DNA of 62,928 nt, counting the filler, from Dirinaria sp. TL-2023a (taxonomy: Eukaryota), in NCBI GenBank assembly GCA_051941275.1. It is 21 parts of 21 records of this genome, joined end to end, with 100 filler letters (N's around TTAATTAATTAA, not from the genome) between each part and the next. Parts side by side here need not be neighbours in the genome. Positions count along the whole stretch, not along the records: positions 33,133 to 36,031 come from JAVEBF010002169.1; positions 36,132 to 39,029 come from JAVEBF010002170.1; 19 more parts are not named here. One strand, 5' to 3'. Positions within the stretch are counted from its first letter, which is position 1. Each line of letters begins with the position of its first letter. Made by a program: the position numbers and the translations under genes. The notes under the pieces were generated by a model. The model ran no database searches and was not told where the DNA came from. It saw only the letters and a list, made by a program, of their open reading frames with translations. Positions 1 to 62,928 of this stretch are shown piece after piece.

Positions 1-1134
1 CGTTTATGACACCGCAAAGCAACATTGTCTTTCCTTTGCCTGGATCGCCCTTTATCCAGAGCAAGCGACTGTCTTTGTCTTTATGCCATTGTCGGAAGTC
101 GTCGTTATCAAGTATCCAACGATACGAGTCTTGCAATAGACCACCTTTAGTCTGCTCAATGCGCTTTTTGTCGTGGCGTGGATCTGTCAGACGTAAATAT
201 CGAAGATATTCTCTATCCTCTGAACTCTTTGCAATATCCGTAAGAGTTTCAAGATTAGCTGTGTTCTTTTCGACTTTATACATGGAGTTATCGTTTTGAA
301 GAGTCTTCTCTGCGACTTCAACACTTTTAAGACTACCATCCCAGTCATCAAGTCTGAGCGTATCACGTAGAATGACGTGAAATCTATTTCGATAGCATGA
401 GCAGACGCTCTTCATCAGATAGATAAGAAGCTCTTGATAAAGACAAACAATTCTCTTTTCCAATTGATCGTGTATTTCGATAAACGATGCATCTTCGTCT
501 GATTTGCCTTTGAGGAGTAGATATGAAATCTCATTGTACCACTTCATCCTTTTAATGACATGATCGATTCCATCGCGATTGGTCTTGCTCTGAATAGTAG
601 GGTTTACAAAGAGCTGTTGACATTAGTATTTATTATGTGTCGAGTATCAGATTACGAAAAACTTGCCTGCAGTGCAAAGCACACGTCAGTCCAAGCCAGC
701 GCAGCTTGCGGCATTGTTCCTATCGCCGAGCTCACAACATCTTTCACTGACAAGATCCTTTGCATGACTTCTTCAACATTTTGCTTGATTTTGACTTCTT
801 TCTCTATTTTCGTCAGCCCAACTTGAATCAACTGATCCATCTGATAACGCCTCTTAACAATGTCCACCGACTCAGTTTGGTTCTTTAATTTCGAAGTCGA
901 GTCGCTTGATATCTTTTCGTCGAGCTCTTGTGATAATATTTCTTCGTATCTACGGACCAATTTTGGATCTACTCGCTTCAGCTCTTCATATGCTCTATTC
1001 CAGATTTGTTCTGATACATTCAAAGGAGGCGATAAAGTATCAGCAGAATTTCGTTGAGTGATGAACGCCGCAGTTTCCAATCTCTCACGATGATGACCAA
1101 GGCGAGACTTTAGCTTGGACAAGGATGGGGCCAT
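1..1134 (-). CDS. Fungal NLR (NACHT NTPase with NWD/NACHT_N-type N-terminal domain, HET-E-like), 3' truncated by the contig end
   Basis: Exon 1 is 1134-667 (IWNRAYEELK...PQAALAWTDVCFALQ), followed by a 53-nt GC-AG intron at 666-614 (GCAAGT...TACTAAT...CAG). I translated exon 2 (613-1) by hand and found it open throughout: LFVNPTIQSKTNRDGIDHVIKRMKWY...TDPRHDKKRIEQTKGGLLQDSYRWIL...LLWIKGDPGKGKTMLLCGVIN (NACHT Walker A). Confidence 0.92.
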
Positions 1135-2911
1135 CTTCTTCGGAAGCTTGCTTCTTAGAAGAGCTTGATCATTGCGACCGTGATAGCGACTATCAATCAG
1201 AAAAAGTATGCAGTCTGGTTTTTCGATGGGGTAGATAACGCTAAGAGTCTATAAATAGTATTGCTTGGGTATTGTGATTTGATGCCGAGCTTATAGAGCT
1301 GAGTCCCTCGTGAGATCTAGCGGGTTTTTATACGGTTCTTCAGATTTGAATTCCGTCAGAAAAGACGATTAGTCTTGTTCAAGAAGGCTCACGAAGTTGC
1401 TCAATCTGATGCTGATATATGTCTGATAATTTGTCGCTGCAACAACAACTACTCTGTCATCAGTTCGGGCAATTTCGAGAACTAGTCGCAGTTCATTGAA
1501 ATCGCAGCAAGTCTATTTCTTTCTTTGTCATTGATTTTGTTGGTGTGTTAAATGACAACACCATGTCATAGTAATGTTGAGAGATGTTTATACGTGTCCA
1601 GAGGTGATTGGTGGATCTAAATCGGTTGCCTTATTAGGCCTAGCGTTTCTCTGACCGTGCACACATAGAATTCTCTTCACCTTGCTTGCACTTCTTCCCT
1701 TTCTTAGATAGTTATCATAGCTTCAATACTAGATATTGACTTACTACTTCATCATCGCTTAAATGCTTCAACAGACATCGCGACTGACCTTCGTACTAGA
1801 AAGAAAAGTCCATTAAATATACCGTATCATCCGATTTCGAGCTCGAAATGAATAAGAGATCTCAAGCCATCCTCCGAAATCAACTTTGTCACTCGTCCCA
1901 TCAGAGACATCATCGACTAATATAATAGATTCATCACATAGCTTGACGAGCTTATCTATCTTTTTTTGCTCAGTATCAAACTTCCCATCGAACCCTTCGC
2001 CACTAATCGACATTTCATTACCCCTCTATACGATCGTAGCACAATACATCTCTGCAAGATCAGATCAGGTTATCTCTGACTACGTTTCGAAGGCCCAACT
2101 CGTAGAAGATGACGCGCAATAATCAATCGTGGAGCATATAGAGCATAGATACAGATATTCAGAGTATGCTTCTTCGCTCCCTCGACCGCTCATCTTTTCG
2201 ATATCGAGACCTTCTATTCTAGAACTTTCCCCTAGTGATTTCAGAGGTTCTCAGGCGTTTAATTTCGCATATCAGCTAGGAGAATACCAGTGGTAAAAGT
2301 AAAAGCCATTTCGTAGTCAACTTTTCACTACTTCATTGAAAGATGATCATCCGACTACGTTGTTTATTAGAGTATTTCATAGTACAACTCTTAAAGTTTC
2401 AAATATTCGATTTTAAGAAGTGTTACGAGACTTCAAGATAGTTTATCTTCGAGAGAACAGTGCTGACGTACTTTTTCGAGATTTATCTAGTCTCTTTTTA
2501 TTGACTTTCGAACGCTTGAATGTGAGTATGAACGACTTTATATTGTGATTCATAATCAGATCTCAGTAAATTCTAAAAGTATCTTTCTCAAGAATGTAAA
2601 TCTTTTTTCACTTCATCAACTAGAATCTTCATCATGAATCATAAGAGATCTTCTTTCTTTGACTGAATTATCAATATTCACTGATGAGGAACGCTGATTT
2701 TAGACGTCATTCAGAATTGAACAATCGTACATCAAAGCATCATTTTTCATTCAACTTGTGTCTGATTGTGATGATCAACTAACTGATCGTTCTCTGAATG
2801 AGACTTACAGTGAGATTGCGATAAGACATCGATACTCTTCGATTCGTTGTCGCGAAAGAGAGGTGGCTCATGAATATTTGACGAAATTGTGTCTTCGAAC
2901 TCTCTTCTGTT

Positions 2912-2928
2912 TGTCATGAACCTAGACC
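2912..2928 (+). mobile_element. First 17 bp of an LTR (same family as the LTR at 54431-54635)
   Basis: TGTCATGAACCTAGACC is the exact reverse complement of 54619-54635, and the contig breaks inside it. Confidence 0.7.
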
Positions 2929-3028
2929 NNNNNNNNNNNNNNNNNNNNNNNNNNNNNNNNNNNNNNNNNNNNTTAATTAATTAANNNNNNNNNNNNNNNN
3001 NNNNNNNNNNNNNNNNNNNNNNNNNNNN
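2929..3028. other. Artificial contig spacer N44-TTAATTAATTAA-N44 (first of 20; others start at 5955, 8971, 11984, 14996, 18007, 21017, 24024, 27030, 30032, 33033, 36032, 39030, 42027, 45020, 48009, 50997, 53984, 56970, 59952)
   Basis: An identical 100-bp unit recurs about every 3 kb. The palindromic core gives stop codons in all six frames, and the intervening contig lengths decrease monotonically, indicating size-sorted concatenation. Confidence 0.99.
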
Positions 3029-4444
3029 GGGGCGTGGACTTAGGGGTGGCTTGGGATTCCGGAAGACGGGGCTACTCAGGCTAGTCAGCCATGGGCTGAG
3101 AAGTCTATCTGGGGCTTCGCACATGGCAGACGCATGGTGATCAGCAAGCGTCACCGAAACCGAGAGTTCGGGCAGCAAGCGAGGTTACGAGGAGTCCAAG
3201 TCCAGGGAAAAGCGTGGACGCTGCGTGGTGTCGCAGTGTCGCAGCCTTCGCAGGGAGGTGGAGGCGAGTCTTAAACCCAGAGCGAGTGTTTGATCAGCAC
3301 GCACCAGAAGCCTTCGTAGGTCGTAGCTCCGTCCTCGGAAACTTCTGTCTGGCAACGCCAGATCGAAAAGATATCAGATCGGCACGACGTCCTGGACACC
3401 AGCAAAAGGTTCGGTGCTGCCGTACTGATGATCCCCTTGCCTGCCTTGCCCTTGGGTTCACCGAACAGCCCGTCAGACTCAGATCGTCCAATGCCCACAC
3501 GTTACCCCTGAATCCGCAGCCTAAGATCTCCCCTCGTTTCTGTGACGAGTATGCCACCAGCGTTACTGTCATCACACCCCATCAGCTCGACCTTACCTCA
3601 CCTTCACTACGCACCTCATATGAGCAGCAGTAAGCCAAAACCCCACTGCCACAATCATTATTCGATCCCCAGTAAGACAGCTCCGATTTTTCTGGACAGG
3701 TGGAAACAAAAGACACGACTCAGCCTCTCCCCCCTGGAAGTGTTGTCCGAACTGCTGCTCTCACGATCAAACATCCTTTCTTGTAAACGCTGGTGAAAGC
3801 TGTTTGGTCCCTTTTTGTTTCTGACGTCCTAGAAACGGCTCACCAGAAGTTCGGAAATCTTAGGTGCCCATTAGTACCCGCTTTCCATCGCCCCAAGCAA
3901 CTTTAGTTGAAAACTTGAAAGGCCATCATTGGGGAAAAGCATCACAAGCGCCCCTGTCTCCCCTCCGCTCGGCGAACGTTCTGCGCTAGAAGAAGCTCAT
4001 CCCTGCTGTCACGCTGCAAAACTTCAACTAAATCGCACTCCTAGAACCCGTGGAACCCTACCGCCTCTCGCCATCCAAACCTACATTACTTACTGTACCT
4101 TCTCTGCAAACCTCCTTGCTTCCGAACCTCGCCCTGACGACCACATCCACCGACTTCGTTACCGGCACAATTTCCGCGACCAACTCGATAATTCGGTCAG
4201 AATTGCTCATCATCGTCAACAGCCAGACGATTAGCGGAGTACAGTACAATTCCCTCTCGGACATTCGTGCGGGTAGGCTTTGGCGATAGGCGGCGTTCGC
4301 AGCAAAGTCGTTCTAGGCCGTGTGTTATCCGTCACCTTACAAGCCGTGGTCCGCACCGAATTTTTTCTTGTGTACGGCTATCGCAGAAGAAGACCCGCTT
4401 GTGTCACGTCAGAGCTATATCGAAGCTTGGGCCTTAGCGACGGC

Positions 4445-5305
4445 ATGGCTTCCAAAGTGAGCGAGCCACCCTTCCGTCTGTTCATGCATGAGTTAGCCCC
4501 AACGAGCCATGTATACTGACCCACCGCTCCTGCAGTTTCTCCGGGAGTATAAACTCGTGGTCGTGGGAGGCGGTGGGGTGGGGAAGTCCTGTCTAACCAT
4601 TCAACTTATCCAAAGCCATTTCGTCGATGAATACGATCCCACGATAGAAGGTGCACAGCTCCTCCCCGCTCTCCCGAAGCCTCTCGCTTACTGTACGTAT
4701 AGATTCATACAGGAAACAGTGTGTTATCGACGAAGAGGTCGCTTTATTGGACGTGCTCGATACTGCGGGCCAGGAAGAGTACTCAGCGATGCGGGAACAG
4801 TACATGCGGACCGGCGAAGGCTTCCTACTGGTTTATTCAATCACGTCACGACAAAGCTTCGATGAAATCTTAACTTTCCAGCAACAAATACTGAGGGTCA
4901 AGGACCGGGATTATTTCCCCATCATCATTGTGGGCAACAAATGTGATCTGGATATGGAGCGTCAAGTGTCTCGGCAAGGTAGGTTCCCCTTACCCATTTC
5001 ACTCTTGAAAAATTCCTAGACCTTGGAAGTTCCCGGCTAACGCGCCTTCCGATTTTTCAGAAGGAGAAGACCTAGCTCGTCAGTTCGGCTGCGCATTCAT
5101 CGAGACGTCCGCAAAATCACGTATCAATGTCGACAACGCCTTCCACAACATCGTCCGTGAAATTCGAAGATACAACAAGGACATGTCATCGTACAACCCT
5201 GGGGGCCCGGCTGCACCTGGAAGGAACGATACTCGAACGTCGAACAGCCGAGGGGAGAAAGATGAGTCGACAGGCTGTTGCGGTTGCAAGTGCGTGATGA
5301 TGTAA
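4445..5305 (+). CDS. RAS1: Ras GTPase (Ras1/RasA), 4 exons
   Basis: Exons are 4445-4456, 4536-4650, 4703-4978 and 5061-5305. The spliced product has [43 protein letters not shown] and ETSAK, and ends [10 protein letters not shown] (dual Cys plus CAAX). Confidence 0.97.
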
Positions 5306-5447
5306 GGTAGGCAAGAAGAGTGCCAATACCAAGAGCAGGGGAAAAAGAAAGAGAAGAAGAAAAAAAAGTCAGTCAAAGGATATAATTAAAGATACCACGG
5401 TAATAGTGTGCCAAGGGGTCTGTCTCAGCGAGCAAAAAATGTCCGCA

Positions 5448-5474
<27 letters not shown>
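5448..5474. repeat. (AC)n microsatellite in the Ras 3' region
   Basis: Perfect AC dinucleotide run. Confidence 0.9.
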
Positions 5475-5478
<4 letters not shown>

Positions 5479-8400
5479 TATGGACGGTTTGTTGGCGCTT
5501 GCTGCTATCTTGCTCGCCATCTTACAGTAAGGTAGGCAAGGGAGTTTAGACAACGGGTTGGGAAATTTGTGTGTGTGGTTTGTCAGGGAAAGGGGGGCCG
5601 GCATCTTATACTGGCTTATTTATTGCTCGGTGTTCAAATGAGTTCTGCTGGTAGCACTTCCAGAACACACGTTTCTTGCCCTTTCCTTTCGCAGTGATGA
5701 TGTCCCAATTTCTTTTTTTCTCATCTTCTCTTCTTTTCTTCCTCTAAAGTAAATAGAATTACGCCTTCCGGCAAGGCCCATCGAGCTCAAGATTCGGTCT
5801 CGCCGTCAAAGCCACGATGCACCCATTTCCTAGCATTATCTCCTGACTGTGATGAACCCACCGCTAATATCATACACACCCAATACTACCATACCATATC
5901 ATCAACCCCCCCTTGAACTCACAGGCTCAGCACCAAACCCATTCTCTTCACCATNNNNNNNNNNNNNNNNNNNNNNNNNNNNNNNNNNNNNNNNNNNNTT
6001 AATTAATTAANNNNNNNNNNNNNNNNNNNNNNNNNNNNNNNNNNNNNNNNNNNNGCAGCGAATATGCACCATGTTCAGGGTCACGGCCCACGCTGATGTT
6101 ACCATTATCTCATAGAGATAGATAAGTGGCGCTTTAGCCTTTGATTTAATAATTTCTATCCCTAAATGCCATTCAGATGAGCAGTAGTGAATTAACAACG
6201 CCGCTGACAATACTCTGGGAGCAGAATTAATGCACGCTCCTACGCCTAGTATCTCAATTGTTAGCGCCGCAACGTCACTTCGAGTGAAGTCGAATTGTTG
6301 ATGTTGGAGAAGAAAGGTATGAGAGTATACCTGAGTCGGAAGTATATAGTCACTAAGCGAAGATCTTTTCTTTGAAGAAGAGGGGAAAGCCCAAATTTCA
6401 TGTAACTTGGTTGGCAGGTAAGATTATTGCGATGAAGAAACCTTCGATCAGATTCAAAGCATTCCTACAACATGCTGAACTCTGAGCTATTGCGGACATT
6501 GTAAGCTCCGAAATTACTCGGCCACAGCATAAAAGGGTTACGAACTTCTCTCTTGTACCTTATTTCATGTCCTAACTTTTCTGTCATGATTTAAGTGGCG
6601 AGTAAGAAAATCTTGAGTCTCGATTATGAAATGCTTCCCTAGCTGATTCCTCAGAATTGGCGCTCGAGACTAATGGTATAGGAAAAGTTCGTCACCCCAT
6701 ATTGAGGCTTTCTCCCCAAAACACCTGAATTACTAACAATTTATTACGGTCCAAAATTCCGTAGGTTTCTCGCGTTCATCGACTCAAGATTTTATGACTG
6801 CATTTGTTGAAATTTTCGACTGATGTTGCTGCTGCTACATTAATATCCTACATCGCCGCAAATGATATGAAATGTTCAAATTAATTCGAAGCCGCAAGCT
6901 CACTAGGACAAGTCAAAAGCGCTTCCCAAAGAGCTTCAAGACGGTAAACATCGGCCAAATCCAAAACAGGATCGCTTGATCATTTGCTGTCAGAATTGGA
7001 CGACAAAACAGCTGATTGAACAAAGGTTATCCAAACCCGCCGAGCGGCATGGCCACATACCTATTTATGGAAGGCATAGATCCTGCAAGACGAGCACCGG
7101 ACTGCTTAAGCAAAAGTCTCAGATCTTTCGAACTTCTGTGCTGAGGGAGGAGTGGTGAGCTTTGTATTACTCACATTTCACAGCGCACTTAGTTTGGATT
7201 ACGATCATCTTAAGAAGCGTCGTCCGCTTAGAATTAAGGTAAAATGATGATACTGAGGTACAGTCTCAGATCTCGAAAGTATTATAGATGAAGACATATA
7301 TGACCTTGGACAAATCTCTATCTTCCAATCATTGCATTTCGATCTCTGCAGCTTCGGTAGCTCGCATTACCTCTGCCAAAAAAAATTTGAGCGATGTTCA
7401 CTATAGCCGACTCCTCGAACGTCGATCCGGCCAGATCGAAATCGGAATCCAAAGCCCCTTAGAATCTGGGTGGGGGATGGAGTTAATTGATAAGAATCTA
7501 GAGATGACTGCTCTCTGCCGCGGTTGCAAGTCTCCCACCTGCAAATCTGCATGGCTTTTGAAATATTCGAGCTTGTTCCAAAGTGCACACGAAGTATAGC
7601 CTTTCAGTGAACCGAAAGAATCCAGCCGCTACTGGGTCTCTTGATTAGATCCTTCTACATTTCATTGTCAATCATAGTCTATACTTTATACCCTATTCGC
7701 AGTAGCTTATATCAAGAAAACTTCTCAAAGCATGCTATCACATCACTTTCTTTTCTTTCCGACCACTGATCCATGGCAAAGCGAAAAATTTTTAGAATCT
7801 GAGCTTTCGTGAGCGGAAGAAGTATTAGTAAGAGAGGAAGACTTAGAGGGAAAGAATCTTTGGAGAGAACCTAGATTTGATCACGTGCACTGCTGTTCAT
7901 GTTGACAGTATCGAGCTTCAGGGTTTCAGGTCGAAACATATCATCTGTGTCATCTGTGAAGAACCTTTACATTATTCTCTCCTTATCATAAGTTGAGACG
8001 AAAGACTACAGAGCTTGATATAGACTGTTCTTCTACTGCAAGCAAATTTTCTATCAATCATTCGGCTAAAATTCATGATCGCTAACAACGTATTGTAAAC
8101 GACTGCTTCTACTTTTAGAATTTTCAAATCCTGATCTCATGAAGTCTGGTCTCTTCTGCTTTAGCGTCAATGACAATATCTTGTGCTCGACCTGAAAATA
8201 CCATCTGGAGCGCTAGCGGCGAGATCTATCGAACGCACAAGGTTTTCATTACTCGATGAAACAGACAAGAACCGCCATTTTTACATCAAAATTATTGCCG
8301 CAAACCATTGCTAAACGTGGACCAAAGTACAAGATATAATATCTATCTTGACACTCCATCCTCCAGACATTTTGTCGGAATTTACGTACCAAGCAATTCT

Positions 8401-9070
8401 AATCGTCCTAGGAATCACTCTAAACTTCAAGTTCTGATCAAAAATGTGCAGAAATGCGAACACAGAATCTAGGTTCAAACGCGACATACAGATAATAGGC
8501 CAGAGAGTCAGATGCTGCGCATGGAGGAGAATTTTAAGAGCCAAGTATAGCATGCAGGGCGAAAGCTGAGAGCTAAAATACAACAAGAGTTCGTCCATCC
8601 GAAGGAGATGGTGGTCGATTTTGGCGTCACCAAGTTTTTTGGCATGCAAACCGACATGCATGGTCTGCTTGTCAGAGGCTGAAGATCATTTGCAAAACTT
8701 GTGTTGGGAAAGGGTAGAGGAGCCTCAGAAAACGATTGCTGAAGAGCTTATTACTACGATTTTGATACTCACATCTATGAGACGCCGCGTTTGAATCCGC
8801 ATTGCAAGCAGCTGCAACATGGACTAGTCCGTAGAGATAATACTAGCACGTTTGAATAATCGAGATGAGGGTCTCGAACGAAACGACTACGGAAATATGA
8901 ACTGGGATGGAACTCCTTCCGCTGGTGGATCGAGTTCTCCTTCAAAGTCTCGACTATCGCCCCTGCGCATNNNNNNNNNNNNNNNNNNNNNNNNNNNNNN
9001 NNNNNNNNNNNNNNTTAATTAATTAANNNNNNNNNNNNNNNNNNNNNNNNNNNNNNNNNNNNNNNNNNNN

Positions 9071-10374
9071 ACATTATTATGTCCATGTCCATGTCCAGGA
9101 CTATGGCCGTGACCATGGCCGTGACTACTTCTCCTCCTTGAATGTCTCCTCCTTCTTCCTGGCTCTTCTTCTCCTTGGGGTCTAGTAGTAGCGGGAGGGG
9201 AAGCGGGGATCTCTCGTTCCACCGGCGCAGGAGGAGGAGCAGCAGCAGGAGGAGCCGCGCTCGCGCTCTCGAATAATTCCTCCAGAAACGCGCTCGGCGC
9301 CCTGCTTTCGCTGGTGTTGCTCGCAGCATGGCCCCCTGCGAGCGCCGTGGTGCTGAGGTTCAGGTTCAGGTTCGTGCCCAGCAGGCTCTGCCGGCCGGTG
9401 CTGGGCCGGCTGGGGCTGCGGGGTGGAGAGACGCGCGAGGAGCGTTTGTTGTTATGACCGTGGTTGCCTCCTGCTGATGGCGGGGGCGCGAGGTTGGACA
9501 GCGAGATGGAGTTCCGGTTGTGGTTGTTTGCGGTGCCTGGCTGGGACTGGCCGGAGGCGTAGTATCCCGCGGGCAGGTACGCGCTGCCGCGGTTGCTGGT
9601 GCCGGGGGACATGAGGTTGCCGCCGGCGCCGCCCCCCGCGGTGGGCGAGAAGAAAAGGCTGTTGCGCGATCCTGGCGCCGAGAGCTTGCTGCTACCGCCA
9701 CCACCTCCTCCGAGCTTGCTCGACGGACGTAGTTGGTCCAGCGTGAGCGTCGATCCTGCGAACGGGCTGGCGAGTTTCGAGCCCAGGTTGCTCACGCCAC
9801 CGCCTAGGCCTTTGCTGTCCGTCATCGTCCCGATGTATGTGTACTTGCTGCTCTGCCCCATAGCCGACTTCCGCACGCTCCGGTGCAGTGACCATGCTAC
9901 GATGCCGCGCCACGCGAGGATGACCAGGCCGATGAAGGCCAATACTGCGCCGACGCAGATGAACACCGTGCCTTCTGGGAGATGTGATTTTTGCATGAAC
10001 GGCGCGCCGGCGGTGGGCGGAACGGTGGGTGCGGGATAGTCATCACCGGCGAGCTTGGGGAGACCGGTCACCAGGCCTCCAAGGTCGGTGCCAGAGGATG
10101 TGAGGGCTGGAAGCGTGGAGCCTGAGGGGCCCGATGATTTAGCAGCGGCGGTTGTTGCTTTCGTGTTGGCGGCTTTGCTGGTTTGGCTAGCAGCAGCGGC
10201 GGTTTTGGAGGCGGCTTTTTTCGGAGTGGAGGTTGAGAGCGCGGCGGGCTTGTTGGCGCCCGAGGTGTCTGATAGAGCCGGTAGTTGGGAATCTGCAGCG
10301 TGGATTTGGAGGGATAAGAGTGGGACGAGAAGGATGCTCGGTAAGGAGGGCATCAGGAGTTGGTGGAGCCGCAT
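9071..10374 (-). CDS. Single-pass membrane protein, Csi2/Prm5-like (signal peptide, Ser/Thr/Ala-rich ectodomain, TM, low-complexity tail), 3' truncated
   Basis: Hydrophobic N-terminal signal, then PFMQKSHLPEGTVFICVGAVLAFIGLVILAWRGIVAWSLHRSVR and the later motifs SLFFSPT and RAPSAFLEELF. The family call is from motif recall. Confidence 0.7.
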
Positions 10375-10982
10375 TGTGAGTGATGTTTTAATCAGCAGTG
10401 AGATCTAGCTCTCTTGCTTCATGTGTGTGAGAGTCCTCTTCCAGCAAGCACCGATCGGCAACAGCTGAGATGCTACTCAGAATATATGGATAGGTGAGGT
10501 GAATGACCGGAGGACTGCAAACAGTGAAAGAAGATCGGGCTGAAACCTGTACGGTCGCCCCTTGCCCAATAGGGACTACGAATGCCGAAAGAATGTCAAT
10601 GACGAGTATGAACGAATGGCTCGCCGAAGCATCAATATGTACTGGCTTCTGCGGGGCGATGGGAGTAGGGAGCAAGTGTGTAAAGGATATAAAAGTGAAG
10701 TATGTCTTCGGATGAATTTTATTTCTGCAGTTCAATATTGTTTCGGTGTTTTGCTTTGGACCTCGATTCAGCCAAATGCACCGTCAGGGATTATTAAGTG
10801 GCCCAACACCAGAATCCTTGTCTGCGCACCGAGGGGGGCAACCGATTCCCCTATTGATAGATCGATCTGATAAGATTATCCAATCTCCATATCGAAATCC
10901 CCCACTGACGATTGACGAATTCAGAAAACAGTCCACACAACCACCTCCTCGCACCGCGTTCACCAATCAATCTGAGCCCAAG

Positions 10983-11644
10983 ATGGGCGTCAAAAAGCGA
11001 ACTCGAAAGTTCGCGCAGGTGAAGAGGGTTATTGGTCAGCGTGATGCTCGCCTGTAAGCTCCAGACCCAAGCATAATCCTCCCCCCAAATTTCAACATCA
11101 ATCCCGCCAACACACCCACTACAGCAAGCAACATCAGCTGAAGCAGCAAACGGAAGCCAAAAAAAAAGTACGAAAAACCAACGAGCTGGTGCGCGAGATC
11201 CCCCAAGTCTCCTCCGCCCTCTTCTACCAACACAACACCGCCCTGATCCCGCCCTACTCGGTCCTCGTCGACACCAACTTCCTCTCGCACACCGTGCAGC
11301 ATAAACTGGAGCTGCAATCCACCATGATGGACTGCCTGTACGCGAAATGCATCCCCATCATCACGGACTGCGTCATGGCCGAGCTGGAGAAGCTGGGCCC
11401 CAAGTACAGGATCGCGCTGCGGATCGCGCGGGATGAGCGCTGGGAGCGGCTGAAGTGCGACCACAAGGGTGTCTACGCGGATGACTGCCTCGTTGACCGA
11501 GTCATGAAGCATAAGATCTATATTATCGCAACGAATGATCGCGATTTGAAGAGGAGGGTGAGGAAGATCCCGGGTGTGCCCCTGATGAGTGTTGCCAGGG
11601 GGAAGTATGTCATCGAGAGGCTGCCTGACGCCCCTGAGAAGTGA
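10983..11644 (+). CDS. FCF1: rRNA-processing PIN-domain protein Fcf1/Utp24
   Basis: Exon 1 is 10983-11053 (MGVKKRTRKFAQVKRVIGQRDARL), then a GTAAGC intron at 11054-11124. Exon 2 is in frame and contains VLVDTNF, CDHKGVYADDC and IATNDRDLKRRVRKIPGVP. Confidence 0.96.
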
Positions 11645-12698
11645 AAACACTTCGTTTGGGATCTTTTCAGGGTTATTTTGGTGAGGGAGGTAGCTCCCAA
11701 ATCGCTTAATGGACGGCCAGAGATCTTCATTGATCGTGGGCAATAGGGGAAAGATGCTCCGTTCGGAGTATAATACATTGAGGATATCGGCGAGCATTCG
11801 AATTAGGAATAACTGCCGTCACGCCACCTCAACTCTGCTGCCACACCGCCTTCCTCACTATACCTTTTTTCAACCCATCAATACCTTCGGACCCAACCTT
11901 GATGTCTCACCAAAGTTAAAAACATATTTCCATTCCTCTTGCAGACTTGCAAATTTCGAAGAGCAACCTTTAACAGAATCACGNNNNNNNNNNNNNNNNN
12001 NNNNNNNNNNNNNNNNNNNNNNNNNNNTTAATTAATTAANNNNNNNNNNNNNNNNNNNNNNNNNNNNNNNNNNNNNNNNNNNNTGATACTTCAGATGATT
12101 GGAATAAGGGAACTAGATTGGTAGTGGGGTGCTGGACAGCCTTGAAGATTGTAAAGTGTAATTCGAACAAGGCATATGTATGCGTGGAATAGTATGCCTT
12201 GTACTGTACATATGTATAGAGTGCCATATTACGTAATAGGCCATGGAGTAAGTAACCTCGCCGAGCCAAGCCAAGTGTGCAGCCCGGTTGGAAAAATCTC
12301 TTCTTGCCGCACCTATCGCGTCAGTCGGAGGGTCGCTGACTATGTATGCCCCTGTTACTCCAGTATGGAGTGTGGCTGTTCATCAGGCAGATTGATCCGA
12401 TCACGCGGCTCCAATCTATCTTCTACAAGCCTTGCACTTGTAGTCTTACCGTGTCGGGCTAGAGGAATCGACAACCAACTGCCCAAGGCTTGTTCCAACA
12501 TCGTGTGGACGCTTTTCATAGGCCAGCCATACTAAAAATGCGAAGACAGCCGATCTGACAAGGCTGACGCGGGGCTCGTCCGCCACTGCCTCAGATGACG
12601 CTATTCCAACCTTTCCAGTACACGGAGATCCTGCCTGTATCTACTTAAGTCCCTGGCTCCTCCAAACATCCATTATCCTATACAAGCTATGCGCCAAA

Positions 12699-14995
12699 AT
12701 GTTCGATACCAAGACAGCCAGTACGGTGCTGGAAAAACAGCATCCTCTAGCGCCACCTAAGGAAGCATCTCCTCCACCTTCATATACGACCAGCCCGCCA
12801 GATATCACTTCCTACGCGGCCAGCCCGCCAGATATCACTGCTGCCTTTGCAAATCTAAATCTTCGCCAAGCAACCGTCAAGCCAAATCGAGACCAATGTA
12901 TTGCCCATCTGAAATTGCTCGAGTCCTTTCATGAGCTACGGGAGAACATTGCCACCCAAGATGGGTTGTTTGGCATCAAAGACGACTTCGTCCCACGCGG
13001 TCTTGATGAACGGGACCATGCCGCTTTTCTCGTCAAGATACGCGAGAAGCGATGGGCCATCTATGTCGCCAAGGCGGCAAAGCGATTTGAATCCTGGTGG
13101 CTTCACAGTGTCGATGTGAGCCACCGCATGTATCGCGTGCAAGACACAACCTCGTTAGTTCGCATGATGGACAACGCTTTGCCTTTAAGCGATATCAAAG
13201 ACAACTTGCCTCCAATTGGTATTGCACTCTTGCTTCACATGTATTCTATCAGCTGACCGCCAGTAGATGTCCTTATGGTCTGGCACACTTTCATGCTAAA
13301 CCCAAGAAGCTTCACAGAAGACTGCATTCGCTACAAAAAGCCGAGTCTCTGGAAAACCGGATTGCCGTGGCAGGCGATTGATGCTTGCATTGACAACGAA
13401 ACCTTCGAGTATTCTGCCAGCACAGGTGCCCGCCAAAGATTCGAATCCCAGACAGGCTATGCCTGGGATAGTCTCTACGACAGCCCTGAGATCATGATTG
13501 CTTGCCCCAGGTGTAACAAATCTGTCTCCTGCCCGTGGACCACATGCGACAACGAGCTGCTCTGGGCTCAGATGCCAGATGAACCAGGCATCGGTTATGC
13601 CGACAAGGGCTTTGAGGCCTGCTGTGGCGGTTGTGGTTTCAGGACTACTCACGAGATCTTGTCTGGGATGAAATTCCGCCGCGATGTTCAACTACTGCGA
13701 TCAAATGACTACTGCATGCCTGGCACTGTCTTCAATCGGGATGGTAAAAGATACAGTCTTTGCACATTTGATACCCCGTAACTGACTCTCCTTCTAGGTC
13801 TCTTCGCCAAGCATCCGTCAGTGACTGCTGATCGCATATACGAACAGTTTCCCAATCGACTAATAATGGGGGGCGGAGCTTGGGTTGAAATATTATCTGT
13901 TACAGACCCAGCAACTCATGGGAGAGAAATAACTCTCAAGACAACAAAACAGAAGAAAGTCTCCATTCAGAGTGTTCGAGACGTCATCGAAGACGCCCTT
14001 AGCAACCGGGATCGCGTCAAGAAGGCTAATAAAACGTTCCGTGCCATGCTGCATAGGGAGGAGAGAGTGGCCATCCGGCGCATGATGGCTCGGTACTGGG
14101 ATAACAATTCAATATTCGCCCTGGACCTCGTCGGCGCCGTCATACGACAGAGCTCTTTCATCGAGAAAATGCACGCCATTGACTGGATCCATTCACCCGC
14201 TCTAAGCTCCACTATGGATCGTTTGCTCATCAAATACAGCCGCTATTTCTACATCCTCGCCAAGTACAAGGATCAAGTCGCGGTCCCCACCCTGGACGTG
14301 GATCTCGCCTGGCACACTCACCAGCTTTCGCCAAAGGCCTACTACGACTACTCGACTGAGACGACCGGCATCTTCATCGACCACGACGACAAGATTGATG
14401 AAGACAAGCTCTCGGACGCCTTCGAATGGACCTCCAAAACCTATCAAAAGCTTTTCAACGAAGTCTATTCGGAATGTACGTGCTGGTACTGTGAGTCAAT
14501 CCGGGAATCGCACACCTCGACCTTATCCCGGCTCACCACGAATAAATCCCTGGAAAACGATTTGGACCGCCTGCACTCGACAGCTCAGTCTTCGGACCCG
14601 CACAAAGGCCCGCATATTTCGGCCCACAACGCCATCAAAGTCACGGGCGACGACAAGCTGAAGCAGCAGAACAAAGCGTACCAGCTAGAACGGAGCTATC
14701 AGAAAGCGTGCAAGCACGCGAGGAAGAAAGGCCGTGTGCCGCCCGAGAGAGATGCCTATATGAGCACTTATGCATACGGGTACCCGGTCATGCTGCCGTA
14801 CTATGCGCCGTATATGGGCGATCCGTGCATCACGAATGGGATGTACGCTGGCAACCCGGGTTGCGCGAATGTAGCACCTGGTGCGGCAGGGAATTGTGCC
14901 CAGGGTTCCTGCGGCGGTATGGTCGCTGCTGGTGGTTGCGCTGGGGGAGGCGCTGGGGGAGCGTGTGTCGGCGGTGCTGCGGGAGGTTGCGGGGG
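12699..14995 (+). CDS. Glycine-rich domain-containing (DUF1399/GRDP-like) protein, 3 exons, 3' truncated
   Basis: Introns at 13219-13266 and 13744-13797 join three ORFs. Motifs include CIAHLKLLESF, PPIDVLMVWHTFMLNP, DLVGAVIRQSSFIEKM, VPTLDVDLAWHTHQL, IDHDD and CTCWYC, with a Gly/Cys-rich tail. Confidence 0.85.
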
Positions 14996-15820
14996 NNNNN
15001 NNNNNNNNNNNNNNNNNNNNNNNNNNNNNNNNNNNNNNNTTAATTAATTAANNNNNNNNNNNNNNNNNNNNNNNNNNNNNNNNNNNNNNNNNNNNCCCGA
15101 CCTGACTTTGCCTAGTATGGTAGGCATCTTCCCCACCTCACCTACAGTCCCTCCAGTCGTAGTACCTTACCCTTCCTAACCTTACCTACCCTTCCTACCT
15201 TACCTTACCTTACCTTACTCAACCTGCTACTGACACTACCTTACTACCTACATTACCTCATTACCGGATTACCTGATTACCTACCTAGTACCTACCCAAC
15301 CCCAACCCAAAACTAACCTGACTGCGCCGCCCTCTCTCCGCCTCTTGGGCAAAAGGTCAGAGGTCCGAGCACCTACGCGACCGTTTTCGCGCGACTACGG
15401 CATCAATCGGTTCCACTCAACTAATCAACTCCCCGCAAAACCACTTCCTCCCTGACTACTCCCTGGCCACAGAGGATCGGAGAATTTTTGTTTCGTGCTT
15501 TAGCCCCGTTTGCTTCAAGTAATTAGCCCTGAGCTTAAGGCCACACCGTCTCTTCCGGTCCGTTGGTCGCTGACGCTTGTCGAGGGCAAGGGAGGCGGTA
15601 CCCACTAGTTATCCCGATCTTCGCTCCATCCTTGAACCCTGAGCTACCGTGTGGACGGCGGAGGAAAGCTAAACATGACGGAAGACTTTATGTTGCCAAA
15701 ACCCCTTCGGGCAGGCAGGCCAAGGTGGAGACGCCGTAAAACCATTATTAAAGGATCGTGATATCTCTCTGTCTTTCTCTACTCGACCCATCAAGACTCC
15801 ACTTGCCATAGAGCCAAGCG

Positions 15821-15872
15821 TGAACCAATCCTGAACCAAGTCCGAACCAAGTCTGAACCAAGTCTGAACCAA
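15821..15872. repeat. 11-bp tandem repeat (CTGAACCAAGT-like, 5 copies) just upstream of the dehydrogenase start
   Basis: The GAACCAA core recurs every 11 nt. Confidence 0.8.
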
Positions 15873-15923
15873 ACACTGCTCGTCCTCAAGGATCAATCCA
15901 TCACATCATACCTTTTGCACAGC

Positions 15924-17400
15924 ATGCCGCTCCTAAACCCTTCCACCGTCTCTCCACCTCCGGAGCTCGCGGACAAGCCTGTCGTCCTCCACCTGGGGGA
16001 CGAGATTGCATACAACCGTAAGCTCTACGATCGCTTGCGTTCCCAATTCCACATTGTCCATCCCTCCCTCTCCGATCTCCAACGTCCGGCCTTCCTGTCC
16101 CATCTTCGGAACAAGACGTGGGGCGACTTCCAAGCCATCATGCGCCCTTTCTGGAACACGGGCGGAGAGATGGGACGCTGGGACAGGGAGCTCATCGACT
16201 TGCTGCCACAGTCGTTGAAGGTCTACGCCAGTGCTGGTGCGGGCTACGACTGGGTTGACGCGGATGTGTTGGCCGAACGAGGTACGTTTGGGTCTCTTTC
16301 AATGTCATCCCGATGCGGAAGACTTGGCATGGTTTCAATACATGGCAAGAGATGGCGGGGAGTTGACATTGGTCGTTGCCAATGGGACATTTTGTCATTT
16401 CGGCACCATGACCCTTTAGGAGTCAATCGATTTGCTATGTTCAATTGGCGCCAATTTGGTCCCCCACTCAGTCTCAATCCTCTCCCAGCATATCAGCAAG
16501 CCCTGCAGCCTTTTCATAAACGCTCCTGACTAATATGATTTCTTAGGAATAATCTACTGCAACTCCCGCGGAGCCTCCACGGAAGCAGTCGCCGACATGG
16601 CTATCTATCATATCATTTCCGTCTTCCGGGCCATGACCATATCCTCCCTGTCGGCTCGCTCTCTGGACCCTGCACAATTTCAAGACGCTCACACCCAGCT
16701 CCCATTCACCTCGCATAACCCCCGTGGGCACATTCTCGGCATCATCGGCCTCGGTGACATCGGGTTTGCTATTGCGAAGAAGGTGACGAGTACGTTCGGA
16801 ATGAAGATACTGTACAACGATGTCATCCGCAAAAGCCCGGAAATGGAACGGGAAGTGGCGGCGACTTTCTACCCACGAGTGGAGGAAATGTTGGCGGTGT
16901 CGGATTGCGTGCTGCTCGCAACCCCCTTCACCGGCAAGAAGCTCATCACTGCTTCCCTGCTGAAACACTTCAAACGCGGCTCAAGGCTGGTGAACATCGC
17001 TCGAGGCAGCTTGGTCGACGAGACCGCGCTGGCAGATGCTCTTGAAAGCGACCATCTCACGGCCGTAGGCATGGATGTTCACGCACATGAGCCGAACGTC
17101 AACGAACGATTGGCCCGCAATTGGAACGTCACGGTGACCAGCCATACCGGTGGCGGCGCACTGGACACAGTCGTCGGGTTCGAAAGACTGGCGATGGAGA
17201 ACGTAGAGAGCGTGCTCACTGGAGGCGAGGCCCTGACGCCCGTCAACGCCCACTTGATCAAGGCCAGCAATGCATACGACGAGGCGAAAGGGACCAGGAC
17301 CAATGGACGTCGGGGAGTGAATGGTGAGCGTCATGTCGAAGGTTCAGCGAATGGACGCCGTGTCGAGCGCAACGGGGGAGATGCGACGAACGGGCACTAA
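15924..17400 (+). CDS. D-isomer-specific 2-hydroxyacid dehydrogenase (D-mandelate dehydrogenase-like), 2 exons
   Basis: Intron at 16282-16546. Motifs: SAGAGYDWVD, NSRGASTEAVADMA, GIIGLGDIG (NAD binding), LVNIARGSLVDE, MDVHAHEP and TSHTGG. Confidence 0.92.
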
Positions 17401-18269
17401 GGTGTGAACACGAGCATTCTCGGCGGCATATCCAAGCGGGACCTTTTTTCCCTTCCTGTTTTCACTTCGATTCTCTCGCTACATCGCTACATCGTTTTTT
17501 TTTTTTTTTTTTTTTTTTTTTTCTCTTTTTTTTGGTATCATGTACATAAGGAGTATCACGAATATACATGGGGGAAGCATGAAGGAGTATACGCAAGTAT
17601 CGGTTTGCCGGAAGTGGGGGAAGTGCTGCTGGATGGTTACGGGTACGAGTACACACTGGGGGGGGATCTCGGACACCTTTTTCTTTCAAATACCCTCCAA
17701 TCATGTTTAGAAGTGAGAAAAGGGGAACGGTGTGTGTGCTAGCTATGGCTACGGTTGCATTATTAACATAGATTTTTATTTACCTTATTTGTAGAGGAGT
17801 GAGCGATGGGAATATATTACGTTCCTCCCTTTTTTTGTTTGAGTTTTTTTTGGAGCTTCGAGACTGGTTCGAGTACCTGTATTTTCAAGAGGGCCATTTA
17901 AAAAGCTCCCCCCCCCCCTCCCAAAAAAAAAAAAAAACAAAAAAGAGAGAGAGAGAGAGAGAGTCGAAATAGAAAATACTTATATTTATATGCGTAAAGT
18001 AGACCTNNNNNNNNNNNNNNNNNNNNNNNNNNNNNNNNNNNNNNNNNNNNTTAATTAATTAANNNNNNNNNNNNNNNNNNNNNNNNNNNNNNNNNNNNNN
18101 NNNNNNGAATTTCAGTTCGGATGTATATGCCCTACTGTACACCTGTACACATTCATGAAGCAGAAAGAATATATATCTAAGCTGCGAAATGCCCTCGTTT
18201 GCCTATACTTACCTTATACATGATAGATACACACTACCTTTCCTGCGCGCAGTTTGATGAAAATCATCA

Positions 18270-19701
18270 TCAAGTTCCCTGCGTAGCGCTTTTGGGCGCA
18301 AACCCGACCGAAGGACCGTCCGGCCCCGCGATGGTGAAAACGAGGAAATTCGCTTCGAAGAACAGCCCGCCGCAGTTGCCGCGGTCGGGGGATTTGACGA
18401 TGCCACCCGCGCAAGCTGATGCTCCCGAGTCAGCGATTTGAAAAAAAGAAAAAAAAGAGCAAAAGAGCGAATAAATGAGGGATTGGCGGATAGTCACTCA
18501 CAGCTCTCATCGCCCTGCACGGTCCCTCCCTTGATCATCCCGCCCGGGATCACGGCCGGGTTACTCGTTCCCCCCGGGGCCACATTGCCGAAATGCATCT
18601 CCAAATCCGGCATGGACGCGTCGCAGGGCACGCTCCACGCAGACCCGTCCTGCGCCGCCGAGGTATCTTTACTTCCTGGGATGCTGGCGTAGTACGTCGC
18701 TGCGATGTCCCCCTGCAGATTGAGTCCGCCGCCGCCGCTGTCCACCATGCAGCTGGTGCCTGCGCTCGCTGGGGTGGGAGTGCCGGCGATGCTGTAGGAG
18801 ATGTTTTCCAGCAGCCAGGAGGCGGCCGAAGCGGTGTTGGCGGGCACGGTGGTCAGGGACCCGGTGTATTGCGTGGGATCAACGTTGCCGAATTCGAAGA
18901 AGCCGGTCCCTGTGCTGAAGAGGTTTGCGCTGAAGACTTTGTTGTCGAGGTTTGCGGCCACGGTGGTGATGAATGGGGGTGTGGACCCTGATGGGACTGG
19001 GATATTTTGTCAGCGCTTTCATTCTGTGTGCTACGGCGCTTTTTTTTTTTTTTTTTTTTTTTTTGGATGATTTTTTCATCGCCTCTTGTTTTCCAAAAGA
19101 GAATCGGGGCCTTTTAAAGATGAAAGAGAAATTCTCTAGTACCTTGTCCGTCCAAAGGCAATGGTGGCATCCCCATAATCCCACTGTTATCCGGCTCAAA
19201 CCCTGTCTGGCCCTTGAACCATGTCGGAATCTTCACCGGTGCTCCCGGCAGCATGAAGCTCCCCAGCCCGACATCATCATTACATATGTATCCCCCATCT
19301 CCCAGACTGCCATCACCGTACAGTACCTGCCATGTCGTAATACCCTCGGTCGCATTTTTGAATGTCGAGCTTTTCGCAGGATCATAGAAGGGCAGGTTGG
19401 GGATCACAGTCTGAGACGTCGTAGTGGGACCATAGACCCAGAAGTCGCCCGAGCCGGTATCAATGCCGACTTTTACTGGCTGTGGTGGCGTGCCGACGGT
19501 GATTGCGGTAAGCCAGTTGTAAGCGTAGCCGTTAGTGGGCGTGGTGTCAGTCTTTCCACCTCGTTTTTGGAGGCGTGGAGAGCGCGTGACATGCGCTTTG
19601 AATGATTTTGGAGCTTTCTCAGGGCGGGAGAGAGGAGAGGCTGTTACTGCTACCAGAAAATAGCTGAGCAATAGGAGGGTAGGAGATCGGAAGAAAGCCA
19701 T
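18270..19701 (-). CDS. Secreted pepsin-family (A1) aspartic protease, 3 exons
   Basis: Signal peptide MAFFRSPTLLLLSYFLVAVTASP, then ITVGTPPQ, IDTGSGDFWV, YDPAKSST, YGDG, SGIMG, a second catalytic motif MVDSGGG and a C-terminal VGFAPK. Introns at 19142-18997 and 18501 to about 18416. Confidence 0.88.
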
Positions 19702-20770
19702 CTTGGAAATCGCGAGTGTAGCGATCCGCAGCACGGACGAGAAGGTAGTAAAAGAGGCATGCTGGAGATTATATGGTATGAAAGCATACGTTCAACGATT
19801 ACCAATTTACCCAACTGCGTCCTCTTACTACTAAAAGTGGAAAAGGCCAACGGGCATGGAAATGAATAACAGAGAGAAGAGTTACCTAGATCCTTCGCGT
19901 GGATCCCAGTATGGACTTGTCTTAGTATATTCAGCATTATCCAGGTCAATCTTCAAGCTATTGGTAGATCTGCGATATCCTTTGGCCGTGCCACAGGAGC
20001 ACTCAGCCCACTTTAATGGCCATGTAAGACAGCCAGACATGAGCTTGGCTTACATAAGGTAGTACTCTGGTACTAGCAAAAGTATTATACGTGGGATCAT
20101 GTCTGAGTACATGATGAAGTTCCTCGAGGGGATATCATATCCAAAATCGAAATTGTTCACCATAGTGGTGGTGATGCTGTTCATGAACAAAGCAAACGAC
20201 AAGGTTGGGGTTTGTTAGTTTGCTCGCTGTTTCAGCCCTTTTGGGAGATACAGGGGTCGCAGGCAGTAACTAGTGGTTTGTGTTTGGGTTGAAACGGGCG
20301 CCAGCCTTGCGTCGATCTTCAGGGGCGACGGGATGGATCGATTCCACCGCATTCAAATTACCGAAAACGGTGTATAAAATCTTAGGGTTTGTTAGGGTTG
20401 TATATATTCAATTCCCCTAAGCGAATTAGGTAGAGCTGTGCGTTCTTCAAGATATTCTTGATTAGCATGTGCTCCGCTGTGAGTCGTTGAAATCCGTCCA
20501 TGAGCAATAGATCATGCCACAGCTATACTTGCTTCCTCAATTATGCAGCATGCAGCGGACTTTTTTCCTCTGTAATAGCAATAGTAATATCTTACTTTCA
20601 TAGTCATCACCCCACTTTCCCATAACCCCATAATACTAGCACATTCTACTCCGTATGATTGACCTCGTCTTACTACTCATCCCCTAAACTTCCGCCGAAG
20701 AGACATCCCGATAGTGAATTCAACCTCCATCCAGTGCAATCACCTTCTCATCCGCACCAGATCTCTAACA

Positions 20771-21016
20771 ATGGCCCGTCCAACACCCGTCTCAACCACC
20801 TCAACGTCAGCTCCAAAGCCCCCCATCACCGCCCATCCCACCGCGCTCATCTCCAGTGGAGCTGCAATGATCGGGAGCCACCCTATCACCATCCACGAAA
20901 AGGCGGTGGTTCAACTCCGTTCCCGGATCAACTCCACCTATGGTCCTGTGACCATCGGCGAAGGAGCGATCATCTGGGAGAGGGCTAGTGTGGGGTCGCT
21001 GGGAGAGGGTGGGGAT
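20771..21016 (+). CDS. DCTN6: Dynactin p27 subunit (left-handed beta-helix), 5' part only
   Basis: KPPITAHPTALIS...GSHPITIHEKAVVQLRSRINSTYGPVTIGEGAIIWERASVG shows the hexapeptide-repeat pattern. Confidence 0.7.
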
Positions 21017-22392
21017 NNNNNNNNNNNNNNNNNNNNNNNNNNNNNNNNNNNNNNNNNNNNTTAATTAATTAANNNNNNNNNNNNNNNNNNNNNNNNNNNN
21101 NNNNNNNNNNNNNNNNGGGAGGAACATGGTCTGATCTACCGTTTGTGGTTACCGGAGCCACCTTGGCTGTGGCGACAACAGCAACATGGATGATCAGCTT
21201 TAGAGCCTTAAGACAGCTTCAACCAGAGGCAACCTTGGCAGAGGAAGCGGAGCCAGAAAATGAGAAAGGCATCCATCTCCGAGCGGATACTCCACACTCG
21301 AGCCAAGCGAAACACGCAGCAATGACATGCTGACGTCTACTGCTCACCTTACTTGCAAACACTTTTCTTCTCCTGCGATCCGCCTATTGCCAGTCCACAT
21401 GATAGTTTATTCATTAATAATTCCAAGAAGGAATGGCAGCTTCTTGTACATAGTGCTTGGATAATTTATATATGACTCGGCAGTAAGTGTAAATGATACG
21501 GCGCTACTGTGTCTCTGTACGAGAACTGATAGTGCAGGATAATGAGTCGAGGTGAATCCAATTGCCTTCAAGATATCAAGTCCATTTTTAGACTTGTTCC
21601 GAACATCATGCAATTAATATTGATACGAGTACAGGGTTGTCGCAGTCTTATCACGGCTTCGACTTCTCGGGCTTCCAATGCTTGTCGCATTTGGGCATTG
21701 GATTCAAATGATAGAAGTAATATGCTTGAAAAGGGCCGAAGGGGCGATCGGGTTATCAGGCCTAGATGGGAAGCTGGATCAATAATAGGTTCCCTCTTCC
21801 TAGGAGTAAAAGTGTTCTAGCCCGCGGGTTTTTGGGGGGGAAGAGAGGGGCGGATTCAGGGTGCCAGAAGGGGACTGCAGACTGCAATCGGCTTGCCACT
21901 AGCCAAAAGGAAACCCCGCCTCGCCCCATTAGATAATCGCGAGCCATCAACAGTAAGTAATAATAATCCAATCGCCGCACTTACTGCACTAGTTGGAAGG
22001 GCGGTATTCAGTACAAGCTACCGACTAAGAAGAGAGGTACTGCTACCGTCACACTCTTTATGTACATGCACCACGTTCGTATTACCAAGCCTCCAGCCAG
22101 TGTCACAACTTCACCTTACAGTCCCTCATCCACTGATTTCTAGTCCGATACGTGCTTGAAAGAAGCTCTTATCACTGATGGTGGCTCATCACCAATTATA
22201 GCTATGACGCCTCTGATGCATTGATCTGCATTCCAAGGGTAGTCCCCAAAGACCTCATTCAACAACTCATCCGTGAATAAACCTTCGTTTTTGACCACGT
22301 GGAATCGAGTCTTGAGGGCTCAGCTGATGTTTGAGGGCCACCTGCAATCATAATTATTGCTGTTGCCAGAGAGCTCACCCTGGTATGACAGG

Positions 22393-24009
22393 ATGACGCA
22401 GCTCTTTGGATCCTCCAGTAATGCTTCCGCTGTCCCCTCCGAGAAACGGAATTTCTCTGGCCTCTCGATATCATCCAACAAACAAGCCAATGGCACCGGT
22501 CACTTCCCAAAGCTCAGGAATTTCTTCCGAATCAGCAGTCTTTCCAGTAGTACAAGTCTCAACAGCGATGGGACCTCCGTGTCCAAATCAGAAAGCAAAA
22601 ACCGCCAATCTCGATTCCTCGGTCTTTCAAGGAACCGATCAGCAACAGTGGCGAGTGAAGGAAACCCCTTGGACGAGCACATGTCACCGACTGCCTTTGC
22701 AAACCCATACTTCGCCCACCAAGGACCGCCTACACTAAGACATCACAATGATAGCAGCGTACCACCTTCACCGCCAGACACACCGAAGACCAAGGTGGAA
22801 GCTGTGAGTGGAGCAAATGACCAAGCTACGACAGCAGGCAGAGAGGAGCTGGCGAGGAAGCTGCGAAGAGTAGCATCTGCACCAAACGCCCAGGGACTAT
22901 TCCAGACACCGAAAACGAACGACCGTCCTTCGACAGCAGAAATGGGCAAAGAGCCACTAGTGCAGGACCCGGATGAAACAAGCTTGGCAATGGTTGATCA
23001 TAATAAAGGACATTTATTGCCAGTGCCTGCACTCGGCGGAGTGCCTTCACCCGGTCAAATACGGCAGTCAATAGCGTTCAGGAGGACATACAGTTCAAAC
23101 TCGATAAAGGTTAGGAATGTGGAGGTTGGACCTGGCAGCTTTGACAAGATCAAATTGATTGGAAAGGGAGACGTTGGGAAGGTATACCTGGTCCGGGAAA
23201 AGAAGTCAAGTCGATTGTACGCTATGAAAGGTATGGCGGCGGCGGCCTTGATGTTAGGTGTCGGCCACTAACATCAAACCAGTATTGAGCAAGAAAGAGA
23301 TGATCAAGAGGAACAAAATCAAGCGAGCATTAGCAGAGCAAGAGATCCTAGCCACCAGCAACCATCCCTTTATTGTCACCTTGTACCACTCATTCCAGTC
23401 CGAGGATCACCTATATCTTTGCATGGAATATTGCAGCGGTGGAGAGTTCTTCAGGGGTAAGCATTAATTGAAGCCTCGTGAACTAGAGCTGACCAAAGAA
23501 GCACTTCAAACACGGCCTGGCAAATGTATACCAGAAGACGACGCGCGGTTCTACGCAGGCGAAGTGACTGCGGCGCTCGAATACCTCCATCTCATGGGCT
23601 TCATCTATCGAGATTTGAAGCCAGAGAACATCCTCCTACATCAATCTGGCCACATCATGCTTTCAGATTTCGACCTCTCAAAACAATCTGACCCCGGGGG
23701 CGCTCCAACAATGATCGTTGGCCGCAACGGCGCCACTCCCACATCCCTCCCCACCATTGACACGAAATCCTGTATCGCCAATTTCCGCACCAACTCGTTT
23801 GTTGGCACAGAGGAATATATCGCGCCTGAAGTTATTAAAGGCTGCGGCCACACCAGCGCCGTAGATTGGTGGACGCTTGGCATACTAGTCTACGAGATGC
23901 TGTACGGGACGACACCCTTCAAGGGCAAAAACCGTAATGCGACGTTCGCCAACATCCTAAGAGACGACGTCCCCTTTCCAGAACACTCTGGAGCACCTCA
24001 GATATCAAA
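22393..24009 (+). CDS. nrc-2: AGC Ser/Thr kinase NRC-2/Kin82/Fpk1 family; 5' end uncertain, 3' truncated
   Basis: Motifs: [47 protein letters not shown] (DFD variant) and [14 protein letters not shown]. Introns at 23231-23282 and 23457-23501, with the next donor at 24010. Confidence 0.93.
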
Positions 24010-24180
24010 GTATGTCTCCTATCNNNNNNNNNNNNNNNNNNNNNNNNNNNNNNNNNNNNNNNNNNNNTTAATTAATTAANNNNNNNNNNNNNNNNNNNNN
24101 NNNNNNNNNNNNNNNNNNNNNNNGTCTCGCCCACAACTCACCGCCTGTTCGGGAAATTCGAGACGTCGACAAATCACATC

Positions 24181-26177
24181 ATGGCTCGCCTGGCTGCCGA
24201 CTACAATAACTCTCCCTCGTCACATGTTCCCTCAAACTCCTCAACACAGGCACATTTCGACGACGACACCGACAGTGTCCTGGACGACGACATCCTCGAG
24301 TCCTCCGCCATGCCTCCAACTCCAACACACGGCCACCGCCGCTTATCATTCCCCCACCATGCGGGTCCCATCTATTCTCCCCGAACGGGAAGGATTGTTG
24401 CTTTTCCTTTTGACGCGACTACAGCAGATCCAACGCAGTTTTTTCTCGAGCAAGACCCTCAGCAATACCCACACCCTCATCCACAACCACAATCACAACC
24501 ACAACCTCAACCTCAACCCCAGCCAGATGCTCAACATGGCCAGCCTTTTGCGCCTGCGGGCTGGCATTCGCAGACCACCCCCGGATCGCTTACTCCAACT
24601 CCCGCTTACGACGGATATCCAACTTACGATGCAAAGGACCACACGCTGACGTATACCCATGACCCTGTCAGACCAATGGAATCGCAGATGTATGGCGGAC
24701 TTCCAGTCGAACCGGGCGCTCTCTTCCAGCCAAACAACGCCTTGTCCCCCTCGCCTCAGTCAGCCCAGGACTGGATGTCCAACTCGTCCAACGACCACCT
24801 TGACCTTCATTCTGTTCCGAAGCATTTGGCCCTAGCGAGTCCCGGGTTCAACCCTAATCCTCCGCTACTGAGGCGAGATGGAATTCGCAAGAAGAACGCG
24901 CGGTTCGAGATCCCCGCTGAAAGGACGCTGCGGACCATTGACCAGCTCATCAATCAAACAACTGATGAGCAGGAAATCAAAGAGCTGAAGCAGCAGAAGC
25001 GACTGCTGCGGAACCGACAAGCGGCGTGAGTTTACCTTCTCTTTCCTTCCGTCTGGTCTGTTCTCACTGACACTTTTGCAGTCTCGATTCAAGGCAGCGC
25101 AAGAAACAGCACACTGAAAGGCTCGAAGAGGAGAAAAAGCAGACTAGCACCCTGATCACGGATTTGGAAGAGGCGTTGGCCGAGATGAGAATGCGCGAGG
25201 AGCAGTGGGAGCAGCAACGAGAAAGCTGGCAATCAGCTCAGCAGCAATATAAGCAGTACATTGACGATTTGATCACGGAAAAGGAAGAAATGATCCGATG
25301 CCATACACTTGAGACCGCGGAACTGCGGAAAAAGAATGCACACTTGACAGAACAGGCTCAGAAGCTCGAAAGCATTTCGATGTCGGCAGTCCCCAGCTCA
25401 ACCGGCTTTTCGGCCGATTTCTCCGACTTTGACCACCCGACCATGCAGAGCAGTCCTTGGGACAACTTTTCGATGGTCCACGACTTCTCCATAGAGGCTG
25501 AAAACAAGCAAGAAACTTCGCTTGTTGTGTTGCCTAACAAGGCGAAGGCTGCCAGTAAGGACGACGACAAGACTGCCACCTCCGGTCTACTCCTCATGTT
25601 ACTGCTTTGCGGCGCTTGGGTTGCTTCAAGTGGCTCGACAACCTCAGCTCCATCTATACCGACAATGCCAGACGACGTTCGCGTTGCATCTGCCGCTGTT
25701 CTTGAAAATATCTACAAAGATGCCGGTCTCCAGCCAGCTGAACTTCCGCATCCCAAGGAATCTAAGGTAGATGCCAAGAAAATCCCGTCTCAAGATGGGT
25801 CTAAGACAGCACTCGGTGCTTTCGATTTCGCCAGTCTTTCGACTTCCCCTGTGGCATCGCTCCACGACCAGCTCATTACACCGAGCATGCGGCAACAACG
25901 TGAACAGGACTTCTCCCTCTCTGCCGACCAATACAACTGCCTTACCTCAGATGAGACCCTTGATGAACCCGCTGCTCCCGCTGCCAGCGGCAGGCGGAAC
26001 CTCGGCGAAGCTTTGGCTGCGATGCGTAGGGGCAAGCAAGGCTCCGCTGCCGAAGTCTACACTCGCTCATTAATGTGGGACGAAGTTCCTACGAATGTGG
26101 TACGAGATTTCGCTCGAATGGTCGCGCAATGTAATGCCGGCAATGCCAGACTGGACAGCAGAGAGCCCTTTACTTAA
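24181..26177 (+). CDS. bZIP transcription factor with C-terminal transmembrane segment (LziP-like), 2 exons
   Basis: The intron at 25026-25081 splices the basic region KRLLRNRQAALDSRQRKKQHTERLE. A long coiled coil follows, then the hydrophobic segment SGLLLMLLLCGAWVAS. Confidence 0.88.
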
Positions 26178-27595
26178 CTATTACGATTGTGATGACAGCA
26201 CCCGCACACACATGTACACCGCTTGGTGACCTAACGACAGTAACGACATTTCTAAATATGAAGATCTCAGACTACAATCGCGTTCAGCACGCATATATAC
26301 GGAGAAAGACCATCCCGCAAGGGAGAACACAGCATTGACGAATCCACGTTTTCACGATTCAGCGATATCATCTTAATCTTTTTCTCTCCCTAAACAGGTC
26401 CTTGGCGAACTACGCCCTTGTATCCCCAGATCCTTTGTGACTTAGCAAAATAACTTGTAATGTTGTGGTGGAATTTTGCCTTTAACGACTTCCTATTCTG
26501 CGCCCATTATGAGTACTGCTGATTACCTTAATATCGTTGGAACCTTTTGGATTGGAATACATTTGAGCGAGAAGCATAGCGCGATGGACTTTGATGATGA
26601 ATCCAGGCGAATGATATCCCCGCTTAACGAAGTTTAATGAAGCGTGTGTTCTACTGAGCGTTTCCTAGCCCTTTTTGACGAGTGGCAATGCGCATACTGG
26701 CCGTTTTTGGTGTGCCTATTCTGGTCGATCAGATCGACGATACATGTCCCGTACAAGCAAGCGCACGAGCAAGCACGATTGAAGGCCTTGGGCTTATTTT
26801 TGGGAGTGGCCAGACGAGCCTCAGAAGCCGGGGTGTGATCGGCAGTGACCAGAATAGCAAAACCTTAGTCTATTTGATTCGAGCCATCATGACAGGTTTC
26901 GGCGTGTTCGATTTGTTTGTGAATATTGGGTGTCAATGACGAGTGGGATGATTGTCAAAGGAATATCCGGATCGTTAGATCACGCTGACCGCCGTTGTCA
27001 ACTGTGATGATTCCCCCAAACCCCAGACTNNNNNNNNNNNNNNNNNNNNNNNNNNNNNNNNNNNNNNNNNNNNTTAATTAATTAANNNNNNNNNNNNNNN
27101 NNNNNNNNNNNNNNNNNNNNNNNNNNNNNATTTTATGACATGCATGACAGGGGTTGGAATACCATTTCCACGCACAGGATCACAGTGGGGGAGAAGGGGA
27201 AAAGATAAAGAAAAAGGGCAACGCTTGTCGTGTGTTGAAAATTCTGATGATGACGAAGGTGACGAAGAGAAAAGGGGGAAGAGAAATCAAAGGGAAAATC
27301 TTACGAATTGTAAAAAATTTGAACGGCGCACCCTTTTTTTTTTTTCTCTTTCTTTCTTCTCCCTATTCTAAGATCTTTTTAATTTTAGGTATACCATCTC
27401 ACAGGCATGATAACCAACATGTCAGTGATATCCAAGCTCGTCAACGGGACGAGACGCCCAATGCTGATGCCGGGACCTATATGATATAAGAAAACCCCCC
27501 TTACCCCAAAAACGTTGAAGATCATGATTCGTGACGTAGATGGCTCGTGAATTAAATCGTGTAAGCTCTCTTCTCCATGGTGGGAGTAGTCGGTA

Positions 27596-29300
27596 TTATT
27601 GCCGCTGAGGTTTTCGGGCTACGACGACGCTTCTGCGAAAGAGTTAGAAGCAGTGCTGGATAAATGGAAGATGATGTAGTGAAACTTACAAGTCCTGATA
27701 GGCATGGACTTTGCGATCGAGCAGACATTGGCGCATATTGGCGTTCCACCGCTTGACTTCGTCGTATGTCCACTATTATAGTGTCAGCTGGATATGATCA
27801 CGTGATTTCGTGGAAGAGGATCACGGCTAAGGTGTTGTGAATTAGAAGCTAGTGCAGAGAGAAGTCACCCACCCCCATACACCGAGTCAGCAAAGCCATG
27901 GTCCACCCCTCCAACCCGGCTTCCCACGCGTGCATGTTCCACCTCCCGACATCCTTCAGCCGCGCGTCATTGCTCCACGGCCCGAGCGGCCACTTGAACT
28001 TATATTCCACCACATCCACAAACCCCGCTGCGGTGATCAAAGCCTTCATTTGCGGCTGGATCTGCATCGTTCTGCCAAAGCTCTTGCCGCATTCGATGGC
28101 TAGCTCGCCTTGCGTCTCCCACATCGATCCAGGAGGAATAGAACCATCGTCGCATTTCGTGACGGGCGAAACTTCCGCGTGCTCGATATAGCCGCCTGGC
28201 GACAGATGCCTGCGTAGAAGGCTGTTCAGCTGACAATCGAATTAGGTCGGGGCTTCGGGATTCTCACTCGTAGACTTCGCGATAGAGAGCCGGCCAGTCT
28301 GCCACGCTGGCGCGGAGAAGCCGGATATGGATGTAGTCGAAGTGGTCTTTAGGGTAAACCCATTCGCTGCAGCAATCGTCCACCTCGAAACGAAGGTTGG
28401 GAGGGGTAAAATCTTGTTGGATTGGTGACAAGTCGGTCCCTGGGCTTGCTGTTAGCATTGACTTTGTCTCTGTGGCGGACCGCATCTCATGGCGAGCCAT
28501 ACCAATGACCTCTGCAAGAGGATGTTTTTCCGCAAAATCTCTACACTTCGTTAGGTCACTGTGCACCAGGCAGTCGAGGAGTGACGGACAACGCCCATAT
28601 ACCAATACCAGTCCCAACATCGAGAACTTTCCGTGGCTTGTCCAATGGTGCCAGGCAAAGCCTGTCATTGAACGTCAGGAGAAATACGTGGTGCCTTGTG
28701 AGACGGCTTCTCGTCAGCCTTTGATGGAAATAGAGCAGAACGCCGCTCTGGCAAAGACCCACGTAATAACGTCGACCGAGGTGGCTTGCTCATCATTCGG
28801 CGCATAATATTGGCCTGTCGACTGTCAACGTTGTGTTCCTCTTGCGGTTGATGTTGCTCACCCTCGCGATAAGCATGATATCTTCTGCCATTTTCATAAC
28901 GATAGTGGGTGAGCGAGGTTGCCAATGATATTCGGCTGGAGACGATTTTCAGCACCAGTCCACGGGACGGGACACTTCTCGTACGAAGAATAATCGAGTT
29001 GGGTAATCTCGCTATCGGCGTCCTCGTATTCCTCGTCCTTGACCCGTGTCAGCCAGCTATGCAAGGGATGGGGTGCAAGGGTGAACGGGATGGGAGCGAG
29101 CACGTACAATCGGTATTTCTCGACTGGCTTCCATGTAGAGAGGCCGGGGCGAGGGAGGGAACTTGGGAGGGGCACTGTAGCGAGAGGCGGACACGGCAGT
29201 CATTGGGGAGCTGAGTATACAAGTAGACGGCGGTGCTCATGCTGCGACTGACGTCTGAAGGAGAGAAACGCAGCCGAACATTTCCGTCAGGCGAATCCAT
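27596..29300 (-). CDS. Class I SAM-dependent methyltransferase (LaeA-like/UMTA group), multi-exon; start uncertain
   Basis: Spliced motifs: YRYENGRRYHAYREG, YYAPNDE, VLDVGTGIGIWA, GTDLSPIQ, PPNLRFEVDD, FDYIHIR, PGGYIE, AGFVDV, PLGPWS, and a last exon VVVARKPQRQ*. Confidence 0.88.
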
Positions 29301-30535
29301 GAAGGTGGATTATTAAGGGAAAGGGAGAAAAAGCGCAGAGATGGAGCGGGAGCAATTCCCAGGTACTCGTACAGTACAAGGTTAAGTTTACTAAGGTAAG
29401 GTATAATCGTATAGTTGGATCAGGGTCAGGGAGCTAGAGCTAGTGCACGCTGCACTTGGGGCCTCTGGGGGGCTTTTGGTTTTCATTGGCGTTGGCGATT
29501 CGTAGTGCTACCTTAATACCTTAATTGCTGAATCGAAGGACAGGTAGCAGGTAGTGCCGTAGTACTAGTGGGCGTAGTGGGCGTAGTGGGCGTAAGGTAG
29601 TGGGCGTGAGGTAGTGGGCGTCGTGGGCGTAGAGTCACTAAGGTAGAGTGTGGGCACTGGGTTGGTGAGTGGTGGCCGGTGGGTGAAGGAACTAAGGCTA
29701 AGGTCAGAGAACTGGAACCAACCCTTTTCCCCTTGGAGTAAAGAGCCAAAGAGCCAAAAGAGCCCAGAGAAGCCCCGGGAATCCCACCAAGCCACCAGTC
29801 CCGGCATCCAGTCCCCCGGCAACTTCCTTAACCACGGCCCCGGGTTTTGACCACGTCGGGAGAGCTGTGAAGTCGATCTTCACACGACGTGGCATTCGAA
29901 CTAACCTACCCAACGACCTGACCCTGGCCATTATTCCAACCTTACAGCATGTACTGTACTTGGGTCTTGGATCAATCTCCCCAATCTACAGTACTACCAG
30001 ATGTATGTACCTACAGTATCTTCCCCTCCCCNNNNNNNNNNNNNNNNNNNNNNNNNNNNNNNNNNNNNNNNNNNNTTAATTAATTAANNNNNNNNNNNNN
30101 NNNNNNNNNNNNNNNNNNNNNNNNNNNNNNNGGCCATGTATGACAACAAAATATTGAAATTGGTAACAGTCATTACAAGTCGGAGTGATATGACTCTGGG
30201 GTAGATAATCTTTGCTCTGCGAGCTTTCATGAAGACCGAGGATGCGGTAGGTCTAGCAGACATCGATACCAACGTCTTAAGCTCTGCCAATTTGTGGGTG
30301 TCTTCATACTCGTTGCAGCATCGCCGCTCCGTGAGTGACTGCTGAAGAGCTACCATTCTCCAAAAGAATCTCCTTTTTAGCATCATAAGGTAAGCTTGAA
30401 TGATCCGAACGCTATACACGAGCAGGGTTGGATTCGAAAGTGAATCCACAAATGCTGTCACTACAGAGCGAGGTTCAATGTGTACCTCACTTTCGGTTCT
30501 TCTGGGGACCAGCTCCTGATTAAAGGTATAAGAAT

Positions 30536-31430
30536 TTAGCTTGGCTTGAAGCCAATTGCGGTGTGAACGTCGTATCTAAGATAGCAACCCGACTCGATCT
30601 CCTTAATCGCCGCGCGTTCCGTCTCGTCGATCTGCTCCATCGACATAGCTCCCGGCGCATTTTTGGCGGCCATCATACGCGCAAAACCTAAGAGGGCCAC
30701 TAATCCATTCTCCGTAAGCGCTCTTCTTGTTTCTACCACGCGATCTGAGCTCACGATATCCGTTTCGACCCTCAGTCCGCATTGCTTCATGATGGTGGGC
30801 AGCGTGCTCCAGCCCTGGCTGAAACGGTGCTGCACGGGTCCGCTTCGAAACATGAGACTCAGCCGTGTCATCGTAGCTGTCATCGAACCGGGCTCTCCTC
30901 GCAAATGCTGCGCGTCCGAAAACGCAGGTTCAATCCATTGAATCGCGCCACCGGGCTTGAGCAACTGCAGCACGTTCCGCAACACGGGCTCCCAATCGTC
31001 TGGCTCCATCCCAGCAACCAGAAAACGGATGTGGACAACATCGTAGACACCGTGCAGTTCTGCCGGGAGCGGTTCCTTCACATTGGCAGTGAAGAACTTC
31101 GCTTTGTTGTCAGGATCGGGAAGAAACATGGCTGACGAGATATCGTATCCATCGAGTCTTGAGCGTGGGTAGACCTCTGCCAGCGAACGTAAAAACAGGC
31201 CCGTCCCTGTAGCGATGTCCGCAATGCTGGGACAGTCTCCTAGATCATTAGCTACTGAGGGATGTAGTATCCAGCCAAGAGCGCTGCCAGGGCGGATAGC
31301 GTCAGTTGCAGATTCTGTAAGCTCTCAGTTAGAGACCCTACCTTGTAATTATTCGAAATTGGTCATCCATTCTTTGCGCCTCGATCGCATGTCTCCCTAG
31401 ACGTTCCGCGTAGATATCTGAGTACGCCAT
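30536..31430 (-). CDS. Class I SAM-dependent methyltransferase, 2 exons
   Basis: MAYSDIYAERLGRHAIEAQRMDDQF, then an intron, then GWILHPSV...IADIATGTGLFL...LDGYDIS...YDVVHIRFL...LLKPGGAIQWIE. Confidence 0.88.
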
Positions 31431-32815
31431 GATTTCGATGTGAAAAGCCTGGATGTTTTGGAATGTATGCAGGAAGTGGATGGGAGAATACCGATCCTGT
31501 AACGGGCATTCACTGATCTCAAAAAGTCGAGATACCCTGTGCTATCAGAAGCCGCATTCCTGATGGACGAGTCCGGTTAAGCCACACAATACTGGTCACA
31601 ACTGATCTTTTATCCAGGATCCCGCGTTCGTAAACAGGCTATTTAATAGTCTCCTCTGGCACCGGCGAGGTACAAATCAATATATAGCTTTTTAAAGAAA
31701 CGGTAATATCATGGGCATTGAAAACACTCTGCACGCATAGACATAGAACAGTGCAATTCTGAGGGTGGTGGACTGTCCCCCGTATTGCCACTGGAGCATA
31801 TCCAGCACACTTTAAAACTCTTCACTTGACTCGACAGTCCGTTATTTGAGCTCGATGAGAGTTGTCCCTGTTTTTTAATTTTTATTTTTTAATTTTTATT
31901 TCTTTGGGGACCGGCAAGACTTCTGAAGGCGAATGATTGATATAAGATACATAATTTTTGAGTCTTCAGGCACGTAAAATTTTAGAATAAAGCAGTTCAT
32001 CATCCATGTGAACACGAGGCTAATTCTTCAGTCGGCGTCTTGCAAGTTGCCGATCGCAAGGTTGCTAAAGATGGAGTTAAGGCCTCCCATTCCTAGTTCG
32101 AGTTAGAAAGGACGGCCGCGGGATTCCGGCAAGGAATTCGGGTAGGATGTTATCACGTCTTTGCATCGCCATTTTCAATTTCTGGTAGGATTTCTCCTTG
32201 GACTTGACTATCCACCATCCGAAGCGATCAGCAGATTCTCTTTACTTCTTTCCAATCCTGGTCTTACGTGACCAAAAAATTTTTGCGACTTTTGATATGC
32301 AGTAAAGCAGATCTCACTTTTCTGTTGGACATATATCAGACCACAACGTGTACAACCTGGTACAATGGTGCTGCGCATACTTAATGGTCATTTGAATTGG
32401 GTACGTCTATCGCACGCTGTACCTGTCGCCTGCTTTGTATAAGCTATACGTATCTGGTCAAGTACTTCTTGACTTTGACTTCCGCTTTCCGCTCAGTTAG
32501 AGTAAGGCCGCCCAGAAGTCAGAAATCCGCAATCCGTATGGAAAAATTGGAATTCAGGCTTCCAAAGAGCGCAGATCTGTCAGATTTCTATCTCAAGGCT
32601 TGAAAAGGTAGTGTGTATGCTCCGATAAGAACCCTAAGCTTAAATCCAACGTAAGCTCAAGATAAGCTAGTTTAAGGAAATGAAATTGCGTTCCATTGAT
32701 ACCTGAGTGAATCAGCTCTGAATTTGCTGACTGGATACGTTAAATTTTCTTGTAGAAATACTATCCGTCTTCTTCCGACGTACCTCGACCATTTGTAATT
32801 CAACAATCTATGATG

Positions 32816-33032
32816 TCAAATGATCCTACCTCGACTTCCCTCGACTGCAGTCCAAAGATCATCAGCTATCTTCAACGCCCTTCCATCCAGCGGGCCCTTC
32901 CTGATCATGGCGACCGTCTCCTTGATCTGCACGTTCTTACTCGCTCCCAAGACAATTCCGTCTTCGTCCCGCAGCGCTGAGTGGTATACAATCCAGCGGA
33001 CCGCAATCTCGATTGGCGTCAGGTTGAGCGAC
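32816..33032 (-). CDS. C-terminus of an aldo-keto reductase (AKR7/aflatoxin aldehyde reductase-like)
   Basis: Hand translation: LTPIEIAVRWIVYHSALRDEDGIVLGASKNVQIKETVAMIRKGPLDGRALKIADDLWTAVEGSRGRII*. Confidence 0.75.
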
Positions 33033-33132
33033 NNNNNNNNNNNNNNNNNNNNNNNNNNNNNNNNNNNNNNNNNNNNTTAATTAATTAANNNNNNNNNNNN
33101 NNNNNNNNNNNNNNNNNNNNNNNNNNNNNNNN

Positions 33133-35155
33133 AGTTTATAAACGATTTCACGATTAGAAATAAAATTATTTGATAAAATATAATAAAATCTTCACGTTAA
33201 AAGAGTAACTGAGTAAAATTGACAATTGATTGATAGAAATATTATTAAAAAAGATAGCAACAATTGAACAAACGAATTATTCTATTTATATCATTCAAAC
33301 TCATCGTTATTTAAACTGTTTTTCATGTCGATTGATTCGTTCAGTAAATCGTTCAAATCATAAAATGTGTTTGTTGATTGTGAGATCTAAGAATTGAGAT
33401 TATCGTTTGAATTATATCGCGTTTTGTATTTGTTGTACTTCTTTTTTAAAACATCTCAATACATCTCGCGTCAAGAAAACTCACTCGATTTCACATCTCA
33501 ATTTTTAAAAAATTGATCTCTCATCGACGACTGCAATAATATCGTTTTGTCATATATAAAACTCAAAACGTTTTGAGTTTTGCTATAATATTAACGAAAT
33601 TTTTGATTCGCGACGTCAATAATTAATCGCATCTCGTTTTTTCACGAAATTTTTTTATTTCTCAGACGATTTCGAGAATCATTCAATTTGTCGAATATTG
33701 AGATGTAAATTTTAAAAACGTTCTGAATCGTGAGTTTTTTAGTATTGCTCAAAATTTTGATGAATAAACAAAAAGATTTGACGATGTCAATCAAATAAAG
33801 TACTCGACGTGTTTTCATTTCTCTCTCGAAAATTTGAGATAATCGCTCGCGTGGGTATCAAAGAACTGATTTAAATCAACTCGTAATTTGTGAGCACAAA
33901 TTAACATGTGACAAATTGAGTTTCAGCGATTTTTGACATTTTAAAACAATTTGAGCGATCGAGTTTTAATTAGTTTGATTCGATCAATCTTAAACTCAGC
34001 GTTTCGTCGCTCTGTTTTAATGCGCTTCGTTTAAATGACGAAGAATAATTTTTTACGCTGTTTACTAATATTGATATAGACTGCAGTTTTGCGCATTTGC
34101 AAAATTTGTTATTATTTGAGTTTCGATCAATATAAAGATTAATACAAATAATTTTATTTTCGTTAATGTCATGAATAAATTTTTAAGTTTAGCGACGTTC
34201 GATTTATTCGTTGCTTCGTCTCAATTTTTCTGAAATTTATCATTGATAAGAGTGACACGTACGCGTTTTAATAGCGTTTTAAATGTCAATTGTAATACAT
34301 GCGTTAGACAAAAAACGTGTTGTGTGCATATCTCATTCTCATTTGTTTCGATATTTCTCGAATGATTTTTTTCGTTCTCGTTAGATTAATTATCGTCAAC
34401 ATTTTAACGATCGATATCGTTCGAATTCTCAGAAAATAAAAAATCGTAATTTATGTAATTTAAGAAACTTTTCATAAAAGTGTTATTGTTACTCGCGTTA
34501 TCAATGATCATCGCGAGAACTTTTCTGAAAATGTTCTGAGAAATCAGAACTCGTCGAATTATCTCTGTCATTCTCATTTCATCGTCAAGAATATTTTCGT
34601 GTTATCTGAAAAAAGATGTTGTAATAAATTTTTTTTTATTTTCGACAGTTTTTTTATGATATGATTCTTAATTGTAAAAGCGTTAAACAATTTAACATTG
34701 AGATTCAGACAGCGCAAAATGCGAAAAAATTTCACATATTTTATTATTCGAAACGATAAATCGTAGATCATAATTCAGCGTTTAAACTGATAATCGAAAT
34801 TCGTTTTATCTAATTATTTGTCATGTAAAATCACATCTTGATTTTAATAAAAATTTGTATTAGTTTGTGATTTGATAAACGAGAGACTAAAATTTCTTAT
34901 TACGTGATAATAAAAAAAGATTTTTAGTAATCTTTTTAATAATAAAAGTTCGATCAGATTTTAAAAAAATTATGCGCAGAATTTATTTTTTTATTCAACG
35001 AGTCTCGAAAAGGCAACTGACTCAAATCTCGAGAATTAGTCTCGTTTTTACAAGTTTGAATTTTGAGATGATCTATCATATGAGAGATGTCAATTTTTAA
35101 ACTAAAATGTTTTAAATTTTTGTCGCAACAAGTGCATACAACGCGAGAATAATCG
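33133..35155 (-). pseudogene. Hypermutated hAT-family DNA transposase relic
   Basis: The minus strand retains degenerate hAT motifs in the expected order: ISHMIDHLKIQTC (BED-like, about 35050-35095), AMIIDNASNNN (about 34480-34515), HVFCLTHVLQL (CxxH, about 34285-34320) and NVKNR*NS (DVxxRWNS, about 33915-33940). The DNA is very AT-rich and nearly lacks CC/GG. Confidence 0.82.
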
Positions 35156-36031
35156 TTTTTTTTTTTTTTTAATTCTTACTCGATTCAACATCCACAAGGG
35201 ATCTATGCGAGATCTATATACTTATATCGGCGGCGCGTCAGCGCTGCGTCGACTCTTTTCTTGTTACGTGCAGTTTTCTCTATTCATAATATGAGAAAAT
35301 CCTTCATGCGAGGACTTTATGAGTCTAAGAATTCGAAGAAAAAGCAATCGTCTGAAACTGACTGAGTAAATCAGTGAATAAAATCATGCGTATCGTCGCT
35401 GTGATATCAACGACGTTATCGAGCAGTTTTCTCACATCTGTAATATTATTCGCTTTTCGTTGCATCTTTAGTCTCTTCTGTCTTCACGTGAGACACGTTA
35501 ATAGCACGTGTCTGATTGTCATGCGATCTTGTTCGCAGTCGCAAATTTTTGTAATCATTTTAAAGACGAGTCGCTCGTTTAAAAATTGATTGAAATTTAT
35601 TTTACTCGTTCTCAGTTGTGTAAACAAAACGTTGTGTGATTTTGTTCGATCATCGTGAAATCGCATATGACGCTGAGTTATCGTAGACGTCAACGCGCGA
35701 TAATGAGCTTCGTTGATGTTTTTTTTTTCATTTTCTTCGTCATTTTGCGCGAGTTTATTCTTGAATCAGCGCTGTTTTGACAGCAGATTCACACGTCAAA
35801 TGATCGAGCAGCGAATGATTGTGTGTCTCGTTGATTATTTTATTCGTTTCTTTATTGTTTTTTATTTCTTTGTGATCGAGTATTCAGTGAAGTTTGAGTG
35901 AAGTTTTTTTTTCTCGTATCGTCTCGCACGCGCTTTGTATGCGTCGTAAAGATGATTGATCTGTTGTCGAGATCATTGTGTGTATCATTTTTAGTGAGAT
36001 TTGACTGTCTGAGTAAGCTTTATACACTCTG
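35156..36031 (-). mobile_element. Hypermutated 3' end of a Tad-like LINE (RNase H, C-terminal Cys/His knuckle, 3' UTR, poly(A))
   Basis: Translation LFTQLRTSKINFNQFL...CDCEQDRMTIRHVLLTC, with an A15 tail on the minus strand at 35156-35170. Positions 35672-36031 align to the intact copy at 39029-38670. Confidence 0.88.
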
Positions 36032-38634
36032 NNNNNNNNNNNNNNNNNNNNNNNNNNNNNNNNNNNNNNNNNNNNTTAATTAATTAANNNNNNNNNNNNN
36101 NNNNNNNNNNNNNNNNNNNNNNNNNNNNNNNACCGTCCACAATTTATCAACAGTTGAGCTCCAGACGAAGATGGAGAATGGGGCAAGTGAGGTAGGTATG
36201 AAGTCATCGGTTTCCCCTCGACCGGAATTAGGCGATAAGCGTAGGAATGCAGACGGGCCAATAGTTGTGCCGTGAGACTGACCAATCGACAGGGAGCAAT
36301 GTTGCGGTACCTACACGCTCCTGTCATGGGACGACCTGTACATGGAAGGTGAGCTTTACACATGTGTCATGATGATGAGGATGGCCAGAGTATCTAGAAC
36401 GTACCGAAGCTGTGCTAGGTATGTAACTAGGGAAGGTCCTGTACAGTGGATCTAAGGCAGCACGACAACGGCTATAACATTCTGCAAGTAGGCACACCTC
36501 CTCATGTTGTTAGAGACAGAATCTAACCACTAGAATTGGATCAAGACATCCTTCCGCCTGCTTAGACAGCATGCACAGCTTACGGACCATGATTTTTCTG
36601 CATGCACTATGATGAGTAAGAATGTACTGACCCTGCTTGGCGATTTTCGGCCCCATTGAAGATCAATTTTCCTTGTGCCAATGGCAGTGCTATTGGTATC
36701 GAACATCTCACTATGGTATCGATCTTAAGCAAAGAGAGTGTCCCAGAATGCCTCTTCCATTTGCTCTTTTTCCTGTAAAGGGTGAAGAGCGCAGTCATCC
36801 AGATTACGACCAGAACTCGATCAAAATCCAGAAAGATGAGTTCAGTCGCCGTTTTTGATAACCGGGAGCACGGTTTCGCTTGAATAGTCTTGCTTGTTAG
36901 GAGCCAAATGTAGAAAGCCGATCCGAAGCGGTTCGGACGGCATTCACCGCGTCTCATATGGACCTCCGTTCTCCATTTCAAAACGGCAAGGGCAAGATGT
37001 AAGATCAAGGATGTCTAGGAGGCGTCAGTGCCGTTGTGCCGGTTACTGATATGTGCCCCACAATCGGACATAAGAAAAAGTGAGCCTGTCAAGTAAGATT
37101 GCCCCCTTGGCTCATCTGCAATAATTTCGCTGAGCGGGAATATCCCATAATAATGGCATCACTGAGCAGGCCAGCCAACCTACAGCGCCAATATATCATC
37201 CTTGGAACCTTCTTCCGCTCTATCTTATCTTAGCTTCAGTAAGGTAGATTCAAGTCCACGGCCCAGGGCAGACTACGATCGCCCTACTTAAGCTTAGCCC
37301 TAATCGAATCACGTGCGGCTAACACTCTACAACCTTTCGCCAAAGACAGCCTTATCGCAAGCTTGAACATATATGAGTCAGGGTCAGGATTTGAGCTACC
37401 CTACTGAAATCTACCAGACCAGAGTATGCAATCCTTGAAGAACTGAATTACAGAAAAAAAAAAGCAAAAGCTCATGTTCCAAAATTAAACTTGAGAACTC
37501 GGGCCAATAACAAGCCCTCTCGACCATTACCATAGCTTCATTGGAGTGATTTTAGATCATGTATTCTAACTATGTCGGACTCTCTACACGTAGATACAGA
37601 ACCCGAACGTCACCTGCCACTCTACCAAAATAAATATCTCCCCTGCAAATCGAACAATACCTACTAATCATAAAGAAAATAGCTACATCGCTTCCTTCAT
37701 CCACCAATGAATTTCCATCTCCATTCCCTCCTCACCTTTTAATTTTCCAAGAGATCTTCTCGTTACACGCTCACAATAAAATGTACTGAGTGATATCGCA
37801 TTCCGGAGATTGGGCAGAAGCTCGGTTCAGGAGAGAAGCATCCCTGAACCAAAATCCACGTTTAGTATACGCTCTTCCCTAGTACCAGAAAGGCCAAAAA
37901 GCTGCAGCAGCTCACATCTCTATCTCGGTATATCTTAAATAACCTTCTAGAATCGCGCTGGTACTTGTCTTATTATATTAACCACCCATTAAAAGTAATT
38001 CGGCGAGAAAAATTCCCATTTACTTCCCCCTTTTTTTTTTTCCCAAAAAAGAGATGAACTCTACACAACATGCCTAATCCAATCCAATCCAAATCCAATC
38101 ATCCTAAACCCTCCTCCCCTATTACTCAATACTCATATCTCTCCTCCAGCGCAGCGCAGTAAAGCCAGCCAGGCATGAAATCAAACTGCGCATGATCCCA
38201 GGAATAATACCGTTTCTTTTTTTTGGTTGCATTTCATAAAATCGATTCATCGCTTATTCAAACATCCAATCCCTACTTCCTTAGAACCTTCCTTCTGGGT
38301 ATTGACACACACGCTTTCTCTATCAAGTGACAGAATCGAAATCACTCATGATTTTATGGTTGATTAATGCATGCATGACTTACACTGTCCAAAATCAAAA
38401 ATGTCGCTTTACCCACTTTTATTATCATGACTCACTCCCACGCGCGACCTACTTCAGCCACCCAAAAATCCCTGCCGTGCAATATCTGAAATGAAGCTAC
38501 TTCTAAATAGGTCTAGGACCTAGAACATCCAACAGACTCCAGCCCATCGATTCTTCAAATACAAGTCATAACCGCAAATTCATGAACATAAAAAAGAAAA
38601 AAGATTCATACAAAAAAACCAATCACTTTTCTTC

Positions 38635-39029
38635 GGCAGCTCACTGCGAAAGAAGTGACAACTGCGTAGGCAGGGTGTATAGGGTTTACTCAGACAGCCA
38701 AGCCTCACTAAAGGTGGTACACACAATGACCTCGACAACAGATCAGCCACGTCTACGACGCATACAGAGCGCGTGCGAGGCGATACGAGAAAAGGGAGCT
38801 TCACTCGAACTTCACTGGATACCCGGCCACAAAGGAATAAGAGGCAATGAAGAAGCGGATAGAGTAGTCAACGAGACACACAAATATTCGCTGCCCGATC
38901 AACTGACGTGTGAACCTGCTGCCAGAGCAGCGCTGATTCAAGAACAAGCCCGCGCAGAATGGCGAAGAAAGTGGAAAGAAGGCACCAACGGAGCTCACTA
39001 TCGCGCGTTGGCGCCTACGGTAACTCAGC
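38635..39029 (+). mobile_element. Unmutated (open) RNase H segment of the same LINE family, apparently 5'-truncated
   Basis: VYSDSQASLK...LHWIPGHKGIRGNEEADR are RNase H motifs of non-LTR elements. The sequence upstream of about 38635 is A-rich and non-coding. Confidence 0.88.
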
Positions 39030-39129
39030 NNNNNNNNNNNNNNNNNNNNNNNNNNNNNNNNNNNNNNNNNNNNTTAATTAATTAANNNNNNNNNNNNNNN
39101 NNNNNNNNNNNNNNNNNNNNNNNNNNNNN

Positions 39130-41301
39130 GTTGGCGAATTGAGCGCCGCCCATCCTGCGTGTTGTTGTTGCTGCTGCTGCTGCTGTTGTTGTGGAGGTGG
39201 TGGGGGTAGTGGTTGCGGTGGCGCTGCTTTCAGAGGCTGCGCTTTCAAAGCATCGCCGGCGCTGGCCCGCCTCTGCGCGATCCTCTGAGGCGCTGTGCCG
39301 TACCGCACGCTGCGGCCGTCAATCTTCCCGTCGGGCCGGAGCAGGCGGCCGTACTCGTCTCGAGCGCGGGGTACGGAGCGGAGATCCGTATGCGGTTTGG
39401 TGATTACAGGGGCAGATCTGGGCTGAGGCGGTGCTGGCGACGCTTGGGATGGAGAGGGCAGGTAGCTGGCTGCGGAATTTTCCTCCGTTGAAGATCTTGG
39501 GCCTGACGGGAAGGACTGGTCCATTGCCGACGTCATTGCTGACGAAGGTAATTGTTGGCTCTGCAGTGTCGACATTTGCGTCGAGGTTCCAGTGCGATAG
39601 CTACTCTCAGTCCAGCTAGCTGGCAAGCCTTCCGAGTAAGCGCCAAGGCCCTCCGCAAACGAACTGGTTTTGCGTCGTTTAGGGTCCGGTTCTGGGGCGC
39701 CGAGAGCGCGGGATCCAACACTTTTGGGAGATGATTTGGCTACGCCCGCCAGTCGGGGCGATGCTCTGGGGCCGGACCAGCTGGGGCGCTCCCACTCGGG
39801 GGTTACGAGGCGAACCTTTTCACCACGTTTGGGCTGCTGTCGGATTTGTGGCCGCTGGGAGTCTGGGTCGTAGTCCGAATCCTCTGGGTCAGACACTTGG
39901 ATTATGGAGTGATCATTGAGGCGGCGCGGCGCCGACGTTACCGGGTCTTGAATAGGGGCCTCAAGGGGGGCAGGTGTGGCTCGTTGGGACCGCTGTGGAG
40001 TGGTCTCCGACTGTGATGATGATTGCGAGGAAGAATCGGAGGGATCTTCGCTTGACAACGAACTATCGCGCATCTCATGGTCGCCATTGATGTTATTGTC
40101 GCCATTCCGGTAATTGGGCGAGACTCCATAAAGATCGGTGCTCTGCATTCTAGATTCTATAGATGAAGCCACAATAGGTGATCGCACATCCCTGTCTGCT
40201 TCGACCCGTTGCGCCGCTCCGTTGATTCCCAAAGGTTGCGGCGCCGGTCTCGAGGTGAGCGAGCTAAGACGAAGCTCTGAATGCAATGGTCTTGGATACG
40301 TTGGTGGGGTATGGCCTGAGACCGTGTGGGAGGATTGAGTGGAAGGTAAACCCTGCTCCAAGACTTTGACGCGTCGCTTCATTACAATCATCTCCAGTCT
40401 GAGCCCATCTATGTCGCCTACGCGGCCGTTGAGCCTTGCTAGATTTTCCGTCAGGATCTCAAGCTCTTCGGGAAATGCGGACCTGCGGCGATTGATCTGG
40501 TTTTCTGCTGGCTCGTTTCTTTTCACATCGGCTATTGTTTCCTTCATCGAGTTCATTTCCCGCTTCAATTCATTCATGACCAGCAGGATGCGATCGATAT
40601 CATTGCGCTGGTCGGCAAGTAAGCGAAGAGTGTTTGCATGAGCCTCCTCAGCAGGGGCTTTTCTTTCGGGCCCATTTTCGGATTTCGTGCCGAAGGTAGT
40701 TGGTATGAGAGGACCTAGTGGAGGATTGAAGCTTTTGATTATTGGTTTTACCATCTGGTCGCGATTCGCATCATACAGATTCAATTGCGGCAGATTAAAG
40801 AAAACTCGGTCTCTGGGCATGGCCTTGTCAGTGTCGGAATTTCCTACACGAGACTGTACTTGTACCTGCATGAAGTACGATAAGAATAGCAATGGAGATG
40901 TAATACACTTCAGTTCAAAGATCGAATAAGGCGCGATAACGAACATGGGTTTTAAAGCGTATCTTTTACCAATTTCAATTTCTGACAGGATTGACTTCAA
41001 AATCTATAGATGGAGAGAAGTCAACATACCGAAAATGGAGTTTGTCTTCGGGTGCCTCAACACACCTCACCCCGAGGCCCACTCGACAGATATTACATCG
41101 CACCGGCTTTACAAAACACCGTTCCAGTTCCGACTGAGGTGATCCATCGCGGCCCTGTTGAACGGTCTCCAAGTGATGCTCCACATAATGCCTTGAATCT
41201 TCGTAGGTGAAAAGCGTGTTTGATATGGAGACCCATGAATTATAGGTGGCGCATATTTTATAGTTGCAACCGATGCAGTGGCAATTGACTTGGGCGGACA
41301 T
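39130..41301 (-). CDS. Protein with N-terminal Yippee/Mis18-like zinc-binding domain, coiled coil and long low-complexity tail; 3' truncated
   Basis: Exon 1 (41301-41030) has CHCIGC...VRCNICRVGLGVRC. The intron at 41029-40813 (GTATGT...CTGAC...CAG) splices in frame into RDRVFFNLPQL of the 640-aa ORF. Confidence 0.7.
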
Positions 41302-42126
41302 AGTGTTACTTGGTATCGAGTGACCGGCACCATGGATAGTGATAATAATAATAGGGCGTGATGATTACAATCGGATAGAGCCGGGTTGTGTGACCATTAT
41401 TACCGATGTTAAGGTCCAGACGTCGAGAGCCCATTAAGTGGCAAATACTTGATACAAGTGAGTAGTAAGTCAGTAGGAAGTAAGTCAGGTCAGGTAGCAG
41501 GTGCCGGCACCAAAAGATGCCAGGTGTTTCGAGCAGGGCCGATGATGAGGTCAATAGATAAAGTAGTAAGTCTTACTTTTGCGCGCAAAACAAGGTTTAG
41601 AAGGAGCACGTGATGACAATAAGCTGCTTGATAACGCAGGTGTGCTGGCCCCAGTCAGGAATAGAGTAATCTTACTACTGTACTGTACTCTACTGTACTC
41701 AGGTAGAGTGAATGCCGGATGAGACACGGACAAAAAAGCAACGCGCCAAATTGGATAAGTCCTGCAATAATCATCAGCGAGAGATAGAGAGAGACAGCAA
41801 GGGCGACGTTGTCCGAATGCGAAATGCAGCCTGGGCAGGGAGGTTAATGATGATTTGCTGGCTGGATGATTAATTATTGTCAACCAAATTGCGCTATTTC
41901 TGCAGTCGAGCTCATCAAGTCTCGCAAGTCTCGCAAGTCCATCCCACTTGGGCCCAATTTTAACTCCGACATTATGGAAATGGGTGGTGAAATGATGCGA
42001 GGATGCGCCCCCGAGCCACCCCCGAGNNNNNNNNNNNNNNNNNNNNNNNNNNNNNNNNNNNNNNNNNNNNTTAATTAATTAANNNNNNNNNNNNNNNNNN
42101 NNNNNNNNNNNNNNNNNNNNNNNNNN

Positions 42127-44155
42127 GGGTGCTGTGCGGGTGGTGGTGGTGAGGAGCGCGGGGGAAGTGGCGTGCTTGGTTTGCGGCCGCGGACGGGGAG
42201 GAGGATGGGTTCAGGAAGTGCAGGCGGGAGATGGCGTGGGAGGCTGGGACCAAGGGCTGAGAGTGGATGGAGGCGTAGGTCAGGGTGAGCGGGTTGGTGA
42301 GCGTCTGCACCGAGCTGGGGATCAGTGGGTAGGCGCACAGGGTGAAGAATGCGAGCATGCGCTTCGGGAGGATGAGGAAGGGCAGCCGCACGAGCAGCGC
42401 GAGGAGGGTGGACAGGCAGATGGTGCCGAAGGAGGTGGTTACGCTGTGGTTGAGGGCGGCGATAAGTACCTGACGCGAAGTCGGAGCGGGTGTGGAGAGC
42501 CGGTGGAAGTACCACTGCGAGACTGTGGCGGCGGTAGTGGCGCGTTGGATCCCTGCACCGATGGCGAGCGTCCAGAGATAGATCAGGACGAAGAAGAGGC
42601 CAAGGAACCAAGTCGAGGTGTCGATGATGAAGAAATTCTTTGCGCCGGACAGATGGCCCCCCAGGAAGACGCGGGTGAACATGGCCATCCATAGCCATGT
42701 CCAGGTTATCACCGAGAGCAGGACGGCGAAACCGAGGATTAGCAGCCCCGGGTTGGCGGCTAGGATCTTGCAGCTGAATTCCAGTATGTTGATGGCCTTT
42801 CCAAAAGAATGGCGTCCGCGATATATGCTTATGGTCCAAAGCACGGAAAGCAGGCCGGGCAGGAAGGAAAAGTAGCGCATAGCTTTATCTTGCACGCTAC
42901 TGCCATGGAAGCGGCCGCGAAAGCTCGAGATGAAGGGATATAGAGAAAAAGAGACCAGGATGACAGGCACGGCAATCAGCATGGTATAGACAAGAGGCCG
43001 AATATATGAGCGCAGGGCCGCGAGCCATAAAAAGGAGACAATAACTGCGACCAGGGTGTCGATGGCGAGGAGGTGAAATGAGGCTCGCACAGTGGTGTAG
43101 ACAGTATCGCCCAGAGGACGCTTACTGGAAGGGATGTAGGTGTGTAGGTAGACGAGGAAGTAGGAAGCGAAGAGAGCCGCAACGCAGATTAGGTAAAGAG
43201 AGGCCCAGAACTGATCATGGCGGGGGAGGTCCTCAGTAGCTGGTGCCATAGTTGGAGGCGCCGATGATGAGTCCGACTCCGGCGGATGCCGCTGTTCTCG
43301 TACTACACTTGGGGATGTAGGTTGTGGCATGAACGGCGATGTAGGCTCGAAAGGCGCTTTCGGAGGGTTTCGGAATTTCTGTATCGAAGGGGCATCATCC
43401 TCCGGAATTTCCAGTGCAAGGTCGTCTGGCGGTTCGTCGCCATCGACACTGCCATGGGTTGTACTGGCCAACCCGATTTCTTCCATATGGCCTTTGCCCC
43501 GACTGCTGCCATCGCTGCTCCTTCGCCCAAGCAGGTCAGCTGGAACATTGTCGACTGTCCGCTTGGTCTCCCTCTTGCTCGTGGGGTGGCGCTTTTCCCC
43601 CCTCCATGAGCTATTGATACCTCCCAAGTGGCTTCGACCTCGTTCATCGATTCCACGGGGATCTCTATCCTCCGAGAGTCCCGAGTCTCTGCTTCCTTCA
43701 CCTTCCGACGACTCCTCCAAGCGGCTACCCACAAACTGCCGCCGGGAGCGCTGAAGAGCGTAGAAGTCGGCTGCCTCACGCTCATGCTCCTGTTCATCAT
43801 CTTCTTCCCGGAAATCATCGGTAGCACTGTAGAACAAAGGCGCATTGGGTGGTTGTCTCGAGGCGAAGGGGAATTGAGAAAACTGTGAAGCACTTGCGCG
43901 GTAAGGGTTCCCAACGGATGGTCGGAATGACCTCGAGGTGGGGAAGCGTGAAGAGGCCTGGTTCTGATCTCTTTGCCTACTCAGAGGATTCCTTGTCGAT
44001 TGTTCTGGCTGTCCCAAGCCGACTCTAGACTGCGACTGAGCCAGGAAGCGGCTGGCATCTATGTCGCCTATGAGCTATGGTCTTCGCTCATAGTTGCACA
44101 GGTCTGGGATGAATCTAGGGATAAGAGAAATGCTTCGCTTACATTCCGAGAACAT
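42127..44155 (-). CDS. Choline transporter-like (CTL/SLC44, Pns1/Ctl1) membrane protein, 3' truncated
   Basis: Mini-exon 44155-44143 plus intron 44142-44059 gives MFSEYASRFLAQSQSR. Multiple TM helices follow, with RATTAATVSQWYF, SFGTICLSTL and LTLTYASIHSQP. Confidence 0.87.
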
Positions 44156-44679
44156 CTTCCGCTTCTCCGCCCCCTTCGAGGACCCTCAGTCCTGGCAGGT
44201 CTATAAGATGGATTGGATAGAGCTAGTGGTACGATAAGCAGTACGGCGGCTCTAGGATTGCGATATGGACTGTGGCTGATTTAATTGCGAACCTCTCCGG
44301 AGAGACTTCTGTAAGCCAAAGGTTCAGGCTGCAATATCATAAGGTCGAGAAGGGATTTTGTATGCGCAGGTGATGTACCTTAGGGATGGTGGGAGAACTG
44401 GGAGCAGCGCGTGAGAGATATCGGCAGCCTTGAGCCTTGGGGCCTTTTGACGTCGAGTCAGTCATGCCAAGAAGACAAAAATCCGCCTCGAACTCACCCC
44501 TCTTTCAGCGTAGAGTGAGCGCCGCTTTATGGTCGCGCGACGCAGGTGAGGATCGCGCGAGCCCGTTAAATCTTCAATGATGCACGGATGATGCCTATAT
44601 GGCGCCTCTTGAAACGTAGAGGGTGTTGGAATTCTATGTGCTGACCTCCGTGTCACGTGCCGGGCAAGATTACCCGATG

Positions 44680-44711
44680 TCACGTGTCGAGTAATGTTAC
44701 TCGACACGTGA
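44680..44711. repeat. Perfect 15-bp-arm inverted repeat at the gene/AT-rich boundary
   Basis: TCACGTGTCGAGTAA-TG-TTACTCGACACGTGA, preceded by a related unit at 44653-44676. Confidence 0.85.
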
Positions 44712-45119
44712 TCAACTCTTTGTATATTATAAATGAGTTGTTTTTTTCAGTTTTTAGATAGTAATTATACGTTTTATCATTTAATTTCGACAGATTATGA
44801 GCTCGAAGAGCGAGTAATTTATCTGCTCTTTAGGAACAAATACATCGAATAAACAATGAATTTATTTATTTGTTTTTTTATCATTTTTATATCAATAATT
44901 TGTTTATTTCGTCATTTCTTTTTATACACGAATTTTTATCGTTTTTTATTTTACTCGAATTTATTTAAGATTCTCTCATTCGGAATTTCTTTATAAAGAA
45001 TGAATTTTTCGACTCATATNNNNNNNNNNNNNNNNNNNNNNNNNNNNNNNNNNNNNNNNNNNNTTAATTAATTAANNNNNNNNNNNNNNNNNNNNNNNNN
45101 NNNNNNNNNNNNNNNNNNN

Positions 45120-47252
45120 GGAGAGGGTGCGCAAACAGGTAAGAGCAATGTGCTTATGGGCATCATTGGGACTTATGTCTATTGTAGGATTACTCGTTGA
45201 CCGAATGTAATCGCGGATGCTGTTGTGGTTGATGCTTATCTTGGTTGTCCAAAGATCGGAGTCGAAGATGAGTCGATTGTCCTGCTCATCATCAGATGAC
45301 GTCGATGATACATCGCTTATTTCGTTCCCTGTAGCTCGCAAGTCATGGGAATCACCAGTCATTGGACTCTGTACAGCCATACGGCGTAGGTCCTCTGTGG
45401 TTTTACCGTCTTCCCGGTCAAGTACAAACAAAGACCGGTATTCCTCTCGCAAATACGATTCCAGGCCTGGAAGTCCTTCGCCAACCGGTTCCTTGAGTTC
45501 CAGCAAAAGTTTCATTTCGCCCAAATAGAGTTCACGGGTTGCGAATGTTGACCATATCAGCATCTCTCTCAAGTCATTGCCGCTGCTTGAATTCCTGATC
45601 AATCGTTCGATAATGGTCTCCAGAAGCTGGAAAACCCTCGGTGGGCTTGCCAATAACCTTTCGATGTCGCTCACTCGAGGCTGATCTACGATTTCTTCAA
45701 GCATGAGCCTTGCCCAAAGAAACATGCCGGCAGCTCCTTCTTTAAGCCTTTCTACTATCAGGCTTTTGAGGGCATTGCGCTCATCTTTTGCTTTATGCCG
45801 CAAAAGCTTTACTCTTTTGATGTTCTTCTCAATATATTTCACCACGTCGTTCGACATCTTTGTCGCGGAAATCTCAACATATGGAGGCGGGTTTCTTGGC
45901 CATTGGTCGGTGATCTCTGGTCGACCAAGGATCAGGAACTGGAGCCTGCAAGTATTCTGGTACCCCTTCCCGCGTAGATCTTTCATCAGTCCAAGAAGAA
46001 TCTTTTGCTGCTCGATGGGGGCTTCATCAACCCCATCAATGATGACTCTCGCACTGCCATGAAATTTTTCCACGAAGAAATAGTCGCTGAAAAGATTCTT
46101 CCACGTATCCTCGGCTATACGTATCCGCCTCTGATCCTTGCAGACCATAGCGGCAAAACTCTCATACTCACTATCCAGGTGGGCTAGTTGAAACGCAATA
46201 CATTTGAGCAAATTATTGACCGAGCAAGTCGAACTGTTGTCATTCTTGATGTAGAAGTAAGCCACGCTCTGGGTTGGAAGTTTGCGGCTTTCAAGTTCGT
46301 CGATAATTCTGGTCGAGAGAAACGATTTCCCAACCCCTCCTGCTCCCAGCATCCAGAGAAATGCTGACCTTTCTTCAGACCACTCCTCGACCAACGGGTC
46401 ATCAAATATCCAATCACCAGTGGCCCGGGTTCTATCTCTACCAATGGACTTATAAATCTCGTACATCCGGTTGGCGAGTTCTTCGCCGAGCACTGTACTC
46501 ATATGCTGACTGTGTGCTCTTGACTCACTTTCTCTCTTAGATTGGCCAACCTGGACGCTGATATCTTCAACCATCTTCTCCGTACGCTGTGTGGTTTTTT
46601 CCACGCGCTGTGTGGAGCTGTAGTTCAAAGCGGACACCAAACGAGCCTCATCGTCCGATAATCGTTCCAGGTCTTTCAAAAGATTCTGCAGCTTTTCATC
46701 TTTTCCAAGAAACGCAACTCGGAAATACTCCTGCGCTCTAGGACGTCTTGCTAATTTTTCCGTTCGCGCAAGGATTTCGAGAACCTTGCACATAGTTTCT
46801 GTCACAAGCCTGCCCAGTTCCTCGTCAATGGTCTCTTCAGTGTATTGCTTGAAACGCTGCGTGGCGGTTGCTATCCGGGCCAGAAGATCCTCCACAGCAT
46901 CGTATGCGTCCGAAACACCCTTTGCGGCATTCACAAGGTGAAGAATAGCGCCGAGTGCGGCACTCGCAGGTAGAATCTGAGCTCCTCCGAGAACATCTTG
47001 TGCCAGTCCGCCTACCAGCTGGATCGGCATCCAAGCTGCTGAGATCGCTTTCCATAATCTCGCGTGGCGTTCTCTGAAATCGGTAAATCCTTGATTGGAC
47101 TGCTTGATCCTGCTGTGCAAGTCGTCTAAGGTTTTGAGATCACGAGCACTGGCATCGGACGACAGATCGCGTCCCGTCCGATCTTTGTATTTATCGAGGG
47201 CACTGGCCCACAGGCTTGCGAACTGTACGTTGTGATCAAGCTTTGCAGCCAT
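45120..47252 (-). CDS. Fungal NLR: Goodbye-like N-terminal domain + NACHT NTPase, 3' truncated
   Basis: FASLWASALDKYKDRTGRDL...FTDFRERH, TGDWI, Walker A LWMLGAGGVGKS, Walker B VIIDGVDE, GMFLWARLML and NHNSIRDY in an intronless ORF of more than 700 aa. Confidence 0.92.
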
Positions 47253-48168
47253 CTAGCGAGAAGTACGGACAATCATCGGGTCACTGCGGTAGGTGAATGT
47301 TGCCTACTTTAATGGGTCACGTGAGTCTCTAATAGTAAGGTACCTTACATTCTCAGCCGGAGCGAACACTGGGTGACATCATACCAGGTTCACCAACAAA
47401 AGTCCCGTCAGAGCAACGCGGAGTTGACTTTAGGGCTAGGGTTGCATCGAATGACCCACCACCACCCAAGAACATACTACTTTATCACAGTCAGAGGAAT
47501 GGGAAATTCTTGCCACTTGACTATATCTCATTCCGACTCCTATACCATGGAGTCCCAGCAGAATTAGCATATGCAATTCTAGGCACTATTTTTCACAGTG
47601 GTACTGCGAAAACAAGTGACTGCCTGTCATGGGAAAAAACCATAGGAAAAACCATGCGAAAAATCATGCGTAAGGTATAGCAGACAGTATGTAAGAAGCA
47701 TGGTAAGCAGCTTCACCGATGATGTACGAGTACTCGTCCGTGGCGGTGGGAGTGGCGAGGTAGGTGGCTGATGCTCGGAAATAAGAAATGTCTACTGCCA
47801 GGTGTGTACTGCCCCGAAGCAAGTCTTACCGTAGACATCATCGTTCATTATCAGATCACTCTTTCCTATTGACCTAAGACATGTTGGTGATTAGAAACTT
47901 CTATAAACCGCTCAGGCACGACTATTGGCAATGACCATAAGTCGATGCCCAAGGATCATACTCCTTCGCCAGCATCAGATCCTGCATATGCCGGCGCCTG
48001 ATGCCAACNNNNNNNNNNNNNNNNNNNNNNNNNNNNNNNNNNNNNNNNNNNNTTAATTAATTAANNNNNNNNNNNNNNNNNNNNNNNNNNNNNNNNNNNN
48101 NNNNNNNNCTTCTTCCCCCTCCCCTCCGGAAGCCAAAAAGGGGGAAATTTCCAAAAAAAAAACATTAC

Positions 48169-48425
48169 CTTGGTGAACCCAATATCCGCGCTCTTCTCGC
48201 GGAAACACTGCCGACAGATATTGAGCCCGTATTTCCGGATCAACCCCGCTTTATGCGTGCACACGCGACTGTTGGAAAATATCAGCTTCGAATTTACTTC
48301 TCTCTCTCTCTCGCTCTTGCTAGGAGGGCTATATATGTAGGAGGGGATAATTGTTGGACGCACCATGCTCGCGCACCCTTTCCGTAGCCGCGAGGGCGAG
48401 AGTACCAGACTGATTCGTGGGACAT
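48169..48425 (-). CDS. RPS29: 40S ribosomal protein S29 (uS14); last mini-exon lies beyond the contig
   Basis: [21 protein letters not shown], intron 48363-48269, [33 protein letters not shown], then a GTAATG donor. Confidence 0.97.
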
Positions 48426-49229
48426 GGTTGTTGTTGTTGTGTTGTATGCTTGTGGGGTAGAGGGGAAAGAGTCTGTGGTGGGAGGGAGGGTTTTTGTTAG
48501 TGGTGTTTGGATTGAGGAGGGAGAGGGGATCTTGTACCGTCTGCTTAGGCGGATTGATGTATGGAGGTACGCCTGCGATTGAGAGAGGTTGCGGTTGACG
48601 TATTTAGGTGATGAGGGTGGGTTTTAGAGTATCAAAAAGGCATCCTGTGCGGTGCCAAGAAATAGAAGGCTGCCCTAGCCGCATCCTCCATCGGGCCGAG
48701 GGTGAGCGCCGCTTTAACCTCGGACTCACTGGGGACTATGTTCTGGATAGGACTTGTCATGTCCGAATCTATCGCTTTTAAGGTAGAAGTCCTTTGTGTG
48801 CTGAGCCCTAACACGCGCCCGCTAGCACGACGCTAGTCCGGTTGGAATAGCACAGAGCTTACTACCAACCCCTTACCATAGCTGATCCAGTGACCACGAG
48901 AATAATGCAAGATCCTGACGCGATATTATCATTACACGCCGCGTAGATCGAGCATTGACAAAAAACTTCTAGGGTTCTAGATATTGCAAGACCTCACAAT
49001 TGACTCTGGGGCTACCGAGAAATGAAACCGCCACACCTTATATATCCTGTTGGGACCTTTATATAATCATGTATGGGCACTGACAATGAGTAGATATGAT
49101 CCTGATAAAAGCCTGGTATATCGCACATAACACGAACATGTGATGGTTAGGTGTTGTCAGCAATCGAACCCAATATTCGCATTTACAGCACCTTGGTCTC
49201 TCGAAGTCAACTACCTGCTCCAGGCACTC

Positions 49230-50430
49230 CTTATCATTTTTCAATCATCTGAGTTACTATGTCTACCATTATTGACTTGGATGCTGTATCTCCTGCCACA
49301 ACTTGACCCCTAACACCTTCACCACCTGTCACGCCTTCTGGATCTCATTTTGCTTTTCAATCATCTCCTCAAATACCTCTTGAGATTTTATTCCAAGCAG
49401 TTGGAATGCATTTGGTGCAAGAGATAAATCCTATATGCTTACTCTTGGTTCTCGCAATCGTTAAGTTAATTTTGTTATCTTCGCTGCCGCCGCGCATCAG
49501 CTCATTTACTCAGAATTAGCTCATGAAACAGGTCTTCTCTGCTGTGCTGGCACTATACAAAAAATTTTACAACCCAATTGCCAATTGGTCCGTATTGCAT
49601 TCCGATAAGTACGGATTTGCGAGACTAATGTGTTTGCGAAAACCGAGTACATGTAGAGTCATTTGCATAGTGCGAGCAGAGCAGAGAAGACCTGTTTCGT
49701 GGGCCAATTCTGAATAGGTGAGCTGACGCGCGGCGGCAGAGAAGACAACTAAGTTGACTGAACGATTGCGAGAATTTGAAGTAAGTATATGCGATATATC
49801 TTTTCTAGGTTGAGGTGTTTTTGACTCAGTGCGTACGCGATGCACGGTGCTAACATGATAACCCATTGTATGTGCAATGCAACGAATGAAGGCATTACGA
49901 ATTGTTGTGAAATGGATTTTTTTGTCGCATTGCACATATAATAGGTGATCATGTTTGCACCGTGCATCGCATATACATTGAGCGAGAAACACCTCAACAT
50001 GGAAGAGGTAAATTCCATCCCGCGACGGTTCGCAATACCTTCATAGCAATCCAGGTTTCTTAGGTCATCCTAGACTCTTGAAGCGATGCCACGGTATCGG
50101 TTTCGTTGACAGGCACAGGAAGTTTGGGAATACGGTCGCTTAAAGAAGTCGGCGGCAGTGCTGTGAGTTACTCGAACTTAACCTCAGTTGGGGCAAGTGA
50201 GTGAACTTCATCTGACTGCATTTGCAATTGAGCTTCAATTGCCTCCAAGCGCATTCCAATTGCTTGGAATGTGGTCTCAAGGGGGGGTTTGGGGAGGAAA
50301 TTCAAACGCAAAGAGAAAGTCAGGAGGTGCGACAGGTGGTGAAGATGCTGGGGACCAAGTTGTGGCAGAAGATGCAGCATCGAAAGCGATGATGGCAGTT
50401 ATAGTGAGTCATGTGATCGAAAAGTGATAA
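49230..50430 (-). pseudogene. Rearranged relics of a Tc1/mariner-like transposase 5' region
   Basis: Minus strand: ETWIAMKVLRTVAGW...IAHTMGYHVSTVHRV (HTH)...RQLTYSELA...CSARTMQMTLHVLGFRKHISLANPYLS (second HTH region). A diverged inverted copy lies at 49230-49570. Confidence 0.62.
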
Positions 50431-52162
50431 CGATTGCTTGAGATAGATGATCTAAAACTTCATCGTGCAGGAGCCATGCCAGTATACCTGGATGCAGATC
50501 CACACACTTTCGGCCCCTAACAGTGGCCTGAGTACATACCCGGTCATGTGAGGGTGTTCTACAAGCCTCATGCTAATGGATGGTGTGAAGAGATTATGTG
50601 CGCCGGGAACGATTGCATCCTCGATCCTAAGTGATGCCCCTAATGGAGTGAAGCTGCGATATCGGCTGAAACGCACCAACCAGGTATTTGGATTCCTACA
50701 TCCCGAGTCATGACACTTGGAAGCTGGACAATAATAATAAAGTAAGCAGTAAAAGCAATTAAAAGAACGGACGCACGACCAAGCAGGGGAAAGCGAATCC
50801 AATGGAGAGAGAAATGTATAGAGATCCACCACTGCAATCCTCTTGAAGTGCAAAAGATGTATATAGATACCAAAGGGCCTCTCCCACCCCAAGAACAAAA
50901 AGTCCCCCTAATCCAAGCAAAGACAATCAAAATATACTTTTTCCCTCTTCGATCTTCACCCCTCCTCCCCCTCGCGGCCGCAGTCTCCTCTTACACNNNN
51001 NNNNNNNNNNNNNNNNNNNNNNNNNNNNNNNNNNNNNNNNTTAATTAATTAANNNNNNNNNNNNNNNNNNNNNNNNNNNNNNNNNNNNNNNNNNNNGGAA
51101 CGAGGGAAGAGTGCAGTGGGAGGGAATTTGGGGATGGGGGTTATTTTTTGTTTGGTGGTGGTTAAGTAAGTAAGTAGGTAAGGTAAGTAAGTAATAAGGT
51201 AACGGAGAGATCGTTTGGGTGCGTTTGGGTGGAAAGACAACACAGGAAGGAATTTGCGGGATGGGATCATGGGAGGCACCGAAGAGGCTAAGGCAGTAGG
51301 CACAGCGTACAGGCTACAAGGGCCCCTCCGAGTGCCTCACATGCAGTACCGGGTCCAGCTAGCGGCTCGAGTTTAACCTACTTTTACTCGGCTGCTTAGC
51401 AGTACGGTAGGCACCTTGATGGCCTGAGGCACACCCAACTCTAAGTCACAAGTCACAAGTCACAAGTGGCTCTCCCCCTTCACTGTGGCGTTAGGTAACT
51501 TAGGTTCCTTACCAAATACTCTAGCAACAACTCTATCCTCCACACACCTTACCTTACCTGCTCACCTTACATAAGTACAGTACCTTTCCTTCTGCTGTAC
51601 ATCGACGGATGAATAATACCTTAATAATCTCCTTTAGGTAAAAGGTAGGTATCTTACATACATGTCTTGTAGATCATTAATATCGACTCAAATTGACTAT
51701 TTTTTCTCAAATCACTGAAACCCGCAAGGATCATGTACGTACATGTATGTTCTACGGAAACCTTGTAACCCCCCTGTTAGATGGATACTGTACCTTAGAT
51801 TAGATGCCTCTGGAAAGTACATGATGGTGGGATTTGAGAGGCTGCACTGGATTATTGCGCTCAGGGATTCCATTTGAGAGTAGCTCTTCCCCGAGAACGC
51901 TATTTGAACCTTATTCCCCAGGTCGGCGACCGGCCTAAGAGTACATGGACTTTACAGTACTACTACGGCACGATGTTCTATGATGGCTGCTGCTTCGACG
52001 TCGAGCTTCTTCCCAATTCGACTGCTTGGTGCGATGCTAACAGAACCATTGACGCCGAAATAGAATAATATGTTCAGTAAAGATTCCTCCCATACGCCTG
52101 CCTTCATTGAGCTCATTTACAATGTCCCATGTGTCGAACAGCTTGTCTCGTCCTCCAGAGCT

Positions 52163-52863
52163 TCACCCTCTTGACTCTGCTTTGGGTAACCACGGATCGA
52201 TCTTCGGTTTGGTACTGCGATCATCGAGCCAGTCAGCCCTTGACTCCCACGACTACTGTGAAAATGCCCCAGGTCGGTGAGTCCGTAGCGCGTCTACTCC
52301 TGACCCGCTTGTGGTGGATGGTCCATGACCCTTTAACAAGAGGGACACCAGGGCCGGAAAGTTTAGCTTACGTCGAATATGTTTTGAACGCGGCTCTACT
52401 AGCCGTCAAATTCGGCCTGTGATCCGGAAGCTCCCATGCTCGTTGCTGTGTTCTCAGTATCGCGTCTTCCGTGGGCGGTTTGTCGACAAGATATGACATC
52501 CACGCGTGCCAGCCAGGCTCGATCTGCGCACTGTGTACACCGCACGGTGGTTAACGAAACATGGACTCGAAAGATGTGCTCAGGGTTGATGGAAACCACG
52601 AAAAGACGTACGGATCGTATTCTTTCTCTTTGTAATCGACCCATCTCGTTCGCACTGTGCTTTGATTTAGTTGACATTCAGAAGCGTAACTGAGTAGACG
52701 AACATGGTAGCTCCTCTTCCAGGTTCTCGTAGTATTTGTTCCCGTAGCGATCTGAAGCAATGTAGGTGCCGGCTTTTGTATCACCCATATATTGCATCTG
52801 GTGGCCATACTGCTTGAGGCCTATCCTGCGCAGGTTGCGCAACGTGCGTATGATTGTGGACAT
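52163..52863 (-). CDS. NDUFA12: Complex I accessory subunit NDUFA12 (B17.2/N7BM), 4 exons
   Basis: Exons are 52863-52704, 52654-52612, 52530-52372 and 52214-52163. Motifs: GDTKAGTYIASDRYGNKYYEN, LRTRWVDY, QIEPGWHAWMSY, PNLT and KPKIDPW. Confidence 0.93.
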
Positions 52864-53115
52864 TGGGGCGGCGCTATTGAGGGTGATTTGTAGAGTCAGG
52901 TATGGAGGATTCGACAGCAGGACTGGAGTTGAGGTCGTTCGGTCACTAGCGCAGTAGCCATCGCCAAGACTTCGATGAGAGGACCCGACATTATATTGCT
53001 ATTCCTTTCAGGTAATTCACAGTACTCATGGTAGCGACCCAACAAATAACCTATCATACCTTTCACAACGTTTCGCTCTTAAGTTACAAGATGCACTGGA
53101 CAGCATAGTCCGGAG

Positions 53116-53983
53116 ATGCTCGTCCGCGGCTCTCCTTACCAACTTTTACGAGCAATATCTCATGCGAAGAAGCATCGTCAACCATGGCACAAATCGCAAA
53201 GAAAATGGTCCTCGACCGCGCCTCTTGCCTCCCATACTCTTTCTGCTCAACCCTCGGCCCTAGCAAGCTTGATCTCAGAACTCGATCAGCTCGCACCGCG
53301 CATCGAGATCCAGGCTGATCAAATCGAGATTCTCGACGGTCCGAAGGACTTTTACGAAACCTTGAAAAGCAATATCAGCAAAGCCAAGAAAGGGATATTC
53401 CTGGCCACTTTATACATTGGGAAAAGCGAGACCGAATTGATCTCCACAATCCGAGATACTCTTCTCCGAAATGGGCCGGACTTGAAAGTCTCCATTCTTA
53501 CAGACGCTCTACGCGGCACTCGAGAAGCCCCCGAGCCCTCTTGTGCTTCGCTGCTGGCATCACTGGTAGAGGAGTTCCCGGACCAAGTCGAGGTGCGAAT
53601 GTACCACACCCCGAATCTCACCGGTCTGCGCAAAAGGGTGATACCGAAGCGCATCAACGAAGGCTGGGGCCTGCAGCACATCAAGCTGTACGGCACGGAC
53701 GACAAGATCATTCTCTCCGGCGCCAATCTGTCCAACGACTACTTCACGAACCGTCAAGACCGATATCACGTCTTCTCCTCCAAGCGAGTTACAAATTACT
53801 TCGCACACATCCACCACGCAATCTGCAGCGTGAGCTTCCTCCTCAAACCCGCCTCCAGCCCCTCGAAATACACTCTCGAATGGCCCTCCTCAAACCCATG
53901 CCCTTCCCCTCTCAAATCCCCAGCAGCATACATCCGCACAACCACAGCCCTCCTCGAACCACTTTCAACCACCACCACCACCT
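53116..53983 (+). CDS. PGS1: Mitochondrial phosphatidylglycerophosphate synthase (PLD-type), 3' truncated
   Basis: Presequence-like N-terminus, then IFLATLYIG, LTDALRGTR, RINEGWGLQHIKLYGTDD and SGANLSNDYFTNRQDRY. Confidence 0.95.
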
Positions 53984-54083
53984 NNNNNNNNNNNNNNNNN
54001 NNNNNNNNNNNNNNNNNNNNNNNNNNNTTAATTAATTAANNNNNNNNNNNNNNNNNNNNNNNNNNNNNNNNNNNNNNNNNNNN

Positions 54084-54635
54084 GTCGTCGTTGCGAACTC
54101 AATGTTTCAATTGATCGACAGTGTTGATGAAATTCGAGAAATTTACTTGATCTGTTCTCGAAAAGAGATCTTCTGATTCTTCTGACAGTATCGACACGCG
54201 ACGATTTGTCGTCTTCTTTAATAAATCTTTCATCGTCTGAGACAGATAGATCGCATCGTCAATGAGATCATTGACAATCGAGAAGATCTAAATCTGAGTA
54301 AGCTGTGCTCGAGAATCTGATATCTGTTTAAACATTCTGATTTCTATAATTACAAGATCTTTTATTGCGATTGCTTGATCTACTCGTGCAACGTCGACGA
54401 GTGCAAAGATAAGAGTGATAATTAGTGTAATGTCAGAGACTGCACAGCGCTCAATGACATATGAGTGCTAGTAAACTAGAACACTAACTATGAAGAAGAA
54501 AAGAAAAGGAAATCTATCTACAGAAAGATTCAAATAGAGACCCGAAGCAATATCGGTCCGAGGGAACGCTGAGCCTGATCATGTGATCTGACCATGTGAT
54601 CTGATCTAAGGTGCTTCAGGTCTAGGTTCATGACA
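54084..54635 (-). mobile_element. LTR retrotransposon 5' end: 205-bp LTR (54635-54431), self-priming PBS and mutated leader
   Basis: The LTR is bounded by TGTCA...TGACA. The adjacent ACACTAATTAT pairs with LTR-internal ATAGTTAGTGT. The LTR 3' half and leader resemble 62661-62810, and the LTR start recurs at 2912-2928. Confidence 0.8.
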
Positions 54636-54693
54636 AATTCAAAAAGGAGCACATGATATTTGTAAGCATTTAGTGAGATGATGAAGATTAATA

Positions 54694-54990
54694 TGAGGTG
54701 AAGGACCTCGTTCAAGGGAGCTGCGTAGTAGAAACGAAGCTACAGACGAGGCACAGACACATCGCGTGAACGCGGACGACGACTCTTGCTAATAAGTGCG
54801 AGAAACAAAAGAGCAGATTGCTTCTATTGCTAAGACTAATAACTAAGAAGCTCAAAAGAAATGAGCGACTCGTTTCTTCATTCAAATACGCTTGCTTTCT
54901 CTTTATTATCTTGACTTCTGAATTCGATCTCGCACTAGACTTTATCGAAACGCTCTAAACGAGATTGACGTGACTTTAACTCGCGCTTCA
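54694..54990 (+). mobile_element. LTR-like repeat of about 297 bp, copy 1
   Basis: TGAGG/TGAAG...CTTCA termini. It is a direct repeat of 56700-56969, differing mostly by transitions. Confidence 0.75.
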
Positions 54991-56699
54991 ATAGCAAACG
55001 AGGTTAGTTATCACGAGAACTATCTTGTCTTTCAAGCAGACGAGACTTCGTGCGACGCTTCTGAGGCCAAATTTCTCTAAAGTCGTCACAACTATTCTCT
55101 TCCTTCGAAGAATTCGACCCGAATTCTTATACTGATATATGATTAATCTCGCGCGATGAGATATCAACGCTAATCATATAATTCAAAGCGAAATCGAATC
55201 ATTTTGACTTCTTCGAGAGCGAGACAAAAGCGTTTTTGACGACACGAATAATCTGATGAAATTGAATTTCGAAAAATAGTCTCTCTGATCAAAAGAGTAG
55301 TCTCTCATAGATCGATTAGTTGATATTCACTCTGACTCAGATGATTTTGAAATTCTCGTTGATTGCAAATGTTTTGCGATGATCGTGTTATTATTGATGC
55401 GATAATAGAATAGCAAGATGCTTATATGATCTTAGTAAACATAGATGACAATAGCAAATGATGATTCTAGACTAGACAACAGTAAATGGTGATCGTGTCA
55501 AAGATGAATTTCATGAAGATGAGATATCAGATTGATATCGATAATATGATAGAATAGATTCATGACGCGTTTCTTTTCGACGCGTTGAGCAGATGACAGT
55601 AGATATTATTTAAACGTTTCTCTAATCTGTTTCTTCTTCTTCTTCTTCTTTTTCTTTTTTCTTTTTTATCTTCATGTATCAAGACAAGTCGTAAGTAGAC
55701 CCTCATCATCTTCGCTGCTAGACTCTTGCTTCGTTGTTTACTATATCATTATCACTTCTTCATCGCACTGCGATTTAAATTCAGATGCAAGTGCTTTCTG
55801 AAGATCGTTGTCACGACGCAGCGATCTTCAAATCGATGACAAAAACGATCGTTTTAACGCGTTTGAAAGCTGCTGAGTACTCTGACTAACATGACTGTTG
55901 AACTCGATATAGATATCACTATGATAAGTGTTTATCATTTGCGAGGCGCATCGTCGTCATGCAGTCCCTCTGACTGTTAAAGATATCGCTGACTGTGATA
56001 CAGACTTCATCGCGCGCTCGTGACTCTCGCGGACGTTTCGTCTCTGATTGCTACACTGATTGCTACAATGCTTATTACAATACTTTGTTGCTGCTTGCTG
56101 ACATCTTATTAGTTGCTGTTCGTGCCGCCTCGCCCTTCGTCTCTTCCGCTGCTCGTCGCGCTGAACGCGATCACTTTGACCGCAGTCAAATCGAGTGTGA
56201 GTCTCTCTCTGCGTCGCTGACGTGCTTGGGATACTGACGAATATAGAGCTGACTCGTGCTTTTGTTTTCGACGTTGTGTTTGCGCTTGTTGCGCGTTGAC
56301 TTTTTGCCAACTTTAAAATAGTGACTGTGTAGTTTTTTTTTTTTTTTTTTTCTTTTAGATAGTTCTTGCGCGCTCTGCGCGTCAATCGACCTTCGAGCTT
56401 TGCTCTTTTCTGCTATTGATCATCTGATCTTGAAGATTTATTACGCTTTTTTCTCGCTGAAGAAATTGTTTTCTTTTCAACTCGAAATTTTGACGTCGCT
56501 CTGCTTGCTTTTTGTTTCGTCTTCTTCGCGACTGACTCGCGTTGCGCTCGCTTCTTCTCAAACTCTTGAATGACTTTCTGTGCATTTTTCAAATGTTTTA
56601 TTGATTCTCAAGTATCTTCATATGAGACACAGTTCATTCATCGAATTAGATACTCAATGCTATCTCGTTTGACTCGTTTGACTAGCATCTGCTTCACTG

Positions 56700-56969
56700 T
56701 GAGGTGAAGGACCTCGTTCAGAGGAGCTGCGTAGTAGAAGCGAAGCTACAGACGAGACACAGACACATCGCGTGAACGCGGACGACGATTCTTGCTAATG
56801 AGTGCGAGGGACAAAAGAGCAGATTGCTTCTATTGCTAAGACTAATAACTGAGAAGATCAAAAGAAATGAGCGACTCGCTTCTTCATTCAAATACGCTTG
56901 CTCTCTCTTTGCTATCTTGATCTCTAAATTCGATCTCGCGCTAGACTCTATCGAAACGCTCGAGACGAG
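56700..56969 (+). mobile_element. LTR-like repeat, copy 2 (cut by the contig end)
   Basis: Colinear with 54694-54963. Confidence 0.75.
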
Positions 56970-57069
56970 NNNNNNNNNNNNNNNNNNNNNNNNNNNNNNN
57001 NNNNNNNNNNNNNTTAATTAATTAANNNNNNNNNNNNNNNNNNNNNNNNNNNNNNNNNNNNNNNNNNNN

Positions 57070-58780
57070 CGTCCCCGCCCAGCTGCGCCAGCTGCTCGCC
57101 GCGCGAGGTGTAGATGTCGACGAAGCGGTTCATGTTCCCGATCACGAACCGCTGCACGTTATCCGACGGGTGCAGCTGCCACTGCGCTCGCAGTCTAGAG
57201 TTTTCGCGCATTTTTAGTATGGACAGTACTAGGTGTATTTCACTTGTGTGTCGTGTGTGACACCCGGCTTCTCCCTCTTTTTTTTTTTTTCCTTCATGGA
57301 AAGGAGAAAAAAGGGGGAAAGGAAGGATGCGGGAATGGTGGACGGGAAAGAAAAGGGGGTGAAAAACTTACATCGTGACCCATCTGCCCGTCTGGTTATT
57401 ATGCCTTATGATACTGCTCGGCTCCATCTCCTTCTCCCCGAGCTGATGCCCCGCCTTCCACCCGCCGATACCTTCAAACGTGTGGATCTTGACCGTGTCG
57501 TCGTAGCTCGCCGTGGCGACCTGTCCCGCGCTGTTGAACGCGGCGTGGCTGACGCTCAACCGGCTCTCGTGCTCGCCCACCAGCGCCGGCGTCTGCGCTC
57601 CTCCTCTCTTCCCGCTCAGTTTTCGCAGGTCCCACACCCGCATGAACCGGTCCAGCGACGCGGTCGCCACGAAATGCGGGTTGCCCGGGTGCAGGCTGAA
57701 CCCGCCGATTTTCTTCTCCGACAGCTGGAAGATCTCCGTGTTCCCTCCCACCCCTCCTTTGCTGGAGCAGCGTGTGTCTGTGCGCCCCACGTGCCCGTCC
57801 AATCGCGAGAAGTACAGCATGTGCGGGTTCTGCGGGTCGACTTCCACGCCGGACAGCGGCTCGTCGAGGGAAGGGTCTTCGGGGGCGTAGATTTCGGTCG
57901 ATTTGGACGTGGCTAGGTCTAGCAGGCGGAGGGAGGAGTCGTAGGAGCAGGTGTACAGGTGGGACGGGTTCAGAGGGGAGAATTGGAAGGAGGAGATGGT
58001 GCGCGTGTGCAGGTGGAAGGAGGTTATTTTTGGTTCGGGTTCTTCCTCTTCCTCTTCCTCGTCGTTGTCCACGTCTTCTTTCTTGACACCGTTTTGCTCG
58101 AGCTTTGCAGATGAAGAAGAAGAGCCTTGCTGCGAGCCATCGAAGACGCCGAGGTTGCCCAGCTTGTCGCCCGCAAAGACGAGCGGTTTCGAGGCTTCCG
58201 GGTGGAAGCCGAGGGAGTAAATCCGTTCCGGCGTGATTTTGATCCGGTTCGGTTCGAACCCTTCGTACAGTTCCAACCCGGACATCTTCTCCCGCAGCGA
58301 CCGCAGTTCCTTGTCCGTCGTCTCCTTCACCTCCGTCTCCCCGAAGGTGCGGCTGTAGGGCTTCGCGCCGCGCGACACGACGTCCACGAGGAAGTTCTCG
58401 CTCTTGTCCCAGTCCTTGTAGCCCGCGACGACGGCATCGCTCAGGTCCAAGTCGCCGGAGAAGCGCTGCCGTTTCGCCCTCTGCGCTTCCTGCACCGCGA
58501 CGTATTCCTCCTCGGCTTTCCGTTTCGCGACTTCGCTGTCGGCCGTCAGGCCTGCGAGCCGGGACGAGGTTCGTCGGGGACCTTCTTCCACAATCTTCTT
58601 GACGGTCGGTTTTTTTCGCTGCGTGGACGGTTTGGGTTTGGGTTTTGGGGCGGGTTCGGGGCCGAGGCCGGCGGATTTGGCGTCGAGGGCGAGCTGCTTC
58701 AGGAGGTTGTTGCGCTGGGCGATGTTGGCTTGTCGCTGTTGTTCGTATTCGCTGATTGGGGCGGGTTCTTTTTTCGCCAT
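57070..58780 (-). CDS. CMR1: DNA damage-binding WD40 protein Cmr1 (WDR76), 3' truncated
   Basis: [64 protein letters not shown] and [16 protein letters not shown] across the intron at 57371-57195. Confidence 0.95.
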
Positions 58781-59053
58781 GGTTTTTTTTTTTTTTTTTA
58801 AATTATATGGTTGAAGGTTTTGAACTTGTACAAGGAATGCGGGCTGTAGAGACTATATAATGGCGACTTGAGCAGAAAAGAATCGGGAATTGCAAAAGAA
58901 TCTCAGGCACGTCATGAGCGCGTCTTTGGCACTCGCACTTTCCAGATTTAAATCCACGCGATGGCGCTAGTCGAACCTTAATTTTCCCATCTTCAAACAC
59001 AAGATGAAGATGAGGCTCGATCATTCAGCAAATCTTGGGGAAGGCACTGCGGT

Positions 59054-59951
59054 ATGGCCACGAGAAACAGATCTCTGGTACTTGCGGCCTCGCAATGCTT
59101 GCTGCTCCCCTCTGACACTCTTCTTCCCTTCCTCTACCGGACCCTCACCATACAGCGCCCCTCGATCCGGCAATTTCCAACTACTCGAAGACATGCACCG
59201 CACTCTCGCCACTCATTCAGCACCACCATTCCATCAGCAGCACCGCGCGACAATGCAATCCCGTTCGAACGGTCCCCGGACAAACCCATCGATCCTGCCT
59301 CTCTAGACCCAGCCATCCACCACCTCTCCAAATACACCACAAACCCGCCATCCAACAGCACGATCACGCATGGGGAAAAAGCCGTTTTCGACCGCATCTT
59401 CCAGGACATCGCCGCCTCACATCCCACAAATTCACGCTCTCCACGACGCAGCAGCGACGAGGAAAGAGAAAAAGAAGAAGAAGAAGACATCGAACTCGGA
59501 AAAGCCTTCTCCGAAGAAGATCTACCTCAACTCTTCGATGCCGCCATCCGCAAGCAAGAAGAGGCCGTGAGCTCCTCGTCGGACAGCGCTCAGAAGAAAC
59601 CCAACAAAGACTCCAGCCGCGTCCTGTCCAGCATGCCCGGGCTCGGCTATCTGAGCGAACACCTCGCGCCGCAGACAGGAAAGATGGGGGGCGGCGAGGA
59701 AGAGGAAGCGGATCTGGCGCGGGCGCACGAGGCGTATAGTACGAGAGTATATGAGTTGCTCGATAAGGCGGAGACGGATGTCGAAGTGTGGCGGGTCATG
59801 GAACGGGAAGTCTTCGCGCTGGTTGAAGAATTGAAGAAGCGGATCCGAGACGCCGAAAAGGCGGCCAGGTCTAACAGTAGCAGCAAGAAGAAGAAAAAGA
59901 CGGCAACTCAAAAGAAGAAGGAAAAGAAAAAAGAAACCCCCCAAAAAATCC
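59054..59951 (+). CDS. Probable mitochondrial Mtf2-like protein, 3' truncated
   Basis: Presequence-like start with LLPFLYRTLTI, then STITHGEKAVFDRIFQDI and AETDVEVWRVMEREVF. The family call is from motif recall only. Confidence 0.6.
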
Positions 59952-60051
59952 NNNNNNNNNNNNNNNNNNNNNNNNNNNNNNNNNNNNNNNNNNNNTTAAT
60001 TAATTAANNNNNNNNNNNNNNNNNNNNNNNNNNNNNNNNNNNNNNNNNNNN

Positions 60052-61890
60052 CGAAACTTACTCTCATAATTCTTTTCATTCATCTCATAACTCAATGAAT
60101 TAAAACAATTAATCGAGTTTTTCTCGATGTATTTGATCTCTGACTGTATCACGACGATAAAAAATCGCAATCGAAGAGAATAAAATCGAAAAAAAAACTC
60201 GTAAAGACGTTTTACAACGATCACGAGATTTTCGATGAAAAGAAAAAAAAAAAGTCATCGTGTTGATTATCACAATTTCTCACATTTGAAATAAGAGACA
60301 CGATCTCAAAAATTTTACAGCGTGACGAACGAAAAAACTAAAAAGAAAATATATTTTAGATCGAAACATTTTTGACGAAATCTGAAAAACAAATCTCAAC
60401 GATCTGTTTAGAAATATTATTATAAATGAGACTCATTTCGTTAAAAACATAAACGCAGACATATCTAAAATCATTTAATGACTGAGACTCGATCATTATA
60501 TACTGATGACAGAGATTTCGATTTTTAACAACGTAAAGAACGTACTCGAGTACTTGAATCTGTTATAAAATTCAGCGAGCGAGAATTGATGAACATTTGA
60601 ATATTTGAAAAAGATTGAACTAAACGAGAATATTAATCTTTTTGAGCTGTTTTTTGATCATTTCGAAATCAAGTTGATTCTAATTATAAAAATCGCTAAA
60701 TCTTAAATTACGATCGACAAAATGAACAATGTGACTAAAAATCGAAATCTGAAACGAATATATTTTCACTGCATGCTACGCAAAACGCATGTCTTTAAAA
60801 ATTTTTTTCATTTCGTTCGCATCATCGAAAAATATTTTTCTCGAATTCAATACGTATAAATCAATTGTCACATGACTCAGAAAAAGCTGACGAACTATAA
60901 ACAGATAGAAAACAACGCTTTAGAGTCTTTGATTGTCAATACGTCAGACAAAAAATTTCGATGATTCTTTAAAACGCAACGAATTCTCAGCATGACGACT
61001 ATATGAAATGATCTGAATGTCATAAAAAAACGAAATCACGATCTCAAAACATTCATCACGCAACAGTGATTGAAATGCGACAACGTGTTTATGAAATGAG
61101 TTTCTCTTTTGCACTCAAAGATTAAATTATCATGAGAAATTTCTCATTATTTTCTCATGTTATCGAAAGACTCGCTCAAGTTTAAAACATTTTTTAGTAA
61201 TGTGCGAAATTAGATAAACATAATTATTTGTGAAAATCTTTCACGAAAGCATTTAACAATTTTTTATCAAATTATAAAAGACAAACAGAAAATTACTGTC
61301 TGATGTCTCATCTCAGCGATATTAATATTTTTTGACGTCGTTTTACGCAGAGCTCTTAAACTAGAAATTGAGATTATACACTCGAGTATGACTCACAAAA
61401 AACGAATCGACGTTCAAAAATTGTTTAACGAGAACGAGAAAAAGATTATGATTTCAATCGCGATTTATGAGACGACGAAAATTGAGTACAATTTTCAATT
61501 CAAATGTTGACACGTTCATTTTTTTGAAAATTGTTTTAGTCAATCAATCGAAGATCAAATTTTATGTCGTACATGACGATTGAGCAATCTCAGAGACGTT
61601 GTCAGAATTTACGTTTATTTCGTTTCATTAATCTATGATGATAAAAAAATATTTCGAAATTTGAACAAAATTATGCTCGAAATCGTCGTTTATCTGAGTC
61701 GCGATTTTATCACTGCGAAAGAGAACGACACATGTGTTATGAATATTGAGCAATGAGCATGACACGACGACGAACTCGTCGATTGCAAAGATTCAAAATA
61801 CAAACATTTTCATCTCATTTCTCTATTTCTCGAGGAACTGATACGTTTTATTCTACGACAACAACGAGATGAGATAATCGAGATAAAATG
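60052..61890 (+). pseudogene. Hypermutated SNF2-family helicase/ATPase gene
   Basis: One frame carries IIINETHFVKN (motif II DEAH, about 60416-60448), ILMTEISIFN (motif III TGTP, about 60500-60530), IEYNFQ (motif V GxNLQ, 61481-61498) and QILCRT*RLSN (motif VI, about 61556-61590). Each deviation can be reverted by C>T or G>A. Confidence 0.82.
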
Positions 61891-62214
61891 AGAAAATGAC
61901 AATGATCGATGAGAAAAGCGATGTAATTTTTATTAAATCAGAATTTGCTGTGATCAAGAAACGTCGATAGAATTTATGCATGCACTGTAATCGCAGCATT
62001 TCGTACGTGAGAATATTTTTTCTCTCATGTTAGATCGTTTCTTCTCAAATATTCGTTCGTAAATAGCTTTTTTTGTCAGAATCATGTTTTACACTGAAGT
62101 AATCATCATCATGATGTATTCACAAGCACACATTTATCAATGAGTAAATCTCGAAAAATCGATCAATTGAATGTTTTTATTTGATCGAATCAAACTAGCT
62201 ACGACTCGAACGAT

Positions 62215-62493
62215 TTGAATGTCTCAATAATTTCTCGTTCTCGATCGATCGATGCATTTAGTCACGACACGCACGATTTGAATATTTTAACAGTTTATCG
62301 TTCTCGATCGTTCGATGCACTTAGCTACGACACTGATAATTTGAATGTCTCAACAGTTTATCGTTCTCGATCGTTCGATGCATTCAGTTACGACATTGAT
62401 GATTTGAATATCTCAACAGTCTATCGTTCTCGATCGTTCGATACATTCAACTACGACACTGATGATTTTAATGTCTCAACAGTTTATCGTTCG
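62215..62493 (+). repeat. 63-bp tandem repeat, about 4.4 copies
   Basis: Units start at 62215, 62278, 62341, 62404 and 62467 (TTGAATGTCTCAACAGTTTATCGTTCTCGATCGTTCGATGCA...). Confidence 0.93.
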
Positions 62494-62928
62494 TGTTACG
62501 AGCCTGGCTCTCACTGTTGTTACCCGGGTCATTTTCTACAAGGTTTTTGTGTATAGTGTTGAGCTTTGACCTGATCGAGATTAGCGCATTCGGAGTGATG
62601 ATCGGTTCGATCGATCAGAGTCCAACGCTCACACATCCATATTATGCCTGATTCCAGTTCATAGATTTCTTTTCTTCTTCATGCTTTGTGTATTTAGTTG
62701 ATAGCATCTGCATAGATCATATCTTCTGCATCGGTCCTGACATTACACAAAGCATCAAACCCCTTATCTCGTTTTGCAATTATACGAGTTTCAAACAATC
62801 GCAACAATATCTGTACTATCATCTACAATTGAACTAAACATTGTTGTTTACACATTTTATCTTTTGCTCTCGTTGCTTCGCGAGATAATAAGAAAGAAGT
62901 ACGATTTGATTGATGATATCAGCAATGA
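62494..62928 (+). mobile_element. LTR retrotransposon 5' end: about 249-bp LTR (62494-62742), self-priming PBS and leader
   Basis: TGTTA...TGACA termini, interrupting the fifth 63-bp unit. TACACAAAGCAT (62744-62755) is the exact reverse complement of ATGCTTTGTGTA (62681-62692). Confidence 0.8.

Follow-up and report, generated by a model that had tools for sequence, protein, structure and literature searches.

RIP-like hypermutation at CpC and CpT in transposon-derived DNA of a lichen-forming fungus

When a fungus hypermutates its transposons, which cytosines does it attack, and what singles them out? The question is raised by a window of 62,928 nucleotides from Dirinaria sp. TL-2023a: 21 short contigs of a Lecanoromycetidae-type fungus, linked by N44-TTAATTAATTAA-N44. 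(A PNS1 exon from the window places within Lecanoromycetidae.) RIP in the strict sense is duplication-dependent and premeiotic, and the Neurospora type requires RID and/or DIM-2 with DIM-5. A preliminary description of the window proposed a RIP variant with CpY specificity, visible in an intact and a destroyed copy of one LINE on opposite strands.

Both copies are where that description placed them. An unmutated fragment of a non-LTR retrotransposon ORF2, comprising the RNase H domain and downstream sequence, occupies positions 38670–39029 (plus strand, contig 13); a hypermutated copy of the same segment occupies 35672–36031 (minus strand, contig 12). The two are 82.5% identical by blastn. The length of the overlap, 360 bp, is fixed by the assembly, since each copy runs to the end of its contig. 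The intact fragment is an open frame reaching the end of contig 13, with a Pfam RNase_H match (E=2.6e-6; frame 3, residues 847–914). Its assignment to a LINE is borne out by 68% identity to P0279, in which RVT_1 (residues 240–494) is followed by RNase_H (residues 707–837) and a domain search gave no integrase match. On the minus strand of contig 12, ORF2 extends to about position 35493, the region of a C-terminal Cys/His motif. Aligned locally to the P0279 carboxyl terminus, this mutated ORF2 keeps 0/6 Gly and 0/3 Pro, along with 5/6 His and 2/2 Gln. A protein atlas agrees on the RNase H likeness of the LINE, and also on the SNF2 likeness of a second element described below; the taxa it returned were uninformative. 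(A scan of JGI metagenome contigs with the intact LINE fragment returned four loci, three at 27–33% identity and a fourth matching over 20 residues at 65%; these were not used.)

Global alignment of the LINE pair reveals 62 substitutions and one 1-base gap. Read from the intact to the AT-rich copy, the substitutions are G>A (40), C>T (17), T>C (2), A>T (2), and G>C (1). The transition excess that the proposal presupposed is therefore present (59/62), and 57/62 differences are C>T or G>A toward the AT-rich copy. With the intact copy as reference, the mutated fraction of available cytosines depends on the 3' neighbour: CC, 30/35; CT, 23/53; CA, 2/49; and CG, 2/52 (rates of 0.86, 0.43, 0.04, and 0.04 for 3' C, T, A, and G). 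CpC thus leads, followed by CpT, and neither CpA nor CpG is dominant; the earlier reading, that changes fall at CC, CT, and their complements while CpG and most CpA are spared, holds up under the count. The 3'-neighbour dependence is strong (chi-square p=4e-19; CY versus CR, Fisher p=2e-18; CC versus CT, p=6e-5). The 5' neighbour has no effect, with rates of 0.28–0.31 across all four bases. CC is mutated on either strand (plus, 12/15; minus, 18/20). CpT changes are strand-biased (20/35 versus 3/18, p=0.008).

The same dinucleotides are missing from whole blocks of the window, as judged by CC+GG counts against those expected from base composition. All of contig 12 (33133–36031; AT-rich, GC 0.31) contains 10 CC+GG (2 CC and 8 GG) versus 135.6 expected. 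A block in contig 21 (60052–62502) contains one, at position 61834, versus 120.5 expected. Contig 19 (54084–56969; GC 0.40) is less advanced, with 50 versus 232.6 expected. A CC/GG-poor block also forms the tail of contig 1 (2352–2928; 5 versus 33.6 expected). The depletion reported for the first three of these regions is thus substantiated, except that the contig 21 block, previously ended at 62493, has been corrected to 62502 because CC and GG return from 62503 onward. This border is abrupt: 19 CC/GG lie within 62503–62928. Control contig 13, which carries the intact LINE fragment, has 297 CC+GG versus 301.5 expected (O/E 0.98–1.0), and the CC/GG O/E is 0.90–1.11 in the 15 contigs other than 1, 3, 12, 13, 19, and 21. 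Both CC and GG are near zero in contigs 12, 19, and 21, so both strands are depleted. Symmetric O/E values in these three AT-rich contigs are 1.5–2.4 for CG, about 1.0 for CA, and 0.55–0.61 for TA; TpA, then, is not increased. The O/E for TCG is 3.4. Because their CpA and CpG cytosines are retained, the blocks remain at 31–40% GC.

Further evidence comes from a SNF2-like helicase pseudogene within the contig 21 block (60053–61702, plus strand), whose frame is preserved despite many point mutations. It gives weak Pfam matches to SNF2-rel_dom and Helicase_C; domain searches saw no retroelement domain in it. A phmmer search returned 144 matches (best E=2e-25), one alignment spanning residues 52–549; the best intact homologue is from the Lecanoromycete Bacidia gigantensis. 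Polarised with intact homologues as outgroups, the changes run from C:G to T:A. The pseudogene keeps 0/13 conserved Gly and 0/10 conserved Pro, and 7/7 conserved Trp codons are now TGA, whereas His (4/4) and CGN-Arg (6/9) are largely kept. Its in-frame stops comprise 16 TGA, 7 TAA, and 1 TAG.

The SNF2-like element is multi-copy, and the pattern occurs in other public assemblies. Gly plus Pro make up less than 1% of residues in 35 of the 144 homologues, 25 of which have none; pooled (8,045 residues), the 35 contain 0.1% G and 0.0% P. In 18 such homologues, conserved Gly survives in 1/145 cells, with D (48), E (41), K (13), and N (12) as replacements; conserved Pro is kept in 0/97, being replaced by S (57), F (19), and L (8). 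The same 18 keep His (32/39), Arg (62/77), and Met (16/16). Ten Gly/Pro-poor homologues were looked up, and all come from ENA metagenome assemblies, on contigs of 3–82 kb. A scan of JGI metagenome contigs, using an alignment of SNF2 homologues free of Gly and Pro, yielded 51 pattern matches, none of them a relative, and a word-indexed protein search with P0134 retrieved itself plus one relative only.

Contig 19 contains an LTR-like pair of 270-bp direct repeats (54694–54963 and 56700–56969) that are 92% identical; 19/21 differences are transitions, distributed in the C-bearing copy as CT 11, CC 3, CA 4, and CG 1. The only domain match in contig 19 is a weak Chromo (E=0.0016). The inverted repeats of contig 17 (73–75% identity) and the tandem repeats of contig 21 show mixed substitutions without a CpC signal, and the case does not draw on them. 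In all, the DNA-level alignments comprise the 360-bp and 270-bp pairs, and the rest of the case is built from composition and protein-level inference. The blocks that were hit are TE-like: a LINE ORF2, the multi-copy SNF2-like element, and the LTR-like repeat pair.

These observations are best accounted for by a lichen-forming fungus that hypermutates transposon-derived DNA in a RIP-like manner, with CpC >> CpT >> CpA = CpG and a RID/DIM-2-type mutator, a reading to which we assign a probability of about 0.68. The process acts on both strands of double-stranded genomic DNA, makes only C:G>T:A transitions, and halts at abrupt block borders. It chooses its target by the 3' neighbour of C (LINE-pair rates for CpC:CpT:CpA:CpG are roughly 47:14:1:1), ultimately driving the CC and GG dinucleotides extinct. 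As for coding consequences, Gly codons turn into Asp, Glu, Asn, or Lys codons; Pro codons turn into Ser, Phe, or Leu codons; and the sole one-step stop is Trp TGG>TGA. CpG-rich runs last, along with Gln, His, and CGN-Arg codons. By analogy with RIP, the trigger would be repetition or heterochromatin. The mutator itself is probably a DNA-methyltransferase-like enzyme of the RID/DIM-2 type with a changed flanking-base preference; gene and domain searches found no RID, DIM-2, or DIM-5 gene within the 62-kb window. Of the proposed CpY-specific RIP variant, then, the transition-only spectrum, the restriction to TEs, the preference for CpC over CpT, and the sparing of CpA and CpG all stand, and the term RIP is relaxed to RIP-like. 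Several points count against the RIP-like reading, the strand biases of the LINE pair among them. If the assembly is metagenomic, the AT-rich and gene contigs may come from different organisms. Mutation types show no clustering along the LINE pair (runs-test z=0.04), where strand-coordinated events should cluster, although near-saturation could mask it; and an unmutated LINE fragment is present in the same assembly as the mutated copy.

How does this process compare with known RIP? The RID and DIM-2/DIM-5 pathways of Neurospora crassa likewise produce only C:G>T:A changes, on both strands and within AT-rich TE DNA that has abrupt limits. There too, the base 3' of C governs target choice and the base on its 5' side matters little: in the portion of the preprint consulted (10.1101/344036), CpA "stands out" and the third bases in NCA and CAN are "relatively unimportant". 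The preferred target differs, being CpA in Neurospora and CpC here, where TpA is not gained and CpA and CpG mutate at background. CpA-type RIP also converts CAA and CAG to stops, as opposed to the one-step TGG>TGA available here. Other fungal variants, on the evidence of the RIPCAL paper as far as it was available, include a CpG bias in Ty1 repeats of Microbotryum violaceum and a CpG plus CpA bias in Aspergillus nidulans MATE. From them it is clear that TE-directed C>T hypermutation can favour different dinucleotides in different fungi; they consume CpG, however, which here is spared.

The closest relatives for comparison are other Lecanoromycetes. The accessible text on Cladonia rangiformis (PMC12542154) reports RID and DIM-2 homologues, and there as in Xanthoria (bioRxiv 10.1101/2025.11.25.690456) RIP was defined by GC content or RIPper. 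As described in those texts, it resembles the process here in belonging to the same fungal class, in occupying TE-derived AT-rich compartments, and in having abrupt borders, and it affects LINE/Tad1 and Ty3 elements; the RIP regions of Cladonia have 10–20% GC, versus 31–40% for the present blocks, and the accessible text on either fungus states no dinucleotide context. Since those cases were recognised by low GC or RIPper, as far as the sources go, the CpC context is not a class-wide rule. Neither a CpC-dominant RIP nor an alignment-based context analysis in Lecanoromycetes was found in the literature searched (most subscription journals lie outside it). CpC as the favoured target conflicts with a recent survey, and makes substrate choice by the RIP machinery a testable question.

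Standard CpA-based indices under-call the process, as had been anticipated. On the three AT-rich contigs TpA/ApT is 0.54–0.65 (RIP threshold ≥0.89) and (CpA+TpG)/(ApC+GpT) is 1.11–1.23 (RIP threshold ≤1.03; both thresholds as given in the RIPCAL paper, consulted in part). Both of these Margolin-type indices therefore fail here, unlike in Neurospora, and the composite RIP index is negative for all three. Index-based scanners (TpA/ApT, RIPper-type composite) would score the blocks as not RIPped. The known extent of RIP in lichen fungi may thus be an underestimate, with AT-rich mycobiont DNA at risk of mis-binning.

Could an enzyme unrelated to RID and DIM-2 carry out the same repeat-restricted hypermutation? 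An AID/APOBEC-like or bacterial-toxin-type dsDNA deaminase, recruited to heterochromatic TEs, is the strongest competitor, if an improbable one. The context reverses every RID-linked pattern in the available parts of the literature examined, with no gain of TpA, and discrimination of roughly 50-fold, with one dinucleotide saturated, points to a tight active-site pocket. However, DNA deaminases known from these families recognise C by its 5' neighbour (TC, CC), which is without effect in the LINE pair, and no such gene was seen within the 62-kb window. A more radical proposal shifts the primary lesion from cytosine to guanine: an O6-alkylguanine-type lesion at 5'-purine-G-3', made by an enzyme or by an endogenous alkylating metabolite, is left unrepaired in heterochromatic repeats and fixed as G>A. 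The preference of GG>GA over AG>AA, with YG spared, fits. The context is also exactly that of SBS11: the available portion of one report (PMC12556801) describes temozolomide-induced C>T at CpC and CpT, a context that O6-methylguanine together with replicative polymerases recreated in vitro. Context alone, consequently, does not mark cytosine as the attacked base. SBS11, though, as that source presents it, is a genome-wide, chemical signature of treated human tumours, whereas the changes here are confined to the TE blocks of a fungus and proceed to saturation. Chemical alkylation would act genome-wide, yet the contig 21 block ends between 62502 and 62503, and CC/GG are normal in neighbouring sequence and in the gene contigs. 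Moreover, loss of CC amounts to 119 of 120 expected with CpA and CpG near background, a discrimination that may exceed chemistry alone. The idea that the mutator of this lineage is a non-RID enzyme that marks guanine at 5'-purine-G-3' in repeats, with replication fixing G>A, is a long shot; if true, it would constitute a repeat-targeted alkylation defence with a temozolomide-like CpC/CpT signature. To our knowledge, genome defence by enzymatic O6-alkylation of DNA has no precedent. In a milder form of this proposal the mutator would be a new non-DNMT dsDNA deaminase, a somewhat better prospect, while still unlikely.

Two further explanations are very improbable. In one, APOBEC-like editing acts on retroelement cDNA during reverse transcription and not on resident genomic DNA. 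APOBEC enzymes select by 5' neighbour on single-stranded cDNA. As with APOBEC3, transition hypermutation here inactivates retroelements, and the strand bias of the LINE pair (its CpT sites, and G>A 40 versus C>T 17 on the LINE sense strand) would also fit some cDNA editing. Selection here is nevertheless by 3' neighbour and on both strands: plus-strand CC is nearly saturated too, and every block has lost CC as fully as GG. In addition, the SNF2-like element is affected without having shown a retroelement domain in the searches made, the LTR-like pair gained the same kind of differences between its copies, and a block border falls inside contig 21. In the other explanation, equally faint, the AT-rich contigs are contaminant DNA that is natively CC/GG-poor, or an artefact of sequencing or assembly. 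In its favour, fragmentation is high (2.9-kb contigs) and lichens are mixed communities. Against this, the mutated copies keep frame, and the altered positions are Gly, Pro, and Trp in their intact relatives; intact and mutated copies of one LINE stand side by side in the assembly; homologues equally devoid of Gly and Pro turn up in public assemblies besides this one, on contigs as long as 82 kb; and the best intact SNF2 homologue is from a Lecanoromycete.

Several other accounts were rejected. UV-induced C>T needs a pyrimidine on the 5' side, and UV damage would not respect block borders. Decay of 5mC at CpG is contradicted by the sparing of CG (2/52 mutated; O/E 1.5–2.4), as is TCG-type hypermutation, given also the TCG O/E of 3.4. 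The blocks hold a LINE ORF2 and a SNF2 pseudogene, which dismisses a mitochondrial origin.

The RIP-like reading has two corollaries for the remains of these elements. CpG-rich runs kept inside dead repeats could matter for methylation and heterochromatin formation. And since one-step stops are limited to TGA, gene calling that translates TGA as Trp can take hypermutated pseudogenes for long open frames; "proteins" free of Gly and Pro, of up to 495 residues, are already in public protein catalogues.

Two copies of one LINE ORF2, reported in the preliminary description, are indeed present: an intact copy at 38670-39029 (+), the end of contig 13, and a mutated copy at 35672-36031 (-), the end of contig 12. 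They share 82.5% identity over a 360-bp overlap, limited on both sides by contig ends; 62 bases are substituted, and the alignment needs a single 1-base gap. The ancestral-like member of the pair is that of contig 13. Its open frame contains an RNase H domain (Pfam E=2.6e-6) and is 68% identical to P0279, a protein of 949 residues with RVT_1 followed by RNase_H. A domain search of P0279 gave no integrase match, and the likeness to this protein supports the LINE (non-LTR ORF2) assignment.

From intact to mutated copy, the changes are G>A (40), C>T (17), T>C (2), A>T (2), and G>C (1). With strands folded and the intact copy as reference, mutated cytosines sort by 3′ neighbour: 30 of 35 at CC; 23 of 53 at CT; 2 of 49 at CA; and 2 of 52 at CG (chi-square p=4e-19 for the four contexts; p=2e-18 for pyrimidine versus purine; p=6e-5 for CC versus CT). 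Hits per site thus stand at about 47:14:1:1 (CC:CT:CA:CG), and the 4% rate at CA and CG barely exceeds the background of other changes. Rates by 5′ neighbour are 0.28, 0.31, 0.30, and 0.31. On contig 12 the mutated copy runs on into the C-terminal part of ORF2. Compared with P0279, this part has lost all 6 Gly and all 3 Pro but keeps 5 of the 6 His and both Gln.

This CpC hypermutation is real and very strong, and it is visible in bulk composition. Observed CC+GG counts, set against those expected from base composition, are 10/135.6 in contig 12 (33133-36031), 1/120.5 in contig 21 (60052-62502), 50/232.6 in contig 19 (54084-56969), and 5/33.6 in the last 577 bp of contig 1 (2352-2928), versus 297/301.5 in contig 13, the control. 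Symmetric CC observed/expected (O/E) is 0.90-1.11 in 15 contigs (all except 1, 3, 12, 13, 19, and 21). Both strands are depleted: contig 12, with 422 C and 464 G, has 2 CC and 8 GG. The depletion proposed earlier for contig 21 holds, although the right end then placed at 62493 is about 10 bp off; the sole CC/GG ahead of 62503 lies at 61834, and from 62503 the density is normal, making a sharp border.

In the three AT-rich contigs (12, 19, and 21), the product TC/GA is raised (O/E 1.4-1.56), and CT/AG is lowered (0.72-0.81) in the two most advanced blocks. CG is over-represented (1.5-2.4) because C and G have been lost around it. A direct repeat pair in contig 19 (270 bp, 92% identity) has 21 differences, 19 of them transitions, whose context in the C-bearing copy is CT 11, CC 3, CA 4, and CG 1; this agrees with the signature, in a small sample where CC is already consumed in both copies. 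At the triplet level, 33133-36031 and 60052-62502 show CTC enriched (O/E 1.97) and CTA and CTT depleted (0.31 and 0.50; control contigs, 0.60 and 1.21). CpT followed by A or T may be the better target, or else CCC>CTC intermediates pile up.

A second family, independent of the LINE and with outgroups, is an SNF2-like helicase pseudogene with preserved frame (contig 21, 60053-61702, +). It was scored against 25 aligned intact homologues, at those columns whose consensus reaches 60% or more. Conserved Gly is kept at 0 of 13 positions (Asp/Glu 8, Asn/Lys 2, Ser 2, Cys 1) and Pro at 0 of 10 (Leu 4, Ser 3, Phe 2, Lys 1); all seven conserved Trp codons are TGA, and TGG is absent throughout. Conserved His is kept at 4 of 4 positions, and 6 of 9 conserved Arg are still CGN. 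In-frame stops are TGA (16), TAA (7), and TAG (1). These losses fit CpC/CpT-specific C>T on both strands: GGN>GAN/AAN, CCN>TCN/TTN/CTN, and TGG>TGA. CpA-type RIP predicts instead CAA/CAG>stop, CAY>TAY, ATG>ATA, and TGY>TAY. The best intact homologue, P0121, belongs to Bacidia gigantensis, a Lecanoromycete; a further cluster comes from Microsporum. The family (homologues P0121, P0122, and P0135) is multi-copy and repeatedly hypermutated; it may be part of an undescribed mobile element, or a duplication-prone gene family.

A phmmer search with this pseudogene gave 144 matches, representatives of 50%-identity clusters. Gly+Pro is normal (at least 7%) in 99 and below 1% in 35; 25 (70-495 residues) have no Gly and no Pro whatever. 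Pooled (8,045 residues), the 35 contain 0.1% G and 0.0% P, with W (2.2%), Q (3.9%), H (2.9%), and R (5.5%) near the intact set. Conserved-column cells in the 18 longest keep 1 of 145 Gly (Asp 48, Glu 41, Lys 13, Asn 12, Arg 9, Ser 7) and 0 of 97 Pro (Ser 57, Phe 19, Leu 8), along with 32 of 39 His, 62 of 77 Arg (Lys in 11), and 16 of 16 Met; no Cys->Tyr change occurs at conserved columns of these 18. "Trp" is nevertheless present in 60 of 74 cells though TGG contains GG, so these ORFs were probably called with TGA (from TGG) read as Trp. The sources of 10 of the Gly/Pro-poor matches were looked up, and all are ENA metagenome assemblies (contigs of 3-82 kb), placing the signature beyond the window's four block-bearing contigs. 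Catalogue "proteins" with 0% Gly, 0% Pro, normal Trp, and at most 495 residues include P0123, P0126, P0128, P0131, P0133, P0134, P0136-P0139, and P0141, among others. These entries are pseudogenes from fungal DNA free of CC/GG; filtering catalogues for Gly/Pro-free sequences would expose the ORF artefact and map the signature across metagenomes.

CpA is the reported preferred target of RIP (PMC12543289, PMC2621366, PMC5555474, PMC3897900). In Neurospora, Magnaporthe, and Stagonospora, CpT is described as a target that is secondary or under dispute, and CpG-biased RIP-like variants are described in Microbotryum and Aspergillus nidulans; in the accessible texts, CpC appears only among several dinucleotides declining together with CpA. 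According to a 2025 survey covering 1,239 species, RIP-like defences "share a preference for CpA"; its 130 strong cases, as its accessible text presents them, include no Lecanoromycetes. The accessible lichen-fungus literature derives RIP from GC content or RIPper, or notes binning-resistant AT-rich regions, with no context given. No CpC-dominant RIP was found in a search of main texts with subscription journals mostly outside it, and an earlier mention is possible. In the AT-rich contigs, CA O/E is about 1.0 and TA (0.55-0.61) shows no rise, so classical RIP indices fail. TpA/ApT is 0.54-0.65 and (CpA+TpG)/(ApC+GpT) 1.11-1.23, against thresholds of >=0.89 and <=1.03 given in the RIPCAL paper, with composite index values between -0.46 and -0.69; all three miss, and the anticipated under-calling by CpA-based indices is correct for the window. 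The hypermutation works like RIP yet fails its CpA-based defining features, and we therefore treat it as RIP-like hypermutation in a new context, by a putative mutator. Its CpC preference contradicts the recent generalisation on CpA and accounts for the failure of standard RIP calling to pick up such regions. It also offers a sharp experimental handle on how the RIP machinery comes by its substrate preference, or on whether a different enzyme is acting.

The spectrum, context, polarity, and both-strand action of the hypermutation are established, as is its confinement to TE-like blocks with a sharp edge. It consists of point changes only; the SNF2-like frame is kept over 500 codons. As in RIP, the 3′ neighbour of C decides and the 5′ neighbour is irrelevant; a triplet analysis in Neurospora by Mazur and Gladyshev reports the third base of NCA/CAN as "relatively unimportant" (preprint 10.1101/344036). 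Given this grammar, the most likely agent would be a putative RIP-like mutator, triggered by homology or heterochromatin, whose flanking-base pocket has changed. Another Lecanoromycete is reported to have homologues of RID and DIM-2 (PMC12542154). Several points count against this mutator or leave it open: an unmutated LINE fragment stands alongside the mutated one; changes of the CpT type show strand bias (20/35 vs 3/18, p=0.008); sense-strand G>A is in excess in the LINE pair (40:17); and change types are unclustered along it (runs z=0.04).

The attacked base could instead be a purine-preceded G, as with O6-methylguanine, since C>T at CpC and CpT is equally the SBS11/temozolomide signature, reported to arise from that lesion (PMC12556801). 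Confinement to blocks and roughly 50-fold discrimination favour an enzyme over free chemistry. Sequence alone does not separate C deamination from G alkylation.

The window joins 21 contigs (2,877-2,928 bp, largest first) through N44-TTAATTAATTAA-N44 linkers (for example 2929-3028, 36032-36131, and 39030-39129), so it is not a single locus and adjacency across contigs is meaningless. Gene contigs carry fungal genes, including a Goodbye-NACHT NLR (45120-47252, -), a 2-hydroxyacid dehydrogenase, and a PNS1/choline-transporter-like exon. The best named matches of this exon are Lecanoromycetes (e.g., Imshaugia, Lecanora, Cladonia, and Letrouitia, 57-67% identity; other matches, 74-78%), and a quick-method single-gene tree places it inside a Lecanorales+Teloschistales clade (SH-aLRT 100), within a five-row group (100). 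The host is therefore a Lecanoromycetidae-type fungus, presumably lichen-forming.

Contig 1 carries an NWD-type NLR N-terminus (window 1-1011, -; NACHT_N E=4e-31, then the start of NPHP3_N) that is split between two frames and runs off the contig end. Contig 1 as a whole is mildly low in CC/GG (O/E 0.57; GC 0.40), which might reflect a paralogous NLR gene that is lightly hypermutated, or mere composition. Among the tandem repeats of contig 21 and the inverted repeats of contig 17, changes are mixed and carry no CpC signal; both sets were counted as uninformative. The latter (49221-50440; about 200-390 bp, 73-75% identity) are nested inverted repeats or a palindrome in a contig of normal composition, differing by transitions and transversions. 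The former (62196-62492; unit about 126 bp, copies 86% identical) lie at the inner edge of the hypermutated block, just before the 62503 border.
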